Assembly (NCBI RefSeq): GCF_963921235.1
Contig: NC_086098.1
Location: forward strand, 117,862,001 to 117,926,000
Direction: 5' to 3'
DNA from: Mobula hypostoma
Taxonomy: Eukaryota
DNA: 64,000 bases
Part shown: positions 1 through 64,000 of the stretch, one piece after another
Layout: every line of letters begins with the position of its first letter
How positions within the stretch are numbered: position 1 is the first letter of the stretch
Program-made: the position numbers and the translations under genes
The notes under the pieces: model-generated
The model's input: the letters and a program-made list of their open reading frames with translations, nothing else
The model's database searches: none
Told to the model about the DNA's origin: nothing

Positions 1-749
1 CACTGGAAATACATTCATTACCATTGGTCAGGTGTCAGATCTCAGTGGGAGAGCATTTTGGAGACAGTAATAATCTTATCTCCTTTACAATAGCATTGGA
101 CAGCGATAGGAACATAAGTCAGAAAAGCATTTAATTGGAGTAAGGGGAACTATAAGGCTATCAGGCAGGAAATTGGAGGCTTAAATTGGAAACAGATATT
201 CTCAGGGAAAAGTACAGAAGAAATGTGGCTAATGTTCAGGGGAAATTTATGTGGAATTCTGCATAGGTACGTTCCAATGAGACAGGGAAGTTATGGTAGG
301 GTACAGGAACCGTGGTGTACAAAGGCTGTAATAAATCTAGTCAACAAAAGCTTACAAAAAGTTCAGAAAGCTAGGTAATGTTAGAGATCTAGAAGATTAT
401 AAGGCTAACAGGAAGGAGCTTAAATTTGGAGAGCCAGAAGGGGCCATGAGAAGGCCTTGGTGGGCAGGATTAAGGAAAACCCCAAGGCATTCTACAAGGA
501 TGTGAAGAGCAAGAGGATAAGACGTGAGAGAATAGGACCAATCAAGTGTGACAGTGGGAAAGTGTGTCTGGAACTGGAGGAAATAGCAGAGATACTTAAT
601 GAATACTTTACTTCAGTATTCACTATGGAAAAGGATTTCAGTGATTGTAGCAAACACAAGGAATTCTGCAGATGCTGAAAATTCAAGCAACACACATCAA
701 AGTTGCTGGTGAACGCAGCAGGCCAGGCAGCATCTCTAAGAAGAGGTAC

Positions 750-785
750 AGTCGACGTTTCAGGCCGAGACCCTTCGTCAGGACC
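750..785 (-). ncRNA. Minimal type I hammerhead ribozyme motif (inverted copy)
   Basis: Minus strand reads GGTC-CTGACGA-AGG GTCTCGG CCT-GAAA-CGTC^-GACT. Confidence 0.72.
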
Positions 786-792
786 CTTCAAC

Positions 793-828
793 AGTCCTGA
801 CGAAGGGTCTCGGCCCGAAACGTCGACT
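793..828 (+). ncRNA. Minimal type I hammerhead ribozyme motif
   Basis: AGTC-CTGACGA-A-GGG TCTCGG CCC-GAAA-CGTC^-GACT: CUGANGA and GAAA cores, stem II GGG/CCC, stem I AGTC/GACT, GUC cleavage triplet (cut after 824), palindromic ACGT in place of a full stem III. Confidence 0.75.
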
Positions 829-2968
829 ATACCTCTTCCTAGAGATGCTGCCTGGCTTGCTGCGTTCACCAGCAACTTTGATGTGTGTTGTCAGTGATGG
901 TAGTGATGACTTGCAGCGGACTGAAAAGCCTGAGCATGGAGATATTAAGAAAGGGTGTGCTGGAGTTTTTGGAAAGCATCAAGTTGGATAAGTCACCGGG
1001 ACCGGACAAGATGTACCCCAGGCTACTGAAGGAGGAGATTGCTGAGCCCCTGGCAATGATCTTTGTATCATCAATGGGGATGGGAGCGGTTCCAGAGGAT
1101 TGCAGATGTTGTTCCTTTATTCAAGAAAGGGAGTGGAGATAGCCCAGAACATTACAGACCAGTGAGTCTTACTTCAGTGGTTGGTAAATTGATGGAGAAG
1201 ATCCTGAGGCGCAGGATTGATGAACATTTGGAGAGGCATAATATGATTAGGAATAGTCAGCATGGCTTTGTCAAGGGCAGGTCATGCCTTATGAGCCTGA
1301 TTGAATTTTGAGGATGTGACTAAATACATTGATGAAGGAAGAGCAGTAGATGTAGTGTATATGGATTTCAGCAAGGCATTTGATAAGGTTCCCCATGCAA
1401 GGCTTATTGAGAAAGTAAGGAGGCATGGGATCCAAAGGGACATTGCTTTGTGGATCCAGAACTGGCTTGCCCACAGAAGGCAAAGAGTGGTTGTAGACAG
1501 GTCATATTCTGCATGGAGGTCGGTGACCAGTGGTGTGCCTCAGGGATCTGTTCTGGGACCCTTACTCTTCATGATTTTTATAAATGACCTGGATGAGGAA
1601 GTGGAGGGATGGGTTAGTAAGTTTGCTGATGACACAAAGGTTGGAGGTGTTGTGGATAGTGTGGAAGGCTGTAAGAGGTTACAGCTGGACATTGATAGGA
1701 TGCAAAACTGGGCTGAGAAGTGGCAGATGGAGTTCAACCCAGTAAGTGTGAGGTGGTTCATTTTGGTGGGTCAAATATGATGGCAGAATATAGTATTAAT
1801 GGTAAGACTCTTGGCAGTGTGGAGGATCAGAGGGATCTTGGGGTCCGAGTCCATAGGACGCTCAAAGCAGTTGCATGGGTTGACTCTGTGGTTAAGGCGG
1901 CGTACGGTGTATTGGCCTTCATCAATCGTGGAATTGAATTTAGGAGCCGAGAGGTAATGTTGCAGCTATACAGGACCCTGGTCAGACCCCACTTGGGAGT
2001 ACTGTGCTCAGTTCTGGTCGCCACACTATAGGAAGGACGTGGAAGCCATGGAAAGGGTGCAGAGGAGATTTACAAGGATGTTGCCTGGATTGGGGGGCAT
2101 GCCTTATGAGAATAGGTTGAATGAATTCGGCCTTTTCTCCTTGAAGTGACAGAAGATGAGAGGTGATCTGATAGAGGTGTATAAGAGGCATTGATCGTGT
2201 GGATAGTCAGAGGCTTTTTCCCAGGGCTGAAATGGTTGCCACAAGAGGACACAGGTTTAAAGTGCTGGGGAGTAGGTACAGAGGAGATGCAAGTGGCAAG
2301 TTTTTTTTTTATTAAACGCAGAGTGGTGAGTGTGTGGACTGGGCTGCCGGCAACAGTGGTGGAGGCAGATATGATAGGGTCTTTTAAGAGACTTTGGATA
2401 GTTACATAGAGCTTAGAAAAATAGAGGGCTATGGGTAAGCCTAGTAATTTCTAAGGTAGGGACATGTTTGGCACAACTTTGTGGGCCAAAGGGCCTGTAT
2501 TGTGCTGTAGGTTTTCTATGTTTCTATCATCTAGAACTTAGATTCACACTGTCAAGTCCCTTAATGCTGAAGTTGACCAGACTTCTAGTAGTTGTGCAGT
2601 TTCAGCATCACCTGAACATCCACCCTGCTTAAAAACAAGGTAATCATTAGGCAATTTTGCATTTTATCAATGGGGAAGACTCGTTAACATTTGAGAATTA
2701 GGAGCAGACAGAACAAATTTGTGGCAATGAGCTGTGAAATGTTTTCACTGATAAAACAAAAGTATGTAGGCACTGAAATGCAAAGTCACAGGAAGTGACC
2801 AAAGTCATACTGTACTCATGCAGAAAACAAACCACCATTATTACTTACTGCAGAACTGGCTGATCAGATTCTACAATTGCAAGTATCAAGTCCAGGATGG
2901 AGCAGTGTGCCCTACTAGAAGACATGTTGGGCCTCATCATAACAGAGCAGGAACAAGACAGACTAGTC

Positions 2969-3056
2969 TTGTGGATAGTGTGGAGGGCTGTCAGAGGTTA
3001 CAGCTGGACATTGATAGGATGCAAAACTGGGCTGAGAAGTGGCAGATGGAGTTCAG
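2969..3056 (+). mobile_element. Isolated internal CR1 RT fragment (about 87 bp)
   Basis: Near-identical to about 1650-1736 (VDSVEGCQRLQLDIDRMQNWAEKWQMEF); no CR1 sequence on either side. Confidence 0.85.
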
Positions 3057-4094
3057 AATGGAGAAGTAAAGTGACAGAAGTTCAGTCACCCCTGCAGACA
3101 GAATAAGGTTCATGAAACATTCATTCGACCTGGGAGGTTTCCCCCTCCCAATGGGGACTGCATTGTGAAATGCCAGACACCAGACTGGAAGAAATGGAAG
3201 TTAATCACTGCTTCACCTGCCAAAGAGTGTTCAAATCCCTGACTGCATCACAGCCCTGTACGAAGTCTACTGTGGGTTGTATGGCACAACCCTCTTGAAC
3301 CCCTTCAAAAGATTTGCCTCATGAAGACAACATCCATCACCAAGGCCCCTCATCACCCAGTACACATCTTCACGTTATGACTAGAGACAAGTAGAAGAGC
3401 CTGAAGACAAACTATTTAGAAACAGCTTCTTCCCCATCAGATTCCTGAATAGCTGTGAACCTATGAACACATTCCAGTTTTGTACTGTACATTTGAAATT
3501 TAGCAATTTTATGTCCTTGCCCTACTGTTCAGAGTCACTGACAATAAACTAGATTCTGAAGGCTCCAGCATTTCCTAACCCAAAAGAGGGCAGATTACCC
3601 AAATTCTATAGCCCACCAACACCCTGCAGTAGGGAAAGCACAAGGCATGTGGAATTGCAATATCTTTACTGAAAGGAAGCCCTGTTCAAAGCAGTAACCA
3701 GAGAAGGAATGGCATTTATTGCAGCATGCTATACAGGTCAGGAAAATCTGGAGCAGAAAGTGCTGGGGAACAAATTAACGTGGTCATTGATTTACAACGT
3801 CTCTTCTAGCAAATCGGGACAGGTCAATCCACAAATTTAGCAGATCTTCCTCATAAATCTCCTCATTCTTCAGTTCCACACACTCACCACCCCTGACAAC
3901 ACATGCACTTTTCTCCTCACCCCATATAGAAATCTGCATTTGGTACACAGTACAAATTAGGGCAAGAGGATCCAAAATGGCTCAAATCTGAGCATTTGGC
4001 AGAAACTGATACTCTCACGAGAGAAGTTCGGTGAAGAATATTTGAATCAAAGCACAAACGGCTAAAGATTAAATGCTGATAAATGGGATTAGTT

Positions 4095-4400
4095 AACCAG
4101 AATTGCTGTAAATGTGTTGCTGACAATGAGACTGCTGGAGGAAGTCAACAAGTCAGGCTGTATCTATTGGGGGAAATGAACAACAGACATTTCAAGCTAA
4201 CAGCCTTCATCAGAACTGAAAAGATGACAGACGCCAGAATAAAATGGGGTGGAGGAGCATGAGCTGGCAGGTGCAGGTGAAGGGGCAAATATGGATGAGG
4301 GGAGAAGAGGGAATGATGTGGAAAAACTAAGAGGCAAAGGGCTTTAAAAAAAAGTTGGACACTGATAGGAGAGGACAGCTGACCATGCAATAAAGGGAAA
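4095..4400 (-). mobile_element. Degraded Penelope-like terminal repeat with decayed hammerhead core (4186-4213)
   Basis: Minus strand CAGTT-CTGATGA-AGGCT GTT AGCTT-GAAA-TGTC, flanked by sequence resembling the 651-890 arms (TGCTGGAGGAAGTCAACAAGTCAGGC). Confidence 0.6.
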
Positions 4401-4879
4401 ATCAAGGAACTAGGCAAAATATTTCATTCTGAATCAGGTCATGCTCCAACCTTTAGTCAGACCTCAGCTAGTGTATTGTACACGTCTGCCAGATAGGAAG
4501 CACATGACAGAACTTAAGACACTGGAGGAGGCTCTTCAGGATGTTGTCTGGACTAGCAGAGAATGGTGAAGCTAAGACTATTCTTTGGAGCAGAGACTGA
4601 GGGACTAATTGAGTGTATAAAATTGAGGGCTATGGATAGGAAATAATAATACTTTTGTGTGTCAAAGGCAAACTAAATGGGAGCAGTGTCAGTGTACGTG
4701 ATTCACAGGGGAAACTCTTTAGAGAACGGCGAGTACCTGGAATGCAGACACCGGTAAGACTGAAGTACAGGCAGGCGCCCTGCTCTGCAAGAGAACACGA
4801 CGACACATTTTGTGCTGATTTAGTCTAGTCCCGTTACCTCCCAACCCCTCCCCCACACACGTTCCATTACGGCTCATTA

Positions 4880-5830
4880 ATTAGATCTGTTTTTAGTGAA
4901 AAACAGCAAACATCCAGCACTCAAAGTACCGTACCGTAAACAGTGACCTGACCACTCGTTTCTAAACCTCGAACAGCTTCGACGCAGAGCAGGGGAAGCT
5001 GGCCGTGGGTCGGTAGGTGGCGGAGGTCCCCGCGAACACGTTGGGGTGAAGAGGACGGTGGCTATCCGAATAACGGTACAGAGCGAGGGTGCGGCCGGAA
5101 GCTGGGCCCATCCGGGGTAGGGGGCGGCGGCGGCCGGGTAGACATATACCACTGCCCGCCCGGCCACGTAACGGACCAAGGCTTCGGCCTATTCCCGACC
5201 CCGACCCCGACCCGGCCGGCCGGAGTCACGTATCCCCCACTCAGCCTCGTCGTTCAAGCAGGCGCCGCCGTACCCACGGCCCCCACCCGACCCGCGGCTA
5301 ACGGTCCCTGACCGCTACTGACCGAGGATCTCCAGCCGGCGCGCCGTGTGCGGCTGGTCGGTGTAGACCCACTCGAAGTCCTCGCGCGCCACCCGGTTGC
5401 CCATGGCTGCCGACCGCTGGAGCGCGCCTCCGTCCCGCTCCGCTCCTCGCCTTCCTCGGCGCTGACCGTTAACAGCCAGGGCGCGCCGCCCCGCCCCCAG
5501 CCGCGACGTCACAATGTCAGTCAACCCGCGGCCGCCCGCCCCCGCCTCTGACGTCACCGCCGCCGGTAACGGGGAGAGATTGCGCTCGGTCGGGGTGCTC
5601 GCAGCCTGTTCGGAACAAGACCCGGGTGTGGGGGAGCGGGGGAGCGGGGGCAACTGCACGTTGCCGGCGTTCAAGACGTGGCAGGAGTTGAAATTAAGTC
5701 TGGACGCCATCTTTATGCGGGGCAGCTTTGAGGGTCATAGGTTGAGGTTGTCATCTTTGTGCGGGGCAGCTTGGTGTGCTAACGGGTGATAACTTTTGGA
5801 CGATGAGCCTTGTAGGTGCTCGCCTGGAGT
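4880..5830 (-). promoter_or_regulatory. DEGS1 CpG island promoter with CRE and GC boxes
   Basis: CpG-dense; perfect CRE TGACGTCA 5549-5556, second CRE-like CGACGTCA 5504-5511, GC boxes at about 5486-5497 and 5531-5547. Confidence 0.8.
5323..5404 (-). CDS. DEGS1: Sphingolipid delta(4)-desaturase DES1, coding exon 1
   Basis: [27 protein letters not shown] matches the DEGS N-terminus (Gly2 myristoylation site, [11 protein letters not shown]); 82-nt exon ending G|GTCAGT (phase 1); Kozak GCAGCCATGG; DEGS1 rather than DEGS2 because of tandem synteny with FBXO28. Confidence 0.92.
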
Positions 5831-7756
5831 CGGTTTGAACGGATTGAGATGGGTAATAATAGTTACGACTCATCACAGCTGAATCCTCTAAGGACTCTGT
5901 TTATACTTCTCGCTGCCTCAGTATAATCAAACAGCGCACCACCCTGGACGTTCTCTCTTCCTCCCTCTCCCATAGGACAGTTTATACAAAAGCTTGAAAG
6001 TACGTACCACCAGACTCAATAATAGCTTCTATCCCACTGTTATCAGATTCTTAAAAAGATAAAAGACACTTGGTCTCACAAACTACCTCCATATGATCTT
6101 GCACTTCATCGTTTGCCTGCATTGCATATCGGTAGCTTTTTGACTTTATTCTATGTTTGTGTTGCTTTGCCTTATTTGAACTGAATTTGATCTGTATAAA
6201 CAGTATGCAAAACAAGCTGTTCACTGGATCTTACTCCATGTGACAATACTAACCAAATACCAATCGCCTTTTAAACGTTTATTAAGACTGAGTCTGCCAT
6301 GCATGTGAAATAGCAGGTACAGCACTACAAATCACATCAGATGTGATATGAAATTACGAACAAGTGATATAAAACATTACGACTATTGTGAACTAAGATA
6401 AGCCTCTGCCTTGTACTGTTTGAGCTTCCTATGGCTCGACTTCTCTATTTATGACCAACGCTATCCACATTTCCCCATTCTTCAAACTTCAATATTACTC
6501 ACTCTGACTCTAGATCACTTTGGACACAAGTCAGCCCAGTGATGACTCAGAATATTCACAGGAATCATTCTTGTCTGTGGACATCTACTTATAGCCAAAG
6601 ACTTCCCCAAGCCTCCTCATTTCATGATGCAGAAATCTCATAATTTGACAGACACTCTCCTGTCTTCATCCCCTTCACCTGTTAATGTTCAGCCACAGCA
6701 CGACAGAAATTGATTGGAGAAAGTCTGAGTCTCTCGACATCCAGTTTTCAATAAGGCTGTTCATGTCAGAACAATACATAATTGGGCCATGTTTGTAATT
6801 CCTGTGTTGACTGTAAATTATTGGTGAAAAAGGCAGTTGACTTTTGTGTTTTATAAACATTTCTTCAACATTTCCTCTCAGATTACAGCCAGGAAGCGTT
6901 CAGCACATATCCCCTTTGTTGTCCGCACCACTCTGAAATGGAAGTCAGTGTCAGCTTACCATGAGTTAGCGGGAGACGGTTGGCTTTACAGGCCAGGGAA
7001 TTCATGCAGTAAAACTGCAAAAACCTGACAATTTTTATAGTCGCATCATGATGTGGTAAGGCAATTGGTTAGCCTGGGGCCCACAGGAGACTTCAAGGAG
7101 TTCAGTACATTTCAGAAACCATCCTCCCTCGGTGGACTCTGTCTACACTTCTCACTGTCTCAGTCAGTATGATCAAAGAACACTCCCCCCCCCGCCTCCC
7201 ACTGACCAGAAGATACAAGAACCTGAAAGTTCAAGAACAGATGCTACAGTCAAAGTTGAGTTTATATGCCAAAGTACACGTATATACAAGTGCAATGAAA
7301 AACCTACTTGCAGCAACAACGTTCACAAGAACATAAATGAAATATAAATTCTGCACAATTTTTACAAGAAAGAGAACATTTAGAACGAAAAGTAAACCCA
7401 GTCCCTTTTCATGCAAATTTGCCAAGATGGTCGCGGTGTTGCTAAACTGTGGTGCTTAGGGTCTTGCTGGTTGGCTCGTTCAGGAATCAAGTGATTGAAG
7501 GCCAGCATTTGTTCTTGAACCTGGTGGTGTGGGACGTCAGGTTTCTATACCACCAACTCAAAAATAGCTGCAAAAGGATGTCATAACTGAGATACTGAGA
7601 AGTGAGAGAGACTTGGCCAAGTTCAAGCCCACCTTCTCAAGGGCAGTCAGGAATGGACAATAAATTCTGCCCTCTCTAGTCATGCCGAACAGATTTTTAA
7701 AAAACTTCTACCCACTTGTTGGTTTATTTCTAATTTGCATTTTATTCCAGCATTAT

Positions 7757-10321
7757 ACTACCTAACAGTAGTAGTGAGGTTGGGGATGGCATGAAACAGG
7801 AAATTAGAAATGCGTGCAATAAAGGAACAGCAGTTATAATGGGTGACTTCAATCTACATATAAATTGGGTGAACCAAATTGGTAAGGGTGCTGAGGAAGA
7901 GGATTTCTTGGAATGTATGCAGGATGGTTTTCTGAACCAACATGTCAAGGAACCAACTAGAGAGCAGGCCATTCTAGACTGGGTATTGAGCAATGAGGAA
8001 GGATTAGTTAGCAATCTTGTCGTGCGAGGCCCCTTAAGTTAGAGTGACCATAATATGCTGGAATCCTTCATTAAGATGGAGAGTGACATAGTTAATTCAG
8101 AAACAAAGGTTCTGAACTTAAAGAAGGGTAACTTTGAAGGTATGAGACGTGAATTAGCTAAGATAGACTGGCAAATGATACTTAAAGGGTTGACGGTGGA
8201 TATGCAATGGAAAGCATTTAAAGATCGCATGGATGAACTACAACAATTGTTCGTCCCAGTTTGGCAAAAGAATAAACCAGGGAAGGTAGTGCACCTGTGG
8301 CTGACAAAGGAAATTAGGGATAGTATCAATTTCAAAGAAGAAACATACAAATTAGCCAGAAAAAGCAGCACACCTGAGGACTGGGAGAAATTCAGAGTCC
8401 AGCAGAGGAGGACAAGGGGCTTAATTAGGAAAAGGAAAACAGATTATGAGAGAAAGTTGGCAGGGAACATAAAAACTGACTGTAAAAGCTTTTATAGATA
8501 TGTGAAAAGAAGAAGATTGGTTAAGACAAATGTGGGTCCCTTACAGTCAGAAACAGATGAATTGATCATGGGGAACAAGGACATGGCAGACCAATTGAAT
8601 AACTACTTTTGTTCTGTCTTCACTAAGGTGGACATAAATAATCTTCCGGAAATAGTAGAGGACCGAGGGTCTAGTGAGATGGAGGAACTGAGGGAAATAC
8701 ATGTTAGTAGGGAAGTGGTATTAGGTAAATTGAAGGCAGATAAATCCCCAGGGCCAGATGGTTTGCATCCCAGAGTGCTTAAGCAAGTAGCCCAAGAAAT
8801 AGTGGATGCATTAGTGATAATTTTTCAAAACTCTTTAGGTTCTGGATTAGTTCCTGAGGATTGGAGGGTGGCTAATATAACCCCGCTTTTTGAAAAAGGA
8901 GGGAGAGAGAAACCAGGGAATTATAGACTGGTTAGCCTAACATCGGTGGTGGGGAAGATGCTGGAGTCAGTTATCAAAGATGTGATAACAGCACATTTGG
9001 AAAGTGGTGAAATCATTGGACAAAGTCAGCATGGATTTGTGAAAGGAAAATCATGTCTGAGGAATCTCATAGAATTTTTTGAGGATGTAACTAGTAGAGT
9101 GGATAGGGGAGAACCAGTGGATGTGGTATATTTGGATTTTCAAAAGGCTTTTGACAAGGTCCCACACAGGAGATTAGTGTGCAAACTTAAAGCACACGGT
9201 ATTGGGGGTATGGTATTGATGTGGAGAGAGAATTGGTTGGCAGACAGGAAGCAAAGAGTGGGAATAAACAGGACCATTTCAGAATGGCAGGCAGTGACTA
9301 GTGGGGTACCACAAGGCTCAGTGCAGGGACCCCAGATGTTTACTATATATATTAATGACTTAGATGAGGGAATTAAATGCAGCATCACCAAGTTGGCGGA
9401 TGACACGAAGCTGGCGGCAGTGTTAGCTGTGAGGAGGATGCTAAGAGGATGCAGGGTGACTTGGATAGGTTGGGTGAGTGGGCAAATTCATGACAGATGC
9501 AATTTAATGTGGATAAATGTGAGGTTATCCACTTTGGTGGCAATAACAGGAAAACAGATTATTATCTGAATCATGGCCAATTAGGAAAAGGGGAGGTGAA
9601 ACAAGACCTGGGTGTCATTGTACACCAGTCATTGAAAGTGGGCATGCAGGTACAGCAGGCGGTGAAAAAGGCGAATGGTTTGCTGGCATTCATTGCAAGA
9701 GGATTCGAGTACAGGAGCAGGGAGGTACTACTGCAGTTGTACAAGGCCTTGGTGAGACCACACCTGGAGTACTGTGTGCAGTTTTGGTCCCTTAATCTGA
9801 GGAAGGACATTCTTGCCATAGAGAGAGTGCAAAGAAGGTTCACCAGATTGATTCCTGGGATGGCAGGACTTTCATATGATGAAAGACTGGATCGACTAGG
9901 CTTATACTCACTGGAATTTAGAAGATTGAGGGGGGATCTTATTGAAACATATAAAATTCTAAATGGATTGGACAGGCTAGATGCAGGAAGATTGTTCCCG
10001 ATGTTGGGGAAGTCCAGAACGAGGGGTCACAGTTTAAGGATAAAGGGGAAGCCTTTTAGGACCGAGATGAGGAAAAACTTTTTCACACAGAGAGTGGTGA
10101 ATCTGTGGAATTCTCTGCCACAGGAAACAGTTGAGGCCAGTTCATTGGCTATATTTAAGTGGGAGTTAGGTATGGCCCTTGTGGCTAAAGGGATCAGGGG
10201 GTATGGAGAGAAGGCAGGTACAGGGTTCTGAGTTGGATGATTAGCCATGATCATACTGAATGGCGTTGCAGGCTGGAAGGGCCGAATGGCCTACTCCTGC
10301 ACCTATTTTCTATGTTTCTAT
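7757..10321 (+). mobile_element. CR1 LINE, family B, 5'-truncated within the endonuclease domain, frameshifted
   Basis: VIMGDFN / PTREQAILDWVL / SDH endonuclease motifs, RT ORFs 8055-9569 and 9497-10231, 3' UTR ending TTTTCTATGTTTCTAT. Confidence 0.95.
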
Positions 10322-10389
10322 ACCTGGTAATGGAAGTGTCATCTTTGTTTTTTCAGTGGAATATGAATCTCATAAGAAAACTTCCTAAA

Positions 10390-10530
10390 TTTTTCTTTGG
10401 GTTGTGGGGGAGGAAACCAGAGAATCCAGCATGTGGTCATAGGGAGAAGCACAAACTCCATGCAAACTGTACTGGGCTCAGACTGGGACATTTGGAGCAG
10501 TAAGGCAGAAATCATGACCACTGTGTCCCG
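10390..10530 (-). mobile_element. Degraded tRNA-derived SINE (V-SINE/HE1-like) fragment
   Basis: TGTGGGGGAGGAAACCAGAG...GGTCATAGGGAGAAGCACAAACTCC resembles the copy at 15250-15430. Confidence 0.5.
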
Positions 10531-11639
10531 CAAACTACCCTCTTACTTTTTTATGCATTCAGTATGTATTCACCATTGCTTATAGAGCGATAGAATTGTA
10601 CAACAAAAATGTGGCTGGTGGTAGGAGTTATGAGAAAATAATATGTTCTTTTTTATAGCGCATCAAATAACAAGACTATACATTTAAAATACAGGCAAGT
10701 TAAAAAGTTATTTTACTTTTTAAAGACAAATCAGTGCAGAGGAAGTTGTTGCTTAGCTTGAATAAGAACATTAAACTGTGGGGTGACCTTTGACAAAGCG
10801 TGCATGCCCCGTTGGGCATCCCGTCGCTGGGCTGACTGACAGTTGGCTAGTTGCCCAGCGATGACACACAAGCATCTGCAGACAGGACGACTCCGATCAC
10901 GTTCAATCCAGCGGCAGGTCTCATTCTGAACTAGTGATGAGTGTGCCATAAATGATATTTTGAGATTTTTGTAACAACTGTAATGTGAAATGAAACTATA
11001 TTTTATTTCCATTGGTCATAGGTACTGCTAATACTACTGGGGCTTGTTGCCTACATTCATAATTGAAGAAAATGCTAAAATTCAGTTAGAAGTTAATGAA
11101 AACAAAGATGTACAGTAAATGTTATCGAATCCAAGTTCACTGACCACCCCTGGTCCCCAGGTTTAGAAGGCAGAAGGTGGCCAATTAGGAGACTGGGCTA
11201 TAGTGGAGGGGAGAGAGGTATAGAGATCGTGGACCATGGATGGGAATAGAGGAGGAGAGGGGGGCTACAGAGAGGGAGAAGGTTTGGAGAAGGAGAGAGG
11301 ATATGGGGAGAGGTTTAAGGATCAGAAATGAGGGGATATAGAGAAGAGCAGGGTGGGGCTATATGTCAAGCTGGAGTAGCTGAGTGAGATTTTTGATGAA
11401 TATTCCTTCTTGGGATTTACTGAGGAGAAAACTGTTTGCTCTGAGATGCAGGGTGCAATGGGAAACCCTTGTGCACAGGGCACGGGGTAGAGAGCATGGG
11501 GCACCATGCATGTGCATCATGTAATCAGCATCCAGAATCAGTATCACTATTAGAAGTCATGAAATTTGCTGTGTTGTGGCAGCATCAGACATTACTGTAA
11601 TTTACAATAGTGAAAGTTACCAAGTAGGGTCATGAAATA

Positions 11640-12390
11640 GTGTTCAAGAACCATTCAGAAATCTGACAGCAGAAGGGAAGGCACTGTTCCCAAAAAAAAA
11701 AAAAATGATAATTGAGTGTGCCTCCAGGCTCCTGTACTTGCTCTAGGATGGTGGTTATGAGAAGAGGGCATGTCCCAGGTGGTGTTGGTCCTTCATACTG
11801 GCTGCTGCCTTTCAAGATGCCCTCAGTGGTGGGGAGGCTGTGCCTGTGATGGAGCTGGTTGACTCTACAATTCTGCACCATGGCCCCTCCATACTAGATG
11901 GTGATGTAACATGTCAGAGTGAACCCCACAGTACATCTGTAGAAACTTTTTAGGGTCATTGGTGACAAACCAAACCTCCTCAAACTCCAAATGAAGTGGA
12001 GCCGTGGGTGTGCCTGCTTTGTGTTTGTGTCAATGTGCTGGGGCCAGGATAGATCCTCTGAACTTGACACCCACCAAGATGAAACTGACTTCTCCCCTGC
12101 TGACCCCAGAGTGAGGACTCTGTGCTCTCCCGACTTCCCCTTCCTGAACACCACAATTCATTCTTTGGTCCTGCTGGTGCTGAGTGAAAGGTTATTATTG
12201 TGACAGCAGCTCACAATTCCTCATGTGTACACCTCATCAATGCAGAGTGCAGAGAGAGTAGAGCAGTGGGTCAAGCATACAGCCTTGAAGTGCACCTGTG
12301 TTGACTGTTATCACCAGTCTGAACTGACTCTGGTCTCCTAGTGAGGAAGTCAGTTGCAGAGGGAGGTAGAGGCACAGGTTTTAAAGTTTG
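11640..12390 (-). mobile_element. Rex1/Babar-like LINE 3' relic
   Basis: Translated remnant SEDLSWPQHIDTNTKQAHPRLHFIWSLRRFGLSPMTLKSFYRCTV. Confidence 0.65.
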
Positions 12391-12445
12391 TTGATTCAGA
12401 TCAAAAACATAAATTCAGTAAATTATACACAATTTTTACAAGAAA

Positions 12446-13668
12446 TGTCACAATGGCGGGGCATTGGGAGCAAGGGTGGACCCAAATGCAAGACACATCT
12501 TGTGAAGTTCATTAAATTTAGTTTATTGTTCAAAACCAGGAGAGCAAGGCAGGAGTAGGAATAGCAAACTGGACAAGGACTGAGGACTACAACTAGGCTG
12601 GGACCAAGGGTCTGGGCTTGGACTCAGAGTTGGCTCCCAGAACTAGAGGAGACATGAAGAGGCTAGGGTATGGACTCTGAGCCCAAGACTGGGCAAGGAC
12701 CCAGTACCTGGGTCTTGCCTCAGGCTGGGACTCCAGAACCAGGCATGGACATGACATGGGCTAGGGAGAGGAGGAACATGGAAAACAGAGCCTCGGTCTC
12801 GGGAGAGCAGGTACATGGAACCATGGACACATACACAGAACACAGAGTCGGGACCTCTCTTCGGGTACAGGACATAGGACTGGGACTCATGACCCCCCCC
12901 CCCCGTGGGGCAACGGCAAGATGGTATGACTTACCCCACAGAGGCAAGAACAAGACAAAACATGACCCCCCCCCGCGGCGCAACGGCAATACGGCCTGAC
13001 CTACCCCACAGAGGCGAGGACAAGAAAAGACAAACATAAATATCTAGCTCCGGCGATAGAACTAGACCGAAGTGCAGGCGGGGGCTGCAGACAAGGGCTG
13101 GAGGCGAGAGGGGTAGAGAAGGGATCCAGACGTGGGGGGGGGGGGAGGTGGTGGGAGTAGGACAGGAATCACAGACCGCCGGGGCCAGGACGTGACTCGG
13201 AACTTGGAAGCCCCCAGAGCCAGGACTTGACTTGGAGCCTCCGGGTAGAGGCGAGCTCTCGACTCGGCCCAGGAACAGTAGACAGCGGTTCTTGATTCCC
13301 TCTGGGGGGTTAACTGACGGATCTACCTTGGTGAGGAAACTGCAGGCTCGCTTTGGTGAGGTAACTTGACAGGGTTGCACTGGTGAGGAAAGGCGAATTA
13401 CCTGCACTCGCTTCGGGCAGAGACAAGGCTTGCTCTGGCCAGATGACGTTGGCACGCCGTACCTTTGGTGACTTTACAGACGCTCCCACACCAAACGGCT
13501 GAAAGCCAGAGACTATAAACTACCGGTTCAGTCGAGAGTAAATTGCCTCCAATCACCAAAGCCGAGGGACACGGGAAAACAGGGAACCAAAGGAAAACAG
13601 GGAGTCAACGGTCTGGATCGTAACATAAACAAAGTAAATTTAAAGGGACCCCGATCCGGACCGTGACA
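12446..13668 (-). mobile_element. Solo LTR (Gypsy/BEL-type), 1223 bp
   Basis: Termini TGTCAC...GTGACA; 5-bp TSD AGAAA (12441-12445 / 13669-13673); AATAAA on the minus strand near 12522; no gag/pol sequence. Confidence 0.85.
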
Positions 13669-15249
13669 AGAAAGAAGACAATCAGAACAGAAAAATCGAT
13701 TTTGGTGCAAAGTGATGATGGTGTTGCTATGAACTGTCCTTTGTTTTGACAGTCGTCAGCAGTCCACGCCTGTGTCGGCAAACCTTGGCCATGAGTTGAT
13801 AAGTAGCAAGAATGACTTTGCTGTAAGTGCGAGGCAGTGATCAAGATGAGAAATTTTACCCCCGGTACAGAGACTGTAGTTCACAGGATTGCAACTCCGT
13901 CACAGCTACAATCCTCCCCAGCATCGAGGACCTCCGCGAGCAGTGCCTGGAGAAGGCAGCATCTATCACTAAGGACCCTAACTATCGCCACTGTTGTTAT
14001 TGTCAGAGAGGGTCGGCGGGAGCAACAAGACCCACGATCACTGTCCGGAAACAGCTTCTTCCCCTCCGATTTCTGAATGATACATGAACATTGTTATTTC
14101 TCTTGTGCAGTTTAGTTATTTCTGTATTTTATGTAATGTTATGTATTTGCACTGTACTGCAACCATACAGATTTTAAAAAACAAATCCCACAGTGTATAA
14201 TTCAGTGATAATAAATCTGATTGGACAGGCAACAATATTACCATTATTGTGTCCCCCATCAACAAGGTCCTCGGCGTCAGAATTCAAATGAACCAGCCAG
14301 GAGAGCATGCCAGGGTTAGGTATCTGTATCAAGTGCCTCACTTTTTGGACATCCCTGAAGCCTTTCTATTCATAAGTCACCAATGAGGAGTATAATGGAA
14401 TACTCCCCCACTCAGTGGCACACCAAGCAAAATACCTGTTCACACACCTCGATTACCTCTCTTCCCCGCCCTCTGACCCGCCACTCCCCTTGTCCCTCTG
14501 CACTTCGTCTGTTCACTCACCTTCTGCTCCCCTGCTCTTGGCTCTTTTTCTTCTGGTACCCATTTTTCCCGACTTTTCCAGACTTCTTGTTCCCTCCTTC
14601 TACCACTATCCTCTACCCCCGAATCCCACCATTCAAGCTACATTCAAAAACTTGCAGTGTATTGAGAACCAGAGAGCATGGCTTTAGTTTAATGGTATGA
14701 GTTTTAGAAGGGATCTGAGGAAGAGGAATGCCCTGCCTGGAACATTGAGAAGTTGTATGGACAAGCATTTGCATCATCAAGCTGCAAAAGGAAAGGAGTA
14801 AGTGCTGGTGAATGGGATAGGAACTAGTGGACATGTGGGCTGAAGGGCCTTTTCTGTGCTCTGTGACTCTCTGACCTTTCAACGTGGAGATGCTGCCCTA
14901 GAGACTAGTGTTAAGTTGCCCACACCGGCACCGTCACCAGGTAGACTTGTTGGAAGAGTTTTGAGAATCTGCTGGTTTGGTGTCACAGCAGTTTCGCAGA
15001 CACTGTTGCTGAGGTAAGGTTTCAGGAATCCGACTCCCCACAGGGTTTGTAACAGACACGCCTGTTTACACGCCAGAGGGCCTGCTTTCAACTCCCGTAT
15101 GGGTTACTGTTGCAATCAGAATATTCAGAGATGTCAGCAGGTGTAAAAATACCCCAACTGGTTCACTCAGGGCAGGAGAGCCGAACGGGGCCATTGGTGT
15201 CATCATGTCCATGCTGGCCCTTAGAACAATCCCAGTCCTCCCACTGAAC

Positions 15250-15430
15250 ACCACACCACTCCCCCACCAGGCAGGGCGATCAATTAACTCAGCGACCCGC
15301 GTGTCTTTGGAATGTGGGATGAAACCAGAGCACCTGGGGGAAACCCAATCCATCACAGGGAGAACGTGCAATCTCCGCTCAGTAGGCACCTGAGTCACCG
15401 GAGCTGTGAGCCAGGGCACCACTATGCTGC
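15250..15430 (-). mobile_element. tRNA-derived SINE (V-SINE/HE1-like)
   Basis: GTGTCTTTGGAATGTGGGATGAAACCAGAGCACCTGGGGGAAACCC...CACAGGGAGAACGTGCAA, typical of fish V-SINE bodies. Confidence 0.6.
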
Positions 15431-16084
15431 CCAGTTTCCTAGGCCCTCAAATGACACTGTTTGGTGAGAAACGGAGCAAAGGTTCCAGGCTGTACCAGCA
15501 TCTCCACGCGTGGGGAGGGCAGTTCAATTGGTAAATTGGTTTATTATTGTTAGACTGGTCTTGTGTATCGTTCCGACAGATCAGTTCATTACACTGTGCA
15601 CTGAGGGGGAAGGGAAAGCAAAAAAGGTTATAGTTACAGAGATACTGCAGAGCAAGGGATACAGTGAGGTGTAAGGTCAAAATGGGGGAGGTCGTGAGAT
15701 CAAAGTCAAAATTCAAGATTCTTTGTTGTTAGTTTTCAGTATACAAGTGTAAAGGAGAATGTCATAATTGTTACTCCGGATCTGATGCTGCATGAAGACA
15801 CAATAAGCACAACAATACAATAAATATAAATATAAATGCAATTCTGTAAACAGCAACCCGTAAGTAAATGGCAGTACATGAGGGTGCCGAGGGGCTGTGC
15901 AGAGGAGCAGCTGATGCCGATACAGTAGTTTGGGTGACTGGTGGGATTAATTAAAAGGTTGAGGTGTTGGGAAAGTAACTGTTTCGCTCTGCTCTATCAC
16001 GTTCAGAGAACTCAGAGACATGGAGGTCATTCATTGGCCTGTGGTGCGCTCTCTACTCCACGCCGCTCTGATCATCGTCCACCC

Positions 16085-16715
16085 ACCCGCCGATGTACAG
16101 GAGGAATGGAGACAGACTAACCCCTATGGATCTGGAGATGAGAGTGTGAACAGCTTCAAGTTCCTCGGCACGCACATCACCGAGAACCACACGTGGTCTG
16201 TACATACCGGCTGTGTGCTGAAAAAAGCACAACAGCGCCTCTTTCACCTCAGACGGCTGAAGAAATTTGGTATGAATCCCAAATTCTAAGGACTTTCTAC
16301 AGCGGCACAACTGAGAACATCCTGACTGGCTGCATCACCGACTTCTGCAGAGAGTGGCGCGGATAGCGCAGCGCATCTGTAGATGTGAACTGCCCACTAT
16401 ACAGGTGTCTAAAGAGAGCCCGAAGGATCACTGGGGACCCGAGTCAGCCCAAACACAAACTGTTCCAGCTGCTACCATCCGGGAAAAGGTACCGCAGCAT
16501 AAAAGCCAGGACCAACAGGCTCCAGGACAGCTTTTTCCACCAGACTGATTAATTCATACTGATACAATTATATTTCTATGCTATATTGACTGTCCTGTTG
16601 TACATACTATTTATTATAAATTACTATAAATTGCACATTTAGACGGAGACGTAACGTAAAGAGTTTTACTCCTCATGTATGTGAAGTATGTAAGAAATAA
16701 AGTCAATTTAATTCA
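16085..16715 (+). mobile_element. Rex1/Babar-like LINE 3' end
   Basis: VNSFKFLGTHITENHTWSVHTGCVLKKAQQRLFHLRRLKKFGM; 3' UTR with AATAAA and short TTCAA-type tail. Confidence 0.75.
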
Positions 16716-16755
16716 AAGTACCTTTGCTCCCCTGTTCTGTTATCTCTTTTCCCTC

Positions 16756-16775
16756 TGTGTGTGTGTGTGTGTGTG
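16756..16775 (+). repeat. (TG)n microsatellite
   Basis: About 10 TG units seen directly. Confidence 0.9.
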
Positions 16776-17219
16776 TTTGATCTGTGCTTGTAGCTCATTT
16801 CTTTATCTATGTTGTTTCAATAAACGTGTGAAGCCGTATGTGTTGTTTTATGCCCAGGAAATTGTTCAAATGCAATTCACTAAGCAGAACTGGGCTTCTG
16901 GGTTCCATGACATCTGCGCCTCCTGTGGACCCGGTGAAGTGACGCCTCCTTTGTTACCCGGCGCTTTACAGCCATTGTTTCTCTAGTGTACTTACACACA
17001 ATGCCTATCACACTGAAATGCAACTGGTGCAGGACTTCAAAACAATAGATGCCTCTCTCGAAATAACAGCTGACCACAAACAGCCAACAAAAGAGAGAGT
17101 CACAGTGCCGAAACAGGCTCTCCTGTCCTCCAAGGTCGGGACTAAATCTGGATGTCTGGAGCCACCAGGCGGGGCAGGGGCTATACCAATGTGCTGCCCT
17201 AAACCCAGTTCCAGCAGCA

Positions 17220-17325
17220 TAACGCTATTACAGAGCTAACGGCCCGGGTTCAATTCCCCACCACCGCCTGTAAGGAGTTTGCGTGTTCCCCCGTGACTAT
17301 ATGGCTTTCCTGCAGGTCCTCCGTC
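17220..17325 (+). mobile_element. tRNA-derived SINE 5' part
   Basis: Pol III B-box GGTTCAATTCC followed by CTGTAAGGAGTTTGCGTGTTCCCCCGTGAC. Confidence 0.55.
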
Positions 17326-17662
17326 CCCTTCTCAATGCAGCTGCCGCGCTACGTTGAATTCTACCTCTCAGTTATTCTGTGATTGTCACTTTAACATTTT
17401 TCTTTCCTCTGCTTCAGTTACTTGGCCCCGATCTGTTGTTTTGTGTTCATGTCGCTATTTATTATCACAATGTACATTGTTTATTTCGTGAACTTCACAG
17501 AGTAGAGTAACTTAATTGCACCCTCGTGCGTGCGACAGTGAACGAATGTGAATCTGAAGCTCACAACGGGGCTCCTGGGCTGTGCCCGAGTGGGAACTCC
17601 ATACATACGTCATGATCAAGGTCACACGTGATGGCGGCAAGGCGAATCCATGTGTGTACGTG

Positions 17663-17665
<3 letters not shown>

Positions 17666-17700
<35 letters not shown>
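17666..17700 (+). repeat. (CA)n microsatellite followed by a C-run
   Basis: About 17 CA units seen directly. Confidence 0.9.
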
Positions 17701-17701
<1 letters not shown>

Positions 17702-19119
17702 CCCCCCCCCCCCGCCCCCCAACAGCATTGTAACAGACCTTCTAGCCCAGCCTGTCTATCCAGTTGTAGAATGAGGAATTAACTGCCAGGTCCCGGGTTT
17801 GGTGATGAATCTGCGTGGAATAATAGCATTGAAGGCAGAACTGTAGTCAATAGACAAGTCCGATGTAGGTATCTGCTGTCCAGACGCCCCAGAGGTGAGT
17901 GTAGGACACGCAGATTCGGTTCTAGGCGGATTGAGGTTGTCTGGAAAACTGGATTTAATGCATGCCGTGACCAGCCTCTCGAACCACTTCTGGATAAAGC
18001 CACTGGGCCGCTAAGGCACATTTATCTTGTTTTCTTGGGTACTGGGATGATAATGACTTTCTTAAAACAGGAGGGAACCACATTCAGAAGCAAGGAGAGA
18101 TTTAAAATGTCTGCAAATACACCTGACAGCTGATCCACATAGGTCTAAGAACATGACCAGGACACCAGCTGGGCCCAATGCTTTCAGAAGACTGATCTTA
18201 TGTCCGTGATGTGCCTGCAGATTCAGGTACACCGGAGACTGTCAGGGGTTGCTCTTAATACACCTACAGAAACTCTTAGGATTCTCTTTTGCCTTAATTG
18301 ACGGGGCTACCCCAGTCCACTTTATATCATTCTGATTCTTCTCTTTTGTGCACACACACAAAAAGCACACCCGTTTCCCTGGTACCCTTTACAATCCAAA
18401 CCCGAGTTAACGGCACAAGAGAACGAGCATGAAGCCATTGCCATTACAGAGACAGGGCTTCAGGGGGGGAATGTTCAAGCATCTCGAACAGTGAGAATGG
18501 GCAGAAAGTGACAGGAGGTAGAGTGATGACACAAGTAAAAGATCAGAGTAGGGGGGAGAAGACAGATTGAGACGTTGGCTCCACTGCAACAGAGGGGAGG
18601 ATGGAGAGTGAATGCTGGTGGGTTCAGTAATGAGGAGGACTGACAGTAGGTTCAGTGACTCTAGGATGATGTGCTTTCTCCCTAGTATCAGGACAAATGA
18701 TATCGCAGACAGACTACAGAGTAAAGGGGGTGCTCAATGGTCCGTATCAGTTAGAAATATGGACAGAGAAATGCCAGCTGCAGTTTAATCCAGGTGTGAC
18801 AATTGTTGGCACTTTGGGAGGTCAGATACAAGGGGAAAGTATAGCGTAAATAGCAGGATCATTTGGAGCATTGATGTACAGAACCTTGGGGTGCAAGTTC
18901 ATATCTCCCTGAAAATGGCAGCACAAGTAGATAGGCTGGTAAAGCCATAGCAGACTTGCTTTAAAGAGTATAATGTGGAGGCTTTATAAGGCTCTGGTGA
19001 GGTCTCATTTGGAGTATTGTGGGTAGTTTTGTGCCTATTATCAAAGAAAGGATGTGCTAACATTGGAGAGGGTTCAGCTGAGGTTCACAAGAATGACACT
19101 GGGAATGAAAGGGTTATTG

Positions 19120-21829
19120 CAATAGACAATAGGTGCAGGAGTAGGCCATTCTGCCCTTCCAGCCAGCACCGCCATTCACTGTGATCATGGCTGATCATCC
19201 ACAATCAGTATCCAGTTCCTGCCTTATCCCCATAACCTTTGATTCCGCTATCTTTAAGAGCTCTTTCTTGAAAGCATCCAGAGACTTGGCCTCCACAGCC
19301 TTCTGGGCCAGAGCATTCCATATATCATAGAAACATAGAAAATAGGTGCAGGAGTAGGCCATTCGGCCCTTTGAGCCTGCACCGCCATTTATTATGATCA
19401 TGGCTGATCATCCAACTCAGAACCCCACCTCAGCCTTCCCTCCATACCCCCTGACCCCCGTAGCCATAAGGGCCATATCTAACTCCCTCTTAAATATAGC
19501 CAATGAACTGGCCTCAACAGCTTCCTGTGGCAGAGAATTCCACAGATTCACCACTCTCTGTGTGAAGAAGGTTTTCCTAATCTCAGTCCTAAAAGGCTTC
19601 CGCTCTATCCTCAAACTGTGACCCCTCGTTCTGGACTTCCCCAACATCGGGAACAATCTTCCTGCATCTAGCCTGTCCAATCCCTTTAGGATCTTATACG
19701 TTTCAATCAGATCCCCCCTCAATCTTCTAAATTCCAACGAGTACAAGCCCAATTCATCCAGTCTTTCTTCATATGAAAGTCCCGCCATCCCAGGAATCAA
19801 TCTGGTGAACCTTCTTTGTACTCCCTCTATGGCAAAGATGTCTTTCCTCAGATTAGGGGACCAAAACTGCACACAATACTCCAGGTGTGGTCTCACCAAG
19901 GCCTTGTACAACTGCAGTAGTACGTCCCTGCTCCTGTACTTGAATCCTCTCGCTATAAATGCCAGCATACCATTCGCCTTTTTCACCGCCTGCTGTACCT
20001 GCATGCCCACTTTCAATGACTGGTGTATAATGACACCCAGGTCTTGTTGCACCTCCCCTTTTCCTAATCGGCCACCATTCAGATAAAAATCTGTTTTCCT
20101 GTTTTTGCCACCAAAGTGGATAACTTCACATTTATCCACATTAAATTGCATCTGCCATGAATTTGCCCACTCACCCAACCTATCCAAGTCACCCTGCATC
20201 CTCTTAGCATTCTCCTCACAGCTAACACTGCCACCCAGCTTCGTGTCATCCGCAAACTTGGAGATGCTGCATTTAATTCCCTCATCCAAGTCATTAATAT
20301 ATATTGTAAACAACTGGGGTCCCAGCACTGAGCCTTGCGGTACCCCACTAGTCACCGCCTGCCATTCTGAAAAAGTCCCGTTTATTCCCACTCTTTGCTT
20401 CCTGTCTGCTAACCAATTCTCCACCCACACCAATACCTTACCCCCAATACCGTGTGCTTTAAGTTTGCACACTAATCTCCTGTGTGGGACCTTGTCAAAA
20501 GCCTTTTGAAAATCCAGATATACCACATCCACTGGTTCTCCCCATCCACTCTACTAGTTACATCCTCAAAAAATTCTATGAGATTCGTCAGACATGATTT
20601 TCCTTTCACAAATCCATGCTGACTTTGTCCGATCATTTCACTGCTTTCCAAATGTGCTGTTATCACATCCTTGATAACTGACTCCAGCAGTTTCCCCACC
20701 ACCGACGTTAGGCTAACCGGTCTATAATTCCCCGGTTTCTCTCTCCCTCCTTTTTTAAAAAGTGGGGTTACATTAGCCACCCTCCAATCCTCAGGAACTA
20801 GTCCAGAATCTAACGAGTTTTGAAAAATTATCACTAATGCATCCACTATTTCTTGGGCTACTTCTTTAAGCACTCTAGGATGCAGACCATCTGGCCCTGG
20901 GGATTTATCTGCCTTCAATCCCTTCAATTTACCTAACACCACTTCCCTACTAACATGTATTTCACTCAGTTCCTCCATCCCACTGGACCCTCTGTCCCTT
21001 ACTATTTCTGGAAGATTATTTATGTCCTCCTTAGTGAAGACAGAACTAAAGTAACTATTCAATTGGTCTGCCATGTCCTTGTTCCCCATGATCAATTCAT
21101 CTGTTTCTGACTGTAAGGGACCTACATTTGTCTTAACCAATCTTCTTCTTTTCACATATCTATAAAAGCTTTTACAGTCCGTTTTTATGTTCCCTGCCAG
21201 TTTTCTCTCATAATCTTTTTTCCCCTTCCTAATTAAGCCCTTTGTCCTCCTCTGCTGAACTCTGAATTTCTCCCAGTCCTCAGGTGAGCCACTTTCTCTG
21301 GCTAATTTGTATGCTTCTTCTTTGGAATTGATACTATCCCTAATTTCTCTTGTCAGCCACGGGTGCACTACCTTCCTTGATTTATTCCTTTGCCAAACTG
21401 GGATGAACAATTGTTGTAGTTCATCCATGCAACCTTTAAATGCTTGCCATTGCATATCCACCGTCAATCCTTTAAGTGTCATTTGCCAGTCTATCTTAGC
21501 TAAACTTATCTACCACTCTCTGGGTGAAAAAGTTTTTCCTCAACTCCGTTCTAAATGGCCTACCCCTCATTCTTAAACTGTGGCCTCTGGTTCTGGACTC
21601 ACCTATCAGCGGGAACATGCTTCCTGCCTCCAGCTTGTCCAATCCCTTAATAATCTTATATGTTTCAATCAAATCCCCTCTCAGCCTTCTAAATTCCAGA
21701 GTATACAAGCCCAGTCACTCCAATCTTTCAACATATGACAGTCCCGCCATCCCGGGAATTAACCCTGTGAACCTGCGCTGCACTCCCTCAATAGCAAGAA
21801 TGTCCTTCCTCAAATTTGGAGACCAAACT
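19120..21829 (-). mobile_element. CR1 3' fragment (middle element of the nest; pieces 19120-19325 and 21504-21829)
   Basis: YTLEFRRLRGDLIETYKII...KNFFTQRVV (21496-21708) continues as IWNALAQKAVEAKSL (19195-19401); tail CTATTGTCTATTG. Confidence 0.8.
19326..21503 (-). mobile_element. CR1 LINE, family B, 5'-truncated (inner element of the nest)
   Basis: RT ORFs 20472-21482 and 19417-20532 (one frameshift), FADD motif, TTCTATGT tail at 19326. Confidence 0.95.
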
Positions 21830-21974
21830 AGGAACATTTGATGGCTCTAGGCCTGCACATACTGGAATTTAGAATTGTGGGGGGAGGGGGCAGTGTGATG
21901 TCTCATTGAAACCTATTGAAGTCCAGATGGAGGGGATGTTTCCTATAGAAGGGGTATTAGGAGAGATTAGATAA

Positions 21975-22860
21975 ACTTGCATTGGGAAGACGTTGGAGTC
22001 CATTATTAAGGATGAGGTCATGGGGTCACATGATAAAATAGGCCAAGGTCAGCAAATTTCCTGGGGGGAAATCCTGCCTGACAATCTGTTGGAATTCTGA
22101 AGAACTAACAGGGAAGTCATTGGATGTTTTTTACTTGGAGTTTCAGAAGTCCTTCGACAAGGTGCCACACCCGAGGCTGCTTAACAAGATAAGAAACAAT
22201 GGTATTACAGGGAAGATACGAACATGGATAGAAAACTGGTTGACTAGCAAGAGGCAAAGAATGGGAGTAAAGACAGCCTTTTCTGGTTCACTGCCAGTGA
22301 CTAGTGGTGTTTGCAGAGGTTGCTGCCGGGACTGCTTCTTTTCACGTTATATCTCAGTGACTTGGATGATATTTGATGGTTTTGTGGTCATGTTTGTGGA
22401 TGACACAAAGATAGGTGGAGGGCCAGGTGGTGTTGAGGAAGCAGGGAGTCTGCAGAAGGACTTAGACAGATTGGGAGATGCTGGACTTCAGGAGAATGAG
22501 GGGGATCTCATTGAAACCAATTGAATATTGACAGGGAGATGATATCAAGAGGATGCTTCCCATAGGATCAGAGGGAACAGCCTCAGAAAAGAGGGAACTC
22601 CATTTAAAACGAAGTTGAGGAGGAAATTCTTTAGTAAGAGGCTAGCAAATCTGTGGAATTCATTTCCACAGACGGCTGTGGAGGGCAAGTCATTGAGTAT
22701 ATTTAAAGCTGAATTTGATAGGTTTTTGATTAGTCAGGGCGTCAAGGGTTATGGGCAGAAGGCAGGAGAATGGGGTTCAGAGGAAAAATGAATCAGCCAC
22801 GATGGAATGGTGGAGCAGAATCGATGGGCTGAACAGTCCAATTCAATTCCTGTGTCCTAC
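21975..22860 (+). mobile_element. Degraded CR1 with internal deletion
   Basis: DVFYLEFQKSFDKVPH...FVDDTKIGG joined directly to GDLIET; CR1-like 3' UTR. Confidence 0.8.
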
Positions 22861-23049
22861 ACATCGGGGTGTTGTGTATAAAACTCAGGAAGTCATACTA
22901 CACAGGTACGACTTACTGAGTTTATAGACCACACAGAAGTGACGAGTGTAAAGCAAGAAATAGAAGAAGCAATTAAAAGGATAACACAATAATACAAGGT
23001 GACAGTCACCCATACAGAGATAGGACAACAAAAACTTGTCATAATAAGC

Positions 23050-23523
23050 AGGAAGATGCCTGGATTGGAGAGCATGCCTTACGAGAATAGATTGAGTGAA
23101 CTTTGCCTTTTCTCCTTGGAGCGACGGAGGATGAGAGGTGACCTGATAGAGATGTATAAGATGATGAGAGGCATTGTTTGTGTGGATAGTCGGAGGCTTT
23201 TTCCCAGGGCTGAAATGGCTAACACGAGGGGGCATAGTTTTAAGGTGCTTGGAAGTAGGTACAGAGATGTCAGGGCTAAGTTGTGTGCGTGGTGTTTTTT
23301 TTAAACACAGAGTGGTGAGTGCGTGGAATGGGCTGTTGGCGACTGTGGTGGAAGCAGATACAATAGGGTTTATTAAGAGGCTCCTGGACAGGTACATGGA
23401 GCTTTGAAAAATAGAGGGCGATGGGTAACCCTAGGTAATTTCTAAAGTAAATACTATATATGTTCTGCACAGCATTGTGGGCTGAAGGGCCTGTATTGTG
23501 CTGTAGGTTTTCTATGTTTCTAA
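23050..23523 (+). mobile_element. CR1 family A 3' fragment
   Basis: MPGLESMPYENRLSELCLFSLERRRMRGDLIE; 3' UTR like 2400-2527 with TTTTCTATGTTTCTA tail. Confidence 0.9.
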
Positions 23524-26069
23524 GATGAATGCATGGAACACATTTGAGATTTTGCAGATTAACATTTTGAGAAACCAACTTGGGGAATGATTAACCTGGA
23601 TGTCTGTGTAATGAGAAAGGCTAAATTGATAACCTTGTTGAAGACCTTTGGAGAAGAAAGGGTTAGACATCGAGTTTCAAATTGATGCAGGTCACTACAA
23701 AACCAACACCTTGAACCTAACTAGAAGACACTATGAACATGAGAGGAACTCAGCAAAAGCTAAGAAATTGATAAATGAAGGAAGACAAAACTGGAGTGTA
23801 GACTGTTGAGAGAACACTGGCCCACAGTAGGAGGCCGGCTGCTCAGAGAGCTGGTTTATAACAAACATTTTCACATGTGTGAACCAAATGTAAAACAATG
23901 GGTTATGTTAATCAGCTTTCACTAAACCAGGCATTGGATACCTTCAATAATTGTGACATATATCAAGGAAGCTCCCACAACAACTTATCAAACATGGTCA
24001 CAGGCATAATTGTTCTGCCAATGAAAAATTGGGATATTTCTATAGCCAGAGAGTCTGCCCTCACAACACAGATTTAATAGCCTCTGGGTTCTGTCCTGTC
24101 TTTCGGACCACTCATGTGAATTACTTTGTCCCAGACAAGGTGTTTGAACATTCAGAAGTGTATTGATAGTTTTAAAAAAGTGTTCCCATTGTAAATATCT
24201 AACTCAATACAACCATTTCCCAAACATTGAAGTAAATTGTATTGACTGCTATTGTAATTGTTGAAATCCAGCTGATCTACCTCAAGCACGCTCACTGTGA
24301 TAGCTGTCTAATCTCATTTGTCCGAATTAGACCCATATCCCATTATGCCGGTTTTTTCCAAACAGTGTTGCCCCCACCATCTCCTTTGGCTGCGTGTTCC
24401 ATTATTGCACCATCCTGTGTGTGAAATGTTAGTCTCTCAGATCCTATTTAAATTTCTGTGCTTTTGCCTTAAACCTGTGCCCGCCAGTTCTAGACTCCCC
24501 TAGGGAAAAGACTTGTCTATTTTATCTAAGCCCCTCAATTTTATAAACGTCTATAAAGTCACCCCTTGGATAATTTCCAAAGAGAATAGTCCCGATCTGT
24601 CTGATCTCTTTAACTACAGCCCTTCTTCATAACCTTATTTACCTGTGTTGCCACTGTCAGTGAGATGTGGGCTTGCATCCCAAAACCAACACTACTAAGG
24701 CCTCTACTATTTACATACTGTACATGTCCTACCAGAATTTCACTTCTCCAAGTGCATTCCCTCACTCTTATCCAGATTACATTTCATTTACCACTGCTCC
24801 ACCCACCCAACTCTCCAGCTGATCTGCATTCTGCTGTATGCCCATGTTTGTTCAAAATAGAAGTTGATATTGAATGATCTGCAGGAATGTCAAGAATGTT
24901 TGAAGGATTGTATTGCCAGCTCCTGTTCCGATAGCTTGGGTGAAGCCAAAAGAGCAGGAAATATTAGTGGGAATTATTTACAGGTCAACAAAAAGCAGTT
25001 ATAAAATTGAGCATGGTGTAACTGGTAAAACTTGGTGTTGTGAGGTCTATCACATACAGACCCGGCATGTTTAATTGGTGGAAAAATTCAAGAAAGCAAG
25101 TACTTTTCTAAGATTAACCTTTCGAACAACAAAAGGGAAGAAAAGACCATTTTATATACAGTATTGTTAAGAGAAAGGATTAACAACCTTGTTGGAAAGG
25201 GCCATCAGGTTAAAATGATCAGAATATGATAACAATTTTGTATCTAATTCAATTAGTTTAAAATCTAAGGAAAAGAAGTTAAGAGGGTAAGAGGGAGTTA
25301 GTGCTTCTGGATATACGATTGGCTCGATGGCAGGAAACAAAGGGTGATGGTGAAAGGACTGGAGGCCCATGACCAGTGGTGTGCCTTGGGTCAGTACTAG
25401 TCCCATTGTCATCTATTTCAAACATCTGGTTAAGAATGTATAAACCATGTACAATGACATTTGTAGTTGGCACTAAAACCAAAGGCATAGAAGTGAATGA
25501 GGAATCTTAGTGGAAAACACTGAGGTAGATGAAAAGCAAGAGCAGGTGACCTACTCTAGTTCCAACTTCCCACGTTCAAATCACTGATTTCAAACAGAAC
25601 GCCTTGGTGGAGTTGCTTATCAGTCTATTGGCAGTTGTAATATTGGTCAGTTACCTGGCGAATTCACAGAAGACAACATTACAATTCCACCGAAATTTCA
25701 GACTTCTGCTGAAGATAAGGAATTTAAGAAAATTTGTAATGAACAGTGAGATTAAAAGCCATTGCTCTCCAAGTACTCAATGATATATACATCCCAGAAA
25801 TGTGTATCTGTGCACAGGTTACCTTTTAACATTCTATAGATTCCACAATGTTTCCTTCACAGCAGAACGACAAATCTGATATTGCTTTTTAAGAAGGGTG
25901 AGAGAACTCTTGGAACATCTGAGCCAGACACTGGTAGTTGGGAGAGGGCTGGAATCTGCATTGAAGGGTGCAAATACGGGACAGTAGGATTTAGCAGTCA
26001 GTGGCATTCTTGACAACTGGACTTGTCTGTAGATGTTACTGGGAGAATGGATAAGGGGAAATCAGCAGA

Positions 26070-27990
26070 TTGTAGCAAATGGTAAGACTTTTAATGAAGT
26101 CCCATACGGGTCAGTAAAGCATATAGTACTTGGATTTGGGGGTAATGTACCAATCTGGAGATTTTTAAAGAATGTATTCATTTCCAATGATATTTGCCTT
26201 CATCAGTTAAGGCACTGAGTGTAAAAGCAGGCAAATCATGTTGTAGCTGTATAAAACTTGGGACAGGTTATATTTGGATTTAGTTCTGGTCAATGCATTA
26301 AAGGAAGGATGTAGAGGCTTTGAAGAAGGTGCAGAAGAGGTTCACCACAATGTCACCTGGTTTGGGAGAGGTTGGATAAGCTTGCATTGGGAAGGATGAG
26401 GTTGTGGGGTACTTGGTGGCACATAAAATAGGTCAAAGTCAGCATAATTTCCTTGAAGGGATATCTTTCCTGACAAATCAGTTGGGAATTATTTGAGGAA
26501 GTAACATGCAGATAGACAAAGGAGAGTCAGTGGATGTTGCTTTCTTGGATTTTCATAAGACCTTCAACAAGATGCTGCTTAAGAGATGAACCCATGGTAT
26601 TACAGGAAAGATACTAGCTGGGATGGAAAGTTGGCTAACTGGCAGAAGGCAAAGAGTGGGAATAAAGGTGGCCTTTTCTGGTTGCCTGCTGGTGACTAGT
26701 GATGTTTTGAAGAGGTCAGTGTTGGGACTGCTTCTTTTCACGTTATATGTCAATGATTTGGATGATAGAATTGATGGCTTTGTTTGAGGACGATACGAAA
26801 ATAGCTGGAGGGGTAAGTAGTGTTGAGGAGACAGAGAGTCTGCAGAAGGACTTAGATTGGGAGAATGGGCAATACAGTGGCAGATGGAATAGAGTAGGAA
26901 GTATTTTGGTCATGCATTTTGGTAGAAGGTATAAAGGCACAGAATATTTTCTAAGTAGGGGAAAAAATTCAAAATCAGAGATACAAAGGGACTTGGGTGT
27001 TGTTGTGCAGGATTCCCTAAAGGTTAGCTTGCAGGTTGAATCAGTGGTAAGGAAGGCAAATGCAATGTTAGCATTCATTTTTGGAAGGACTAGAATAAAA
27101 GAGCAAGTATGTAATGCTGAGGCTTTGGTCAGGCCACACTGAGCTTTTTTTTCAGCCCTTTACCCAAGAAAGGATGCACTGGCATTGAAGGTCCAGAGGA
27201 AATTCATGAGAATTATTCTGGAAATGGAAGGGTTAACACGAGGAGTGTTTGATGCCTCCAGTCCCGTACTAGCTGGAGTTTAGAAGAATGAGGGGAATCT
27301 TATTGAAGCCCATTTAATGTTGAAAGCCTAGATAGTGGATGAGTGTAGAATCAGAGGGCACAGCCACAGAATAAAGGACGTCCATTTAGATGAGGAGGAA
27401 TTTCCTTAGCTAGAGGGTGGTGAATGTGTGAAGTTCATTACCATGTCATTTAGTATATTTAAAGCTGAAGTTGATTGGTTCTTGATTAATCAGGGCTTCA
27501 AAGGTTGTGGGGAGAAGGCAATGGAATGAGGGATAATAGGATGGAATGGCAGAGCAGACTTGATGGGCCAAATGGCCTAATTCTGCCCCTATGGCTTACT
27601 TTATTACTTTTCTGGAATGTCAGAGCGTGAGCGGTGATCTGATAGAATTTAATATTTTGAGAAGCATCAATCGGGTAGATAGAATCATTTTCTCCAAGGT
27701 GAAAAAGTCACTTAGAGGACATAACTAATGAGAAGTGGAAAGTTTCAATGAGATTACGAGACAAGTTGTTGTTTTACACAGAGGATGGATGTACCGCCAG
27801 CAGAGGTGGTAGAAATAGATGCAATAGCAATGTTTGAAGCATTTAGATAAGACACATGAACAAGTAAGTAATGGAAGGATTTGGGCCAAGTGCAGGCAGC
27901 AGAGATGAGATCAATATAATGGTCAGTACTGATGTAGTAGGGTGAAGGGTCTGTTCCTGTGTTGTACTGTTCTCTGGTTATTGCCTAGTA
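26070..27990 (+). mobile_element. Cluster of degraded, nested CR1 fragments
   Basis: FEDDTKIAGGVSSVEE, QRDLGVVVQDSLKV, VVRKANAMLAFI remnants and two CR1-like 3' UTRs. Confidence 0.75.
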
Positions 27991-29259
27991 CCTCTCTGTG
28001 CTGTCTGTGCATTTGGCTCTTATAAGCCACGTTTGAAGTTGCCTGGGTCTTGTTGTATGCAGACATTGAACACCGCAGTCATCAGGTGACCATTCCCACG
28101 TCTGACTCTGATGATCGGACGATTGTTGATGGAACAGCTGAAGATGGCTGGGCCAAGAACACTGCTCAGTGAGCTGCTGCCGAGGTCAACCTCTGAAACA
28201 GCCATTTTCTGTGGTGTGAGGTACAACCATTAGGAAGCCTACTAATGGCCTTTGGTGCCTACTACCTTCCTGGTTAACTGGGGCTCCCATTTCAGTCACA
28301 GTCACCTTCAAGGAACTTGTGCTCTTCAGTCCATGACTGGACCCAGGCTCTGTGACAACATCTAGAACCGAGTGGTCCTGACACTACACCAACTGGCACA
28401 AGGTTATCAGTAAGCAAATCTACTTAGCAACACTACTGTTGGCGTGCGATGTAGCAGATTCAACCCATTATGTGCACAGCCTTTGGCACCATCATGTATC
28501 TACCAGAAGGCAACATCTAAAGATTCACTCTCTCTGGGACACCTTAACTTCTTGCAGGAGGTCGAGAAGCCTGAAGTCCCATGCCTCTAGTTTCAAGGGC
28601 AGCTTCAGCTATTCAATCCTAAATCAACCAGCACAACACTGATCGCTATCTGGGCTGTAGTTTGAGGGCTCTTGGCCAGTGAAATTTGGAGGAATTAAGG
28701 ATCTCTGAATGGATGTAGGGAATGGTTCTCCTGGCTGAAGAGTGTCCGAACAAGTAACAGGAACAGGCTCTTCAGTACATGGGTCAACAGATTTCTGGAT
28801 AGTTAACAGATATGGTGACAGCGCAGAGTAGGAAGGTGGGAGTCAGCTGCAATATTCATGGTCAGAGGAGCTATTCAAGGCAGCCTAGTCCTGCACCAAT
28901 GTACCTTGCCGTGGTCCTCCTGCCCCTTCACTCAACTCTCCTTTCTTCTATCCCAATTCTCCCCTTGCCTTCCTCCACTTTGCAGTTGCTCACCTTGGAA
29001 TCACTCCCCATGTACCTATAAGCTCTCCTCCCTGCCCTCTCACGATCTGCCAGAACAGGAGAACAAAAGCTGTCTATCAGCAGTCAGTAGAGTGATTAGT
29101 TGTCAGTCACCAACACGTCACCCCCAGCTAGGGAAGGCACAGAATGGAAACTTGCATTTGGATGTCAGTGTGTACAGTGACCCTGAACACAGGACTCTCA
29201 GTTTTTCACACTACTCTCTGTGCAGGAAAAGTCATTAGCTTTGGGGGAAGTGATGCAGA

Positions 29260-30355
29260 TAGAGGTCTGGGCAGCACCTAATAAGGCATGTGACAAGGTC
29301 CCTTATGGGAAGCTCATCAAAGTTAAGACTGAGATTATAAATCAATTATAAGAGGTGTACATAGGGTAAATGCAAGCAGGCTTTTTTCAATGAGGTTGGG
29401 TGAGATTAGAACTAGAGGTCATAGGTTAAGGGTGAAAGGTGAAGCGTGGAACAAGCTGCCAAAGTCTTGGACGCAGGTTCAATTTCATGTTAATAAGTTT
29501 GGATAAGTACCTGATGTGGAGAGGTATGGTCTGGTTGCAGGTCAGTGGGGACAAGGCAGAATAGTATGATATTGACGAGATTGGCCAAAAGGCCTGTTTC
29601 TGTGCCACAGAGCTCCTTAGGATGCATGGGACCCACAGTGAACTGGCCATTTAGATTCAGAATTGATCTGTCAATAGAAGCAAGAGGATAGTGGTCAATG
29701 GGACTTACTCTGGCTGGAGATCCATAACCAATGGTATTCCACTGGGACCTCCACTGTACAACTGACCTGGATGAAAATGTGGATGGATGGCTTTTTAAGT
29801 GGGTGGTGTGGATAATCTAGGATTGTCAAAGGATACAGTGGGATATAGACCAGTTGCAAGTTCAAGTGGAGATAAGGCATGTGTTGTTTAATTTTGCCAA
29901 GGGTGAGGTGCTGCACATTGGAGTACTGTATTGCAATCAATTATGAACGCACCATTGTCGGAAAGGTGTGGAGGCTTTGGAGAGGATGCAGAAGAGGTAT
30001 GCCAACATGCTGTCTGGATTAGAGTAGATGCCACAAGGAGGTTGGACAAAGTATGGTTGCTGGTTTTCTGGAGTGGCAGAAGCTCAGAGAGCTGACAGAA
30101 GTCTTCTTCCCCAGGGTCAGAATGCCCTGTAGGAGAGGGTGTGAATTTAAGGTGATCTGGGGGTGGGGCTGTGTTTAATGGAGAATTGTAGGGCATGCTT
30201 TGTTTAACAGAGTGGTGATTGCCTGGAATGCACTGCCAGCTACAGTGGTGGATGCAAGTATGATAGGTCATGGAAATTGTGCAGGCAGTGGGCTGAGTTT
30301 AGTTACTGGTTTAAGTAGTCTGACACAACAGTGGGCCAAAGGGCCAGTTCCTGTC
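29260..30355 (+). mobile_element. Highly degraded CR1 fragments
   Basis: GACAAGGTCCCTTATGGGAAG (DKVP), TGGTATTCCACTGGGA and CR1 3'-end-like segments. Confidence 0.55.
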
Positions 30356-31099
30356 CTTACTTAGTTAAATCCTGTACCCATCACTTCCTGCTGCTTCATT
30401 TGACACACATCCACACTAACAATCAGGAACTCCGCCTGCTGATGGCACTGTTTATCCTAGAATCTCCACAGGGAGCCTCCTCTGGGTACGAGAGACTCTG
30501 CCCAACTCTTTCCAGCAGAGTGTCCCACCGTTCTGTAACTGGGGCCGTTTGTCGTTATTGGTACCGCAGCTCCAACCCATGCGGCAGTGGTGCTGAGGGG
30601 AACTGGATTTGCAAAGAGCCAAACCATGACGACACTGAGTGGTGGTGCAACTGAGAGACACTGACAGTATGCTACACAACGAATGACCATGTCCATGTGA
30701 TAATTATCCCATCCCCACCAAATCCTCGCAACCTCCGGTACATGGCCACTCAAAATGGAGGACAGGCACCCAGATGGCAGAGACCCTCCAGTTCATTTGT
30801 CGGCAGCATGTGGAGCAGACGACCATACACACTACCCACCTGTCCTGCCTGCCCTCTGGGCTGCACGGAGACCCCATCAGCCATCTCAACAGTTAGACAG
30901 GGAGCAGTCTGCAGTGGAGGGCAGATCCAGGGGAACCTTCCCGAACTGGGGAAATGGGAAGGTGCTGTACAATTGGAATCAATCCGATAACAAGACACTA
31001 GATTCTGCGGCCCAGGTAGAACCCCACAGGAGGTGTGGAGAGCTCCAACCTGAGCTTGGGGTTACTGGCTCAGGTCAACTCCAGGTAACCTCCCTCCCC

Positions 31100-31520
31100 C
31101 AGTCACACCGGGTGCAGGACAGACCAGCTCACAGAGGGCATTAGAAAGGATGTTGCCAGGACTCAAGGGTAACAGAGAGAGGCTGAACAAGTCTGGACAT
31201 AGGAGAATGAGGAGCAATCTTATAGAGAGGTGTAAACAGGAGCATATATTGGGGGAATGCACGCTGTCTTTGTCCCAGCGTTGGCAAATAAAGCACGAGA
31301 GGGCTGAGAGGGGGAGGGATTAGGAATAGGAATATGAGGGGCAATGTTTTCATCCAGAACATGGTCTGTATGTGGAACGAACTGCCTGAGGGAGTGGTTG
31401 AAGCAGGGACATTAACAACATTGGAAAGGCATGTGGATAGGAAAGGAAGGGTTTAGAGAAGTGGGCCAAACTGAGATGGGAATCTGGTCAGCATAAACCA
31501 GCTGTGCTGAAGCTCCTATT
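31100..31520 (+). mobile_element. Degraded CR1 3' fragment
   Basis: AAGGATGTTGCCAGGACTC, GGAGAATGAGGAGCAATCTTATAGAG, TGGAACGAACTGCCTGAGGGAGTGGTTGAAGCAG. Confidence 0.6.
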
Positions 31521-33174
31521 TTTGGGAGGTATGATTCAACAGCAGAGGACAGAGCAGCCCATTGGAGGACCAACACTTGAGACACAAATGGAAAAAACAA
31601 CTCCACCCACCATGGACACAGTGGGCTGCGTTTTTTTTTAAAGATTACTTGTTTTTCAGCTGACAACAACCATTAAAGAGTTAACCATTGCTGTATGATA
31701 TAACAGCAGTGTACAGTCTCACCTTACAGACAACCCTTCCCTGCATATCAAGTTACTTTCATCAGAAGATCCCAAACATCGCGGGACGTGCTGCACCCTC
31801 CCCGGTGGTGAGGTATTTCCCACCTCCTACACAGGCGGACCACCACCAACGTTCCAACGTCAGGGACTTCCATCTCACAGCCGACGATGGCTCCGTGGGA
31901 TCACCACAGCCAAGGCCAATGCTCCGTCCTGAGGCACAACCTCCCCAAGGTTTGTGGTCAGGAAGCAGATGAATGGTTGAGATGGCTCGTTCCGGGTCAT
32001 ACCAAAACCCACCCCACCAAGCCATTGACGCCTGTGGCACCCCAATTCCATCACCAAATGGTGGAAGTCGTGAATGCAGCTTCCCAGTTGCCTAGAGGTC
32101 AGGGAGGAGGTTATGTGTGAATGAGGTTCAGTTACATTACAGCACAACAGCAAGACATCTGTACAAGTGACACTAGACGTTCAGGACCCTCCTGACACCA
32201 ATGGAAACTTCCCCAAAGCTCACTCTCCTGATTAATGTATTGAGTTCAGTGGTATTATACCTCAATAAGAGACGGGTGCACATGGGAAGCTCGAGAAGTC
32301 TTGAGACAATACCACAATGTCATAGACTTTGAGGGGGAAATTATCACACAAGCAGCAATTATGTTCCTCTCACAGTCCTCTAACCTGCTGATGGGATGAT
32401 GAGTGATGATCAGGCCAAAACACAGACAGGAGAGGAAACTTGACTCAAATTAATGTGGGTTAATTATGGTCCCTCTCAGAGTGAGGAGGTGGACAAGAGA
32501 AAGGTTGCCGAGTGGAAAGACAAAGAGCCTGTTGTTCACCAACATCAACTGTGTTCATGGTGCCGGCTTCGAGGGGCTGAGTGCAGGATGGAATCCAGTT
32601 CCCTCAGAAGAGGCCAGATGACTTGAAACTGCCATGGTCCCAACAGTCTGCACAGGAGCGTGGTGAAAAAGGGGTGGAGGGGACAGAGTAGCTCCAACCT
32701 ATCAGCAGTGGTCAGTGGTGTTGGAGCCCGAGGCTCGAATGATACAAGGAAGGCGGGAGATCCTCCCCAGGTCTGTGCTCTCAACAGGACAGCCCCACAC
32801 TTGGACCAGCCCCCGTCGGCCACTGGCACGAAGGTTCCAGGCTCCACTCACTCCCGTACCCTGGGGGCTATATAGGGCGTGTCACTTTCTGTCTGCCCTT
32901 TCCCCATTCCGACCTTCCCTTAAGCTCAGTGATGACTGCTTTACCATTCCAGAGGCTGTGCAGCTCAACCACCCCACACCCCAGTGGTAACCGTGTGAAC
33001 GCAAGGTCCCGACCAGTGCCTGTCCCTGGGCTGTGCACGGCACGGGAGGGGAAACTTTGGAGGCACTCTACCGTCAGGCCGTGAGCTCCAGCCTCTGGTG
33101 AGAAGCCACCAGCAGCTCCCCCCAGATCTGCAGCTTATCCGCTCGGCCCTGCTGGGGAATGTGGGTCAGCCAGA

Positions 33175-34040
33175 CATCTAACTCTCCTCTACCTGGTTCG
33201 GGAGGAGGGTCAAACTCTGTTACCCTGGAACTCTCATTCAGCACTGGGGTACAATCGGAATTCAATCTACAGTACACAACGCAGGAAGCAGAATAAAGTT
33301 TAACCCTTGTGACCCCAGACCTCAAAAGGAGCTGGTCTAACTCTCCATTATCTAGGATGAGTGACTTAGAAGAGTGAGAGCATTTATGACTCAGGACCCA
33401 GAAATGGTCAATGACCCGCTGCTTGGCACGAGGACCGGTGGGGGTTTGGAGTTTAACCCTCATTAACTGCCTGGGATCCAGTGAGAGGGAGGGTATAACT
33501 CTGTTCTCTGTTACAAGGGGCCAAGGGATGGGACAATTAAACCCTGTCAGTGGGACAGAGGGAAACAGTTTAACCCTCTAGTACCCAGGACTGAGTAGGG
33601 TATGGAATTTAACTCTCTGTTATCCGGGATCAAATGCACCGGGCAGGGGGAATGGGAGGAGGGGGAGAGATTACCCCCCCCCCCCATTATCGAGGACAAA
33701 AGAATGGGCTGTTTTAACCCTGTTACTAGACAGGGGAGGGAATATGTTAACCCTCCATTACCCAGGACTGAGTGCAGGACAGCTTAACCCTAATGTTACC
33801 CAGTGTCTAGTTGGATTGGGGGTGGGGGGGGGAGAGAGAAGAGGAATGAGTTTAACTCTCCATTACCCAAGATCAAGAGGACGGCAGAATTTAACCCTGC
33901 TACCCAAGACTAGAAGATGAACCAAAACAACTGTTGGTGGGAACAGGCAAGGGCAGGGTTTAATTTTCCCATTACGCAGGAGTGCAGAGGAACCCAGGAC
34001 TGAGCTGAGCACCTGGTTTAACTCTCCCCTCGGTGACCAG
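33175..34040. repeat. Degenerate tandem motif (about 16 copies of TTTAACYCT..TTACCCAGGAC) in the presumed FBXO28 3' UTR
   Basis: Copies at about 33297, 33336, 33451, 33568, 33607, 33712, 33746, 33783, 33850, 33889, 33958, 34016 and others. Confidence 0.7.
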
Positions 34041-34216
34041 TCAGTCCTTCTGTGCCCCATCCACGTGATGCCAGTGACCGGGGCAGGCTGGGTCCCACTC
34101 CCCACCCCACAACACTGAGCCGCCCTCCTGACCTGCAAGATGTCATGCTGTACTCCACGCCTGCACACACACACTGACAGATAGACACGGGAACAATAAA
34201 CCACTGGAGCGCCGGC

Positions 34217-34647
34217 TCACTTCCGGCTCCGAAGACGCTTGTTACTGCCCTCAGGCGAGCCGTTCTTGCGTTTCTGCCCGCTGGGCAACTGTCCGCCCCT
34301 TGCCCTGGTGGCAATGACCTGCTCCAGCAGCTCCTGCAGGTCCTTAATCTTCTGCTCGCTCTGCTGGTGCTTGAGGGCGTGCTCGCCCAGCTTACGGTCC
34401 AGTTCGGCCAGTCGGGCATTCTGCTCCCCGATGATCTGGTTCTGCTCCAGGATCTTCTGGTCCTGGTCCTGCAGCTGCTTGAGCTGCTCCTGCAACTTGA
34501 CCCGGATCTCTGACACCTCGCGGCGGGTGGTGGTCACGTTCAGCCCCTGTGCTTTCACCTGCTGCTGCAGCTTGCCGAGTTCCTGTCGAGCTGGGTTTTG
34601 CTTAGAGAAGAGCTGTACGGCTGTCAGGGCAGTGGATGGTCCGGGGA
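34217..34647 (-). CDS. FBXO28: F-box only protein 28, exon 5 (last coding exon)
   Basis: Acceptor TTTGTTCCCCAG|; phase-1 join gives VPGPSTALTAVQLFSKQNPARQELGKLQQQVK...QDQDQKILEQNQIIGEQNARLAELDRKL...KRLRSRK-TGA. Confidence 0.95.
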
Positions 34648-34689
34648 CTGGGGAACAAACGGGAGAGCACCGTTAGACCATCAGCTAAC

Positions 34690-35105
34690 AGAAGAATCAT
34701 TAATGGCCACCAGACCATCAAGTTACAGCTGATATTTTCTCCTGCCTTCTCCCTGTTACCTGTAACTCTATTACCAATCAAGAGCCTGTCAATCTCTGCC
34801 TTAAACACACCCAATGACTTGGCCTCCAGAACCATCTGTGGCAACAAGTCCCTGGATTCATTACTCTTTGCTGAGCAAATTGCTCCCCACTGCTTTATTC
34901 TGAGACCGTGCCCTCTGTCCCTGGACTCTCCTACTAAAGGAAATACCCTCTCCATGTCAATTCTATCCAGGCTTTTCTACATCTGTTTGGCTTCAATGAG
35001 ATTCTACTCACTGAACCCGGCCATTCTCAACCCCAACTCCATCGGGTCCAACCCAGAGACAGCAAGCGCTCCTGGTATACTGAGGCCTTGGGATCATTCT
35101 TGTGA
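34690..35105 (-). mobile_element. Degraded CR1 3' fragment in FBXO28 intron 4
   Basis: MERVFPLVGESRDRGHGLRIK...LLPQMVLEAKSLGVFKAEIDRLL. Confidence 0.7.
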
Positions 35106-35727
35106 ACCTCTTGACATGGAGCCCAGGCAGCCCAGCGTGGAGGGTTCAGTGCACACGATGCAAGAAGCTGCAAGCGACTGCAGGCTCCACTGGCTCCATC
35201 ACAGACACAACCCTCCTCAGCACCGAGGACATCTTCAAAGGGTGTGCCTCACAGTGGGCAGCATCCATCACCAAGGATCCTCCCCATGTCCTCTTCTCAT
35301 TACTACCATCCAGGAGTTTGTATAGGAGCCTAAAGACCCAAATGCAACTCCCTACCGCCCCCCACCCCGCCCCGCAATCTGATTCCTGAATGCCCCATGA
35401 CACTACCCTTATTTCTTGCTTTTCACTCTCTATTTTGTAATTGACAGTAACTTTATGCCTTTCCACTACTGCTACTAAAAGCAAAAGAAATCACACCATC
35501 TGCTTCAGCGAAAAGAAACTCATCCCGATTCTCTTCTCAACTCCTCTGCGGGGCCAGCACACCCCTCCTTAGGCACAGGGTCCAAAGCTGCTCACAGACC
35601 GAGGACCTGCCCCAGTGAACCAGTTTCCATCCTGGTCTCCCATGCTGACTGGGAGGAGTTTGCAGGCTCTTGTACACAGGTTTCTTCCTGGTGCTCATTT
35701 CTTCGCACATCCCAAAGGTCCATTGGC

Positions 35728-38700
35728 CACCGCCTCCCTCCCAGTTCCCGTCTCACGCCTCCTCCCTCCCAGTTCCCGTCTCACGCCGCCTCCCTCCCGG
35801 TTCCCGTCTCACGCCGCCTCCCTCCCACTTTCCGTCTCACGCCGCCTCCCTCCCGGTTCCCGTCTCACGCCGCCTCCCTCCCACTTTCCGTCTCACGCCG
35901 CCTCCCTCCCGGTTCCCGTCTCACGCCGCCTCCCTCCCACTTTCCGTCTCACGCCGCCTCCCTCCCGGTTCCCGTCTCACGCCGCCTCCCTCCCGGTTCC
36001 CGTCTCACGCCGCCTCCCTCCCACTTTCCGTCTCACGCCGCCTCCCTCCCAGTTCCCGTCACTTTCCGTCTCACGCCGCCTCCCTCCCGGTTCCCGTCTC
36101 ACGCCGCCTCCCTCCCGGTTCCCGTCTCACGCCGCCTCCCTCCCGGTTCCCGTCTCACGCCGCCTCCCTCCCGGTTTCCGTCTCACGCCGCCTCCCTCCC
36201 GGTTCCCGTCTCACGCCGCCTCCCTCCCGGTTCCCGTCTCACGCCGCCTCCCTCCCACTTTCCGTCTCACGCCGCCTCCCTCCCACTTTCCGTCTCACGC
36301 CGCCTCCCTCCCGGTTCCCGTCTCACGCCGCCTCCCTCCCGGTTCCCGTATGACGCCGCCTCCCTCCCGGTTCCCGTCTCACGCCGCCTCCCTCCCGGTT
36401 TCCGTCTCACGCCGCCTCCCTCCCGGTTTCCCCTCTCACGCCGCCTCCCTCCCGGTTCCCGTCTCACGCCGCCTCCCTCCCGGTTCCCGTCTCACGCCGC
36501 CTCCCTCCCGGTTCCCGTCTCACGCCGCCTCCCTCCCGGTTCCCGTCTCACGCCGCCTCCCTCCCGGTTCCCGTCTCACGCCGCCTCCCTCCCGGTTTCC
36601 CCTCTCACGCCGCCTCCCTCCCGGTTTCCCCTCTCACGCCGCCTCCCTCCCGGTTTCCCCTCTCACGCCGCCTCCCTCCCGGTTTCCCCTCTCACGCCGC
36701 CTCCCTCCCGGTTTCCCCTCTCACGCCGCCTCCCTCCCGGTTCCCCTCTCACGCCGCCTCCCTCCCGGTTCCCCTCTCACGCCGCCTCCCTCCCGGTTCC
36801 CGTCTCACGCCGCCTCCCTCCCGGTTCCCGTCTCACGCCGCCTCCCTCCCGGTTTCCCCTCTCACGCCGCCTCCCTCCCGGTTCCCCTCTCACGCCGCCT
36901 CCCTCCCGGTTTCCCCTCTCACGCCGCCTCCCTCCCGGTTTCCCCTCTCACGCCGCCTCCCTCCCGGTTCCCCTCTCACGCCGCCTCCCTCCCGGTTCCC
37001 CTCTCACGCCGCCTCCCTCCCGGTTCCCGTCTCACGCCGCCTCCCTCCCACTTTCCGTCTCACGCCGCCTCCCTCCCGGTTCCCGTCTCACGCCGCCTCC
37101 CTCCCGGTTTCCCCTCTCACGCCGCCTCCCTCCCGGTTCCCCTCTCACGCCGCCTCCCTCCCGGTTTCCCCTCTCACGCCGCCTCCCTCCCGGTTTCCCC
37201 TCTCACGCCGCCTCCCTCCCGGTTCCCCTCTCACGCCGCCTCCCTCCCGGTTCCCGTCTCACGCCGCCTCCCTCCCGGTTCCCCTCTCACGCCGCCTCCC
37301 TCCCGGTTTCCCCTCTCACGCCGCCTCCCTCCCGGTTCCCGTCTCACGCCGCCTCCCTCCCGGTTCCCGTCTCACGCCGCCTCCCTCCCGGTTTCCCCTC
37401 TCACGCCGCCTCCCTCCCGGTTCCCGTCTCACGCCGCCTCCCTCCCGGTTCCCGTCTCACGCCGCCTCCCTCCCGGTTCCCGTCTCACGCCGCCTCCCTC
37501 CCGGTTTCCCCTCTCACGCCGCCTCCCTCCCGGTTCCCCTCTCACGCCGCCTCCCTCCCGGTTCCCCTCTCACGCCGCCTCCCTCCCGGTTTCCCCTCTC
37601 ACGCCGCCTCCCTCCCGGTTTCCCCTCTCACGCCGCCTCCCTCCCGGTTCCCCTCTCACGCCGCCTCCCTCCCGGTTCCCCTCTCACGCCGCCTCCCTCC
37701 CGGTTCCCGTCTCACGCCGCCTCCCTCCCACTTTCCGTCTCACGCCGCCTCCCTCCCACTTTCCGTCTCACGCCGCCTCCCTCCCACTTTCCATCTCACG
37801 CCGCCTCCCTCCCACTTTCCGTCTCACGCCGCCTCCCTCCCACTTTCCGTCTCACGCCGCCTCCCTCCCGGTTCCCGTCTCACGCCGCCTCCCTCCCGGT
37901 TCCCGTATGACGCCGCCTCCCTCCCGGTTCCCGTCTCACGCCGCCTCCCTCCCGGTTCCCGTCTCACGCCGCCTCCCTCCCGGTTCCCGTCTCACGCCGC
38001 CTCCCTCCCGGTTCCCGTCTCACGCCGCCTCCCTCCCGGTTCCCGTCTCACGCCGCCTCCCTCCTGTTCCCGTATGACGCCGCCTCCCTCCCGGTTCCCA
38101 TCTCACGCCGCCTCCCTCCCGGTTCCCCTCTCACGCCGCCTCCCTCCCGGTTCCCGTCTCACGCCGCCTCCCTCCCAGTTTCCGTCTCACGCCGCCTCCC
38201 TCCCACTTTCCATCCCACGCCGCCTCCCTCCCGGTTCCCGTCTCACGCTGCCTCCCTCCCGGTTCTCCTCTCACGCCGCCTCCCTCCCGGTTCCCGTATG
38301 ACGCCGCCTCCCTCCCGGTTCCCCTCTCACGCCGCCTCCCTCCCGGTTCCCGTCTCACGCCGCCTCCCTCCCGGTTTCCGTCTCACGCCGCCTCCCTCCC
38401 GGTTCCCCTCTCACGCCGCCTCCCTCCCGGTTCCCGTCTCACGCCGCCTCCCTCCCGGTTCCCGTCTCACGCCGCCTCCCTCCCGGTTCCCGTCTCACGC
38501 CGCCGCCCTCCCGGTTCCCGTCTCACGCCGCCTCCCTCCCGGTTCCCGTCTCACGCCGCCTCCCTCCCGGTTCCCGTCTCACGCCGCCTCCCTCCCACTT
38601 TCCATCCCACGCCGCCTCCCTCCCGGTTCTCGTCTCACGCCGCCTCCCTCCCGGTTCCCGTCTCACGCCGCCTCCCTCCCGGTTCCCGTCTCACGCCGCC

Positions 38701-38730
38701 TCCCTCCCGGTTTCCCTCTCACACTATCTA
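35728..38730. repeat. 28-bp minisatellite (CTCACGCCGCCTCCCTCCCGGTTCCCGT)n, about 107 copies, FBXO28 intron 4
   Basis: Seen directly; 29-bp and CACTTTCC variants. Confidence 0.97.
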
Positions 38731-38960
38731 CTTCCCAGTTTCCATCTCACACCCTGCACCTGATTCGGTACTGGTCACCCCTCCCCCTACAACCCAGCCA
38801 TCTCCCCAGTCACCTTACTTGTTCCAGCCCTCCCATCAGTAGACTGGCAACACTTGCCCTCCTGCACACTCACAGACACAGACACACGGCTCTATAGGCA
38901 TCTGCACCTGTGTTATCGCACACGACTGTATCTCCTGTACACAGGCAGTGTTGCCCATAC

Positions 38961-39156
38961 CTGGTGCCACTCCCAGCAGGCGACCCGACATGTCTGAATT
39001 ACTCAGTTTCTTCTTCAGGATGGGGACAATTTTTTCATCAAAGTATTCCATAGCCATGGAGGAGATGTCGCGCAGTTCCTGCAGAACTTCGTGGGCTCGC
39101 TGTGGGGACCGGGTGGAATTCACGTACCTCAGAACCCGGTAAATCTCATCTATCAC
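38961..39156 (-). CDS. FBXO28: F-box only protein 28, exon 4
   Basis: ACAG|VIDEIYRVLRYVNSTRSPQRAHEVLQELRDISSMAMEYFDEKIVPILKKKLSNSDMSGRLLGVAP G|GTATGG; 196 nt. Confidence 0.96.
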
Positions 39157-39257
39157 CTGTACACAGATTGCAACACGACAGGCATGGGTAACACAGGAAG
39201 AGAGCAGCAGGAACACAAACTCCACCACTGACCAAAAGCCCCAAACACATCATCACA

Positions 39258-42200
39258 AACAGAGAGTGACTCTCCCCCTGCATTGTCTAATCACACTCTC
39301 CGTGTCAGAGTGACTCTCCCCCTGCACTGTCTAATCACACTCTCCGTGTCAGAGTGAAGCTCCCCCTGCACTGTCCCATCACACTCTCCGTGTCAGACAG
39401 AGAGTGACTCTCCCCCTGCATTGTCTAATCACACTCTCCGTGTCAGAGTGACTCTCCCCCTGCATTGTCTAATCACACTCTCCGTGTCAGAGTGACTCTC
39501 CCCCTGCACTGTCTAATCACACTCTCCGTGTCAGAGTGAAGCTCCCCCTGCACTGTCCCATCACACTCTCCCTGTGTCAGACAGAGAGTGACTCTCCCCC
39601 TGCATTGTCTAATCACACACTCCGTGTCAGAGTGACGCTCTCCCTGCATTGTCCCATCACACTCTCCGTGTCAGAGTGACTCTCCCCCTGCACTGTCTAA
39701 TCACACTCTCCGTGTCAGAGTGAAGCTCCCCCTGCACTGTCCCATCACACTCTCCCTGTGTCAGACAGAGAGTGACTCTCCCCCTGCATTGTCTAATCAC
39801 ACACTCCGTGTCAGAGTGACGCTCTCCCTGCATTGTCCCATCACACTCTCCGTGTCAGAGTGAAGCTCCCCCTGCATTGTCCCATCACACTCTCCCTGTG
39901 TCAGACAGAGAGTGACGCTCCCCCTGCATTGTCCCATCACACTCTCCGTGTCAGAGTGACGCTCTCCCTGCATTGTCCCATCACACTCTCCGTGTCAGAG
40001 TGAAGCTCCCCCTGCATTGTCTAATCACACTCTCCCTGTGTCAGACAGAGAGTGACGCTCCCCCTGCATTGTCTAATCACACTCTCCGTGTCAGAGTGAC
40101 GCTCTCCCTGCATTGTCTAATCACACTCTCCCTGTGTCAGACAGAGAGTGACTCTCCCCCTGCATTGTCCCATCACACACTCCGTGTCAGTGACGCTCTC
40201 CCTGCATTGTCCCATCACACTCTCCCTGTGTCAGACAGAGAGTGACGCTCCCCCTGCATTGTCTAATCACACTCTCCGTGTCAGAGTGACGCTCTCCCTG
40301 CATTGTCTAATCACACTCTCCCTGTGTCAGACAGAGAGTGACTCTCCCCCTGCATTGTCCCATCACACACTCCGTGTCAGAGTGAAGCTCCCCCTGCATT
40401 GTCCCATCACACTCTCCCTGTGTCAGACAGAGAGTGACGCTCTCCCTGCATTGTCTAATCACACTCTCCCTGTGTCAGACAGAGAGTGACTCTCCCCCTG
40501 CATTGTCCCATCACACACTCCGTGTCAGAGTAAAGCTCCCCCTGCATTGTCCCATCACACTCTCCGTGTCAGAGTGACGCTCTCCCTGCATTGTCTAATC
40601 ACACTCTCCGTGTCAGACAGAGAGTGACTCTCCCCCTGCATTGTCTAATCACACTCTCCATGTCAGAGTGACGCTCCCCCTGCATTGTCTAATCACACTC
40701 TCCGTGTCAGACAGAGAGTGACGCTCCCCCTGCATTGTCCCATCACACTCTCCCTGTGTCAGACAGAGAGTGACTCTCCCCCTGCATTGTCTAATCACAC
40801 TCTCCGTGTCAGAGTGACGCTCCCCCTGCATTGTCCCATCACACACTCCGTGTCAGAGTGAAGCTCCCCCTGCATTGTCTAATCACACTCTCCGTGTCAG
40901 AGAGTGACGCTCTCCCTGCATTGTCCCATCACACTCTCCCTGTGTCAGACAGAGAGTGACTCTCCCCCTGCATTGTCTAATCACACTCTCCATGTCAGAG
41001 TGACGCTCCCCCTGCATTGTCTAATCACACTCTCCGTGTCAGACAGAGAGTGACGCTCCCCCTGCATTGTCCCATCACACTCTCCCTGTGTCAGACAGAG
41101 AGTGACTCTCCCCCTGCATTGTCTAATCACACTCTCCGTGTCAGAGTGACGCTCTCCCTGCATTGTCCCATCACACACTCCGTGTCAGAGTGAAGCCCCC
41201 CCCCTGCATTGTCTAATCACACTCTCCCTGTGTCAGAGAGTGACTCTCCCCCTGCATTGTTTAATCACACTCTCCGTGTCAGAGTGACGCTCCCCCTGCA
41301 TTGTCTAATCACACTCTCCCTGTGTCAGACAGAGAGTGACTCTCCCCCTGCATTGTCTAATCACACTCTCCATGTCAGAGTGACGCTCCCCCTGCATTGT
41401 CTAATCACACTCTCCCTGTGTCAAACAGAGAGTGACGCTTTCCCTGCATTGTCCCATCACACACTCTGTGTCAGAGTGAAGCTCCCCCCCTGCATTGTCT
41501 AATCACACTCTCCCTGTGTCAAACAGAGAGTGACGCTCTCCCTGCATTGTCCCATCACACACTCCGTGTCAGAGTGAAGCTCCCCCCCTGCATTGTCCCA
41601 TCACACTCTCCCTGTGTCAAACAGAGAGTGACGCTCCCCCTGCATTGTCTAATCACACTCTCCGAATCAGAGTGACACTCCCCCTGCATTGTCCCATCAC
41701 ACACTCCGTGTCAGAGTGACGCTCTCCCTGCACTGTCCCATCACACTCTCCCTGTGTCAGACAGAGAGTGACACTCCCCCTGCACTGTCCCATCACACAC
41801 TCCGTGTCAGAGTGAAGCTCCCCCCCGCATTGTCTAATCACACTCTCCCCGTGTCAGACAGAGAGTGACTCTCCCCCCGCATTGTCTAATCACACTCTCC
41901 GAATCAGAGTGACGCTCCCCCTGCATTGTCCCATCACACTCTCCCTGTGTCAGACAGAGAGTGACGCTCCCCCTGCATTGTCCCATCACACACTCCGTGT
42001 CAGTGACGCTCTCCCTGCATTGTCCCATCACACTCTCCCTGTGTCAGACAGAGAGTGACGCTCCCCCTGCACTGTCCCATCACACACTCCGTGTCAGAGT
42101 GAAGCTCCCCCTGCATTGTCTAATCACACTCTCCCTGTGTCAGACAGAGAGTGACTCTCCCCCTGCATTGTCTAATCACACTCTCCGTGTCAGAGTGACT

Positions 42201-42390
42201 CTCTCCCTGCACTGTCCCATCACACTCTCCCTGTGTCAGAGTGAAGCTCCCCCTGCATTGTTTAATCACACTCTCCCTGTGTCAGACAGAGAGTGACTCT
42301 CCCCCTGCATTGTCCCATCACACACTCCGTGTCAGAGTGAAGCTCCCCCTGCATTGTCTAATCACACTCTCCCTGTGTCAGACAGAGCAC
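39258..42390. repeat. 44/52-bp minisatellite (AGAGTGACTCTCCCCCTGCATTGTCTAATCACACTCTCCGTGTC)n, about 65 copies, FBXO28 intron 3
   Basis: Seen directly; long variant adds CT and AGACAG; higher-order duplicated blocks. Confidence 0.97.
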
Positions 42391-43158
42391 AGGCTTGGTA
42401 AAGAGTAAAACTCACTATATCAGAGAAATAACATGAAATCAGTCACACGTCACAAGACATTGTGACGTGTGCCTGATTTCATTTGCTGCAAACTGATTTA
42501 GTCATTTAGGATCACAGGCCATTCAGCCCATTGTCAGTGCCAGCACAGTACAGCAATCCCTTTTCCCAAAACCATGTCCTTCTTTGCACACCATTCCTTT
42601 CTGACCACCCCATTCCCACAGACAGTGAGCCCCAGGTCACCATTCCAACCTACGGAATGCCCTCCCCTCCATTTGCCCTGTCTCATCCATTCAGGACTGT
42701 TGTTTCCACACCACTTCCCTACGGAGAACCAGTCTAACCCTCGATTCGCTCAGCTGCCACTTCACCAAAACCTCCTTCCCTGTGCTGACTGGGGGAGGAC
42801 TGAAACTTTGGTCTCCAATCTCCCTCGTCATGACCCCTTGCACCTTGTCTATCTGCAGCACAGTTTCCCCTTCTCTGGAGCTCTTTATTCCGCACTTTGT
42901 GTCCCTTTTTAACCTACTTCAACGCACAGATTGATCTGTTGTGATAGCACGCAAAGATTTTCCCTGCATCTTGGTACAGATGACCATGATAATCCAATAT
43001 CAATAACAAAGGACCACCAGTATCACTTATTCCTCTGCACCACCCCCCAGCACCACCCCCACAGCATTCATCATTCTATCTGTCAGTCACATCCCGGAGT
43101 GAGCAGGGAATCCACAACAGATGTGGGAACAGCACTGACCTCCCCTGCCCTCACACAC

Positions 43159-43297
43159 CTTGCCTGGAATGAAGCAGCAGAGATTGGTGTCGACATATTT
43201 CATGAAGGTCATGTTCAGGAGGGACAGCCTGGTCTCCACCGCTGCCAAGATGTCCGCGTGGCGTGCCAGTGAGTGGTTTCTGCGCTCCGATTCCCGA
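43159..43297 (-). CDS. FBXO28: F-box only protein 28, exon 3
   Basis: TTCCAG|RESERRNHSLARHADILAAVETRLSLLNMTFMKYVDTNLCCFIPGK|GTGTGT; 139 nt. Confidence 0.96.
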
Positions 43298-44495
43298 CTG
43301 GAAGGAGAGAGAATTAACTCTTGTTGTGCTGGCAACAAGTCTTCCCCTCATCTACCCCATTACAGCTACAAACAGGTGACCAAGGAGTGCAGTGTAACCT
43401 TATTACAACAGCCCTGCATGCCACCCACTGCCTAACACTTAAATCTTCAGAATAAATTTCCCCTCAGTCTCTGAATTTTGCGGAAAAAGCATATCTCTCC
43501 TGTAGATTCTCACTTCTAACGTTATCCCCTGATATACACCATTCCTGAAGAAACACCCTCCCCAAAGAGCAGTGTCCTAACTCAAACACCAGCTGGGTGC
43601 ACATCGTGTCGGATTTTCAACTTTATAACCACCTTTCTTTACTGCATCAAAATGTCACTGTCCCACCACAAATCTGATGCTCTCCGTACTTACAAAGAAG
43701 GCCATGGAGAATCATCTTTTATGAAGCAACACACCCCCATCCACAAAATATTTGGAATTCCCAATTCTCCTCACACCTGTGGTGACAGGTTGCGGCCTTT
43801 GGGACTGCCTTGCTGCCAGAGGTACAGCAGCCGTGCCCTGGTGTGGAAGACCCTGTGGGACCAAGCGGGGAATTTACCCATTGTTGGCAGTGAGGATGCT
43901 AGTCCCGGGCCTACCAGTGTCCGAATACAGGTCGCCACAGGAGAAGCAATGCTAATGACCAGAGATCTGTGAAGGGAGTAGAGTCACTGCTCGTTGGCCA
44001 AGGCTGCTGAGAACAGCAGTTCCATCTTTACTGGATGCTGTGCCCAGTTCTCAGCTCACACTGCAAGGAGGCGAGGTTAACATGGTGTTTCCATTGCCAG
44101 CAACGTAATGGACACTGTGTGGGCTGTGCCTGTTTGTTTGGTACAAAGAGATTTAATTGTATTGTGTAAAACTACACGGATGGCCAGGTAGAAGGACTGG
44201 CTTCCCTTGGGTCAGATCAGGCAGCACCCCTGCAACCATCAATCCCCAAAGAACCCATAGAACAGACTGACCCAAAACTCATTCCCAGCATAATCGGATT
44301 CCTTCACAAGCATTATCACATCCTCCGGTCACCATCATAGGCACCAATTAGCCCCACAGTCCGTGTAATAACCGTGTTTTCATCAAGGTCACACGACAGA
44401 GAGTGGCCCCTGGTCTGTACACAGATCACAGGGAGCTCTGCCCGACACCAGAGACAAACCCAACCAGGACTGAGCTCGACGAGCAGCGTACTCAC

Positions 44496-44605
44496 CGAGG
44501 AAGCTGGGCTTTGACCTGTTTCTGACACAGGCTGTGATACCTCTCGACCTTCAGGAAGCCCTGGTTCAGCAGACGTTGGCAGATTGCGTCCATCCGCTTG
44601 CATAC
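44496..44605 (-). CDS. FBXO28: F-box only protein 28, exon 2
   Basis: CCCCAG|VCKRMDAICQRLLNQGFLKVERYHSLCQKQVKAQLP(R)|GTGAGT; 110 nt. Confidence 0.96.
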
Positions 44606-44999
44606 CTGGGGTGAGAACACAGTCACAGAGACAGCACACACCAGCAGCCTCGACAACAGAGATACCACACGCAGCATACAGTGCCCGATCGTTAAACAGC
44701 GTCAGCAGCACCACAGCTCTGCTGCTGAAGGGGCTCCCACTGTTGGGGAGGGAGTTCGGTTTCAGACTCTGAATGATTTTGTGACACATTTCCAAAACAT
44801 GAATTGGAGGGAACACTGCCTTGCTGGGGTAGAATCCGTGGGTTTGGGAGGTGCCATCAGTGGTAACGTCTCCTCCTAATTGACAAGCAATGAAGGGTGA
44901 AGGGTGTGAGCTTAGCCCACTGCTCAACTCTCTCTATACTCGTGCCCATGTGACTCAGCACAGTTCAAACGGCATCTAAATATTTGCTGATGACACTGC

Positions 45000-47660
45000 T
45001 GACAAAGTCAAGGCCAAGTTTACTGTCATATGAACAAGTGTACCTGTGCACAGGTGCAATGAAAAACTGACTTGCAGAAGGATCACAGGCACTTCAGCAT
45101 CATCTAAGCAGCCTTCACAAGGAAAATAAACAATTAGCCACAGGAACACAATTGGAACTAACGAAAAAGTTTGGTCCCAGCACTGCTAAGGGTTCTGGTA
45201 GCTGGTTCAACAACGGAATGGTTGAAGGAAGTAGCTCTTCTTGAACCTGGTGGTGTGGGGCTTCTGCATCTCCTGCCGACGGCAGCTGTGAGAAGGACAA
45301 ACAGCCTGGAAATTTCTGTTGCTGTCTTGAGGCTGCACCTGATGAGACGGTGGGGAAGGGTATGTCGCCAAGCCCACTGCTCTCTGCAGCGTACATTCCC
45401 ACACTTTTGAACGGCCTCACCAGAATGTGATGACAAGCTGAACCTTCTTAGCTTACTAAGAGAGAAGCTGACACACTTTCTGTATAATAGCAAGTGTGCG
45501 GGGTTGTCCTGCATGCTAACGCCCAGGGTCTGAAAGCCATCACTCCCCCAATGCAGACTGGTGGAGATTCGCCTTCCCGAAGTCCACAATCAGCTCCTCA
45601 GCTTTGCTGACGCTAAGCGAGAGGTTGGCTTTGCAGCGACACTTGCCGAGAGGTCCTGGCCCGCCCCGCCCCGGTACGCTGGCTCATGACCACCTGTGAT
45701 TGATCCAACAACAGGATGGAACCTCGGGTGAGCTGGTGCACAGGAGTGAGACAGATCGGCTGGCTGAGTGGTCAACCACTTTGCACTCTACATCAGTAAG
45801 ACCAAGGGATTGATTGCAGCCTGCGGGAGAACACATACCAACCCTCACTGAGGGTCCGTGGTGGAAAGAATGTGCAGTCTGGAGCTGCTGGGCGTCACCA
45901 CCCCAGCTGCTGCACTTCATTGGAAGTTTGAACAAATGTGGCACGTCTCCCAAAAACGTAAATTACAGATGTAGAGTGGAGAGGATTCTGACAGGTTACA
46001 TCACTGCCTGAACAGAGGCTGCATTGCACTGAATTACGAACGGCTGCACAGGGTCATAGATTCTCAGCTCCATCACGGGAACAAACTGGCCCACCATCCA
46101 GGACACCTGCAAAAGGTGGGACCTCAGAAGGCAGCATCCTTCACTGAAGATCCTCCCCGCCTGGGACACACTCTCCGCTCATCACTATCAACAAGGGGAA
46201 GTACAGGAGCCTGGTGACCCAGACAAAGATTCAGAAACAGCTTCCTCCGCTACAACAGGTTTCTGAAAGATCCATGAACACCACCTTCGGAATTTTTAAA
46301 GCTATTCACTTACTTTTGTAATTTACAGTAGTTTTACGTCTCTGCACTGTATCACTACTGCAAAACAACAATTTCACATCACCTCAAGTCGACGATAATC
46401 AATCTATCAGAGTGACTGTCGCACATTGGTGCACAGTGCAGGCATTCCCCACCAGAGAACCAGGGAAGGAACGGTTAGCCTGGCTGTCAGTCAGTCTTGG
46501 ATGGTGTTGAGACTTGTTCGAAACTGTCACATCGAACACAAAATGCTTCACGCTGGAGCAATGTAACTGGTAGAGTTGGGGCCTTAGTTTTTTTTTTACA
46601 TCAATGACAAAACGTAAGACTTCCACTAACAACAATTGACGAACGAGCATGTTGTGATGGAGACGCTGTTACTGTGCAATGGGACACAGAGTGACGGGTG
46701 AAAATCTCGGGAATGTAAAGAGGATTAGTATTTCAGTGGAGTGAGACTGCACACGAGCAAAATTCAGAGAGATCTTTTTGTTCTTGTACACAAATCACAA
46801 AATTAGCAGGCAGGAATGCAAACAGCAACTTGGCCTTCACTGCCAAGGGACTGGAGTTTAAAAATAGGGATGTTTTGTTACAATTGTATTGGTGTTCGTG
46901 AGGTTGCTCCCCTAACCCAAAAAAACGAGAGTGGTCGGATGATTCCACAGAAATATACAAGATCCTAAAGGGATCTGACAAGGCAAATGTCAGTGTTTTC
47001 CACTAACGGTAGAGTCACAAAGAAGTGGATATAACTACCATATATGGAGCCAAGCTAAGGGTGTGTAGGAATTTTTTCTCTCAGATGGGAGCAGATCGCT
47101 GGAATTCTCTATCCCCAAACGAGTAGATCACTATAAATGTTTAAGGTGGACAGAGGCACATACTTGAAAAATCAGGAGATTAAGAGTGGGGTGGGGGAGC
47201 TGGTACAGGTAGGGTTTAAACTCTGCCAGGATAATTTTCAGTAAGACAAGTTAGAGGAGTGGCTACTCCTGTTCTGGGAGCTGCATGCCTCCAGACCAAT
47301 GCCCATTTCTCCTCAACATGCAGGGCCTCATCGACAGGCACTGTCTCAGGAAGGCAGCGTCCTCCCCACCTGGGCCTTGTCCTCTTCTCGTTGCTGTCAT
47401 CAGACGGGAGGTACAGGAGCCTGGAGGTTCATCAAAGGCTTGAACCTTGAGAAACCCCAACAGTACCTTGTTACTTATCTGTTCCATCTTCACTAACTTT
47501 GTGTTTATAAGTTTATTGTTAGTATGTAACTTGTGCCTAATTTATGTCAATAGAAGTCTCCATTAACTTCTGTTGTAATATTTTGTGCTGCTGTTGTAAA
47601 AAGCCAAATTTCACACCATTTATATCCTGGGTATGTATTGCCTAGGAACAAACTCAAAAC
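45000..47660. mobile_element. Mixed degraded LINE relics (Rex1/Babar-like in both orientations, CR1 at about 46690-47200) in FBXO28 intron 1
   Basis: Recurrent TACAGGAGCCTG...AACAGCTTC 3'-end motif; CR1-like GGCCTTCACTGCCAAGGGACTGGAGTTTAAAAATAGGGA. Confidence 0.55.
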
Positions 47661-48499
47661 TTGAAGTACTTGTGCTTTGGGGTGTCATAAATTCAGGCAA
47701 AGTATATCAGGTCTCTCGGACTTGTGGTTGGTTAATGGTGACCCAGGACAGTGGGAACTCGGTAACATCACTGAGACTGTCTTGATAGGCATACCTGTTC
47801 CCTGGCACCAATGATCAGACAGAAAGATATATGGACCTCTTGCGGTCGAGTCCACAATCTACCTCATTACCTGCTCTCTCGATAACTGCAACACTTCAAT
47901 CTGTTATTACTTTCCCCTCGTATGACCTTGACACACTGATGTAATAATCAGTACAGCAACACACAAACCTTCACTTGTGACAACAATTAACCAGTGAGCA
48001 CTTCAAAATCACCACAGCTAAAAGCAGAGAAGTTGTCTACGTACAAGGTGACACAGAAAGGTGCTGAGTACGATCCAAACAATCACTGAAGGGTTATTCT
48101 ACACTGTCAGTGAGAACAGATTCAAAAGCAGTGTTTCAAATGGCAGTGGGAAAAGATCTGAACCGGTGGGATTGCACCTTTCAGCTAGTAAAAGTCAACA
48201 GGCCAAATAGTCTTCCTGCAACGTGTATGTAACTACACCTCAAATCAAACACCCCTGGGTTGTGACACCAGTGGATACAAGTTTATTTCCATTACCACAG
48301 GGAAATGGTATGTTATCCCATTGCACAGTCAGCTCCCGGAAGCTGAGGATGCTATTAAACTGAGCATCACCCCGAAGCACACCCCTTGCCCTGCGGCAGA
48401 GAAGCTGCCTCGCCCTCCCAACACTGCCCCTGGACCGGACCAGCCTCCCATCAATCACCCTGAAGCTGCCCACACGCAACACCCAAGCCGTGTGATGAC

Positions 48500-49150
48500 T
48501 ATGTGGATGGAGGAGTTCGTACGTTGACTCGGAGGCCCGGACGGGAGCTTCCATCCACCAGGTAGCAGCGTTACCTGACTTCACCTCAGATAATGGGGTG
48601 TTTTCGAGAACAGCCGAGCCGATCTTGGCAGACATCAGAATCGGAAAGGCCCCCGGCTCGGTGTCCCACTAGTGCGACAACCCCAACACCACGGAGTGCG
48701 GGGAGGCGCTGACCCCACAACCTCTCGGTGACCCGGGATGTCCCAGCTCAGGCCGAGGATCCACGTCCCTCTCCCCGACCCGACCCCGACCCCGCTCGCT
48801 CACCAGCCGCAGACCGCTAATCTCGTCATAAGCCATCAGCCCGAGGATGGAGTCGATGGCGACGATGGGAAGGTTAAGCAGCGGGTTGTCCTGGTGCAGC
48901 TGGTCGGTGCCGCCGGCGCCGGGCCCCGAATCGGCCGCTCCCTCCCCAAGCCCAGAGCCGCTACCTCCCGCTCGCTCAGCCGCCATCTCCCAACGCCGCC
49001 CCGCCGGACGTGACATACTTGCTACTGACGCTTGCCCCGCCCCGGACGTGACATACATAAGACTCGAGTTTGCCCCGCCCCGGACGTCCTTCCGCCGTTT
49101 CTCGGCGTCATCACGCAGCCTGCCCGACGGGAGGCGGAGGCGAATAGTTA
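48500..49150 (-). promoter_or_regulatory. FBXO28 CpG island promoter with triplicated GC-box/ACGT module and YY1-like site over the ATG
   Basis: GCCCCGCC(CC)GGACGT at 48998, 49034, 49072; GAGATGGCGGC spans the start codon. Confidence 0.75.
48804..48986 (-). CDS. FBXO28: F-box only protein 28, exon 1
   Basis: MAAERAGG...NPLLNLPIVAIDSILGLMAYDEISGLRL|GTGAGC; start of F-box; exons total 183+110+139+196+431 = 1059 nt = 352 aa plus stop in one frame. Confidence 0.93.
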
Positions 49151-49164
49151 AAGGCGGAGAGGGA

Positions 49165-51480
49165 GGGATGGTGGAGTGTCGGGGGGAGGGTGTTCAGAGG
49201 AGCGAGGGTAATGAGGGGGGAGTGGAGGGGAGGGGTGAGGGTAGTAATGGGAGGGTGTTCAGAGGAGCGAGGGTAATGAGGGGGGAGGGGGGAGGGTAGT
49301 AATGGGAGGGTGTTCAGAGGAGCGAGGGTAATGAGGGGGGAGGTGAGGGTAGTAATGGGAGGGTGTTCAGAGGAGCGAGGGTAATGAGGGGGGAGGGGAG
49401 GGGAGGGGAGGGGTGAGGGTAGTAATGGGAGGGTGTTCAGAGGAGCGAGGGTAATGAGGGGGGAGGGGGGAGGGTAGTAATGGGAGGGTGTTCAGAGGAG
49501 CGAGGGTAATGAGGGGGGAGTGGAGGGGTGAGGGTAGTAATGGGAGGGTGTTCAGAGGAGCGAGGGTAATGAGGGGGGAGGGGAGGGGAGGGGAGGGGTG
49601 AGGGTAGTAATGGGAGGGTGTTCAGAGGAGCGAGGGTAATGAGGGGGGAGGGGGGAGGGTAGTAATGGGAGGGTGTTCAGAGGAGCGGGGTAATGAGGGG
49701 GGAGTGGAGGGGTGAGGGTAGTAATGGGAGGGTGTTCAGAGGAGCGAGGGTAATGAGGGGGGCGGGGAGTGGAGGGGTGAGGGTAGTATGGGAGGGTGTT
49801 CAGAGGAGCGAAGGTAATGAGGGGGGAGTGGAGGGGTGAGGGTAGTAATGGGAGGGTGTTCAGAGGGGCGAGGGTAATGAGGGGGGTGGGGAGTGGAGGG
49901 GTGAGGGTAGTAATGGGAGGGTGTTCAGAGGAGCGAGGGTAATGAGGGGGGCGGGGAGTGGAGGGGTGAGGGTAGTAATGGGAGGGTGTTCAGAGGAGCG
50001 AGGGTAATGAGGGGGGAGTGGAGGGGTGAGGGTAGTAATGGGAGGGTGTTCAGAGGAGCGAGGGTAATGAGGGGGGTGGGGAGGGGAGGGGTGAGGGTAG
50101 TAATGGGAGGGTGTTCAGAGGAGCGAGGGTAATGAGGGGGGAGTGGAGGGGTGAGGGTAGTAATGGGAGGGTGTTCAGAGGAGCGAGGGTAATGAGGGGG
50201 GCGGGGAGTGGAGGGGTGAGGGTAGTAATGGGAGGGTGTTCAGAGGAGTGAGGGTAATGAGGGGGGCGGGGAGTGGAGGGGTGAGGGTAGTAATGGGAGG
50301 GTGTTCAGAGGAGCGAGGGTAATGAGGGGGGAGTGGAGGGGTGAGGGTAGTAATAGGGTGTTCAGAGGAGCGAGGGTAATGAGGGGGGCGGGGAGTGGAG
50401 GGGTGAGGGTAGTAATGGGAGGGTGTTCAGAGGAGCGAGGGTAATGAGGGGGGCGGGGAGTGGAGGGGTGAGGGTAGTAATGGGAGGGTGTTCAGAGGAG
50501 CGAGGGTAATGAGGGGGGAGTGGAGGGGTGAGGGTAGTAATGGGAGGGTGTTCAGAGGAGCGAGGGTAATGAGGGGGGAGTGGAGGGGAGGGGTGAGGGT
50601 AGTATGGGAGGGTGTTCAGAGGAGCGAGGGTAATGAGGGGGGAGTGGAGTGGAGGGGTGAGGGTAGTAAGGGGGGGTTGTTCAGAGGAGCGAGGGAACTG
50701 GGGGGGGAGGGGAGTGGTGAGGGCAGTAATGGGAGGGTGTTCAGAGGAGCGAGGGTAATGAGGGGGGAGGGGGGAGGGTAGTAATGGGAGTGTGTTCAGA
50801 GGAGTGAGGGTAATGAGGGGGGAGGGGAGGGGTGAGGGTAGTAATGGGAGGGTGTTCAGAGGAGCGAGGGTAATGAGGGGGGAGTGGAGGGGTGAGGGTA
50901 GTAATGGGAGGGTGTTCAGAGGAGCGAGGGTAATGAGGGGGGCGGGGAGTGGAGGGGTGAGGGTAGTAATGGGAGGGTGTTCAGAGGAGCGAGGGTAATG
51001 AGGGGGGAGGGGAGGGGTGAGGGTAGTAATGGGAGGGTGTTCAGAGGAGCGAGGGTAATGAGGGGGGAGTGGAGGGGTGAGGGTAGTAATGGGAGGGTGT
51101 TCAGAGGAGCGAGGGTAATGGGGGAGGGGAGGGGTGAGGGTAGTAATGGGAGGGTGTTCAGAGGAGCGAGGGTAATGAGGGGGGTGGGGAGTGGAGGGGT
51201 GAGGGTAGTAATGGGAGGGTGTTCAGAGGGGCGAGGGTAATGAGGGGGAGGGGAGGGGTGAGGGTAGTAATGGGAGGGTGTTCAGAGGAGCGAGGGTAAT
51301 GAGGGGGGCGGGGAGTGGAGGGGTGAGGGTAGTAATGGGAGGGTGTTCAGAGGGGCGAGGGTAATGAGGGGGAAGGGGGAGGGTAATAATGGGAGGGTGT
51401 TCAGAGGGGAAGAAGGGGAGGGTGGAGTGTCGGGGAGGGTGTTCAGAGGGGCAAGGGTAATGAGGGGAGGGATGTGTGTG
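49165..51480. repeat. About 60-bp purine-rich minisatellite (GGAGGGTGTTCAGAGGAGCGAGGGTAATGAGGGGGGAGTGGAGGGGTGAGGGTAGTAATG)n, about 37 copies
   Basis: Seen directly; 49981-50040 is one unit; unit length varies in the G-rich linker. Confidence 0.97.
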
Positions 51481-51525
51481 GAGTGTTGTGGGGGAGGGTG
51501 AGGAAAGGGACAGAGGGGGAGGGTT

Positions 51526-52530
51526 ATAGAAACACAATATACAGCACAATACAGGCCCTTCAGCCCACAATGCTGTGCCGAACATGTCCTTACCTTAGAA
51601 TTACCTAGGGTTACCCATAGCCCTCTATTTTACTAGGCTCCATGTACTATCCAGGAGTCTCAATCGTTTCCTCCTTCACCATTTTCGCCAGCAGCCCATT
51701 CCAAGCACTCACCACTCTCTATGTAAAAAGCTTACCCCTGACATCTCCTCTGTACCTACTTCCAAGCACCTTAAAACTGTGCCCTCTCGTGTTAGCCATT
51801 TCAGCCCTGGGAAAATGCCTCTCATCATCTTATACACCTCTATCAAGTCACCTCTCAGCCGCTGTTGCTCCAAGGAAAAAAGGCCAAGTTCACAACCTAT
51901 TCTCATAAAGCATGCTCCCCAATCTTGGCAACATCCTTGTAAGTCTCCTCTGCACCCTTTCTATGGTTTCCACATCCTTCCTGTTGTGAGGTGACCAGAA
52001 TTGAGCATGGTTCTCCAAGTGGGGTCTGACCAGGGTCCTACAAAACAGCAACATTACCTCTCGGCTCCTAAATTCAATCCCACGATTGATGAAGGCCAAT
52101 GCACCGTATGCCTTCTTAACCACAGAGTCAACTTGCGCAGTTGATTTGAGTGTCTTATGGACTCGGACCACAAGATCCTTCTGATCCTCCACACTACCAA
52201 GAGTCTTACCATTAATACTATATTATGTCATCATATTTGATCTACCAAAGTGAACCACCTCACACCTATCTGGGTTGAACTCCATCTGCCACTTCTCAGC
52301 CCAGCTTTGCATCCTATCAATGTCCAGCTGTAACCTCTGACAGCCCTCCACACTATCAACAACACCTCCAACCTTTGTGTCATCAGCAAATTTACTAACC
52401 CATCCCTCCACTTCCTCACCCAGGTCATTTATAAAAGTCACAAAAAGTAGGTCCCAGAACAGATCCCTGAGGCACACCACTGGTGACCGACCTCCATGCA
52501 GAATATGACTTGTCTATAACCACTCTTTGG
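51526..52530 (-). mobile_element. CR1 family A 3' fragment (about 1 kb)
   Basis: INDLGEEVEGWVSKFADDTKVGG...WQMEFNPDRCEVVHFG; 3' UTR like 2400-2527. Confidence 0.92.
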
Positions 52531-53252
52531 TTATGTACATATAAAGAAAACTGAAACTACAATCTAGACCCTAATCTGACACACAGCTAATATCGCCTTC
52601 CAGTAGCCGATCTGTGGCCTGAAGGCTCCAGTCTCTCAGTGACATGTGAGCGTGAAGGGAGGTTCTGCTTCTCCTGTCTGGCCCCAACCTGAAGGTCATC
52701 CTGTTTCCACATTCTAGCAGCTCCGATAGTTCGGCAACAGTGGGCACTGGGGTCACTGCTCCTGAGAGGCAGCAGGAGGGCACGGAACCATGAGGAGTCC
52801 GTCAGCTCCCGAACACGTCGGTCTGTCCTCCCTCCTCTGTGGGAAAGTCACAACAAACTCCTCAGTCCACCACAGAAACCGGCCTCCCTTCCATTGACTT
52901 CTCACTGCCTTGCCAACATTCTCTCTTCCCCCTTCCACTGGAAAGCCTGAAAGCACATACCACCAGGCTTCTATCCTGTTGTTACAAGAACACCGAGTGT
53001 TCCCTAATAAAACACGGTGAACACTTGACATCACAAGTAACCCTATTATGGCTTTGTAACAGACTGGCGAACAACCACGTGGGCTGTGAGTTCTGGAGCC
53101 TGCTGCTCCTTCATCTTGCTGGAACAATACCCAACAGTGCCTCCTCCGGGAGGAAGTATAAGGCAGAGAACCCCATGGACCTGATACATAGCAAAGGAGA
53201 ACAGGGTCATGATAGGCTGCCGGCCAGTGTCTGCTACACAACTCCATGACAA

Positions 53253-55380
53253 GATATGCAATGGCAAGCATTTAAAGATCGCATGAATGAACTACAACAA
53301 TTGTTCATCCCAGTTTGGCAAAAGAATAAACCAGGGAAGGTAGTGCACCCATGGCTGACAAGGGAAACTAGGGATAGTATCAATTCCAAAGAAGAAGCAT
53401 ACAAATTAGCCAGAAAAAGTGGCTCACCTGAGGACTGGGAGAAATTCAGAGTTCAGCAGAGGAGGACAAAGGGCTTAATTAGGAAAGGGAAAAGAGGTTA
53501 TGAGAGAAAACTGGCAGGGAACATAAAAACTGACTGTAAAAGCTTTTATAGATATGTGAAAAGAAAAAGATTGGTTAAGACAAATGTAGGTCCCCTGCAG
53601 ACAGAAACAGGTGAATTGATTATGGGGAGCAAGGACATGGCAGACCAACTGAATAATTACTTTAGTTCTGTCTTCACTAAGGAGGACATAAATAATCTTC
53701 TGGAAATAGTAGGGGACAGAGGGTCCAGTGAGATGGAGGAACTGAGGGAAATACATGTTAGTAGGGAAGTGGTGTTAGGTAAATTGAAGGGATTAAAGGC
53801 AGATAAATCCCCAGGGCCAGATGGTCTGCATCCCAGAGTGCTTAAGGAAGTAGCCCAAGAAATAGTGGATGCATTAGTGATAATTTTTCAAAACTCTTCA
53901 GATTCTGGATTAGTTCCTGAGGATTGGAGGGTGGCTAATGTAACCCCACTTTTTAAAAAAGGAGGGAGAGAGAAAGCGGGGAATTATAGACCGGTTAACC
54001 TAACATCGGTGGTGGGGAAAATGCTGGAGTCAGTTATCAAAGATGTGATAACAGCACATTTGGAAAGCGGTGAAATCATCGGACAAAGTCAGCATGGATT
54101 TGTGAAAGGAAAATCATGTCTGACGAATCTCATAGAATTTTTTGAGGATGTAACTAGTAGAGTGGATAGGGGAGAACCAGTGGATGTGGTATATTTGGAT
54201 TTTCAAAAGGCTTTTGACAAGGTCCCACACAGGAGATTAGTGTGCAAACTTAAAGCACACGGTATTGGGGGTATGGTATTGATCTGGATAGAGAATTGGT
54301 TGGCAGACAGGAAGCAAAGAGTGGGAATAAACGGGACCTTTTCAGAATGGCAGGCAGTGACTAGTGGGGTACCGCAAGGCTCAGTGCTGGGACCCCAGTT
54401 GTTTACAATATATATTAATGACTTGGATGAGGGAATTAAATGCAGCATCTCCAAGTTTGCGGATGACACGAAGCTGGGCGGCAGTGTTAGCTGTGAGGAG
54501 GATGCTGAGAGGATGCAGGGTGACTTGGATAGGTTAGGTGAGTGGGCAAATTCATGGCAGATGCAATTTAATGTGGATAAATGTGAAGTTATCCACTTTG
54601 GTGGCAAAAACAGGAAAACAGATTATTATCTGAATGGTGGCCGATTAGGAAAAGGGGAGGTGCAACGAGACCTGGGTGTCATTGTACACCAGTCATTGAA
54701 AGTGGGCATGCAGGTACAGCAGGCGGTGAAAAAGGCGAATGGTATGCTGGCATTTATAGCAAGAGGATTCGAGTACAGGAGCAGGGAGGTACTACTGCAG
54801 TTGTTCAAGGCCTTGGTGAGACCACACCTGGAGTATTGTGTGCAGTTTTGGTCCCCTAACCTGAGGAAAGACATCCTTGCCATAGAGAGAGTGCAAAGAA
54901 GGTTCACCAGATTGATTCCTGGGATGGCAGGACTTTCATATGATGAAAGACTGGGTGAACCAGGCTTATACTCGTTGGAATTTAGAAGATTGAGGGGGGA
55001 TCTGATTGAAACGTATAAAATCCTAAAGGGATTGGACAGGCTAGATGCAGGAAGATTGTTCCCGATGTTGGGGAAGGCCAGAATGAGGGGCCACAGTTTG
55101 AGGATAAAGGGGAAGCCTTTTAGGACCAAGATGAGGAAAAACTTCTTCACACAGAGAGTGGTGAATCTGTGGAATTCTCTGCCACAGGAAACAGTTGAGG
55201 CCAGTTCATTGGCTATATTTAAGAGGGAGTTAGATCCCTTGTGGCTAAAGGGATCGGGGGTATGGAGGGAAGGCTGGTACAGGGTTCTGAGCTGGATGAT
55301 CAGCCATGATCATACTGAATGGTGGTGCAGGCTGGAAGGGCCGAATGGCCTACTCCTGCACCTATTTTCTATGTTTCTAT
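53253..55380 (+). mobile_element. CR1 LINE, family B, 5'-truncated, RT domain uninterrupted (708-aa ORF)
   Basis: Full RT motif set including FADD; no endonuclease domain; small deletion near 55234 shifts the frame into the 3' UTR; TTTTCTATGTTTCTAT tail. Confidence 0.95.
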
Positions 55381-55406
55381 GATGCCCAGCTGCATACTCC
55401 CACCTT

Positions 55407-55422
55407 CCACCAGGGGGCAGCA
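55407..55422 (+). promoter_or_regulatory. CTCF motif
   Basis: CCACCAGGGGGCAGCA matches the CTCF core CCASYAGRKGGCRS. Confidence 0.6.
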
Positions 55423-55499
55423 CCAGCACCAGTAGGGACTAATTCCTCACCTTGGGAGGGAGCATTGCTTCAGATAAAGTTGGTCGAGTGGTAGGTGGC

Positions 55500-56750
55500 A
55501 GGTGGTTGTTATTGAGTGGTGGATCAAAAGCCTGGCTGGTAAATTATTAGTGTCACACATACAGTGAAAACTTTGTTTTGCACCTTAAAGCATTTCATCG
55601 CATCAGTACAGTGAGAAGGTAACAGTGAAAACAATAACAGAATGCAGAAGAAAGTGTTACAGCTCCTGAGTGCAGGCCGACAGTATTGTGCAGCGCCACA
55701 ATGAGGCCGAGTCCTATTTTCAGGGGCCATTGCATGTTCTCATGTACAGTGGGATAGAAGGTGCATGTTTCAGGGCTTCGGTACCTTCTGTCCAATGTCC
55801 GAGGTGGGAGGGGTCTTTGATTATGTTGGCTGTTTTACCGAGGCAGAGAGAAGTGTAGACGGGGAGGCTGGTTTTTACGATTTGCTGAGCCGTGTCTGCA
55901 ACTCCCTACAATGACTGAGTGCTTGCTGTATTAAGCTCATACTGCCGTAGGCATCCAGGTAACAATCGGTGAGGGTCAAAGGAGACATCCCAACTTTCGT
56001 CAGCCTTTTGAAGAAGTAGAGGCACTGATGAGCTTTCTTGGCCTTGCGCTGACGTTGTTGGACCAGGATGGGGCCTCTTGACCTCGGCTTTACTGAAGTA
56101 GACTGGAGCATGTGTACCCCCCAACTTCCCGAAGCCAATAACCATCTCCTTTAGCATTGAGGGAAGGGTTGTTGTCATGACACCACATCACTGACTGTTA
56201 ATCTCCTTCCTACACTGCGACTCCCCAGTATTTGAGATACGGCCCACGTCAGAGCAGAAATCGGCCACATGGTAGAGGGACTCCAGTGTTGACAATAATA
56301 GCGGTGGAGCTGTTGCTGCCTACCCTTGCTTGTAGCCTGTTAGTCATGAAGTTGGGAATCCAATTGTAAAGGGTGCTGTTGATTCCCAGATCTAGGAGTT
56401 CGGCAGCACCGAGATGAATGGAGTGGTAGTCAATAATCAGCAGATGTCTTGACTGTCCAGATGTGAGTGTCGGGTCAGTGAGATGGCGTCTGCCGTAGAC
56501 CTGTTTTGGTGGTATGGGTGAATAGCAGTGGGTTAAGGTTGTCTGGGAGGTGGGGGGCTGGAGTCAGTGTGTGCCATGACCAGACTCTCGAAGCACTTCA
56601 TGATGGTGGAAGTCGGAGCCACTGGCCGGTAGTCATTAAGACATGTTACCTTTTTTTTCTTTGGTATCAGGATGATAGGGCAGTTGGAAACCTCAGGTTG
56701 AAGCTGGGAGCGGTTAAAAGTGTCAGCAAATATCCCCACCAACTGATGTA
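55500..56750 (-). mobile_element. Rex1/Babar-like LINE relic
   Basis: IILIPKKKKVTCLNDYRPVAPTSTIMKCFESLV and KAKKAHQCLYFFKRLTKVGMS remnants. Confidence 0.7.
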
Positions 56751-57124
56751 AGGACACAGCCAGGGACTAGGTCCTGTGAAGACCTGTCCTGTGCCCAACA
56801 TATTGATGCAATTACAAAGTAAGTGTGATAGTGGCTGTAGGGTGGAGTAGGAGTTTGAGGAGACGGTTTGTCACTAAAAACACTCGCAAGTTTCTACAGA
56901 TATGCTGTGCAAAGGATTCTAATTGGTTGTATCACTGGTATGGAGGGGCCACTGCACAGGATCGGAAAAAAATTTGAAACGGAACTGGTTCTGAGCTCTG
57001 TCCTGGAAACAGGTTATCAAAAGAACACAAAGGAAATGTTTCCTAAGCAACAAACAATTTGTTGAAGTAACTGCGCAGTTTCAGCAGAGTCTGTGGGAAT
57101 TGCTGACCTTTCAGGTCTATCCCT

Positions 57125-57225
57125 GCATCAGCACTGATAGGGGTTCCAACCCAAAATATCCACAATCCGTTTCCTTTCCACAGATGCGACTCGACTTGCT
57201 GCGTTCCTCCGGCAGATTTATTTGA
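57125..57225 (+). mobile_element. Strongly decayed Penelope-like terminal repeat
   Basis: CTGATAGGGGTTCCAACCCAAAATATC...CCACAGATGCGACTCGACTTGCTGCGTTCCTCCGGCA parallels 797-880; hammerhead core is mutated. Confidence 0.45.
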
Positions 57226-57289
57226 TGTTCCAGATCCGCGGGCCTCTGAGATGTCTCCAGGGTGGGCAGTGGCAGCAACTCCTCGCACC

Positions 57290-57457
57290 GTCCGCCAGGT
57301 GGCAGCACCGAGAGACGCCTGCCGCTCCCTACCACCAGAGGGCAGCAGCGGCCGGTGCACCAACTTGTTGCCACCGTATTCTCGCTAACCGGTTGTTGTC
57401 GGACAGTTATCCGGAAGTGCGTTTTTGATGACGTAAAAAGAGGCTGTCGGCCTGTGG
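57290..57457 (+). promoter_or_regulatory. MEA1 CpG promoter with two CTCF motifs, an ETS site and a CRE-like site
   Basis: CCGCCAGGTGGCAGCA 57292-57307, CCACCAGAGGGCAGCA 57332-57347, CCGGAAGTG 57411-57419, TGACGTAA 57429-57436. Confidence 0.7.
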
Positions 57458-57721
57458 ATGGAATTTGAAGCCCGGACTATGAGCCCGGAACGAGTGTTAC
57501 CCGAGGCCGAGGCCGAGGCCGAGGGGCAGGGCCACGGTAGCGGGTTGGGTCCGGCGGCGTGGAGCAGCGAGGAAGAGGAGGAGGACGAGGAGGAGGAGCT
57601 GGCAGGGTCTGTTCCTGAGGAAGAGCCCGGTCCCGTCGCCGGTTACCGGTACCTGCCCCTGGAGCAGGAACCCGGGGTCGCTCTCGGACATCCCGAGCCC
57701 GACATCGAGGAGCGGCTGCAG
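57458..57721 (+). CDS. MEA1: Male-enhanced antigen 1, first coding exon
   Basis: MSPERVLP...WSSEEEEE...AGYRYLPLEQEP...DIEERLQ parallels mammalian MEA1 (MGPERIFP...WSSEEPEEE...AGYSYQPLNQDP...DIQDRIQ); CAG|GTGGGC phase-0 donor; the start could be 57458 or 57479. Confidence 0.88.
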
Positions 57722-57744
57722 GTGGGCCTGAGTCCGGAGGGAGA

Positions 57745-60700
57745 GGTTGGGGGGAGAGTCGGGCCGGGGTTGGGGGAGTGTGGAGAGTCGGGCCGGGGTT
57801 GGGGGGGGGGGAGAGTCGGGCCGGGGTTGGGGGGGGTGGAGAGTCGGGCCGGGGTTGGGGGGGGTGGAGAGTCGGGCCGGGGTTGTGGGGGGGGGGGAGA
57901 GTCGGGCCGGGGTTGGGGGGGGGAGAGTCGGGCCGGGGTTGGGGGGGGTGGAGAGTCGGGCCGGGGTTGGGGGGGGGAGAGTCGGGCCGGGGTTGTGGGG
58001 GGGGGGAGAGTCGGGCCGGGGTTGGGGGGAGTGTGGAGAGTCGGGCCGGGGTTGGGGGGGAGTGTGGAGAGTCGGGCCGGGGTTGGGGGGGGTGGAGAGT
58101 CGGGCCGGGGTTGGGGGGGGTGGAGAGTCGGGCCGGGGTTGTGGGGGGGTGGAGAGTCGGGCCGGGGTTGGGGGGGGTGGAGAGTCGGGCCGGGGTTGTG
58201 GGGGGGGGAGAGTCGGGCCGGGGTTGGGGGGAGTGTGGAGAGTCGGGCCGGGGTTGTGGGGGGGGGGAGAGTCGGGCCGGGGTTGGGGGGGGGAGTGTGG
58301 AGAGTCGGGCCGGGGTTGGGGGGAGTGTGGAGAGTCGGGCCGGGGTTGGGGGGAGTGTGGAGAGTCGGGCCGGGGTTGGGGGGGGTGGAGAGTCGGGCCG
58401 GGGTTGGGGGGGGGAGTGTGGAGAGTCGGGCCGGGGTTGGGGGGGGGGAGAGTCGGGCCGGGGTTGGGGGGGTGTGGAGAGTCGGGCCGGGGTTGGGGGG
58501 GGGTGGAGAGTCGGGCCGGGGTTGGGGGGGGGAGAGTCGGGCCGGGGTTGGGGGGGAGTGTGGAGAGTCGGGCCGGGGTTGGGGGGGGGTGGAGAGTCGG
58601 GCCGGGGTTGTGGGGGGGGGGAGAGTCGGGCCGGGGTTGGGGGGGGGGAGTGTGGAGAGTCGGGCCGGGGTTGGGGGGAGTGTGGAGAGTCGGGCCGGGG
58701 TTGGGGGGAGTGTGGAGAGTCGGGCCGGGGTTGGGGGGGAGTGTGGAGAGTCGGGCCGGGGTTGTGGGGGGGGTGTGGAGAGTCGGGCCGGGGTTGTGGG
58801 GAGTGTGGAGAGTCGGGCCGGGGTTGGGGGGGAGGTGGAGAGTGGGGCGGGCCGGGGTTGTGGGGAGTGTGGAGAGTCGGGCCGGGGTTGGAGGGGGGGA
58901 GAGTCGGGCCGGGGTTGGGGGGGGAGAGTCGGGCCGGGGTTGGGGGGGGTGGAGAGTCGGGCCGGGGTTGGGGGGGGTGGAGAGTCGGGCCGGGGTTGGG
59001 GGGGAGTGTGGAGAGTCGGGCCGGGGTTGGGGGGGGGTGGAGAGTCGGTCCGGGGTTGGGGGGGGTGGAGAGTCGGGCCGGGGTTGGGGGGGGGTGGAGA
59101 GTCGGGCCGGGGTTGGGGGGTGGAGAGTCGGGCCGGGGTTGGGGGGGGGAGTGTGGAGAGTCGGGCCGGGGTTGGGGAGGGGAGAGTCGGGCCGGGGTTG
59201 TGGGGGGGGGGTGTCGGGCCGGGGTTGGGGGGGGTGGAGAGTCGGGCCGGGGTTGTGGGGGGGGGAGAGTCGGGCCGGGGTTGGGGGGAGTGTGGAGAGT
59301 CGGGCCGGGGTTGGGGGGAGTGTGGAGAGTCGGGCCGGGGTTGGGGGGGGTGGAGAGTCGGGCCGGGGTTGGGGGGAGTGTGGAGAGTCGGCCCGGGGTT
59401 GGGGGGGGTGGAGAGTCGGGCCGGGGTTGGGGGGGGGAGAGTCGGGCCGGGGTTGGGGGGGGGAGAGTCGGGCCGGGGTTGGGGGGGGGAGTGTGGAGAG
59501 TCGGGCCGGGGTTGGGGGGGGAGAGTCGGGCCGGGGTTGGGGGGGGGAGTGTGGAGAGTCGGGCCGGGGTTGGGGGGGGGAGTGTGGAGAGTCGGGCCGG
59601 GGTTGGGGGGGGTGGAGAGTCGGGCCGGGGTTGGGGGGGGGGAGAGTCGGGCCGGGGTTGTGGGGGGGGTGGAGAGTCGGGCCGGGGTTGGGGGGGGAGT
59701 GTGGAGAGAGTCGGGCCGGGGTTGGGGGGGGGGAGAGTCGGGCCGGGGTTGGGGGGGGTGGAGAGTCGGGCCGGGGTTGGGGGGGTGGAGAGTCGGGCCG
59801 GGGTTGGGGGGGGTGGAGAGTCGGGCCGGGGTTGGGGGGAGTGTGGAGAGTCGGGCCGGGGTTGGGGGGGGTGGAGAGTCGGGCCGGGGTTGGGGGGAGT
59901 GTGGAGAGTCGGCCCGGGGTTGGGGGGGGAGTGTGGAGAGTCGGGCCGGGGTTGGGGGGGGTGGAGAGTCGGGCCGGGGTTGGGGGGGGGGAGTGTGGAG
60001 AGTCGGGCCGGGGTTGGGGGGGTGGAGAGTCGGCCCGGGGTTGGGGGGAGTGTGGAGAGTCGGCCCGGGGTTGGGGGGGGAGTGTGGAGAGTCGGGCCGG
60101 GGTTGGGGGGGGTGGAGAGTCGGGCCGGGGTTGGGGGGGGGTGGAGAGTCGGGCCGGGGTTGGGGGGAGTGTGGAGAGTCGGGCCGGGGTTGGGGGGGGG
60201 GTGGAGAGTCGGGCCGGGGTTGGGGGGGGGTGGAGAGTCGGGCCGGGGTTGGGGGGGGGTGGAGAGTCGGGCCGGGGTTGGGGGGGGGTGGAGAGTCGGG
60301 CCGGGGTTGGGGGGGGAGTGTGGAGAGTCGGGCCGGGGTTGGGGGGGGTGGAGAGTCGGGCCGGGGTTGGGGGGGTGGAGAGTCGGGCCGGGGTTGGGGG
60401 GGCGGAGTGTGGAGAGTCGGGCCGGGGTTGGGGGGGGGTGGAGAGTCGGGCCGGGGTTGGGGGGGGTGGAGAGTCGGGCCGGGGTTGGGGGGGGTGGAGA
60501 GTCGGGCCGGGGTTGGGGGGGGTGGAGAGTCGGGCCGGGGTTGGGGGGGGGTGGAGAGTCGGGCCGGGGTTGGGGGGGGGTGGAGAGTCGGGCCGGGGTT
60601 GGGGGGGTGGAGAGTCGGGCCGGGGTTGGGGGGGGGAGAGTCGGGCCGGGGTTGGGGGGGGTGGAGAGTCGGGCCGGGGTTGGGGGGGGTGGAGAGTCGG

Positions 60701-63700
60701 GCCGGGGTTGGGGGGGGGTGGAGAGTCGGGCCGGGGTTGGGGGGGGGTGGAGAGTCGGGCCGGGGTTGGGGGGGTGTGGAGAGTCGGGCCGGGGTTGGGG
60801 GGGGGTGGAGAGTCGGGCCGGGGTTGGGGGAGTGTGGAGAGTCGGGCCGGGGTTGGGGGGGGGTGGAGAGTCGGGCCGGGGTTGGGGGGGGGTGGAGAGT
60901 CGGGCCGGGGTTGGGGGGGAGTGTGGAGAGTCGGGCCGGGGTTGGAGGGGGGGAGAGTCGGGCCGGGGTTGGGGGGGGGGAGAGTCGGGCCGGGGTTGGG
61001 GGGGGTGGAGAGTCGGGCCGGGGTTGGGGGGGAGTGTGGAGAGTCGGGCCGGGGTTGGGGGGGAGTGTGGAGAGTCGGGCCGGGGTTGGGGGGGGGTGGA
61101 GAGTCGGGCCGGGGTTGGGGGGGGGTGGAGAGTCGGTCCGGGGTTGGGGGGGGGTGGAGAGTCGGGCCGGGGTTGGGGGGGGGAGTGTGGAGAGTCAGGC
61201 CGGGGTTGGGGAGGGGAGAGTCGGGCCGGGGTTGTGGGGGGGGGGGAGTCGGGCCGGGGTTGGGGGGGGTGGAGAGTCGGGCCGGGGGTGTGGGGGGGGA
61301 GAGTCGGGCCGGGGTTGTGGGGGGGGGAGAGTCGGGCCGGGGTTGTGGGGGGGGGAGAGTCGGGCCGGGGTTGTGGGGGGGGGAGAGTCGGGCCGGGGTT
61401 GGGGGGGGTGGAGAGTCGGGCCGGGGTTGGGGGGGGTGGAGAGTCGGGCCGGGGTTGTGGGGGGGGGAGAGTCGGGCCGGGGTTGGGGGGGGGAGAGTCG
61501 GGCCGGGGTTGAGGGGGGGAGAGTCGGGCCGGGGTTGTGGGGGGGGGAGAGTCGGGCCGGGGTTGGGGGGGGGAGAGTCGGGCCGGGGTTGGGGGGGGGA
61601 GTGTGGAGAGTCGGGCCGGGGTTGGGGGGGGGAGTGTGGAGAGTCGGGCCGGGGTTGGGGGGGGGAGAGTCGGGCCGGGGTTGGGGGGGGTGGAGAGTCG
61701 GGCCGGGGTTGTGGGGGGGGTGGAGAGTCGGGCCGGGGTTGGGGGGGGGAGTGTGGAGAGTCGGGCCGGGGTTGGGGGGGGGAGAGTCGGGCCGGGGTTG
61801 GGGGGGGTGGAGAGTCGGGCCGGGGTTGGGGGGGGGGAGAGTCGGGCCGGGGTTGTGGGGGGGGTGGAGAGTCGGGCCGGGGTTGTGGGGGGGAGTGTGG
61901 AGAGTCGGGCCGGGGTTGTGGGGGGGGTGGAGAGTCGGGCCGGGGTTGTGGGGGGGAGTGTGGAGAGTCGGACCGGGGTTGTGGGGGGGGGAGAGTCGGG
62001 CCGGGGTTGTGGGGGGGGTGGAGAGTCGGGCCGGGGTTGGGGGGGGGAGTGTGGAGAGTCGGGCCGGGGTTGTGGGGGGAGTGTGGAGAGTCGGGCCGGG
62101 GTTGGGGGGAGTGTGGAGAGTCGGGCCGGGGTTGGGGGGGGGGGAGAGTCGGGCCGGGGTTGGGGGGGGGTGGAGAGTCGGGCCGGGGTTGGGGGGGGTG
62201 GAGAGTCGGGCCGGGGTTGTGGGGGGAGTGTGGAGGGGAGTGTGGAGAGTCGGGCCGGGGTTGTGGGGGGGGGAGAGTCGGGCCGGGGTTGTGGGGGGAG
62301 TGTGGAGAGTCGGGCCGGGGTTGTGGGGGGGAGTGTGGAGAGTCGGGCCGGGGTTGGGGGGGAGTGTGGAGAGTCGGGCCGGGGTTGGGGGGAGTGTGGA
62401 GAGTCGGGCCGGGGTTGTGGGGGGGTGGAGAGTCGGGCCGGGGTTGTGGGGGGGGGTGGAGAGTCGGGCCGGGGTTGTGGGGGGGGGTGGAGAGTCGGGC
62501 CGGGGTTGTGGGGGGAGTGTGGAGGGGAGTGTGGAGAGTCGGGCCGGGGTTGTGGGGGGGGGAGAGTCGGGCCGGGATTGTGGGGGGAGTGTGGAGAGTC
62601 GGGCCGGGGTTGGGGGGGGGAGAGTCGGGCCGGGGTTGGGGGGGGTGGAGAGTCGGGCCGGGGTTGTGGGGGGAGTGTGGAGGGGAGTGTGGAGAGTCGG
62701 GCCGGGGTTGGGGGGGGGGAGAGTCGGGCCGGGGTTGGGGGGGGGTGGAGAGTCGGGCCGGGGTTGTGGGGGGAGTGTGGAGAGTCGGGCCGGGGTTGTG
62801 GAGGGGAGTGTGGAGAGTGGAGAGTCGGGCCGGGGTTGGGGGGGGGGAGAGTCGGGCCGGGGTTGGGGGGGGGGTGGAGAGTCGGGCCGGGGTTGTGGGG
62901 GGAGTGTGGAGAGTCGGGTTGGGGGGGGGGAGAGTCGGGCCGGGGTTGGGGGGGGGTGGAGAGTCGGGCCGGGGTTGTGGGGGGAGTGTGGAGAGTCGGG
63001 CCGGGGTTGTGGGGGGAGTGTGGAGAGTCGGGCCGGGGTTGGGGGGGGGGGAGAGTCGGGCCGGGGTTGGGGGGGGGTGGAGAGTCGGGCCGGGGTTGTG
63101 GGGGGAGTGTGGAGGGGAGTGTGGAGAGTCGGGCCGGGGTTGGGGGGGGGAGAGTCGGGCCGGGGTTGGGTGGGGGTGGAGAGTCGGGCCGGGGTTGTGG
63201 GGGGAGTGTGGAGAGTCGGGCCGGGGTTGGGGGGGGTGGAGAGTCGGGCCGGGGTTGGGGGGGGTGGGAGAGTCGGGCCGGGGTTGGGGGGGGGAAGAGT
63301 CGGGCCGGGGTTGGGGGGGGTGGGAGAGTCGGGCCGGGGTTGGGGGGGGGTGGAGAGTCGGGCCGGGGTTGGGGGGGGTGGAGAGTCGGGCCGGGGTTGG
63401 GGGGGGGGAGTGTGGAGAGTCGGGCCGGGGTTGGGGGGGGGGGAGAGTCGGGCCGGGGTTGGGGGGGGGGAGAGTCGGGCCGGGGTTGGGGGGGGGGAGA
63501 GTGGAGAGTCGGGCCGGGGTTGGGGGGGGTGGAGAGTCGGGCCGGGGTTGGGGGGGGAGTGTGGAGAGTCGGGCCGGGGTTGGAGGGGGGGGAGAGTCGG
63601 GCCGGGGTTGGGGGGGGTGGAGAGTCGGGCCGGGGTTGGGGGGGGAGTGTGGAGAGTCGGGCCGGGGTTGGGGGGGGAGTGTGGAGAGTCGGGCCGGGGT

Positions 63701-64000
63701 TGGGGGGGGGAGTGTGGAGAGTCGGGCCGGGGTTGGGGGGGGAGTGTGGAGAGTCGGGCCGGGGTTGGGGGGGGGAGTGTGGAGAGTCGGGCCGGGGTTG
63801 GGGGGGGGAGAGTCGGGCCGGGGTTGGGGGGGGGAGAGTCGGGCCGGGGTTGGGGGGGGGGAGAGTCGGGCCGGGGTTGGGGGGGAGTGTGGAGAGTCGG
63901 GCCGGGGTTGGAGGGGGGGAGAGTCGGGCCGGGGTTGGATGGGGGGGGAGAGTAGGGCCGGGGTTGGGGGGGGGGAGTGTGGAGAGTCGGGCCGGGGTTG
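57745..64000. repeat. Extremely G-rich 27-34-bp minisatellite GGAGAGTCGGGCCGGGGTT(GT)G(n)(AGTGT/T), roughly 200 copies, MEA1 intron 1, runs off the right edge
   Basis: Seen directly; starts about 24 nt after the splice donor. Confidence 0.97.

What the first reader, a model, noticed from the sequence alone, without database searches (positions are those of the whole stretch)
638..903. 240-bp mobile palindrome carrying two inverted hammerhead ribozymes inside DEGS1 intron 1
Seen: a 240-bp insert (651-890) with a 13-bp TSD splits a CR1. It is almost entirely a 97-bp inverted repeat, and each arm has a full CUGACGA...GAAA-C-GUC hammerhead core with a pairable stem I (AGTC/GACT) and stem II. Established: Penelope-like retroelements carry minimal type I hammerheads that lack a stable stem III and cleave as dimers (here via palindromic ACGU), and they can have inverted terminal repeats. 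Inference: this is either an extreme truncation of a Penelope element or a self-contained non-coding retrozyme/MITE-like unit. Any transcript across it, including DEGS1 pre-mRNA, holds a ribozyme together with its own antisense, so the long hairpin would switch cleavage off and create a dsRNA substrate (ADAR/Dicer). That could make intronic insertion tolerable.
Basis: partly seen in the sequence, partly recalled or inferred. Interest (0 to 1): 0.8.

Follow-up and report, generated by a model that had tools for sequence, protein, structure and literature searches.

The report
Truncated fold-back Penelope retrotransposon insertion
The 240-bp palindrome is one very short, two-armed insertion of an abundant Penelope-like jumping gene, carrying that element's usual small hammerhead motif on each arm; it is an ordinary by-product of how these elements integrate, not a new kind of mobile ribozyme.

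Summary
Window 651-890 is a 240-bp insert with a 13-bp target duplication, inside a LINE reverse-transcriptase fragment. It lies in the intron after the first coding exon of a DEGS-family gene. It holds a 97-nt inverted repeat with a complete minimal hammerhead (min-HHR) motif on each strand.

It is the 3' end of a 3.5-kb Penelope-like element (PLE; RT plus GIY-YIG endonuclease). That element's 27-nt tail word occurs 47,492 times in this 3.5-Gb genome. One arm carries the PLE's 37-nt "tail" and the other lacks it. Larger PLE insertions here show the same head-to-head, one-tailed layout, which is published for PLEs (reverse transcription from two start sites, both target strands extended).

Such mini-palindromes are common: at least 1,517 have both arms reaching the hammerhead. 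Their junctions differ, the two arms always share the same PLE subfamily markers, and short and long insertions carry the same subfamilies. They are therefore mostly independent by-products, not a self-contained retrozyme- or MITE-like family.

About half of 60 randomly sampled insertions end within about 35 nt of the hammerhead's 5' edge. This hot zone is unexplained and is the only mildly new point. Ribozyme activity, editing and dicing could not be tested. The scan has already met this structure elsewhere in this genome.

The parts
638..650 (.). Left copy of the 13-bp target-site duplication (TCAGTGATTGTAG)
   Evidence: A paralogous LINE copy, L090 678-690, has the sequence once.
651..687 (-). 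PLE 'tail': the last 37 nt of the element (PLE 2988-3024), present on this arm only
   Evidence: BLAST to the PLE copy in L031. The tail 27-mer occurs 47,492 times in the genome. The optional 30-40 nt tail of PLEs is described in PMC11167929 and PMC8557442.
688..784 (-). Tail-bearing arm (arm T): PLE 2891-2987, sense on the minus strand, which is also the DEGS gene strand
   Evidence: 96.3% identity over 134 nt together with the tail.
750..785 (-). Min-HHR motif of arm T: GGUC-CUGACGA-A-GGGUCUCGGCCU-GAAA-CG-UC|GACU, with a G10.1-U11.1 pair; predicted cut after C754
785..793 (.). 9-nt spacer at the head-to-head junction (CCCTTCAAC), partly PLE sequence just 5' of the hammerhead
   Evidence: Junctions differ between copies.
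794..890 (+). Tail-less inverted arm (arm N): PLE ~2890-2987, ending at the PLE's internal reverse-transcription start site
   Evidence: Tail-less ends at the same place are seen in large PLE insertions.
793..828 (+). Min-HHR motif of arm N: AGUC-CUGACGA-A-GGGUCUCGGCCC-GAAA-CG-UC|GACU, with a G10.1-C11.1 pair; predicted cut after C824
891..903 (.). Right copy of the target-site duplication (TCAGTGATGGTAG; one mismatch)
1..1800 (+). Decayed LINE ORF2 fragment interrupted by the insert (host of the insertion, not part of the element)
   Evidence: Translation; RVT_1 E=2.2e-20.
5318..5420 (-). First coding exon of a DEGS-family gene (context: the insert lies in the following intron)
   Evidence: Lipid_DES match at window 5324-5386; open frame ending ...[31 protein letters not shown].

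Best explanation
Window 651-890 is a single, extremely 5'-truncated insertion of a recently active Penelope-like element. The steps below are marked as shown or inferred.

1. Shown: the element's endonuclease site is flanked by a 13-bp duplication inside a LINE fragment.
2. Inferred from published in-vitro work on an Anolis PLE: both nicked target strands primed reverse transcription on PLE RNA. One priming started at the very 3' end and gave the 37-nt tail. The other started at the internal site 37 nt upstream and gave the tail-less arm.
3. Shown as structure, mechanism inferred: both cDNAs stopped about 100-135 nt in, just 5' of the element's minimal hammerhead, and were joined head to head.

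The result is a 97-nt inverted repeat that happens to include the whole hammerhead motif on each strand. It needs no function of its own. In DEGS pre-mRNA (minus strand) it would fold into a near-perfect 97-bp hairpin that out-competes the hammerhead fold.
For: The parent element is a PLE.
- It has a 3,024-nt copy plus a 484-nt 5' region in tandem copies, with >8,000 first-look candidates at 96-97% identity.
- Its ORF carries PKIHK..GRPIVS, RYIDD, YYKPTDSH and CYTCPY..GLLYIGET.
- Atlas neighbours are HTH_animal+RVT_1+DUF8422+GIY-YIG at 0.96. Pfam gives RVT_1 2e-5 and GIY-YIG 1.4e-4 in the same ORF.

The window's arms match the PLE's end.
- They equal PLE 2891-3024 and 2890-2987 at 96% identity.

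Large insertions have the same layout.
- They show a tailed sense copy joined to a tail-less inverted copy, with random junctions.
- In 60 random tail-bearing insertions, about half carry an abutting inverted copy, and nearly all of those that reach the element's 3' part end tail-less at 2978-3000.

The literature describes this layout.
- An inverted 5'-truncated copy and a 30-40 bp tail at one end are reported in PMC8557442.
- Two RT start sites bracketing the tail, and nicking and extension of both strands, are reported in PMC11167929.

The mini-palindromes arise independently.
- There are 1,517 palindrome centres within 20 nt of the hammerhead, with many different spacers.
- Subfamily markers agree between arms in 15/15 cases, and short and long insertions share haplotypes.
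- Each copy has its own 10-15 bp TSD.
- The same LINE site was hit 8 more times, with the tail on the opposite side and with different junctions.
Against: - All 40 best genome matches are full-length 240+/-5 bp copies.
- 24 places share the exact junction TCAGGACCCTTCGTTAGTCCTGA, which has a 1-nt deletion relative to the PLE. Some limited re-copying of a palindromic unit is therefore possible.
- Priming on both strands is inferred from another species' enzyme. No RNA or biochemical data exist for this genome: the only sequencing runs available were assembled contigs of uncertain type.
- The clustering of cDNA ends at the hammerhead is not predicted by the simple model.
Confidence: 0.8

Rival explanations
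1. The palindrome is a self-propagating non-autonomous element. A palindromic (or junction-containing) transcript is itself the template. PLE enzymes copy it as a unit, and the two cDNAs re-anneal through the arms to regenerate the same 240-bp structure.
For: 40/40 best hits are full-length with their own TSDs at 90-95% identity. 24 exact copies share one junction with a shared 1-nt deletion. Another junction, GCAGCA|CCTCTTCC, recurs many times among 269 palindromes. An earlier follow-up in this scan (s1-141886) also read a 242-bp copy as re-copied as a unit.
Against: Junctions are highly heterogeneous in unbiased lists. Copies with the same junction carry different PLE subfamily markers, and in both arms (L026, L017, L021 versus the rest). 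That requires repeated de novo formation or recombination. Short and long insertions draw on the same haplotypes. Many short insertions lose part of the hammerhead or have no inverted arm at all.
Confidence: 0.12
2. The structure arose from a single-strand priming event followed by snap-back. One cDNA folded back on itself near the hammerhead and copied itself, rather than two independent priming events on the two target strands.
For: The two arms always carry identical subfamily markers. Short palindromic microhomologies occur at several junctions, for example GGACTAGTCC.
Against: Snap-back copying should reproduce the tail on both arms, yet the inverted arms sampled end tail-less, at about 2978-3000. 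This is the position where simple tail-less PLE ends and the published internal RT start lie (PMC11167929). The same target site is used with the tail on either side and the same 12-13 bp TSD, as expected for two symmetric nicks.
Confidence: 0.08
3. It is a retrozyme- or viroid-like unit whose hammerheads of both polarities process a circular or rod-like RNA.
For: A hammerhead motif lies on each strand, and the predicted fold is rod-like.
Against: There is no tandem repetition and no pair of same-polarity ribozymes to excise a unit. Ends are defined by a TSD, a one-sided PLE tail and an internal RT start site. Many sister copies have truncated or missing hammerheads. Published min-HHRs cleave poorly even as dimers (PMC4209133).
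Confidence: 0.02
4. The hairpin has been co-opted by the host gene as a dsRNA, editing or small-RNA regulatory element in DEGS pre-mRNA.
For: Only the very stable predicted hairpin supports this (-207.7 kcal/mol on the gene strand, z = -29).
Against: It is one of thousands of equivalent neutral-looking copies. The arms already differ at 4 of 97 positions, mostly CpG decay. No conservation or expression data are available.
Confidence: 0.03

Closest known systems
Penelope-like element insertions with an adjacent inverted 5'-truncated copy and a one-sided 30-40 bp 'tail' (Evgen'ev & Arkhipova 2005; Craig et al. 2021, PMC8557442; Frangieh et al. 2024, PMC11167929)
   Same: The TSD is variable in length. 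The two copies are head to head. The 37-nt tail is on one end only, and the other end lies at the internal RT start. The hammerhead sits in the terminal repeat region. The parent encodes RT plus GIY-YIG.
   Different: This is an extreme case: both arms keep only about 100-135 nt, so the insert is almost entirely palindrome. In this genome such minimal forms make up roughly half of sampled insertions and cluster at the hammerhead. I did not find that clustering described in the papers read.
Minimal hammerhead ribozymes (min-HHR) of metazoan PLEs (Cervera & de la Pena 2014, PMC4209133)
   Same: [quoted passage not shown] That paper also reports pairs of motifs on opposite strands 100-700 bp apart.
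   Different: Helix II is short here (4 bp plus tetraloop, against 6-8 bp in the trematode and fly examples). The currently dominant PLE variant has G-U at 10.1-11.1. The copy number (50,271 exact 31-mers) is higher than the 4,000-9,000 reported for coelacanth and Xenopus.
Animal non-LTR retrozymes (Cervera & de la Pena 2020, PMC7229834; Li et al. 2026 preprint, 10.64898/2026.07.22.740005)
   Same: They carry a type I hammerhead, are non-coding and PLE-related, and are proposed to be mobilised by PLE enzymes.
   Different: Retrozymes are same-polarity tandem repeats that yield circular RNAs. This insert is a dispersed single inverted repeat with one sense ribozyme per transcript. The preprint reports retrozymes excluded from introns, whereas this copy is intronic.
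MITEs (miniature inverted-repeat DNA transposons)
   Same: Small size, inverted-repeat shape, high copy number and intronic location.
   Different: The TSD length varies (about 8-16 bp). The ends are asymmetric (tail on one side), and the arms are variably truncated at both inner and outer ends. The origin is the 3' end of a retroelement. All of this points to reverse transcription, not cut-and-paste.

Membership tests
Penelope-like element (parent of the insert) | A single ORF with a PLE-type RT followed by a GIY-YIG endonuclease | tested here: met
   Motifs in the L052 ORF. GIY-YIG E=1.4e-4 (22.5 bits against a 22.6 cut-off) and RVT_1 in the L039 ORF. RVT_1 2e-5. Atlas neighbours with HTH_animal/RVT_1/DUF8422/GIY-YIG at 0.96. 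All Pfam scores are at or below the curated cut-offs.
Penelope-like element (parent of the insert) | Partial tandem copies (pseudo-LTR) and/or adjacent inverted 5'-truncated copies | tested here: met
   Tandem copies in L047, L052, L053. Inverted copies in L034-L036, L039, L041, L043, L045 and in about half of 60 random insertions.
Penelope-like element (parent of the insert) | An optional 30-40 bp tail at one end; variable-length TSD | tested here: met
   The 37-nt tail is on one arm only in the window and in sister copies. TSDs are about 8-16 bp.
Min-HHR of metazoan PLEs (Cervera & de la Pena 2014) | Catalytic boxes CUGANGA...GAAA, and H17 after U16.1 | tested here: met
   Present on both strands.
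Min-HHR of metazoan PLEs (Cervera & de la Pena 2014) | [quoted passage not shown] | tested here: met
   A804 is the extra nucleotide. G805-C816 pair on the + strand. The minus-strand copy and the dominant PLE variant have G-U instead; part of this may be CpG decay.
Min-HHR of metazoan PLEs (Cervera & de la Pena 2014) | No helix III hairpin; palindromic 15.2-16.2 that allows a dimer | tested here: met
   GAAA-CG-UC gives the ACGU palindrome. The homodimer cofold is -33.7 against 2 x -12.7 kcal/mol for monomers.
Min-HHR of metazoan PLEs (Cervera & de la Pena 2014) | Motif retained in diverged lineages | tested here: inconclusive
   The motif is recognisable in about 10 diverged PLE 3' ends in this genome. 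These are decayed copies, and no clean compensatory changes were established.
Min-HHR of metazoan PLEs (Cervera & de la Pena 2014) | Self-cleavage | not testable with these tools
   Only assembled contigs were available. The literature reports weak in-vitro activity even for dimers (PMC4209133) and no cleavage-site read ends for the Anolis PLE (PMC11167929).
Rfam hammerhead families (types I/II/III, HH9, HH10) | A score against the covariance models | tested here: not met
   No hammerhead hit at E<=10 on the whole hairpin or on a single arm. The only hits were sub-threshold miRNA-hairpin models.
Retrozyme | Same-polarity hammerheads in direct or tandem repeats that delimit a circularisable unit | tested here: not met
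   The two motifs are on opposite strands of one inverted repeat, and there is no tandem array.
MITE | Fixed-length TSD and symmetric terminal inverted repeats of a DNA transposon | tested here: not met
   TSD length varies, a 37-nt unique tail sits on one side, and the outer end of the other arm is ragged.

The most novel reading that the evidence does not exclude
The pile-up of insertion 5' ends within about 25 nt of the hammerhead's 5' edge may reflect a defined 5' end of a short PLE RNA. That end lies next to a pyrimidine-tract+CAG motif, conserved in diverged PLE lineages, that directly abuts helix I. Such an RNA end could come from an initiator-type start site or from splice-related processing at that motif. 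If so, the last ~135 nt (hammerhead, RT entry sites, tail) would be a self-sufficient, SINE-like retrotransposable module. The hammerhead region would then mark the template boundary, which would give the long-unexplained PLE hammerhead a role in template definition.
Probability: 0.22. Interest if true: 0.55.

Novelty: new member of a known kind. Interest (0 to 1): 0.27.

Why it matters
As an individual locus it matters little: it is one of tens of thousands of Penelope fragments, and nothing suggests the host gene uses it. At family level the genome is a rich natural record of PLE integration. It holds more than 47,000 tailed ends, more than 50,000 exact hammerhead motifs, thousands of two-armed mini-insertions, a strong truncation hot zone at the hammerhead, and a roughly 500-fold insertion hot spot in one LINE site used in both orientations. 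These patterns agree with the recent in-vitro model (two RT start sites, both strands primed). They could be mined to ask what defines the template's 5' end and what the PLE hammerhead is for.

Tried and rejected
- Rfam scans of the hairpin and of one arm gave no hammerhead hit. The sub-threshold MIR6136, mir-5681 and other hits reflect the hairpin shape.
- Pfam on the broken ORFs of the first PLE copy gave nothing. A search of PDB sequences gave nothing.
- Sequencing runs: all holders are coded Logan contigs and none is on record as RNA. Laying four of them gave only relative k-mer depth: the last ~135 nt of the PLE is 5-8x deeper than the next 130 nt. It gave no read starts or ends and no usable splice or cleavage joints. 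Expression, in-vivo cleavage and A-to-I editing therefore could not be tested.
- The idea that the hot zone equals the hammerhead cut site was rejected as the main cause. The predicted cut is at PLE 2921/2922, while the main peak of ends is at 2875-2899. Only a minor cluster lies at 2923-2934.
- The idea of a short intron ending at the CAG next to helix I, as in D. virilis Penelope, remains open. No convincing GT donor was found in the 200 nt upstream.
- The idea that upstream tandem copies start at the hot zone, as a start site there would predict, was not supported. In three tandem cases the upstream copies start at 2761, 2435 and 2081.
The random sample therefore stayed at 60.
Full report
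**Observation**

- A 13-nt direct repeat (638-650 / 891-903, one mismatch) brackets a 240-bp insert.
- Positions 688-784 and 794-890 form a 97-nt inverted repeat, 96% complementary, with a 9-nt spacer.
- The 31-nt string CTGACGAAGGGTCTCGGCCCGAAACGTCGAC occurs at 797-827 (+) and, with one mismatch, at 751-781 (-). None of 100 shuffles gave a match.
- A paralogous copy of the host repeat (L090 678-690) carries the 13-mer once and uninterrupted. The target duplication and the insert boundaries are therefore real.
- The host repeat is a decayed LINE ORF2 (RVT_1 E=2.2e-20). Its clade was not tested.
- The first coding exon of a DEGS-family gene (…[19 protein letters not shown]…) lies at about 5318-5420 on the minus strand. 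No later DEGS exon lies between it and the window start. The insert therefore sits in the following intron, with the tail-bearing arm in the sense of the gene.

**What it comes from**

A genome search with the insert returned 4,004 first-look candidates. All 40 scored hits were full-length copies at 90-95% identity, and each has its own TSD of about 10-15 bp.

One locus also held a 'half copy' that runs on into a longer repeat. That repeat is a high-copy element whose copies are 96-97% identical. It is 3,024 nt long plus a further 484 nt seen at the 5' side in tandem copies.

Natural copies carry an ORF of up to about 900 codons with the following features.
- Motifs PKIHK…GRPIVS, RYIDD, YYKPTDSH and CYTCPY…GLLYIGET.
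- Weak Pfam RVT_1 (2e-5) and GIY-YIG (1.4e-4, at the cut-off).
- Protein-atlas neighbours at 0.96 that are HTH_animal/RVT_1/DUF8422/GIY-YIG clusters.

Together with the tandem 'pseudo-LTR' arrangement, this identifies a canonical endonuclease-bearing Penelope-like element (PLE). The window's arms are PLE 2891-3024 (minus strand) and 2890-2987 (plus strand), both 96% identical to the PLE.

**Anatomy in PLE terms**

The unique 37 nt at 651-687 are the last 37 nt of the PLE. Larger insertions of the same element typically consist of two parts:
- a 5'-truncated sense copy that keeps these 37 nt;
- a head-to-head inverted copy that lacks them, joined at arbitrary positions.

In 60 insertions taken in chromosomal order, about half carry an abutting inverted copy. 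Nearly all of those that reach the element's 3' part end tail-less, at 2978-3000.

This matches the published description of PLEs. Craig et al. 2021 (PMC8557442) report an adjacent inverted 5'-truncated copy and a 30-40 bp tail at only one end. Frangieh et al. 2024 (PMC11167929) report that reverse transcription starts at two sites that bracket the tail, and that the enzyme nicks and extends both target strands. The window insert is the minimal version of that product.

**Family or by-product?**

Unbiased evidence nevertheless argues against a self-contained family.
- The pattern 'antisense hammerhead start, 0-20 nt, sense hammerhead start' occurs at 1,517 places (control 0), with many different spacers.
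- The commonest junction among the close matches, a close variant of the window's own, occurs only 24 times exactly.
- Three PLE subfamily haplotypes (TGTACC…TAGAG, TGCACC…TACAG, TGCGCC…TATAG) occur among palindromes, even among those with the same junction type.
- In the random sample the two arms agree in 15 of 15 cases, and short and long insertions share the same haplotypes.
- Many short insertions have no inverted arm, or have arms that end inside the hammerhead.

Each palindrome is therefore best read as made afresh from one PLE RNA species. Small clusters with identical junctions leave room for limited re-copying.

**A hot zone**

Among the 60 random tail-bearing insertions, the sense copy starts at the following PLE positions.

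| PLE start position | Insertions |
|---|---|
| 2931-2990 | 7 |
| 2861-2930 | 29 |
| 2791-2860 | 4 |
| 2500-2790 | 6 |
| further upstream | 14 |

- Pooled arm ends peak at 2875-2899. This is at the boundary between a pyrimidine tract + CAG(TTAG) and helix I of the hammerhead. The hammerhead spans 2890-2925, with the predicted cut after 2921.
- Pattern counts agree. There are 1,517 palindrome centres at the hammerhead edge, 269 centres 35-55 nt downstream, and 7 centres 30 nt upstream.
- Contig k-mer depth over the last ~135 nt is 5-8 times that of the next 130 nt in four runs.
- The cause is not established.
- In about eight diverged PLE lineages of this genome a Y-rich tract + CAG directly abuts TCCTGAYGA.
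- This resembles the D. virilis Penelope intron, whose 3' end maps to the 5' end of helix I (PMC4209133, PMC2377424). It also fits an initiator consensus. I found no convincing donor site and had no RNA-end data.

**The hammerhead**

Both arms satisfy the min-HHR description of Cervera & de la Peña 2014.
- The catalytic boxes are present.
- An extra A lies between positions 9 and 10.1.
- Positions 10.1-11.1 form G-C on the plus strand and G-U on the minus strand.
- Helix II is 4 bp.
- There is no helix III; instead the ACGU palindrome could form one in a dimer.
- Helix I is 4 bp.

The exact 31-mer (allowing Y at two CpG sites) occurs 50,271 times in the genome. Rfam's hammerhead models do not detect it. 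Activity cannot be judged here. The literature reports weak cleavage even for dimers, and no evidence of cleavage in vivo for the Anolis element.

Any transcript that spans both arms is predicted to form the long hairpin: -194.5 kcal/mol on the plus strand and -207.7 on the minus strand (z = -27 and -29), against -12.7 for a single-arm fold. ADAR or Dicer processing is untested.

**Target site**

The same nucleotide position of the host LINE family carries PLE insertions in 8 other copies. All 8 have the tail on the opposite side to the window, and all have different internal junctions. This compares with 1,188 empty copies. About 0.016 occupied sites would be expected from the genome-wide density of tailed ends. 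The endonuclease therefore has a marked sequence preference. Use of the same 12-13 bp stagger in both orientations fits symmetric nicking.

**Verdict**

The 'truncated Penelope' reading is supported, and the 'independent retrozyme/MITE-like unit' reading is not. The kind is known (PLE inverted, tailed insertions carrying min-HHRs), and the scan had already met and followed up equivalent copies in this genome. The truncation hot zone at the hammerhead and the LINE-site hot spot are modest additions that would need RNA-end and biochemical data to interpret.

Noticed in passing
window 638-650 and paralogous LINE copies (L057, L094-L100): One exact position in this LINE family is a PLE insertion hot spot. 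9 copies are occupied: 8 have the tail on the side opposite to the window's, and all have different junctions. 1,188 copies are empty, against about 0.016 occupied expected by chance. The same 12-13 bp TSD is used in both orientations.
   Followed up: yes
PLE 2875-2891 (L031 minus strand); diverged copies in L007, L012, L023, L025, L036, L048, L082: A pyrimidine tract followed by CAG directly abuts helix I (…YYYCAG|TCCTGAYGA) in about eight diverged PLE lineages. It could be a 3' splice site, as in D. virilis Penelope, or an initiator. It coincides with the peak of insertion 5' ends.
   Followed up: partly
genome-wide, e.g. G000:C1:31129164-31129211: Among 269 shorter palindromes, one junction (…GGCAGCA|CCTCTTCCTAGAGATGCTGCC…) recurs many times. 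One arm starts 8-9 nt 3' of the predicted hammerhead cut. This is either a small re-copied lineage or a preferred joining site.
   Followed up: no
window 740-838: The Rfam models MIR6136 (56.7 bits, GA 99) and mir-5681 align with real sequence similarity (GUCGAC-GUUUC…GAAAC-GUCGAC) and not only by hairpin shape. Those 'miRNA' families might themselves derive from hammerhead-bearing inverted repeats.
   Followed up: no
L065 and L085 (G000:C1:399126-400812 and C1:1823757-1825443): Two loci share the same odd structure: sense PLE 2102-3024 joined to inverted PLE 278-~985. This suggests a duplicated locus or a rearranged PLE sub-lineage that was copied.
   Followed up: no
L053 3251-3510 (PLE ~2370-2630): Contig k-mer depth rises again 3-4 fold over this internal PLE segment in all four runs, with many contig break points at about PLE 2529 and 2564. 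Another derivative repeat may share this piece.
   Followed up: no
L026 1501-1738 and 1814-4800 (G000:C40): A 240-bp palindrome lies only 75 bp from the 3' end of a long PLE copy in the same orientation. The two carry different subfamily markers, so they are two separate insertions close together.
   Followed up: partly
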